Virus record (IMG/VR): IMGVR_UViG_2671180846_000006
Direction: 5' to 3' (one strand)
From: a virus
Taxonomy: Duplodnaviria; Heunggongvirae; Uroviricota; Caudoviricetes
Length of the DNA: 4,726 bases
Shown here: positions 1 through 4,726 of the stretch, one piece after another
How positions within the stretch are numbered: position 1 is the stretch's first letter
Layout: every line of letters begins with the position of its first letter
Translations under genes and position numbers: made by a program
The notes under the pieces: generated by a model
What the model was told of the DNA's origin: nothing
Seen by the model: only the letters and a program-made list of their open reading frames with translations
The model's database searches: none

Positions 1-215
1 TGCCACAACCGGAAGCGCACGTTCGAAGAAATCTAACGACAAGCCTTCTAAGGGAAAGAGCTTCGCCGTACGCTTTCGCGTTATGCCCTGACTTTTCAGG
101 GAAATATCCTTTCAGTAAACTGTCAGTACCGGATTCTTATCCGTGTCCGGCGCACGACCACACGTGACAGCGTGTTGGTCTCCATTTTTAACCCAGAACC
201 TCAATGGAGGATAAA

Positions 216-425
216 ATGCCAAACAAAAAAAGAAATCCGCTTATTGAAAAACAGATTGAATGCCTGGTAAATCAACTCAGGCAATCAGGGTTATTAAAAA
301 CTCATTCAGAGTTGAGGCTCACAGAATCAGCATTCGACGATAAATTAAATAATGTCCTTTATAATGGCATTATTGATTTTAATCGTTCTGTTGGTCGCCG
401 CGGCCCTGCTGGTGTTTCCTTATAA
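216..425 (+). CDS. Hypothetical small protein, 69 aa from the ATG at 216 (73 aa if from the in-frame ATG at 204)
   Basis: Only ORF on either strand across 204..425. GGAGGA at 206..211 sits 4 nt upstream of the ATG at 216. AT-rich codon usage like the adjacent 216-aa ORF. Stop TAA at 423..425 directly abuts the stop of the convergent minus-strand ORF. No family recognised by eye and no clear promoter upstream. Confidence 0.4.
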   Translation: MPNKKRNPLIEKQIECLVNQLRQSGLLKTHSELRLTESAFDDKLNNVLYNGIIDFNRSVGRRGPAGVSL

Positions 426-1064
426 TTACCAGTCAATCCAGAGTGGACCGTGTTCAGCGTAAATATAACTGTACACATCCAGATTATATTTGTGGTCTGT
501 TAAGAACAGGCCGCAAATACATGCCGAAGCTTCCAGTGCAGCGGCTCTGTTACTGAATAACCATGTAGCAACATTCCAGCGTTTTTCTGCATCCCAGTCT
601 TTCTCAAGGCCTGATACCATGAAGAAACCGTTAGTGTTGCCATCAAATAATTCTGTTTCCAAATTTTTAAGCAATGCCTGATGGACTCTTGCCAGGTATT
701 CCGCCGGAATTTCGCCACGAATTCTAATGAGATTGTCATAAACAAACATGTTCCCCGCATATGGCGATTTTTCTTTCTTGTTTTTTAAACCAGCATCATG
801 AGCAAACTGATCAATTTCTTCTTCCGTTGGTTTCGTATTGATGTTTTGCGCTGTCGTTTCTGCAATTTTATTTGCCATACTCTCTGAGTCGTGTTTATTT
901 ATAGACGCACAGAAATACAATCCGGTAAACGCATCGCGCACATTACGAGCCATATTATCAGTGTCTTTTTTCGTTACCGATTCCAATTCAAGTTCGTTCA
1001 GACGATGACGAAGTGTGTGTGCTGCAATCTCCTGGATTGAAGGAGGTAAATCTTTAAATTCCAT
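426..1064 (-). CDS. Hypothetical protein of unknown function, 212 aa from the ATG at 1064 (216 aa if from the ATG at 1076)
   Basis: Long uninterrupted minus-strand ORF. The ATG at 1064..1062 is preceded by GAGGT with a 5-nt spacer; the alternative ATG at 1076..1074 overlaps the upstream small ORF's stop (TGATG) but has no Shine-Dalgarno. Predicted hydrophilic, with no Walker, HTH or nuclease motif recognisable by eye. Low G+C compared with the replication genes. Confidence 0.7.
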   Translation of the reverse strand: MEFKDLPPSIQEIAAHTLRHRLNELELESVTKKDTDNMARNVRDAFTGLYFCASINKHDSESMANKIAETTAQNINTKPTEEEIDQFAHDAGLKNKKEKSPYAGNMFVYDNLIRIRGEIPAEYLARVHQALLKNLETELFDGNTNGFFMVSGLEKDWDAEKRWNVATWLFSNRAAALEASACICGLFLTDHKYNLDVYSYIYAEHGPLWIDW

Positions 1065-1075
1065 CGTCAACCTCA

Positions 1076-1228
1076 TCAGTCAGTGTTTCTGGCTAACCAG
1101 CGACGCGCGCCAGCTTCAGTTTTAAACGTTTTGCTTCTGGTATACGTCATCGCGGTAAACGTGCCGTCCAGGTTGGAGAATACTCCGCATACCAGAGATT
1201 CGTTGTTGCCAAGATTGAGCGTATCCAT
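1076..1228 (-). CDS. ydfA: YdfA-like small protein (about 50 aa)
   Basis: Translation MDTLNLGNNESLVCGVFSNLDGTFTAMTYTRSKTFKTEAGARRWLARNTD. GAGGT lies 4 nt upstream of the ATG at 1228..1226. It is the first gene downstream of the DicA-like repressor, as ydfA is in K-12 Qin, and I recall the K-12 protein as similar (from memory, not searched). The ORF track's 76-aa version (to 1306) would run through the operator and promoter region and has no ribosome-binding site. Confidence 0.65.
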   Translation of the reverse strand: MDTLNLGNNESLVCGVFSNLDGTFTAMTYTRSKTFKTEAGARRWLARNTD

Positions 1229-1305
1229 GTTGACCTCATTTCCCCTTAACGCCGGGGTAGCGGAACTGTTTGCTGAGAACACCGTGCGGTGTCTTGATGC
1301 AAGCA

Positions 1306-1334
1306 AGATTAGCCATGACTAACAATTTGGTCAA
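1306..1334 (-). promoter_or_regulatory. Putative sigma70 promoter for the ydfA-led operon (PdicB-equivalent)
   Basis: On the minus strand: -35 TTGACC (plus coordinates 1334..1329), 17-nt spacer, -10 TAATCT (1311..1306). An operator copy sits inside the spacer. Hexamers were found by eye; the -10 is only a moderate match. Confidence 0.4.
1309..1324. promoter_or_regulatory. Operator-like site O1 (TTAGCCATGACTAACA), presumed DicA-like repressor binding site
   Basis: 16-bp imperfect palindrome (TTAGC-CATGA-CTAA core). It lies in the spacer of the putative minus-strand promoter. The same 16-mer recurs at 1344..1359 (one mismatch) and, inverted, at 1853..1868. Confidence 0.55.
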
Positions 1335-1343
1335 GTATTTTTG

Positions 1344-1359
1344 TTTGCCATGACTAACA
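1344..1359. promoter_or_regulatory. Operator-like site O2 (TTTGCCATGACTAACA)
   Basis: 15 of 16 identical to O1, same orientation, centres 35 bp apart, just upstream of the putative -35. Confidence 0.5.
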
Positions 1360-1371
1360 TTTTGGGCAACC

Positions 1372-1403
1372 AAAAAGATAACGCATTGATTGCGTTATCT
1401 TTT
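1372..1403. terminator. Bidirectional intrinsic terminator-like hairpin at the 3' end of the DicA-like gene
   Basis: Perfect 9-bp stem GATAACGCA (1377..1385) / TGCGTTATC (1391..1399) with a 5-nt loop, extendable by A:T pairs. Flanked by AAAAA (1372..1376) on one side and TTTT (1400..1403) on the other, so it reads as hairpin plus U-tract on both strands. The stem includes the dicA stop codon (1395..1397). Confidence 0.5.
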
Positions 1404-1802
1404 GTTTGTTCGTTGACGGGCTTTTAATAACTCTTCAAAGAGTTTGTTGAAATTTTTTACTCGGGCGCGCATCTCGGTGAGCTGAGCATCCTGTTCTGAT
1501 TCAGGCAATGCATTAAAAAGCTCAAGGAGCTCATGTTCTTTGGGGGATAGAGCAACTGGCTCCTCAATAGGTGGTGATGGCTGCTTGTCTTCATCGCCAA
1601 ATAGAATCCATGTTGGCGAGCACTGCAGTACTTTGCTGAGGGCAAAAAGATTCTTTCCTGTAGGTTCGCTATCATCCCGCTCCCATTGTGAAACCGATAC
1701 GTGAGAAATTTTCAGGACTTTAGCAAGAGACCTTTGGGTGTATTTGAGGTTTTTTCGGCGATATCTAATGCGTTCGCCAATGGTTAAATTTTTTGTATCC
1801 AT
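1395..1802 (-). CDS. dicA: DicA-like prophage repressor (XRE-family HTH, CI analog, 135 aa, no C-terminal S24 peptidase domain)
   Basis: Translation MDTKNLTIGERIRYRRKNLKYTQRSLAKVLKISHVSVSQWERDDSEPTGKNLFALSKVLQCSPTWILFGDE... has an N-terminal XRE-type helix-turn-helix (QRSLAKVLKISHVSVSQWE) and a length and sequence I recognise as K-12 Qin DicA-like. Divergent from a Cro-like gene and flanked by repeated operators. Confidence 0.88.
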   Translation of the reverse strand: MDTKNLTIGERIRYRRKNLKYTQRSLAKVLKISHVSVSQWERDDSEPTGKNLFALSKVLQCSPTWILFGDEDKQPSPPIEEPVALSPKEHELLELFNALPESEQDAQLTEMRARVKNFNKLFEELLKARQRTNKR

Positions 1803-1824
1803 AGTTAGCTAATGCTAAATCTTA

Positions 1825-1853
1825 TTGACTATGTTTTTGTTAACATCTATTTT
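1825..1853 (+). promoter_or_regulatory. Putative sigma70 promoter for the DicC-like gene
   Basis: -35 TTGACT (1825..1830), 17-nt spacer, -10 TATTTT (1848..1853). Operator O3 overlaps the -10 and start region. AAGGTG ribosome-binding site at 1874..1879, 6 nt before the ATG at 1886. Confidence 0.45.
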
Positions 1854-1870
1854 GTTAGTCATGGCTAACA
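1853..1870. promoter_or_regulatory. Operator-like site O3 (TGTTAGTCATGGCTAACA), inverted copy of O1
   Basis: The reverse complement of 1853..1868 is TTAGCCATGACTAACA, identical to O1. It sits between the divergent dicA and dicC starts, overlapping the putative dicC -10. Confidence 0.55.
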
Positions 1871-1885
1871 ATCAAGGTGCTTTAA

Positions 1886-2113
1886 ATGCTTAAAACTGAC
1901 GCACTTTTGTATTTCGGTTCAAAAACAAAACTTGCACAAGCTGCTGGTATTCGTTTGGCTTCGCTTTATAGCTGGAAAGGGGAGCTAGTACCTGAAGGTC
2001 GCGCGATGCGCCTGCAAGAGGCATCCGGCGGGGAACTTCAGTACGACCCCAANNNNNNNNNNNNNNNNNNNNNNNNNNNNNNNNNNNNNNNNNNNNNNNN
2101 NNNNCGATATTAA
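1886..2113 (+). CDS. dicC: DicC-like Cro analog (small HTH regulator); 3' third obscured by the N-run
   Basis: Translation MLKTDALLYFGSKTKLAQAAGIRLASLYSWKGELVPEGRAMRLQEASGGELQYDP... matches my memory of K-12 DicC. Divergent from dicA with a good ribosome-binding site. The frame resumes after the Ns and stops at TAA 2111..2113; the 75-aa length is valid only if the N-run length is exact. Confidence 0.8.
   Translation: MLKTDALLYFGSKTKLAQAAGIRLASLYSWKGELVPEGRAMRLQEASGGELQYDPXXXXXXXXXXXXXXXXXXRY
2053..2104. other. Run of 52 N (assembly gap or masked bases)
   Basis: Directly visible. It interrupts the 3' end of dicC and hides the 5' end of the next ORF. Confidence 0.97.
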
Positions 2114-2547
2114 TCACGGAAGCATTCTGGGCTCTGAAAGAACGCCCGAACATCGATGTTCAACGCATCACGTTTAATGATGGCGAGGTTGATCAACGGG
2201 CACTGGGCGTTAACCGGGTGAAGATATTCGAACGCTGGAAGGCTATCGACACCAGGGATAAGCGTGAAAAATTCACGGCGCTGATTCCGGCAATTATGGA
2301 GGCTATCCGGATTAGTGATTTCAGGTTGTACCGCGAAATTACTGACGGAAAAAGCATTACGTACATGATTGCCGGGTTAAACAAAGAATATGGCGATGTG
2401 GTGGAGTCCGGGCTGCTTTTTGCAGATCCAGCTGTTGTGGAACGTGAGACAGACGAGCTTATAGAAAAAGCAATCGCTTTCAAGCGTGCCTATCGTCACC
2501 AGTACCAACAAAAAGCCGGATGGAATTATGAGCCTTCTTTTTGCTGA
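2105..2547 (+). CDS. Probable YdaT-like protein (CII-functional-analog family), 5' end lost in the N-run
   Basis: This frame is open from the gap to TGA at 2545..2547. The visible 147 aa (...KIFERWKAIDTRDKREKFTALIPAIMEAIRISDF...ELIEKAIAFKRAYRHQYQQKAGW) resemble what I recall of Rac/CP-933P YdaT, and the gene sits in the CII position after the Cro analog. The ORF track's GTG start at 2218 is unlikely to be real because the frame is open upstream. Family assignment is from memory. Confidence 0.5.
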
Positions 2548-3493
2548 ACGCCCGCTGGTTATAAACACACAGCTGGCGATGAAGATTGGTTTAAACGAAG
2601 CCATTGTGTTGCAGCAACTGCATTACTGGTTGAGGGATACCAGTTCCGGCATGGAATGTGATGGCGTTCGCTGGATTTACAACACAACGGAACAATGGCT
2701 GGAACAGTTTCCGTTCTGGTCAGAGTCAACGTTAAAGCGTGCGTTTGCAAGTCTGAAAGCGCTGGGGCTTTTGCGTAGCGAAAAGCTCAATAAATCGAAG
2801 CGTGATATGACTAATTTTTACACAATTAACTACGATAGCGCGCTTTTAGATGATGGCAAAGTGAACGAATCCATCGGGTCAAAATGCGCCACTCCATCAG
2901 GTCAAAATGACACGATGGAAGAGGTCAAAATGAAACGTTCCATTGGTTCAAAACGGCCCAATGTCATCAGGTCAAAATGGCCCGATGATCCTACAGAGAA
3001 TACAACAGAGAATACAACAGAGAATAAAAAACTCTCTTGTCCGGACGCTTCGCAACCGGACGAGTTGACGGCTGAACAGGCGTTTTTAACCCGCCATCCT
3101 GATGCAGTTGTGTTCAGCGTGAAAAAACGCCAGTGGGGAACCCGGGAGGATTTGACATGTGCGCAGTGGATCTGGGGGCGGGTTGTAAACCTGTACGAAC
3201 AGGCTGCCAGTGACGATGGTGAGATCACGCGACCGAAAGAGCCCAACTGGACGGCGTGGGCCAATGACGTGCGCACAATGCGGATGCTGGATGGAAGAAG
3301 TCACAGACAAATTTGCGAAATGTTCAGCCGGGCACAACGGGATCCGTTCTGGATAAAAAACATCAAGAGCCCGGAAAAACTCCGTGAGAAATGGGATGAA
3401 CTGGTTATTCGACTGTGGCGTGGTCCCGCGCAGCGTTGCGTGAATCATATTTCTGAACCGGATACCGAAATTCCGCCGGGTTTCAGGGGGTAG
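2528..3493 (+). CDS. Phage replication initiator (lambda O-like replisome organizer) with iterons inside the coding sequence
   Basis: 322-aa ORF from ATG 2528 (MSLLFAERPLVINTQLAMKIGLNEAIVLQQLHYWL...); the track's 335-aa version starts at GTG 2486 with no ribosome-binding site. N-terminal winged-helix-like domain, then a low-complexity linker encoded by direct repeats, then a C-terminal domain. Immediately followed by a DnaC-like gene. Overlaps the upstream ORF by 20 nt. Confidence 0.75.
   Translation: MSLLFAERPLVINTQLAMKIGLNEAIVLQQLHYWLRDTSSGMECDGVRWIYNTTEQWLEQFPFWSESTLKRAFASLKALGLLRSEKLNKSKRDMTNFYTINYDSALLDDGKVNESIGSKCATPSGQNDTMEEVKMKRSIGSKRPNVIRSKWPDDPTENTTENTTENKKLSCPDASQPDELTAEQAFLTRHPDAVVFSVKKRQWGTREDLTCAQWIWGRVVNLYEQAASDDGEITRPKEPNWTAWANDVRTMRMLDGRSHRQICEMFSRAQRDPFWIKNIKSPEKLREKWDELVIRLWRGPAQRCVNHISEPDTEIPPGFRG
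2872..2979. repeat. Iteron array: 4 good copies and 1 degenerate copy of CATCAGGTCAAAATG at about 23-bp spacing (putative ori)
   Basis: Core GGTCAAAATG at 2877, 2900, 2923 and 2970, with a degenerate GGTTCAAAACG at 2945. The 15-mer CATCAGGTCAAAATG is identical at 2895..2909 and 2965..2979; 2872..2886 differs at one base. Located in the linker of the O-like gene, the classical lambdoid origin position. Confidence 0.6.
2994..3029. repeat. 12-bp tandem repeat ACAGAGAATACA x3 (third copy imperfect), encoding TENTTENTTEN
   Basis: Directly visible perfect tandem copies at 2994..3005 and 3006..3017, and an imperfect copy at 3018..3029. In frame within the O-like ORF. A-rich, followed by AAAAAA, immediately downstream of the iterons. 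Confidence 0.9.
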
Positions 3494-3499
3494 CGCATC

Positions 3500-4240
3500 A
3501 TGAAAAACATTACGTCAGGTGGTGTTCTGGCAAGAGTCAGCAGATTTGTGCCGCAGGATGCAATCCCTCCGTACCGTACGGTGACGGAGTGGCGGGAATG
3601 GCAGCTTGCTGAAGGGCGTAAGCGAAGCGAGGAGGTTAATCGTCTGAATCATCAGACGCGGGTTGAAAAAATCATTAACCGCTCCGGTATCCAGCCGCTT
3701 CACCGGAAGTGTACGTTCGGTAACTACCGGGTGCAGAACGATGGTCAGCGCCATGCCCTGAGTCAGGCGAAATCCATTGCGGCAGAGCTGGAAGGCGGCT
3801 GTACGAATTTTGTTTTCAGTGGCAGGCCTGGCACAGGAAAAAACCACCTGGCGGCGGCTATTGGCAACCACCTTCTGGCGAAAGGTCGCAGTGTGATTGT
3901 GATAACAGTGGCGGATGTGATGCTGGCGTTACATGGCAGCTACGACAACAAAAACTCGGGCGAAAAATTTTTGCAGGGATTGTGTGGCGTTGACCTGCTG
4001 GTACTGGATGAAATTGGCATGCAACGGGATACGCGTAATGAGCAGGTCACGCTGAATCAGATTGTTGACCGCAGAACGGCATCGTTACTCAGTGTGGGGA
4101 TGCTGACAAATCTTAACCATGCAGCGATGAATACACTTCTCGGCGAGCGGGTGATGGACCGCATGTCCATGAACGGTGGTCGCTGGGTGACGTTTAACTG
4201 GGAGAGCTGGCGTCCGAACGTCAGCCAGCACAGGAACTGA
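3500..4240 (+). CDS. DnaC-like helicase loader (IstB-like AAA+ ATPase)
   Basis: 246 aa with Walker [16 protein letters not shown] and Walker [14 protein letters not shown] lies 9 nt upstream of the ATG at 3500. Starts 6 nt after the O-like stop, the usual O/P-type pairing. Confidence 0.85.
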
Positions 4241-4269
4241 GAAGTAATTTTTATCCGGAGGAAGTTTTA

Positions 4270-4726
4270 ATGGAAACCGTATTGCATGCACTGAAAACGA
4301 TGGGTAAAGCCAATTCTGTTGAACTGGCGGCGCGGCTTGATATCAGCCGTGAAGAAGTTCTCAACGAACTGTGGGAACTCAAAAAAAATGGCGTTGTTGA
4401 TAAAACGGGTCACACCTGGTTTCTGGCTGGTGAAGGTGAATCCGGGGTAACCGAAGAACAGCCAGCACAGTCTGAAGTACCGGATGTGCTGACCGGGGAG
4501 GTCGAACAAAAAGTTACCGCGGACATGATGATTGAGTTTATCTGTCAGGATGGGGCTAAAACGTGTGAGGAACTGGCGGATAAGTTCGGTGTTAGCATTC
4601 GCAAGGTTGCTTCCACGTTGGCGGTCGTAACAGCAACGGGGCGCCTGGCACGCGTAAATCAGAACGGTAAATTTCGTTACTGCATACCGGGCGCTGATTT
4701 ACCGGCAGAGCCGGAAGCTGCATCCG
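4270..4726 (+). CDS. Hypothetical protein with two tandem winged-helix-like repeats; 3' end beyond the window
   Basis: Not in the ORF track because no stop occurs before the window ends; I translated it by hand from ATG 4270 ([60 protein letters not shown]...[69 protein letters not shown]). GGAGGA lies 8 nt upstream. There is an internal duplication of an approximately 50-aa helix-turn-helix/wing-like module. Confidence 0.6.

Follow-up and report, generated by a model that had tools for sequence, protein, structure and literature searches.

Comparative analysis demonstrated, at the level of sequence, that a 69-aa open reading frame in the early region of a lambdoid prophage is a genuine phage gene under purifying selection. 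It converges on a 212-aa gene so closely that the two stop codons abut. On balance, and with modest confidence, we think that it is part of a conserved convergent module within a read-through operon, that it would have its own transcription and be expressed reciprocally with its neighbor, and that its product may act on the protein which carries the conserved C-terminal domain of the pair. The layout as such is ordinary for lambdoid phages; the gene pair itself was previously uncharacterised.

Position of the gene pair in a DicA-controlled early operon

The window, i.e. the complete stretch of 4,726 nt that was analysed, matched in megablast searches the lambdoid prophage adjoining rspB in E. 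coli O26:H11 11368 and in many O157, O111 and O26 STEC. It is the immunity/early region of a DicA-type (Qin/lambda-type) prophage of STEC. On the minus strand the order is: a dicA-type repressor gene (1395..1802), operators, a ydfA-like DUF1391 gene as the first of the early-left operon (1076..1228; both genes by domain match and PGAP), the 212-aa gene (big gene, 426..1064), the antisense of the 69-aa ORF (small gene, 216..425, plus strand), DicF and dicB. Beyond dicB, DUF1482, exonuclease, xis and int follow on the same strand to the left of the window. The plus strand carries, rightward, dicC, a YdaT-like gene, an O-like replication gene with iterons, a DnaC-like gene and DUF1627. DicA operator half-palindromes, TTAGYCATGRCTAA, were found at four sites (1309, 1344, 1805 and 1855) versus 0.36 expected. 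The operator motif search thus placed two DicA operators at the early-left promoter, the dicBp equivalent (1309..1357); the sites at 1805 and 1855 (region 1805-1868) are in the dicA/dicC intergenic region. These sites define PL-like and PR/PRM-like control regions. No DicA operator was found close to the small gene in the operator search of the window. The DicF sRNA is located at 5826-5877 (minus strand) of locus L001, 124-175 nt left of window position 1 and 549 nt past the stop of the big gene, and is followed by dicB. Its Rfam score was 75 bits versus a gathering score of 48. Within positions 1-430 of the window no Rfam covariance model matched at E ≤ 1. A weak STnc100-like match in L001 (5619-5828; 34.7 bits) was below its gathering score.

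In K-12, DicF and DicB are obtained solely via RNase III/E processing of the polycistronic RNA from dicBp, a DicA-repressed promoter upstream of ydfA, and no internal promoter was found (PMC10448788). The arrangement in the STEC prophage is that of a Qin-type dicBF operon: DicA and its operators are followed by ydfA and, further along the same strand, by DicF and dicB. This showed that the big gene sits mid-operon in the DicA-repressed dicBp early-left unit and is embedded in read-through. An earlier note on this DNA had missed that the big gene is not the end of a transcription unit; the dicBp operon runs on across the small-ORF antisense to DicF/DicB. With the K-12 Qin operon this region shares repressor, operators, ydfA, DicF and dicB, and its flanks are 85-87% identical: in BLASTN, positions 1-156 matched K-12 at 85% and positions 1085-1900 at 87% identity, with no match between. 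The difference is that in this phage a mosaic cassette (157..1084) with the big and the convergent small gene takes the place of ydfB-ydfC, which K-12 Qin carries on the operon strand.

At positions 419-433 the window reads CCT TAT AAT TAC CAG. The small ORF stops with TAA at 423-425 on the plus strand and the big gene at 428-426 on the minus strand; together they form a TAATTA junction (423..428) with zero intergenic bases. Direct reading of both ORFs therefore bore out that the two stops abut without a spacer, as the earlier note had it. It had also seen no hairpin with a U-tract between the genes, and this was corroborated: a site scan of the window found no terminator-like site near 380-480, the region 385-470 did not fold better than shuffled sequences (z -1.4 and -1.3 on the two strands) and no U-tract was found at the junction. 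With neither spacer nor intrinsic terminator the geometry forces the 3' ends to overlap as antisense if both genes are transcribed, just as had been proposed. The GC palindrome GCCGCGGC, correctly placed at 387-394, codes for RRG within a conserved tail motif of the small protein; as a DNA symmetry it was not retained in remote homologs. The junction lacks a terminator because the early transcript must cross the small-gene antisense for DicF, DicB, exonuclease, Xis and Int; an intrinsic terminator at this point would prevent expression of DicF, DicB and the genes for recombination and excision. In composition, plus-strand RNA past the small-gene stop is mildly richer in C than in G (ratio 1.1-1.7), a weak hint compatible with Rho termination. 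For minus-strand RNA past the big-gene stop this ratio is at most 1.07; such RNA, not being C-rich, is compatible with read-through, again as a weak hint.

Terminator-less abutting stops are ordinary lambdoid operon architecture and already known. In lambda, sieB (34482..35036, plus strand) abuts N (complement 35037..35438) inside the PL operon. There as here, an opposite-strand accessory gene is located in a repressor-controlled early-left operon, and the stops abut without a spacer or terminator. In addition, a remote homolog of the small protein, P0188, occupies the sieB-like slot of a Rac-type prophage, i.e. the position of Rac sieB. The proteins themselves differ. SieB is a membrane protein of 184 aa, whereas the small protein has 69 aa, is predicted to be a soluble two-helix hairpin and has no sequence or fold relation to SieB; moreover, the partner here is not N. 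Neither SieB homology nor a membrane protein was found for the small protein in Pfam, NCBIfam or the predicted fold.

Several other features of the window were noted. Positions 1-156, upstream of DicF, are more than 85% conserved among Qin-type prophages including K-12, and it is probably here that the dicF precursor has its structures for RNase III/E processing. By likeness to K-12, an RNase III site would be located near window position ~14. Between the 3' end of dicA and the dicBp operators lies an inverted repeat of 13 bp without mismatches, with an A-run on one side and a T-run on the other (1373-1403). From its sequence it looks like a bidirectional intrinsic terminator; any plus-strand transcript from the small gene would meet its first strong stop there. 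Five 23-nt iterons (CATCAGGTCAAAATG..., 2872-2987) and three 12-nt tandem units (ACAGAGAATACA, 2988-3029) are inside the O-like replication gene (2486-3493); presumably this is the phage origin, as in lambda O. In the dicC/YdaT-like region 52 N (2053-2104; masked or a gap) cut off the ORF calls.

The small gene and its leader

The plus-strand ORF at 204..425 codes for 73 aa from ATG204 and for 69 aa from ATG216. ATG204 sits within the Shine-Dalgarno sequence GGAGGA (206..211, 4-5 nt ahead of ATG216), and PGAP as well as all homologs start at M216; therefore, the true product has 69 aa (WP_001133037.1). With 49 ORFs of 30 aa or more in the window, the size of the ORF by itself is not beyond chance; the comparative evidence is. 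Among 10 distinct DNA alleles from 13 loci the dN/dS ratio (Nei-Gojobori) was 0.03-0.27 in frame, with dS up to 0.64, and exceeded 1 in both other frames. The phrog_4274 family HMM matched the small protein at full length (residues 1-69 of 69, E = 1.2e-51). When 1.8 billion representatives were searched exhaustively with an HMM, only four further, remote relatives came up, P0186-P0189. These retain the helical core, with the pattern QI(E/D)C..QL.QSGLLK.PS(D/E)L...F..KL...GI..(F/Y)N, and two of the four also have the tail GRRGPAGV.L or a close variant. In the AlphaFold model (pLDDT 76) helices at residues 8-24 and 37-61 are followed by a disordered basic tail (GRRGPAGVSL). In the INPHARED phage collection tblastn gave no match, though the family exists in PHROGs. 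The strong GGAGGA site described beforehand was confirmed, and the ORF is coding. The protein had been called unrecognised; this stands as far as Pfam, NCBIfam and fold identity are concerned and does not stand for PHROGs, as the protein belongs to phrog_4274. That the ORF is a spurious open frame might be suspected from its shortness and from the lack of a Pfam family; yet the homologs, the PHROG family and the optimal Shine-Dalgarno sequence speak against it and the dN/dS ratios refute it, so that its probability is negligible.

In the 90 nt ahead of ATG216 three stem-loops were present in all lineages. Hairpin 1 (CCGGAU...GUCCGG, 128..151, plus strand) has a stem of 7-8 bp whose sequence does not vary among 10 leaders (E. 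coli, Salmonella and Cox-type elements); it contains a U.G pair which favours the plus-strand RNA. Hairpin 2 (GACCACACG-loop-CGUGUUGGUC, 156..180, plus strand) keeps its stem in four different sequences, ACACG/CGUGU, CUCCAC/GUGGAG, UUCCCAAC/GUUGGGAA and UCCCGAC/GUCGGGA, each with -5.6 to -14.3 kcal/mol; between L022 and L027 an A-U pair is replaced by G-C in a double change. Hairpin 3 (180..210, plus strand) pairs CUCCAU (180-185) with AUGGAG (204-209) and was obtained with RNAalifold in 10/10 leaders. It is predicted to sequester the Shine-Dalgarno sequence; in L021b the latter is reached by a different pairing. Hairpin 2 with a T-run was considered as a plus-strand terminator or attenuator and dismissed, because the T-run is not conserved.

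A putative -10 element, TAAACT (116..121, plus strand), with a weak -35 TTTTCA at 93-98, would place the start of transcription at the base of hairpin 1. In four upstream contexts unrelated to one another, a -10-like hexamer occupies the same register (-12..-7 ahead of GCCGGA): E. coli has TAAACT, the Salmonella locus L009 TGgTATAAC, L022 TGaTATATC and L027 TGaTATAGG. The putative promoter is weak. In E. coli it agrees with the consensus at 4/6 + 4/6 positions, in the other contexts the final T of the -10 is absent, and it was under the threshold of the consensus scan. A further promoter-like site at 188-217 was discarded since its start would fall inside the ORF.

The leader hairpins accompany the small gene into the Salmonella element and the Cox-type elements, which are without dicF. 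K-12 has hairpins 1 and 2 but no plus-strand ORF, and the two may have their role in the dicF precursor RNA of the minus strand instead. This raised the question whether the plus-strand transcript is chiefly an antisense or structured regulatory RNA directed at the early operon, or a part of dicF precursor processing, with the ORF being incidental. The conservation of the upstream hairpins and their presence in K-12 without the ORF would fit such a role. However, purifying selection is strong and specific to the ORF frame, and peptide motifs are kept at about 40% identity; we regard this explanation as very improbable.

Pairing of the two genes across mobile elements

The minus-strand ORF at 426..1076 has 216 codons; from the PGAP start at 1064 the big protein has 212 aa ('Ybl81', WP_000394548.1). 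The family HMM of phrog_2151 covered it completely (residues 1-212 of 212, E = 4e-147). It consists of a variable helical N-domain and a conserved alpha/beta C-domain of ~110 aa, encoded by roughly 429-760, with the motifs NMFVYDNLIRIRGEIP..YL, FDGNTNG.F.VS and W.FS..AA.E. The structural model was mediocre (pLDDT 67). The N-domain is common to phrog_1363, 9419, 6937 and 33007 as well, and in sister Qin-type prophages the N-terminal ~50 aa are joined to other C-termini. The big protein is a polymorphic early protein with swappable C-domains. As separate observations, residues 1 to ~70 (window 857-1064; MEFKDLP...RDAFTGLY) correspond to an N-terminal stretch of ~50-70 aa in at least five PHROG families with unrelated C-termini; the N-domain was also met in L003, L020, L021 and L009, and the Salmonella locus L009 has a second paralog of it ~1.3 kb off.

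As a close pair we took a homolog of the big protein at 67-99% identity with a convergent 69-aa ORF, zero spacing and the identical junction. With the exception of L013 it was present in every examined complete genome or contig with a close big-protein homolog, together with several different repressors; the sample of loci consists largely of close, partly clonal relatives. It was also present in a Salmonella enterica element which has a Mu-type repressor beside its integrase. Of 5426 complete E. coli genomes, ~594 (~11%), mostly STEC, have the intact pair. Beyond the close pairs, the 64-aa relative P0187, in a Cox/repressor/integrase element, converges with a 53-nt overlap on a 220-aa protein with an unrelated N-terminus; the C-terminal part of the latter aligned to the big protein (hhalign 98.6%, E = 1.3e-15). 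For P0189 the overlap is 11 nt, with a protein of 294-307 aa which has another architecture including an inserted HTH, and which again carries the C-domain of the big protein (hhalign 98.1%, E = 7e-14). The pairing therefore persists at 29-45% identity in three types of mobile elements and is always 3'-to-3', with 0, 11 or 53 nt of overlap. This demonstrated, by sequence comparison, that the conserved association is between the small protein and the ~110-aa C-domain as a tail-to-tail module. The earlier note had suggested checking whether the two ORFs co-occur in other genomes; they do, even in such distant relatives and in other element types.

The two genes are not always coupled. In L013-type alleles codons ~1-55 of the small ORF are lost and the big gene is otherwise intact; its stop is lost too, as TAATTA is changed to TTTAAA and an FKG tail is added. 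Such an internally deleted small ORF next to an intact big gene was counted in 14 complete genomes versus the ~594 with the intact pair. Conversely, in L007 the big gene is N-terminally truncated with the small gene intact, and in L024 (Rac-type, sieB-like slot) and L025 a small homolog occurs where the big domain is missing. In L013 a 211-aa gene with Cys-rich motifs (3299-3934, minus strand) was seen inserted between the leader hairpins and dicF.

In sister prophages the same leader, RBS and ATG serve other plus-strand small ORFs (L003 2616-2801, L004 2616-2810, L020 ~1190-1432, L021 1168-1296), which are separated from the opposite gene by spacers of ~180 nt or have other overlaps. They comprise 61-80-aa CxxC...CPxH zinc-ribbon-like proteins (phrog_10133), a 64-aa protein (phrog_4987) and a 42-aa ORF. 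Across from the early operon, the small-gene site is a slot for variable cargo. It can be compared to phage morons, accessory genes that are transcribed independently within a late or early operon and usually have a promoter and a terminator of their own. The slot resembles them in bringing its own signals for expression, with one RBS and start serving different small ORFs; unlike morons, the small gene has no terminator and is tied to a specific opposite-strand domain.

A serious rival reading is that the two genes are merely tightly packed, i.e. unrelated neighbors in a compact mosaic genome whose spacing and co-occurrence reflect linkage and common descent. The occurrence of each partner without the other and the unrelated ORFs housed in the slot at ~180 nt fit with this, and so do recombination breakpoints within the big gene (L002 versus the window). 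Even the invariance of the junction, TTGTAATTACCAG in 13/13 sampled loci with the close pair, Salmonella included, and absent from the decayed L013 allele, is accounted for by codon constraints (Leu-stop / stop-Trp). On the other hand, the association outlasts divergence to 29-45% identity, three element types and N-domain swaps of the big protein, and the 3' ends always touch or overlap; persistence of this kind is unusual for unrelated neighbors in mosaic phages. We give packing alone a low but appreciable probability.

Function of the pair and its significance

Pfam, NCBIfam and PADLOC gave nothing meaningful for both proteins and two of the sister small ORFs; the defence-component HMMs of PADLOC-DB v2 yielded zero families for either of the pair. 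Neither protein was identified by PDB sequence, in fold space or in BFVD, and in these searches nothing in structure or family membership connected the two. The literature searched did not mention the accessions, Ybl81 or the phrogs, and the supplements of the Sakai RIBOseq contained no sequence match.

The earlier note had considered a toxin/antidote or exclusion module, in which one product is toxic or abortive and is neutralised by the other as a protein or as antisense RNA. In the prophage type I toxin-antitoxin loci txpA/RatA and bsrG/SR4 convergent transcripts overlap at their 3' ends. The pair resembles them in its tail-to-tail orientation, the missing terminator, the prophage location and the 3' RNA overlap which is forced if both genes are transcribed; the conserved linkage of two genes on prophages and a position equal to that of lambda sieB and Rac sieB (L024) likewise suit such a module. 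The difference is that here both partners code for conserved proteins under protein-level selection. A small hydrophobic toxin was not found and neither partner is non-coding, given the protein-level purifying selection on the small ORF. One toxin-like candidate, a strongly hydrophobic 36-aa ORF (352-462, plus strand) in the +1 frame of the small gene and spanning the junction, was ruled out as a type I toxin by its lack of conservation: in Salmonella it is without an ATG and has radical changes, and the off-frame dN/dS exceeds 1. As to type II systems, the genes are convergent and form no co-directional bicistron, and Pfam, NCBIfam and PADLOC detected no toxin or antitoxin domain. A type II toxin gene is not kept without its antitoxin, yet an intact big gene persists in 14 complete genomes whose small ORF is deleted, and the small gene is kept where the big one is truncated (L007) or absent (L024, L025). 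With no database match, convergent genes and each partner persisting alone, this proposal gained no support; we consider it improbable.

We return to the reading which we favour, a real gene in a conserved convergent module. The small gene would be transcribed on its own from the weak putative promoter just upstream of the three-hairpin leader, and hairpin 3, by masking the Shine-Dalgarno sequence, may gate its translation. Its transcription would belong mainly to the state in which DicA represses the early operon. Once dicBp becomes active, head-on transcription through the small gene and its promoter would shut it off, so that the two genes would be expressed reciprocally. Most likely, the small protein would act on, bind or modulate the C-domain protein. 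A bolder version, which we advance tentatively and consider rather unlikely to hold in full, is that the two-helix protein and the C-domain constitute an unrecognised two-component phage module, built as a tail-to-tail either/or switch with a Shine-Dalgarno-masking translational gate. If true, the small protein would be made in the prophage state and the big protein in the induced state. For example, a lysogen-made inhibitor might restrain an early host-takeover or anti-defence effector whose variable N-domains are aimed at different hosts or partners.

DicF and DicB affect cell division, metabolism and phage resistance and, in EHEC, virulence regulation. The cassette lies between the promoter and dicF in about 11% of complete E. 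coli genomes. The pair is a clean natural case for convergent-gene interference combined with a Shine-Dalgarno-sequestering leader, and its remaining interest is that an uncharacterised pair of convergent genes, deeply conserved and with a structured leader, lies on the DicF/DicB path in many STEC. Any transcription from the small gene opposes, head-on, the sole route by which DicF and DicB are known to arise, and could tune their leakiness.

Follow-up and report, generated by a model that had tools for sequence, protein, structure and literature searches.

Does one repressor hold both outward promoters of this lambdoid immunity region in check and, if so, through which sites? The window, a stretch of 4,726 nucleotides, is 100% identical to a lambdoid prophage of E. 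coli O26 RM10386 that is annotated with dicC, an HTH protein, DUF1391 and dicB. It carries, on either side of a gene for a DicA-type repressor, copies of a palindrome that an earlier note, made from the letters alone, had read as operators for both a dicC promoter and a ydfA-operon promoter. The repressor gene and dicC, which codes for a Cro analogue (Pfam P22_Cro, E 1e-11), are divergent, and the 83-bp intergenic region between them holds the dicC promoter and the palindrome termed Oc. The 3′ end of dicC is masked by a run of Ns (2054-2104), and the masked stretch was read from L001. To the left, the ydfA-like gene is the first of the repressed leftward operon, with dicB further along and outside the window (L001 7464-7652); the window also codes for a YdaT-family protein. 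The coordinates of these features are collected in Table 1.

Table 1. Operators, promoters, genes and terminator assigned in the immunity region (window coordinates; operators and promoters are predicted)
Feature	Position	Strand	Sequence or basis
Promoter-proximal operator, ydfA/dicB-operon promoter	1307..1324 (20-mer 1306-1325)		18-mer GATTAGCCATGACTAACA
Promoter-distal operator, ydfA/dicB-operon promoter	1342..1359 (20-mer 1341-1360)		18-mer TGTTTGCCATGACTAACA
Oc, operator over dicC promoter -10 and start site	1853..1870 (20-mer 1852-1871)		18-mer TGTTAGTCATGGCTAACA
Fourth, divergent member of the operator family	1805..1818		TTAGCTAATGCTAA; core TTAG-N6-CTAA; centre and flanks differ
dicC promoter	1825..1853	+	TTGACT, 17-bp spacer, TATTTT (1848-1853); promoter scan
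ydfA/dicB-operon promoter -35 (dicBp orthologue)	1329..1334	-	TTGACC; read from sequence
ydfA/dicB-operon promoter -10	1306..1311	-	TAATCT, 17-bp spacer; read from sequence
DicA-type repressor, 135 aa	1395..1802	-	ORF list, annotation
dicC (Cro analogue, P22_Cro family)	1886..2053	+	annotated dicC in identical record
Intrinsic terminator of repressor gene	1373..1403	-	RNA fold -16.7 kcal/mol, z -5.2, then UUUUU
ydfA-like gene (DUF1391)	1076..1228	-	annotation; Pfam DUF1391 E 3e-28

A pattern search bore out the three 16-mer copies described in the earlier note: TTAGCCATGACTAACA occurs exactly at 1309-1324 on the plus strand, with one mismatch at 1344-1359 on the same strand, and exactly at 1853-1868 on the minus strand. 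When up to three mismatches were allowed, the window yielded five matches, a count that high because the palindromic TTAGCCATGACTAACA scores on both strands, against 0.05 expected, and none of 200 shuffles gave at least five. A repeat search recovered the identical three copies, with the members of the tandem pair 35 bp apart from start to start, and revealed that the real unit is a 20-bp near-palindrome (1852-1861 / 1862-1871, 90% self-complementary). The operator unit is 18-20 bp long and reads tTGTTAG-YYATRR-CTAACAa around a core of TTAG-N6-CTAA. Three exact sites with this core are present in the window (0.02 expected), and the 18-mer TGTTAGYYATRRCTAACA is limited to these three places in the 19 kb of surrounding prophage (0.06 expected). 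The YdaT-type operator TTGATT-N6-AATCAA, searched for across the window, was not found.

All three sites lie on promoter elements or beside them. The tandem left operators lie one on each side of the -35 of the ydfA/dicB-operon promoter: the proximal one occupies the stretch between -35 and -10 and extends its CTAA half-site into the -10 hexamer, and the distal one, which has one degenerate half-site (TTTG replacing TTAG), lies 7 bp upstream of the -35 hexamer, with its centre 35 bp from that of the proximal site. Oc, on the right, has two perfect half-sites. Both of the promoters proposed previously are present. TTGACT-17-TATTTT was found by promoter scan, is the same or nearly the same in K-12 and keeps its -35 as far as Serratia. 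TTGACC-17-TAATCT on the minus strand is conserved but falls under the scan threshold, because its weak -10 matches at 3/6 positions; its -35 is nevertheless invariant in 52 unique E. coli-type sequences and in heteroimmune relatives, and its -10 is kept as TAAnnT in diverged loci. Transcription of the ydfA operon would begin near 1299 (minus strand) and that of dicC near 1860. At the middle operator position of the right side TTAG-N6-CTAA was not found, and the count is two operators on the left and one consensus plus one divergent site on the right, that is, not three in tandem per side.

At RNA level, the predicted terminator of the repressor gene spans the repressor stop codon and lies between this gene and the ydfA-operon promoter. 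An Rfam scan of the whole window returned no matches at E<=1, the MAFFT and RNAalifold consensus for a small leader hairpin contained no pairs, and the full leader was no more stable than shuffles. We also considered the long-range inverted repeat (1309-1325 versus 1852-1868) as an RNA stem and rejected it, because the inferred promoters and the terminator at 1373-1403 predict no transcript with both arms.

The divergent fourth site, 3 bp from the repressor ATG and identical in K-12, is where the earlier note had placed a shorter related inverted repeat. Its location and sequence stand, although it is not shorter, since its TTAG-N6-CTAA core is that of the other sites. It is kept at -16 from the ATG across all three specificity classes described below, and by its position it is probably the K-12 site ‘Oa’. 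A role for it as a DicA site is argued against by the report that ‘Oa’, identical in sequence, is not bound by DicA in vivo, and K-12 ‘Om’ is likewise not bound (PMC3441716). The minus strand of this site includes TAGCAT, which is a possible -10 of the repressor’s own promoter; a part analogous to that of OR3 is possible as well. The repressor transcript would start 2-3 nt ahead of the ATG at 1802.

The conservation of these sites was examined in related prophages. A repressor scan of genome contigs gave 5 loci, and scans of viral contigs were far more productive; the comparison covered 86 related loci with 48 unique operator triplets. In all of these the three sites keep their positions. The left-right operator spacing is 511 bp in 45/48 unique variants, and the tandem spacing is 35 bp in 44 of the 48 (34 bp in 3 and 36 bp in 1). 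Positions 1-6 and 13-18 of the operators are invariant over the 48 unique triplets, while positions 7, 8, 11 and 12 are polymorphic, and the half-site defect of the distal operator is conserved across the E. coli set. The architecture persists in Citrobacter, Serratia and viral contigs whose repressors are 65-79% identical, despite diverged surrounding DNA. There, as in the 48 variants, the position of the proximal operator and its core GTTAG...CTAA are invariant, and the operator centre is still more variable. Each site shows 10 different central hexamers over the 48 triplets, with symmetric forms common and both orientations occurring. The description of the site as a consistently asymmetric palindrome therefore did not hold: the centre varies freely and is symmetric in 20/48 Oc variants. 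By this comparison, the asymmetry of the sites in the window is an allele-specific accident.

Where relatives have another recognition helix, the palindrome found at these positions is another one too, a pattern that suggests heteroimmunity. Three specificity classes can be distinguished by their recognition helix (ISH.S.V, LSD.S.V and VAH.T.I); from one class to another, residues of the helix change along with the flanks or centre of the operator. This co-variation is one between just three classes, because all members of the main class share one recognition helix. The putative heteroimmune relatives have a tandem pair too, 36 bp apart, and one of them has three operators on the right. A mosaic boundary between immunity types coincides exactly with the proximal operator.

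The protein encoded between the sites is 92.6% identical to K-12 DicA over the full length of 135 aa and has the same recognition helix, ISHVSVSQWERD. Its N-terminal HTH is homologous to the N-terminal domain of P22 C2 (phmmer against PDB: 1adr 2.1e-20, 2r1j 4.1e-20), with PDB matches confined to residues 6-71 (7-71 for P22 C2) and a short helical C-terminal part beyond. Pfam identified HTH_3 and Phage_CI_repr alone and no Peptidase_S24 (S24) domain, in line with the literature on DicA (PMC10448788). A single-sequence AlphaFold model was poor (pLDDT 56), leaving even the known HTH domain unresolved, and for this reason we took no conclusion on looping from it.

The window shares ~88% DNA identity with the dicA-dicC-ydfA region of the K-12 Qin prophage, and the sites are homologously placed. 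Gene order is the same as that described for Qin (Bejar et al. 1988, Yun et al. 2012, Ragunathan & Vanderpool 2023), with ydfA and dicA leftward and dicC rightward. The two also share the 16-mer of the proximal left operator, the promoter hexamers, the terminator after dicA and the 35-bp tandem spacing. They differ in their central hexamers (GTCATGGC in the window, GTTATGAC in K-12) and in the distal left operator, which is nearer consensus in the window than the TGTATGCTATAGCTAACA of K-12. The O26 copy, moreover, belongs to a more complete lambdoid prophage, in which exonuclease, excisionase, YdaT, replication genes and Q are present. Three operators were originally described for Qin by Bejar et al., according to later papers that cite them (PMC10448788, PMC3441716). 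Oc of the window (1852-1871) matches K-12 Oc, TTGTTAGTCATAACTAACAA, at 18/20 bases. In K-12 this site binds DicA in vivo and no longer does so after a single A->C change in CTAA, and positive autoregulation has been reported for DicA there (PMC3441716). The K-12 DicA site is annotated at -8..+12 of dicCp, which DicA represses; on plasmids it leads to titration toxicity, and it was recovered by Reg-Seq.

For the left side, DicA is known to repress dicBp, which has been placed upstream of ydfA and which its predicted operators overlap; deletion of dicA derepresses dicBp, and deletion of dicC has no effect on its basal activity (PMC10448788). ChIP-seq of K-12 DicC revealed a bound region on each side of dicA with the motif TT(A/C/T)G...C(G/A/T)AA, and induction of DicC lowered dicA 48-84-fold (PMC11430063). 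Our search of the literature, K-12 included, found no DicA footprint or EMSA on the two left sites, and the Reg-Seq authors listed the DicA site for dicB as low-evidence with its location unknown.

Taken together, these data make it very probable that we are looking at a lambdoid immunity region of the Qin DicA/DicC type, with the three palindromes as its high-affinity operators. That one DicA-like repressor controls both the dicC and the ydfA-operon promoters through the predicted sites, as had been proposed, is the most likely reading, given the orthology of Oc, the repression of dicBp in K-12, the DicC ChIP-seq data and the joint change of operator and helix. A dimer of the 135-aa protein would bind each 18-20 bp site through its P22-C2-like HTH, reading the outer TGTTAG/CTAACA directly and the central YYATRR without base-specific reading. 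On the right, repressor at 1852-1871 would cover the -10 and start point of the dicC promoter; on the left, the two sites 35 bp apart would sandwich the -35 of the ydfA/dicB operon, with the proximal one reaching into the -10. With repressor on these elements, RNA polymerase would be kept off both outward promoters, and the early-left operon (including dicB) and the early-right operon (dicC, ydaT and replication genes) would stay silent. We infer repressor binding in the O26 prophage, steric exclusion of polymerase and indirect readout of the operator centre; the distal site would be the weaker one and would be filled cooperatively. DicC, the Cro analogue, probably uses these sites too.

Three other readings were weighed against this one. 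The sites might mainly be DicC operators, or be split with DicA, for instance with DicC favouring 1805-1818 and the left pair. The K-12 ChIP-seq peaks on both sides of dicA with their TTNG...CNAA motif, the 48-84-fold fall in dicA upon DicC induction (PMC11430063) and the conservation in every specificity class of a site, 1805-1818, that is not DicA-bound all fit such a division. Yet DicA binding to Oc has been demonstrated genetically (PMC3441716), and it is deletion of dicA that derepresses dicBp, whose basal activity is unaffected by loss of dicC (PMC10448788), which makes this reading very unlikely. We would in any case treat it as a refinement rather than an alternative, because repressor and Cro have their operators in common in both lambda and P22. 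The repeats could also be non-regulatory, either left behind by duplication or recombination where modules meet or forming the ends of a small mobile element around the repressor gene, since inverted copies flank a gene and the mosaic junction of immunity types falls on the proximal site. They stand, however, at set distances from the -35 and -10 hexamers at both promoters, their palindromic core is invariant where the centre varies and the flanking DNA has diverged, they change together with the HTH, and there is direct genetic evidence for K-12 Oc (PMC3441716). On this pattern of conservation we rejected the remnant or mobile-element explanation, which we regard as extremely improbable.

The remaining reading adds DNA looping: repressor at the left pair and at Oc, 511-546 bp away, would oligomerise and loop out its own gene, with stronger repression and/or control of the repressor’s own promoter as the result, as for lambda CI between OL and OR. 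Sites lie on both sides of the gene at a nearly invariant 511 bp, the lambda paradigm invites the idea, the positional analogue PaaR2 of CP-933P has operators at both OL and OR and forms octamers in solution (PMC8630535), and the C-terminal 50 residues, predicted to be helical, may be compatible with an oligomerisation module. Constant distance, though, simply follows from the conserved length of the intervening gene. The right side has one strong operator where lambda-type octamers need a pair per side, K-12 ‘Om’ and ‘Oa’ are not DicA-bound (PMC3441716), the repressor lacks the C-terminal domain of CI and C2, our structure model is of low confidence, and our search of the DicA literature returned no mention of looping or oligomerisation. 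Looping by the repressor is speculation, and we consider it possible but doubtful. A more elaborate version, in which a stripped-down lambdoid switch uses an S24-less repressor to loop three strong operators (one right, two left) over its own 0.5-kb gene, 1805-1818 serves not as a repressor site but as the -10 of a near-leaderless repressor promoter and as the site that the Cro analogue prefers, and varying centres tune affinity between co-resident prophages, strikes us as unlikely.

Operators of the DicA/DicC type, as we read the three palindromes, invite comparison with other phage switches. One is P22 immC, whose C2 DNA-binding domain (E 2e-20) and Cro (Pfam P22_Cro) are homologous to those of the window; in both systems, too, the PR-like and PRM-like promoters diverge and a PL-like promoter points leftward. 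P22 operators, like those of the window, are 18-bp two-fold symmetric sites, although they read ATTTAAG...CTTAAAT rather than TGTTAG...CTAACA. The central bases are not contacted in P22, and the invariant outer and polymorphic central positions among relatives of the window would fit a similar mode of recognition. The arrangement differs in its strong sites, two to the left and one to the right against three and three in P22, and in a repressor that has no S24 self-cleavage domain and is therefore not RecA-inducible; in K-12, DicA repression is relieved by the antirepressor Rem (PMC10448788). As in lambda, one repressor would shut two outward promoters flanking its gene, and positive autoregulation (at Oc) and bistability with the Cro analogue have both been reported for K-12 (the latter in PMC10448788); unlike in lambda, the distance between operators is ~0.5 kb rather than 2.3 kb, and the repressor resembles CI in HTH class alone. 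The PaaR2/YdaS/YdaT system of CP-933P in E. coli O157:H7 places its repressor at the same chromosomal position; its PR, PRM and PL analogues carry repeated palindromes (half-site GTTTAGTAA), and its repressor mRNA is leaderless (PMC8630535). There YdaT lies downstream of the Cro analogue, and a YdaT-family protein is encoded in the window as well. PaaR2, however, resembles DicA little in sequence, and a toxin-antitoxin pair follows it; the palindromes of CP-933P number four on the right and three on the left; and octamerisation has been shown for PaaR2 (PMC8630535), not for DicA.

The operator arrangement is already known biology: it goes back to deductions made on Qin in the 1980s, and validation of Oc has followed, so that no new principle emerges from the window. 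What is added is modest, namely base-level positions of the left operators relative to -35 and -10, a location still treated as unknown by a 2020 study, a comparative footprint over 86+ loci, and three natural specificity classes that may guide recognition-code experiments. The prophage module that these sites would keep switched off has dicB, the gene for an inhibitor of cell division, in its early-left operon; in K-12 this operon also encodes the DicF sRNA. The off state of the dicB module is therefore relevant, in pathogenic E. coli such as O26, to filamentation, to resistance against phages and to the induction of prophages.

The whole window was read and searched on both strands for TTAGCCATGACTAACA, allowing up to 3 mismatches. 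This gave an exact copy at 1309-1324 (plus), a copy with 1 mismatch at 1344-1359 (plus) and an exact copy at 1853-1868 on the minus strand, for a count of 5 matches, since the palindrome was also matched on the opposite strand, against 0.05 expected; none of 200 shuffles reached 5. The repeat finder returned the same three copies, with the tandem pair 35 bp apart, so all positions of the two tandem copies and one inverted copy described in an earlier note were recovered by both methods. The copy at 1852-1871 proved to be a 20-bp self-complementary unit, TTGTTAGTCA followed by TGGCTAACAA, and the unit is therefore better given as an 18-20-bp near-palindrome, tTGTTAG-YYATRR-CTAACAa, with the core TTAG-N6-CTAA. 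When 19 kb of surrounding prophage was searched, the degenerate 18-mer was found only at these three places, which we call proximal (1307-1324), distal (1342-1359) and Oc (1853-1870). For the bare core the window has 3 occurrences, where 0.02 are expected; the third of these is at 1805-1818. The repeats are real, non-random and conserved.

The surrounding DNA (1000-2050) matches a prophage of E. coli O26 str. RM10386 at 100% identity; its identity to the K-12 prophage Qin is ~88%. The O26 annotation runs rightward from integrase remnants, excisionase, exonuclease and dicB, through a DUF1391 (ydfA-like) gene, an HTH protein and dicC, to a YdaT-family protein, replication genes and an antiterminator. 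The order of ydfA, dicA and dicC is the same in K-12, where ydfB and ydfC fill the slot held here by two hypothetical genes; the 212-aa product has no Pfam match. Over residues 7-71 the repressor matches the DNA-binding domain of P22 C2, whose structure is solved (E 2e-20); Pfam gives HTH families only for this protein, with no S24 peptidase domain found, and assigns DicC to the P22_Cro family. A 51-N run at 2054-2104 conceals the 3'-terminal part of dicC and the beginning of the YdaT-family gene; the stretch behind it is 125 bp in the identical O26 record (L001 10055-10179), so coordinates to the right of the run are off by 74 bp. Further right, five 23-bp iterons (core GGTCAAAATG, 2872-2987) are followed directly by three 12-bp repeats (ACAGAGAATACA, 2988-3029), all within a replication-initiator-like gene (2528-3493), a layout that looks like a lambdoid origin embedded in an O-type gene.

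Features of the immunity region and its flanks, in coordinates of the whole stretch
Feature	Position	Strand	Description
Annotated hypothetical protein	216-425	plus	69 aa
Annotated hypothetical protein	426-1064	minus	212 aa; after ydfA in the leftward operon
Left promoter	1334→1329 (-35), 1311→1306 (-10)	minus	TTGACC, 17-bp spacer, TAATCT
Central hexamers of operators	1313-1318, 1348-1353, 1859-1864		Same positions in L008-L087
Repressor-gene terminator	1373-1403		Strong hairpin then U-run; -16.7 kcal/mol, z -5.2
DicA-type repressor	1395-1802	minus	135 aa; 92.6% identical to K-12 DicA
-10-like TAGCAT in fourth site	1817→1812	minus	
Right (dicC) promoter	1825-1853	plus	TTGACT-17-TATTTT

Alignment with Qin places the three sites in the same positions: the two share the proximal 16-mer exactly, K-12 has the more degenerate distal site, and Oc differs at 2 central bases. 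K-12 Oc (TTGTTAGTCATAACTAACAA) binds DicA in in vivo assays, and a single A-to-C change in its CTAA core abolishes binding (PMC3441716). Both the dicA-dicC and dicA-dicBp regions carry counterparts of the lambda PR and PL operators, and dicBp, upstream of ydfA, is strongly repressed by DicA, with relief coming from the antirepressor Rem, not RecA (PMC10448788). In DicC ChIP-seq the strongest signal was at the dicA locus, from which its authors infer one site on each side of dicA, with the motif TT(A/C/T)G...C(G/A/T)AA (PMC11430063). Reg-Seq recovered the DicA site at dicC; its DicA site for dicB is low-evidence and of unknown location (PMC7567609). The proposal of a single DicA-like repressor for both promoters agrees with these K-12 results and is therefore a correct rediscovery of published biology. 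Rem is the antirepressor known for Qin (PMC10448788); in the O26 prophage the segment downstream of replication (L001 13703-15465) carries hokD, a RelE/ParE toxin and its HTH partner, and an ORF6N-domain protein that is a possible antirepressor.

At the right promoter, found by promoter scan, the 20-mer at 1852-1871 starts within the -10 and spans the expected transcription start, exactly where the DicA site of K-12 dicCp is annotated (-8 to +12). The left promoter was read from the sequence. Its -35 is invariant across 52 unique related sequences and in heteroimmune relatives too, and its -10, retained as TAAnnT in diverged loci, is weak (3/6); the promoter was not reported by the scan of the window. 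The proximal operator occupies the left spacer and extends into the -10 with its CTAA half-site, which is why its outer flank reads CTAATCT rather than CTAACAA. As the distal operator begins 7 bp upstream of the -35, two repressor dimers bound to this pair would sandwich that hexamer.

With the repressor protein as query, 5 genomic and 80 viral loci were found; the closely related set comprised 86 loci containing all three regions, or 48 unique operator triplets. The same check in related prophages had been proposed earlier, and all three sites are kept throughout (48/48 triplets), with the central hexamer varying. The distal and proximal sites lie 35 bp apart in 44 triplets; three others have 34 bp, and the last has 36. 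Within each site there is essentially no variation at positions 1-6, at 13-18 or in the central A and T, while positions 7, 8, 11 and 12 switch freely, by transitions only, giving ten central hexamers per site. These four inner positions are the most polymorphic intergenic columns among the close relatives (L008-L087). The variable centres are most simply read as neutral drift at non-contacted positions; tuning of affinity, or gene conversion between co-resident prophages, could also underlie them. Oc is perfectly symmetric in 20 of the 48 variants and asymmetric forms occur in both orientations, so the 'consistent asymmetry' first described is a property of the window's allele only. Farther afield, in Citrobacter (75% identity of the repressor), Serratia (65%) and another sixteen viral contigs (65-79%), Oc is kept at -66 relative to the repressor ATG and the fourth site at -16, and downstream of the repressor gene's stop a tandem pair ~36 bp apart surrounds a -35 hexamer; the DNA separating these elements has diverged.

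Some relatives have the ydfA leader in common with the window but encode a repressor of 66% identity; their palindrome is different, TTAG-(A/T-rich)-CTAAG, and their recognition helix is VAHVTISQWERDE, versus ISHVSVSQWERDD in the window class. Identity between the two immunity types stops precisely at the proximal operator, and the heteroimmune palindrome takes the same positions, with two left copies 36 bp apart and three in the divergent intergenic region. A third class, with helix LSDVSVSQWERDD, has flanks AATTAG...CTAATA. Across these three classes, the whole basis of the comparison, operators and adjacent HTH change together, as would be expected of palindromes bound by that protein. The heteroimmune trio (L088 2301-2366, L089 2246-2310; centres 24 and 27 bp apart) makes a full OR1-3-like set, of which the DicA class has lost a recognisable middle site. 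The ydfA-operon leader (1229-1299, minus) shows ~98% identity even when heteroimmune prophages are compared. Near its 5' end, a small hairpin (GACACC-GCAC-GGUGUU, ~1279-1294, minus) recurs in 9/10 diverged loci with differing stem sequences; it gave no alignment consensus and no Rfam match, and its energies are only modestly better than those of shuffles.

The repeat at 1805-1818, previously described as shorter, has the full TTAG-N6-CTAA core in the bare-core search and is therefore a divergent fourth family member. It is identical in K-12 and, judged by position, most likely corresponds to Oa, which like Om is a sequence-predicted intergenic site that showed no DicA binding (PMC3441716). All three specificity classes conserve it; read along the strand of the repressor gene it is TTAGCATTAGCTAA, TTAGTATTAGCTAA or TTAGAATTACCTAA, within which TAGCAT, TAGTAT or TAGAAT forms a -10-like hexamer with its end 10 nt upstream of the ATG. 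We infer an overlapping PRM-like promoter from which the repressor gene would be transcribed almost without a leader, consistent with the leaderless repressor mRNAs of lambda and CP-933P (PMC8630535). The site could be an OR3 analogue and a preferred DicC target, a reading with which the strong repression of dicA by DicC (PMC11430063) is consistent.

Looping of the DNA across the repressor gene, with repressor bound at the left sites and Oc, is suggested by analogy with lambda and with PaaR2, a repressor in the equivalent position that has both OL and OR sites and forms octamers (PMC8630535). However, the Oc-to-distal distance, 511 bp in 45/48 triplets, just reflects the conserved length of the intervening gene, the right side has one strong operator only, the repressor is without a CI-type C-terminal domain, and looping is not mentioned in the DicA literature examined; a single-sequence structure model of the repressor was too poor to bear on the question. 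We consider looping rather unlikely.

Very probably, then, the DicA-type repressor, and probably DicC too, uses these repeats as operators to close both outward promoters. The whole system is orthologous to the Qin immunity region, which has been described before. Besides correcting two details of its earlier description, the asymmetry and the 'shorter' repeat, the present analysis adds the exact operator-promoter geometry of the left side, a comparative footprint and three natural specificity classes.

Follow-up and report, generated by a model that had tools for sequence, protein, structure and literature searches.

Organization of the locus

The window (the whole stretch of DNA that was analyzed, 4,726 bases) covers the part of a lambdoid prophage that carries its immunity and replication genes, and its features are collected in Table 1. 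The leftward gene was assigned to DicA on the basis of 235.6 bits in the NCBIfam scan against a cut-off of 101, and its product is 93% identical to DicA of the K-12 Qin prophage. The rightward PR-like site opposite this gene was the sole result of the standard promoter scan. For this site and the adjacent palindrome, the window coordinate equals the coordinate in the O26:H11 reference locus (L001, see below) minus 4621. The Cro analog matched P22_Cro in Pfam (E value of 8e-11) and DicC in NCBIfam (105 bits on the truncated protein), and the full 76-aa DicC, taken from an identical genome, is 97% identical to K-12 DicC.

On the replication side, the O-like gene matched PHROG 391 (replication initiation O-like) with an E value of 8e-91, and its start is the one given by RefSeq (L001:7223, corresponding to window position 2528). 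The helicase-loader gene scored 474 bits against PRK12377, while the DnaC equivalog gave 303 bits, under its cut-off of 357. Within the O-like gene, five 23-nt iterons with the core GGTCAAAATG occupy positions 2872 to 2987 at a spacing of 23 to 24 nt, and these are followed at 2988 to 3029 by three 12-nt repeats, ACAGAGAATACA, that encode TENTTENTTEN. The arrangement looks like a lambda-style origin situated inside the initiator gene.

Further observations were made at the left of the window. Two conserved phage ORFs lie to the left of the DUF1391 gene, at positions 426 to 1076 (minus strand; PHROG 2151, E value of 5e-147) and 204 to 425 (plus strand; PHROG 4274, E value of 1e-51), and no Pfam domain was found in either. 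The motif CATGACTAACA occurs twice (1309 to 1325 and 1346 to 1362) between the DUF1391 gene and the dicA 3' end, and it also builds the palindrome in the dicA-dicC intergenic region. The two copies and the palindrome may be the left and right operator sets for DicA/DicC. An Rfam scan of the window at E values up to 1 gave no match, neither to an oop-like RNA nor to any other known RNA.

Table 1. Coordinates and assignments of features in the window and of the related boxes upstream of xis
Feature	Position	Strand	Basis or remark
DicA-type CI-like repressor gene, 135 aa	1395..1802	-	NCBIfam DicA NF007257, Pfam HTH_3
PR-like promoter, TTGACT-17-TATTTT	1825-1853	+	Promoter scan; L001:6446-6474
Palindromic operator-like site TTGTTAGTCA/TGGCTAACAA, palindrome TTGTTAGTCATGGCTAACAA	1852-1871		dicA-dicC intergenic region; inverted repeat, L001:6473-6492
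DicC-type Cro analog, 55 of 76 codons visible, rest in N-run	1886..2052	+	Pfam P22_Cro, NCBIfam DicC
Masked stretch, 52 N	2053..2104	.	Contents as deduced from identical genomes
YdaT-family (CII-analog) gene, residues 27-173 of 173 visible	2105..2547	+	PF06254, PHROG 163, RefSeq
Last 13 codons of ydaT-like ORF, KAGWNYEPSFC tail	2509..2547	+	Replication-module leader/start
O-like replication initiator gene, 321 aa	2528..3493	+	PHROG 391
ori-like repeats within O-like gene	2872..3029	.	Five 23-nt iterons, then three 12-nt repeats
DnaC-like helicase-loader gene, 246 aa	3500..4240	+	NCBIfam PRK12377, Pfam IstB_IS21
Predicted boxes 51-66 nt upstream of xis	L001:1337-1354; L009:1697-1714; L010:2004-2021; L011:26441-26458		-10-like hexamer 20-21 nt beyond

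Structure of the ydaT-like gene

In the window, the reading frame is open from position 2107 to the TGA at 2545 to 2547, giving 146 whole codons preceded by two bases of a codon at 2105 to 2106. The end of the ORF at 2547 and its 20-nt overlap with the O-like ATG (2528 to 2530), both given in the preliminary description, were confirmed. The missing N terminus was deduced from identical genomes. In a megablast search, genomes were found that are 100% identical on both sides of the N-run, with a matched span that exceeds the query by 74 bases. In these genomes, 126 bases (L001:6674-6799) take the place of the 52 N, L001 being the locus of E. coli O26:H11 11368, which served as the reference for the masked stretch. 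The N-run therefore preserves neither its length nor the coordinates and reading frames across it. An apparent 75-aa Cro analog ending at position 2113 was rejected as an artifact of the shortened N-run, since the run does not keep its length.

The masked stretch hides the dicC 3' end and stop codon together with the ATG and the first 26 codons of the ydaT-like gene, which encode MKITPEQVCEALDAWVCRPGMTQEQAT. It also hides the predicted YdaT-box, TTGAACAATGAAAATCAC (L001:6714-6731), and a leftward -10-like hexamer, TACGAT (L001:6693-6688). On L001, RefSeq places dicC at 6507-6737, a gene for a "toxin YdaT family protein" at 6721-7242, and the O-like gene from 7223, all overlapping. The complete ydaT-like gene, which begins 17 nt ahead of the dicC stop codon, is thus 522 nt long and encodes 173 aa (WP_000705368.1). 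A chance frame can be dismissed, as the ORF has hundreds of homologs and scores above the curated Pfam threshold.

Family membership and predicted fold

The assignment of the ORF to the YdaT family, made in the preliminary description, was borne out by Pfam, PHROG, Foldseek, and RefSeq, all of which agree. The visible 146 aa matched PF06254 (YdaT_toxin) with 26.8 bits and the full 173 aa with 26.3 bits, in both cases against a cut-off of 21, and PF06254 is present in all homologs. PHROG 163, described as "CII-like transcriptional activator," was matched with an E value of 6e-32. The NCBIfam scan yielded no model matching the protein. A single-sequence search of the PDB against the two solved YdaT structures was marginal (E value of about 0.05), and a profile of seven subfamily members reached 8bt1 at an E value of 6.5e-4. 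By BLASTP, the identity to YdaT of CP-933P (sequence from PMC9986795) was 31% over 144 residues.

The fold was predicted with AlphaFold2 from 30 homologs. The model was built for P0001, a cluster representative that shares 96% identity with the window protein, and its pLDDT was 83.8. Helices were predicted at residues 5 to 16 and 23 to 36, followed by a 20-residue loop (37 to 56) and a recognition helix (57 to 71) ending in R70-W71. In the Foldseek search of the PDB, the six best matches were all to 8bt1/3c4r, with a probability of 1.00 and TM scores of 0.54 to 0.61 on the target, and the next match had an E value above 1. A POU-like five-helix HTH with a long, variable alpha2-alpha3 loop of 9 to 23 residues is the hallmark of the YdaT family (PMC9986795), and the model predicts such a domain, with its long loop placed directly ahead of the recognition helix. 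R70-W71 is invariant in the 30 subfamily members and aligns with the RW of Rac and CP-933P, the counterparts being R57-W58 in Rac and R60 in CP-933P. In Rac, R57-W58 is required for binding and fold (PMC11879457). The neighboring Rac H56 is not conserved and corresponds to E69 in the window protein.

The window protein belongs to a distinct, longer subfamily (about 160 to 173 aa) found in Escherichia, Salmonella, Citrobacter, Raoultella, and Enterobacter, which was previously uncharacterized and on whose targets the boxes predicted below bear. In the model, helices 99 to 106 and 111 to 130 align with alpha-6 of the solved structures, so that the alpha-6 equivalent is broken, and an extra 30-residue helix (135 to 164) comes after it. 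Given these two predicted features, the tetramer model, in which long C-terminal helices make up a four-helix bundle needed for DNA binding, might not transfer to this subfamily.

The description of YdaT as a functional analog of CII that was first flagged as a toxin proved correct (PMC9986795, PMC5917428, PMC11879457). The gene occupies the expected slot, after the Cro analog, divergent from the CI-like repressor, and upstream of the replication genes. No Pfam match to Phage_CII was obtained at E values up to 0.1, and the protein resembles lambda CII in function and position but not in sequence.

The Pfam and RefSeq names, which say "toxin YdaT," would instead suggest the toxin of a YdaS/YdaT toxin-antitoxin pair, acting by growth arrest and not by control of transcription, and Rac YdaT is indeed toxic on overexpression (PMC5917428, PMC11879457). 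The name goes back to a 2007 prediction for which experimental support was not found in the literature (PMC9986795, PMC5917428), and the toxin-antitoxin model has been rejected there, as YdaT binds DNA and activates promoters (PMC9986795, PMC5917428, PMC11879457). Moreover, the predicted fold of the window protein is that of an HTH DNA-binding domain, and the gene lies in the cII slot of the functional phage mEp460. A toxin function was consequently deemed exceedingly unlikely, and the name is misleading.

Relationship to the Qin-type switch and distribution

The preliminary description had read the locus as a mosaic switch in which a Qin-type repressor/Cro pair is combined with a Rac-type CII analog. 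According to this reading, a Rac-type ydaT recombined behind dicA/dicC to give a hybrid lysis-lysogeny circuit. Lambdoid phages are generally mosaic, and the YdaT subfamily does occur behind two types of Cro gene, namely the PF15943 YdaS type in Citrobacter and locus L008 and the PF14549 P22_Cro/DicC type in E. coli and Salmonella. The reading did not hold, since K-12 Qin itself carries an ortholog, ydfX, which stands directly after dicC with the same 17-nt overlap. DicA, DicC, and YdfX of K-12 are 93%, 97%, and 89% identical to the window trio, respectively, and the trio is found in 2,121 genomes as well as in mEp460 and Salmonella. The alignment to Rac YdaT, on the other hand, spans just 29 residues, and the only mappable junction falls on the replication side, at the gene's 3' end, and not between dicC and ydaT. 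A mosaic origin of the switch is therefore very unlikely. By synteny and identity, the dicA-dicC-ydaT-like trio is a collinear Qin-type arrangement and not an unusual mosaic. The Qin-type switch natively has three regulators, and the gene carried intact by EHEC prophages and phage mEp460 is represented in K-12 by the truncated copy ydfX.

The same order was observed elsewhere. In phage mEp460, repressor, Cro, YdaT, and O genes follow one another with both overlaps the same as in the window, and in a Salmonella prophage an HTH_3 repressor gene is followed by a P22_Cro gene, the gene for a YdaT of 163 aa, the replication genes, and DUF1627. The gene adjoins dicC or a Cro/CI-family gene in 11 of the 12 sampled rows, and other phage records label the homolog cII or CII-like. 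Among 5,426 complete E. coli genomes, nearly half (2,509) carry it, 2,121 of them at full length. YdfX has been described as the YdaT homolog of Qin, in the dicC operon (PMC11879457). The gene is thus ordinary, widespread, and already annotated, its link to DicC is already published, and the finding itself adds little; the box analysis is the sole part with some novelty.

These distributions also bear on whether the gene is a decaying remnant, left intact by chance in a cryptic prophage and nonfunctional, with overlaps that mean nothing. The K-12 copy is truncated, as are many database entries, others being frameshifted, and by analogy the loss of the C-terminal part could be disabling, the isolated DNA-binding domain (YdaT 1-96) being monomeric and without DNA binding (PMC9986795). 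Such decay was judged improbable for the window copy. Besides the 2,121 complete genomes with a full-length gene, the gene is found in the genome record of phage mEp460, homologs at about 40 to 45% identity across genera keep both the length and the key residues, and many O26 and O145 genomes have a copy 100% identical to that of the window.

The 3' overlap and the module junction

The overlap with the O-like gene had been taken to imply coupled expression of the lysis-lysogeny regulator and the replication module. The origin of the overlap was deduced by comparison with the O157 PPompW-type allele, which matches only nucleotides 1 to 483 of the gene. The O157 protein (183 aa) has another tail, and its gene overlaps a different initiator gene by 29 nt. 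In the alignment, the homology ends at about position 2508, 20 nt upstream of the O-like ATG. The KAGWNYEPSFC tail of the window protein is missing from the Salmonella and Citrobacter homologs, in which the overlap is absent and a gap of 29 to 49 nt separates the gene from the next. The terminal residues of the tail (168 to 173) have pLDDT values below 50 and were modeled as disordered.

Judged from these alignments, the junction between the immunity and replication modules is placed at about position 2508, within the last 13 codons of the ORF. That the two genes overlap by 20 nt follows from the position of this recombination junction, some 20 nt ahead of the O start and within the 3' end of the ydaT-like gene. 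The overlap is best explained as a by-product of the junction, the ORF running into the leader of the replication module that was joined to it, and it marks the module junction.

Alternatively, the overlap could be a dedicated device for translational coupling that ties the level of the initiator to that of the CII-like regulator. Overlaps are formed with two different initiator modules, of 20 nt in the window and mEp460 and of 29 nt in O157 PPompW, and 7 nt ahead of the ATG at 2528 there is a weak Shine-Dalgarno sequence of the GGA type. The tail is, however, module specific, unstructured, and missing in the other genera with their 29- to 49-nt gaps, and a recombination junction accounts for the pattern without selection. 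A dedicated device is accordingly considered unlikely, though less so than the alternatives dismissed above. The coupled expression first proposed is supported in part, in that cotranscription with the replication genes is standard in lambdoid phages. The overlap itself is a junction by-product that has no counterpart in the Salmonella and Citrobacter relatives. Translation of the two genes could be coupled through it, but as a feature of the design it is not conserved.

Predicted YdaT-box and leftward promoter

From the gene structure, family membership, predicted fold, and synteny observed, and from the presence and conservation of the sites described below, we infer DNA binding, activation, and an oligomeric state for the subfamily protein. 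The proposed mechanism is as follows. The rightward early operon would comprise dicC, the ydaT-like gene, the O-like gene, and the dnaC-like gene, transcribed from the PR-like promoter opposite dicA, with the ydaT-like gene in second place and overlapping its neighbors by 17 nt and 20 nt. Once infection or derepression has taken place, the protein would oligomerize via its C-terminal helices and bind TTGAAC-N6-AATCAC, an imperfect inverted repeat lying across the start codon of its own gene. From this box, centered near -41.5, it would activate a leftward promoter with the -10 hexamer TACGAT, and the resulting transcript would run antisense through dicC into dicA, like that from lambda pRE. 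Outside the window, 66 nt ahead of xis/int, a second box that co-varies with the first would give a pI-like promoter.

The binding site was predicted from those of the two characterized proteins. CP-933P YdaT forms a tetramer and recognizes TTGATT-N6-AATCAA where ydaS and ydaT meet (PMC9986795). The site bound by Rac YdaT is ATGATTCATGAAAATCAA, the spacer of which contains the ydaT ATG; the protein activates a leftward promoter for racR, and the box ATGATT CATGAA AATCAA has been footprinted (PMC11879457). In L001, the sequence TTGAAC AATGAA AATCAC begins 7 nt before the ydaT-like ATG, in the same register as the Rac box, and matches TTGATT-N6-AATCAA at 9 of 12 positions, although the symmetry of the arms is poor in E. 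coli (3 of 6). The element recurs in Salmonella, Citrobacter, and L008 members, the upstream Cro genes of which are of two types with different end frames, and a box is found at the same offset in 80 CP-933P-type loci. Some of the conservation around the ATG could come from coding (MKI) and ribosome-binding constraints. The pattern TGA-N10-TCA had no match in the visible window because the site lies under the N-run.

A -10-like hexamer was found 20 to 21 nt beyond the box, in the leftward direction, in 9 of 10 sites, against a background of 3.4%. For six of seven roughly independent sites this corresponds to a P value of about 1e-8, before an approximately ten-fold correction for the post hoc choice of spacing. 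With the hexamer at this distance, the box center therefore falls near -41.5, as in a class II activator. With matches at 4 of 6 positions the leftward hexamers are weak, no leftward -35/-10 pair at ≥8 of 12 positions emerged even from a relaxed scan, and about one-third of the CP-933P-type loci and the Citrobacter locus are without a qualifying -10 hexamer at the 20- to 21-nt spacing. In Rac, where a TATGAT hexamer lies 20 nt from the YdaT-box, the 29-fold activation was assigned to a promoter about 190 bp from the box and not adjacent to it (PMC11879457); the spacing seen here suggests that the promoter activated by YdaT is adjacent to the box, not some 190 bp away. Taken as a whole, it is likely that the ORF represents the Qin-type ydfX gene in intact form and encodes a YdaT-family, CII-like regulator, for which the proposed leftward promoter would be the most probable mode of action.

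Candidate boxes upstream of xis

In the 14 kb of L001, the sole other match to the box with at most one mismatch was TTGAACATTAAGAATCAG, located in the exo-xis intergenic region 66 nt upstream of xis, and this site was also the sole other such match in the 45.9-kb genome of mEp460. At up to two mismatches, the matches in L001 were no more frequent than expected by chance, and the search is informative only at one mismatch or fewer. In a Salmonella prophage, TTGAACATCAATGATCAG lies 61 nt upstream of an unrelated xis-like gene, with flanks that do not align, and K-12 Rac carries TTGATTATTAATAATCAG at a distance of 51 nt ahead of xisR. The half-sites co-vary, in O26/mEp460, Salmonella, and Rac alike, with those of the box at the prophage's own ydaT start, and each has its own type of box despite Xis proteins that are unrelated or distant. 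No third, paQ-like site was present at up to one mismatch in the whole mEp460 genome. Among the 80 CP-933P-type loci, no recurrent box upstream of xis was found, the probable reason being that int/xis is rarely covered.

Several other elements were noted. A match to TGAAC-N7-RTCA follows the antiterminator gene of L008. A stem-loop, GCCGGTTG-N14-CAACCGGC (L001:1290-1319, minus strand), lies between the xis-upstream box and the xis start, with a -10-like TATTCT in its loop and no T-run. A perfect palindrome, CTGATTCGCGT(A/G)AATCAG, was found about 2.1 kb downstream of ydaT (L082:9268-9285, L079:7079-7096, and 13 further CP-933P-type loci), and its half-sites resemble the boxes upstream of xis.

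No mention of integrase or excisionase sites as targets of YdaT was found in PMC9986795, PMC5917428, or PMC11879457. One of these papers reports that xisR and intR rise about 100-fold upon RacR depletion. The boxes upstream of xis are put forward as candidate pI-like promoters, a modest new lead drawn from sequence comparison. The broader proposal, that YdaT-family regulators control a CII-like regulon via class-II-type promoters, with a pI analog in addition to the known pRE analog, was judged to be evenly balanced. If the predicted boxes are true, YdaT proteins would mirror lambda CII at an int promoter as well as at the repressor promoter.

Comparison with known systems

The closest known relative is the ortholog YdfX (b1568) of K-12 Qin, which follows dicC with a 17-nt overlap and whose 89% identity extends over residues 1 to 93. 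YdfX (L002:3347-3637) ends at residue 93 of 173, so that the DNA-binding domain is kept and all of the C-terminal helices are lost. By analogy with YdaT 1-96 (PMC9986795), it is probably inactive. K-12 Qin has also lost the replication genes that come after the window gene, which is itself of full length.

YdaT of CP-933P (8bt1) and its relative 3c4r belong to the same Pfam family and provide the only significant fold match. The likenesses to CP-933P YdaT comprise the POU-like HTH, the long alpha2-alpha3 loop, the Arg-Trp of the recognition helix, and the slot after the Cro analog, and the CP-933P box also begins 7 nt before its own ydaT ATG. The identity of these proteins to the window protein is nevertheless just 27 to 31%, and the latter is about 30 residues longer, with an alpha-6 equivalent that is interrupted by DGKS and followed by the extra helix. 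The half-sites differ as well, being TTGAAC/AATCAC for the window type and TTGATT/AATCAA for CP-933P.

Rac YdaT (b1358) is a CII-like activator of the repressor gene, a tetramer, with a YdaT-box spanning its own ATG (PMC11879457). It shares with the window the order of Cro analog, YdaT, and replication genes, and a box is likewise found upstream of xisR. BLASTP aligns only 29 residues of the two proteins (45% identity), gaps separate ydaS from ydaT and ydaT from ydaU where the window genes overlap, and the partner genes differ (RacR/YdaS and a YdaU-type initiator).

Lambda CII occupies the same slot and, as an early activator of a leftward repressor-establishment promoter and an int promoter with a site that overlaps the -35 region (lambda biology summarized in PMC9986795), follows the logic proposed for the window protein. 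It has no detectable sequence relationship to the window protein, and it binds the direct repeat TTGC-N6-TTGC as an unusual dimer of dimers, in contrast to the inverted repeats bound by YdaT proteins (PMC9986795).

Follow-up and report, generated by a model that had tools for sequence, protein, structure and literature searches.

A probable vegetative replication origin, with iterons and conserved 12-bp repeats, in the linker-coding part of the initiator gene of a lambdoid Escherichia coli prophage

The origin of phage lambda lies in the middle of its initiator gene O, between the parts encoding the DNA-binding and partner-binding domains, as in the O/P variants of Stx phages, and a purine-rich, A+T-rich tract follows its iterons (PMC7466680; annotated lambda record). 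When this tract is replaced, binding of O to the iterons is unaffected, and the tract is regarded as the unwinding element (PMC7466680). At oriL of the Bacillus phage SPP1, direct repeats and an A+T-rich unwinding element likewise lie inside the initiator gene, the repeats being bound by the replisome organiser gp38 (G38P) (PMC6316719). An active origin, oriJ, has also been reported for the Rac prophage of E. coli K-12 (PMC3945230). The locus described here, found in a window of 4,726 nucleotides (the whole stretch of DNA that was analysed), is an uncharacterised member of this known "origin inside the initiator gene" design. Positions 2849-3061, within the linker-coding part of the initiator gene, very probably constitute the vegetative replication origin of a lambdoid E. 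coli prophage (Table 1). A preliminary description had already read the region as the prophage origin, and each computational test able to tell against that reading came out in its favour.

Table 1. Coordinates of the probable origin, its components and neighbouring features in the window.
Feature	Position	Strand	Basis or remark
pR-like promoter TTGACT-17-TATTTT	1825..1853	+	consensus scan; upstream of cro-like gene
Initiator gene, 321 aa: wHTH N-domain, disordered linker, lambda O-like C-domain, DnaT-like tail	2528..3493	+	ORF list
N-terminal winged-helix domain, residues 1-110; putative iteron-binding module	2528..2857	+	AlphaFold2
Iteron 0, degenerate: GATGATGGCAAAGTGAACGAATC	2849..2871	+	in register with array
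Iteron 1: CATCGGGTCAAAATGCGCCACTC	2872..2894	+	repeat and pattern searches
Iteron 2: CATCAGGTCAAAATGACACGATG	2895..2917	+	repeat and pattern searches; best dyad CCATCnnGTCAnnnTGACnnGATGG
Iteron 3: GAAGAGGTCAAAATGAAACGTTC	2918..2940	+	repeat and pattern searches
Iteron 4, core degenerate: CATTGGTTCAAAACGGCCCAATG	2941..2964	+	outer dyad CATTGG/CCAATG
Iteron 5: CATCAGGTCAAAATGGCCCGATG	2965..2987	+	repeat and pattern searches
Three tandem 12-mers ACAGAGAATACA (core CAGAGAnTA) and A6 run; candidate unwinding/loading element	2993..3031	+	
Inverted repeat GTCCGG-N11-CCGGAC	3039..3061	+	origin's right edge, start of exchangeable C-module
C-domain coding region	3068..3493	+	residues 237-297 homologous to lambda O 213-273
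DnaC-like helicase loader gene, presumed partner of initiator C-domain	3500..4240	+	

Besides the mid-gene position, the locus shares with lambda an array of 4-6 iterons, each dyad-symmetric and with a centre of the CAAAA(C/T)G type (TCCCTCAAAACGAGGGA in lambda), at intervals of about 20-24 bp, a purine-rich, A+T-rich tract after them, a module-exchange boundary just right of that tract, a homologous C-domain, and the order cro, cII-like, initiator, loader, present here as cro-like, cII/YdaT-like, initiator and loader genes. The lambda-like architecture proposed earlier, iterons within the initiator gene and then an A+T-rich tract, is thus upheld, with six units and a tract of 72% A+T (a moderate value). 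In contrast, the prophage N-domain has no detectable similarity to lambda O, as hhalign aligns the C-domain only, the loader is a DnaC/IstB-type AAA+ protein instead of P, and the A-rich tract is made up of three 12-mers whose sequence is conserved. The DnaC-like neighbour had been anticipated, and its identity is confirmed by NCBIfam (PRK12377, E 8e-143; DnaC equivalog model, E 1e-90), Pfam (IstB_IS21 and Bac_DnaA) and PHROG ("DnaC-like helicase loader"). Rightward transcription from the pR-like promoter would cross the origin and, by analogy with lambda, may play an activating role there.

The initiator matches phrog_391 of PHROG ("replication initiation O-like", E 8e-91) and has no Pfam match at E<=0.01; at E<=10 only sub-threshold, unrelated matches appear, among them neither RepA_N nor Phage_rep_O, which we take to be the Pfam model of the lambda O N-terminal DNA-binding domain. 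According to the AlphaFold2 model, the N-domain (pLDDT 80-92) has the topology H-H-E-E-H-H-E-E and is separated from a helical C-domain by residues 111-180, where pLDDT is under 50. The codons for this segment, 2858-3067, hold the iterons and the 12-mers; the repeats as a whole (2849-3031) form the codons for residues 108-168. The model, in which this segment is predicted to be disordered, therefore agrees with the previous placement of the repeats in an inter-domain linker. Identity between residues 237-297 and lambda O 213-273 is 50% (hhalign probability 95.8%, E 7.5e-9), so the label "O-like" given earlier is apt for the C-domain, but not for the N-domain, which is not homologous to that of lambda O. 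The last ~20 residues resemble the DnaT C-terminus (NCBIfam E 0.003; PDB DnaT chains E 0.007-0.025), a common tail for which the DnaT preprimosome paper offers no explanation. The same initiator gene is present in the isolated phages mEp460, HannyBb and PhiR42_1, and its recognition would correct the annotation "hypothetical protein" in ~1,700 complete E. coli genomes.

The best solved structural matches of the N-domain are iteron-binding wHTH domains of RepA_N staphylococcal plasmid initiators, namely the RepA N-domain (4pql) and a Rep-DNA complex (5kbj), with Foldseek probabilities of 0.98-1.0 and TM scores (target) of 0.46-0.55, but E-values of only 0.07-0.17 and 16% identity. As this likeness is at the level of the fold, membership of the RepA_N family is not claimed; MarR/ArsR-type wHTH proteins are also among the best Foldseek matches, in which probabilities reach 1.0 but E is 0.07 or worse. 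RepA_N plasmids also carry iterons inside the rep gene.

A pattern search with CATCAGGTCAAAATG finds plus-strand matches at 2872 (1 mismatch), 2895 (0), 2918 (3) and 2965 (0), and a repeat search adds the degenerate copy CATTGGTTCAAAACG at 2941, giving start-to-start spacings of 23, 23, 23 and 24 for five copies across 2872-2987. None of 200 dinucleotide-preserving shuffles contained at least five matches (shuffle mean 0.20). The four close copies and one degenerate copy first noted at ~23-bp intervals are thus all recovered, but they are not the whole array, which comprises six units at 23/24-bp spacing. The sixth, at 2849-2871, is degenerate here, and its position is occupied by a good iteron in Klebsiella, Citrobacter and Enterobacter relatives (GATGAGGTCAAAGTGAC); in the relatives L004 and L012-L018 the good iteron reads AGGTCAAAGTGAC. 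Since this unit is good in relatives and in register, the array begins ~23 bp before the start previously reported (2872). The units are dyad-symmetric in DNA with covarying outer arms, although the dyad shuffle test is inflated by the shared ancestry of the units.

The N-domain belongs to a large family without a Pfam model: a search with its profile gave 1162 matches, and at E<=1e-10 the matches number 4671 clusters at 50% identity. Its signature reads GLNEAIxLQQxHYWL...WIYNT...WLEQFPFWS, and the invariant residues are P9, A17, G21, Q30, W34, W49, Y51, T53, Q60, R71 and T95. Identity to seven of eight cross-phylum members is 45-74%, and 27% to the member from Citrobacter sp. FP75 (L017). Absence of repeats from related initiator genes had been named in advance as one finding that would count against an origin; instead, every N-domain locus examined has an iteron array at the equivalent place, with a 21-23-bp period and a CAAAATG-like centre. 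The hosts of these iteron-bearing phages include Staphylococcus, Bacillus, Lactobacillus, Geobacillus, Listeria, Pseudomonas, Erwinia, Vibrio, Flavobacterium and Xanthomonas. In most of the relatives examined, tandem CAGAGAnTA repeats follow the iterons. This cassette of Pfam-less N-domain, 21-23-bp CAAAATG iterons and CAGAGAnTA repeats recurs in phages of hosts from many phyla, and with it the origins of numerous phages and prophages can be predicted from sequence.

The modules are swapped among relatives. Klebsiella phage vB_VIPKPNMC05 keeps the N-domain, iterons and 12-mers, with another C-domain and no DnaC gene. What is retained in the E. coli loci L005, L006, L019 and L021 is the C-domain and DnaC gene, with an HTH_36 N-domain and different repeats. 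Among these relatives, the iterons move with the wHTH N-domain, changing when it changes and staying when only the C-domain does; because they adjoin its coding sequence, such co-inheritance could reflect plain linkage instead of functional coupling. Partner-binding C-domains of at least three kinds occur fused to the N-domain (lambda O-like, DnaD/DnaB_2-like and Phg_2220_C). A Geobacillus relative has an SPP1-type G39P loader and DnaB helicase, a further likeness to SPP1, although the SPP1 repeats differ in sequence from those of the prophage; SPP1 gp38 was rejected as a homologue of the N-domain (hhalign probability 0.3%). With the ydaU-ydaV region of Rac, which contains oriJ, the locus shares a YdaT-like gene, an initiator, a DnaC-like gene and a DUF1627 gene. 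In addition, ydaU has internal repeats, and the C-terminal tail PDxxIPPGFRG is common to YdaU and the initiator. However, the ydaU repeats (AAGCAGATGTTCAA, at 33-bp spacing) are unrelated to the prophage iterons and YdaU is a DUF1376 protein; direct homology with Rac ydaU/oriJ was rejected because only the tail is held in common.

To the right of the iterons, Tandem Repeats Finder reports a repeat at 2993-3026 (period 12, 2.8 copies, 100% matches, consensus ACAGAGAATACA), the third unit of which runs into AAAAAA at 3026-3031, in accordance with the three units and A-run first observed. Positions 2992-3031 form the least stable 40-mer of the initiator gene (dG -44.9 kcal/mol), which, at 2.3 sd from the mean of the window (-54.4 kcal/mol, sd 4.1), is a moderate and not an extreme instability. 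The tract ranks only fourth among the non-overlapping 40-mers of the window, and a second tract upstream of the iterons (2790-2829) is nearly as unstable. Its top strand is 75% purine, and the 12-mers are unpaired in the ssDNA fold. In the proposed mechanism, dimers of the wHTH N-domain would bind the six dyad-symmetric 23-bp units (core GGTCAAAATGAC), and the bound initiator could then assemble into an oligomeric nucleoprotein complex. This complex would strain the adjoining purine-rich, low-stability tract (three CAGAGAATAC 12-mers and the A-run) and so lead to its opening. The lambda O-like C-domain and C-terminal tail could then recruit host DnaB through the prophage DnaC-like loader, whereupon the origin would fire.

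The tandem repeat had been described as A-rich, which is correct as to the repeat; that it is mere A-rich filler is not borne out, as its sequence motif is conserved across phyla. Of 22 loci, 17 have strict CAGAGAnTA, and in these it is confined to the coding strand, downstream of the iterons. Across 19 lineages, 32 plus-strand copies lie within the 600-nt zone that follows the N-domain, vs. 3 elsewhere on both strands of 82 kb. The repeats may perhaps, with a likelihood somewhat below even, be a sequence-specific origin element like the 13-mers and DnaA-trios of chromosomal and plasmid origins, recognised, probably as ssDNA, by the wHTH N-domain initiator and conserved together with the CAAAATG-centred iteron from Firmicutes phages to enterobacterial prophages. 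The N-domain is proposed as the recogniser because it is the single component common to all carriers. This cross-phylum element is the sole part of the locus that may be new. If it is specifically recognised, it would define an unnamed family of phage replicons, large (~4700 clusters at 50% identity) and cross-phylum, with an origin readable from sequence; the repeats would then be a simple system in which to study which strand and site an iteron initiator selects for opening.

The alternative that survives best accepts the origin, but takes the 12-mers as a generic, easily melted spacer, conserved by common descent and recognised by no protein. The indifference of lambda O to replacement of its tract fits such a spacer, as does the lack of strict CAGAGAnTA in Vibrio SSP002, Flavobacterium, Xanthomonas and L030, which have related A/T-rich repeats only. 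On the other hand, the motif persists across phyla between which identity in the iteron flanks and N-domains is down to 45-55%, it is concentrated after the N-domain as counted above, and it is kept in different reading frames, whereas drift would be expected of a tract that was simply A+T-rich. The spacer account is somewhat less likely than not.

Far less probable is that the repeats are initiator-binding sites with mainly regulatory roles (autoregulation, handcuffing-type copy control or exclusion of related phages), replication starting elsewhere in the prophage. Plasmid iterons do serve control as well as initiation, and an unwinding or start site cannot be mapped computationally; two reports also describe inhibition of related phages by cloned copies of the lambda origin (PMC3349717, PMC4488673). 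However, in the 13 kb of identical prophage region searched, all iteron matches with at most one mismatch lie inside the initiator gene, and a conserved repeat tract of low stability always follows the iterons, as in the proven origins of lambda and SPP1 (oriL).

In the repeat region, selection targets the DNA and not the protein. The iteron cores fall in codon phases 2, 1, 0, 2, 1 and 1, that is, in all three frames, and their translations are unrelated (GSKC, SGQND, EVKMK, IGSKR, IRSKW); since the 23-bp period shifts the codon phase of the core, the repetition is one of DNA. Third codon positions were compared among 11 diverse enterobacterial homologues. Their entropy is 1.00 bit in the N-domain, where 7% of sites are invariant; in the iteron cores it is 0.38 bit, with 57% of sites invariant (Mann-Whitney p=4e-6), and in the 12-mers 0.14 bit, with 73% (p=1e-6). 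The CAGAGAnTA copies of Bacillus and Lactobacillus relatives are spaced 9-12 nt, so that one DNA motif has differing translations. Slippage expansion of a low-complexity protein linker with no function in DNA can hence be put aside as very improbable: the segment does encode a predicted disordered linker, the 12-mers are in frame (TENT-TENT-TEN), 24 of 28 CAGAGAnTA copies in multi-copy loci share one codon phase and copy number differs among relatives, but it is contradicted by dyad-symmetric units, by third positions far more conserved than in the structured N-domain, and by GGTCAAAATG cores and CAGAGAnTA repeats read in differing frames.

Other signals were sought in and around the origin. 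The Rfam scan of the whole window returned no family, DnaA boxes (<=2 mismatches) gave 11 matches against 13.7 expected, none of them in the origin, and the promoter and terminator scan found nothing significant inside the origin; one weak promoter-like site on the minus strand (2859-2832) is no more than expected by chance. The literature search yielded no experimental work on the N-domain family and no relevant work on mEp460 replication, and when the repeat sequences were looked up as words in full texts, the matches were all unrelated primer lists. The palindrome GTCCGG-N11-CCGGAC is found in 15 loci, one copy in each, among them Lactobacillus phage mv4; it was rejected as a universal third origin element, being absent from Bacillus, Staphylococcus, Pseudomonas and Erwinia relatives. 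A minus-strand ORF of 124 aa (2902-3276) overlaps the origin and, as it is antisense to the conserved initiator gene and lies inside its coding sequence, was treated as spurious.

The repeats inside the initiator gene are very probably the origin of the prophage, predicted to be bound by the prophage's own initiator, and this origin is an uncharacterised case of the known origin-inside-initiator-gene design. A preliminary description had proposed this origin from the sequence, and all computational tests run (repeats, nucleotide-level conservation, relatives, and domain layout) support it. The iteron CATCAGGTCAAAATG and the degenerate copy that it had noted form a register of 23, 23, 23, and 24 bp, with five matches reached in none of 200 shuffles. 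The tandem 12-bp units it reported were returned by Tandem Repeats Finder (2.8 copies, 100% matches) and run, as it stated, into an A-run (see table). A sixth unit, degenerate in the window, is a good iteron in Klebsiella-type relatives. Among the relatives' 57 distinct units the inner dyad arms GTCA/TGA are kept and the outer arms covary (at pair 3/25, 89% of units have complementary bases versus 49% shuffled, which is indicative only, as the shuffle control leaves shared ancestry in). Folded as ssDNA, the array forms hairpins (z = -2.6) and the 12-mers stay unpaired. The dyad units would fit binding by dimers, as in lambda.

Features of the window and of compared loci (positions refer to the window unless a locus is named)
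Feature	Position	Strand	Remark
GCCATGACTAACA copies	1312-1324, 1347-1359, 1858-1870	plus	three of the four copies
GCCATGACTAACA copy	1853-1865	minus	
DicA-like repressor gene	1395-1802	minus	
DicC/Cro-like gene	start 1886		
N-run	2053-2104		52 N, over DicC/Cro-like - YdaT/CII-like junction
YdaT/CII-like gene	end 2547		
Initiator gene	2528-3493	plus	321 aa; RefSeq name 'hypothetical protein'
Sixth iteron unit	2849-2871		degenerate
Linker-coding segment	2858-3067		residues 111-180
CATCAGGTCAAAATG iterons	2872, 2895, 2918, 2965		mismatches 1, 0, 3, 0
Best dyad unit	2893-2917		CCATCnnGTCAnnnTGACnnGATGG
Degenerate iteron	2941		
12-mers	2993-3026		ACAGAGAATACA
A6	3026-3031		
GTCCGG-N-CCGGAC	3039-3061		also L033 2516-2534
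C-domain match to lambda O	3236-3418		residues 237-297
C-terminal tail	3434-3490		residues 303-321, RCVNHISEPDTEIPPGFRG
DnaC-like gene	3500-4240		
DUF1627 gene	start 4270		
GATCCGTCAG(T/A)(A/T)AAA sites	L005 2967-3000; L019 2750-2788; L023 about 2867-2900; L010 about 980-1000		
mEp460 initiator and origin	L003 3042-4449		
Rac ydaU repeats	L002 4472-4563		AAGCAGATGTTCAA-like

Since 23 is not divisible by 3, the iteron core falls in codon phases 2, 1, 0, 2, 1, and 1, and the cores translate into unrelated peptides. Conservation was measured as third-codon-position entropy in an alignment of 11 diverse enterobacterial homologues. These positions show 1.00 bit in the N-domain (7% of sites invariant), 0.38 bit in the 11-nt iteron cores (57%; Mann-Whitney p=4e-6), and 0.14 bit in the 12-mers (73%; p=1e-6). 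Codon periodicity of conservation is lost across the iteron/12-mer segment, which is the signature of nucleotide-level selection. Natural 290-aa variants (proteins P0023 and P0025) lack exactly 31 residues, the 93 nt equivalent to window 2872-2964, and this length separates iteron 1 from iteron 5 (23+23+23+24). Recombination between iterons is expected to yield such variants, and prophages of this type are probably origin-defective. Their in-frame deletions resemble those among four lambda origin mutations (PMC6022878).

No 40-mer of the gene is less stable than 2992-3031 (dG -44.9 kcal/mol versus a window mean of -54.4, sd 4.1), which is 72% A+T and, on the top strand, 75% purine. This tract fits an unwinding element, not an extreme one; 2790-2829, across the iterons from it, comes close in instability. 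The 12-mer core CAGAGAnTA has 32 coding-strand copies in the 600-nt zone after the N-domain (19 lineages) versus only 3 elsewhere on both strands of 82 kb, or ~2.8 versus 0.02 per kb, and the 12-mer sequence is conserved well beyond what A+T-richness needs. Phages of E. coli, Klebsiella, Erwinia, Pseudomonas, Bacillus, Geobacillus, Staphylococcus, and Lactobacillus have the motif directly behind their iterons; the Firmicutes copies lie 9-12 nt apart, so that a single DNA motif is read as RDY, TET, or SET. In Vibrio, Flavobacterium, Xanthomonas, and one metagenomic lineage, the A/T-rich repeats are only related ones. Because the N-domain is the only component common to all carriers, specific recognition of CAGAGAnTA, perhaps as single strands, is tentatively plausible. 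Immediately right of the A-rich tract lies the inverted repeat GTCCGG-N-CCGGAC. Each of 15 loci has one copy; in one of these, Lactobacillus phage mv4, the left arm falls in a different reading frame. The Bacillus, Staphylococcus, Pseudomonas, and Erwinia relatives lack the inverted repeat.

An AlphaFold2 model built on a 49-sequence alignment has an N-domain (residues 1-110, pLDDT 80-92) of helix-helix-strand-strand-helix-helix-strand-strand order and a helical C-domain. Between them, the segment encoded by the iterons and 12-mers has pLDDT <50, in keeping with the inter-domain linker assumed earlier. Pfam searches gave no model for the N-domain; Foldseek against the PDB places it among winged-helix DNA binders, the top matches (4pql and 5kbj, probability up to 1.0 but E only 0.07-0.17) being staphylococcal plasmid RepA N-terminal domains, one solved on DNA. 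By hhalign, the C-domain matches lambda O 213-273 (probability 95.8%, E 7.5e-9) and is homologous to the lambda O C-domain, whereas the N-domains gave no alignment; the earlier label 'O-like' is therefore valid only for the C-terminal half. The gene after this C-domain codes for a DnaC-like AAA+ loader and not for lambda P, so specificity for P may not be a property of the O C-domain fold. The last ~20 residues match the very end of E. coli DnaT (NCBIfam E 0.003; PDB 6aep, 2ru8, and 9zbt, E 0.007-0.025) and also the Rac YdaU C-terminus; in a Klebsiella-phage relative, whose C-domain differs, the tail is retained as VPAGFRS. The DnaT-like tail is likely a shared docking peptide.

Homologous initiator genes without repeats at the equivalent position, which would have spoken against an origin, did not appear among the relatives: all loci with this N-domain have an array of the GGTCAAAATG type at the matching position and in the same register. 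In Klebsiella phage vB_VIPKPNMC05, the N-domain, six iterons, and 12-mers are shared, the C-domain is unrelated, and a DnaC gene is missing. In the E. coli loci L005, L006, L019, and L021, the shared part is the C-domain with the DnaC-like gene; the N-domain is of HTH_36 type and the repeats are clearly different (GTCAAAATCTGACCC every 15 bp, or CCCGATCCGTCAG). More distant N-domains have iterons of their own; a Citrobacter locus, for example, has CCGCAAACnAGAATGCGG every 23 bp, and a metagenomic locus has CCGCAACYTGACCAG every 21 bp. Physical linkage alone could keep adjacent iterons and N-domain together. Because the repeats change with the N-domain and stay when only the C-domain changes, iterons and N-domain are one exchangeable module, and C-domain and loader another. 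The same two-module exchange is known for lambdoid O genes. HTH_36 initiators carry GATCCGTCAG(T/A)(A/T)AAA, which includes a Dam site, in two copies ~21-24 bp from each other, at the place that the 12-mers would occupy; L010 has both this motif and 12-mers, and the A-rich tract of lambda contains CGTCAGAGAATT.

At E<=1e-10 the N-domain hits 4671 clusters (50% identity), and genomes of Bacillus, Deferribacterales, and Hyphomicrobiales encode versions 45-55% identical to it, so that the family extends far beyond lambdoid prophages. Phages with this domain include Staphylococcus 96, 42E, and phiIPLA88, Bacillus TP21-L, Lactobacillus mv4 (orf292), Pseudomonas AF, Erwinia PEp14, and Vibrio SSP002, along with phages of Geobacillus, Listeria, Flavobacterium, and Xanthomonas. 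In every phage examined, 21-23-bp iterons follow it; their centre resembles CAAAATG, and their dyad flanks differ by lineage (window, GTC..GAC; Erwinia, GGGC..GCCC; Flavobacterium, GTG..CAC; Xanthomonas and Listeria, CCC..GGG). C-domains vary (lambda O-like, DnaB_2 (DnaD-like), Phg_2220_C, or none recognised), as do partner genes (DnaC-like loader, primase-helicase, or G39P-type loader with DnaB helicase). Some 400-880-aa proteins (P0244, P0250, and others) have a tandem double N-domain and no Pfam domain at all. Further work would best be directed at this cross-phylum cassette with its CAGAGAnTA repeats.

The annotated lambda origin has four iterons TCCCTCAAAACGAGGGA inside O, then a purine-rich A+T tract (PMC7466680 and the lambda record). 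SPP1 oriL, inside gene 38, has direct repeats and an A+T-rich element bound by gp38 (PMC6316719); gp38 is not a detectable homologue. The window element would work like these origins. The C-domain is common to it and lambda O, and the DNA-binding module is of a different, uncharacterised family. The Rac origin oriJ is also known (PMC3945230); YdaU is unrelated except for its C-terminal tail. K-12 Rac ydaU has four mid-gene repeats at 33, 33, and 12-bp spacing, and oriJ may follow the same plan with an unrelated (DUF1376) initiator.

Window 2486-3493, which takes in the initiator gene, is 100% identical to a prophage region in E. coli O26 RM10386 whose early-region layout is of the Qin/Rac-like lambdoid type. 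The N-run makes the DicC/Cro-like and YdaT/CII-like ORFs look truncated or fused in the ORF list. The 321-aa gene was found in 1745 of 5426 complete E. coli genomes (matching stretch at least 80% of its length), mostly at ~88% identity, and in isolated phages mEp460, HannyBb, and PhiR42_1. In phage mEp460, initiator and origin recur at 88% identity with five iterons; a gene annotated LygF comes next and there is no DnaC-like gene downstream, so the initiator may work with host DnaC. Finally, GCCATGACTAACA occurs in three exact copies and one with 2 mismatches on both sides of the DicA-like repressor gene (four matches in 0/200 shuffles), and they resemble immunity-region operators of the OL/OR type.
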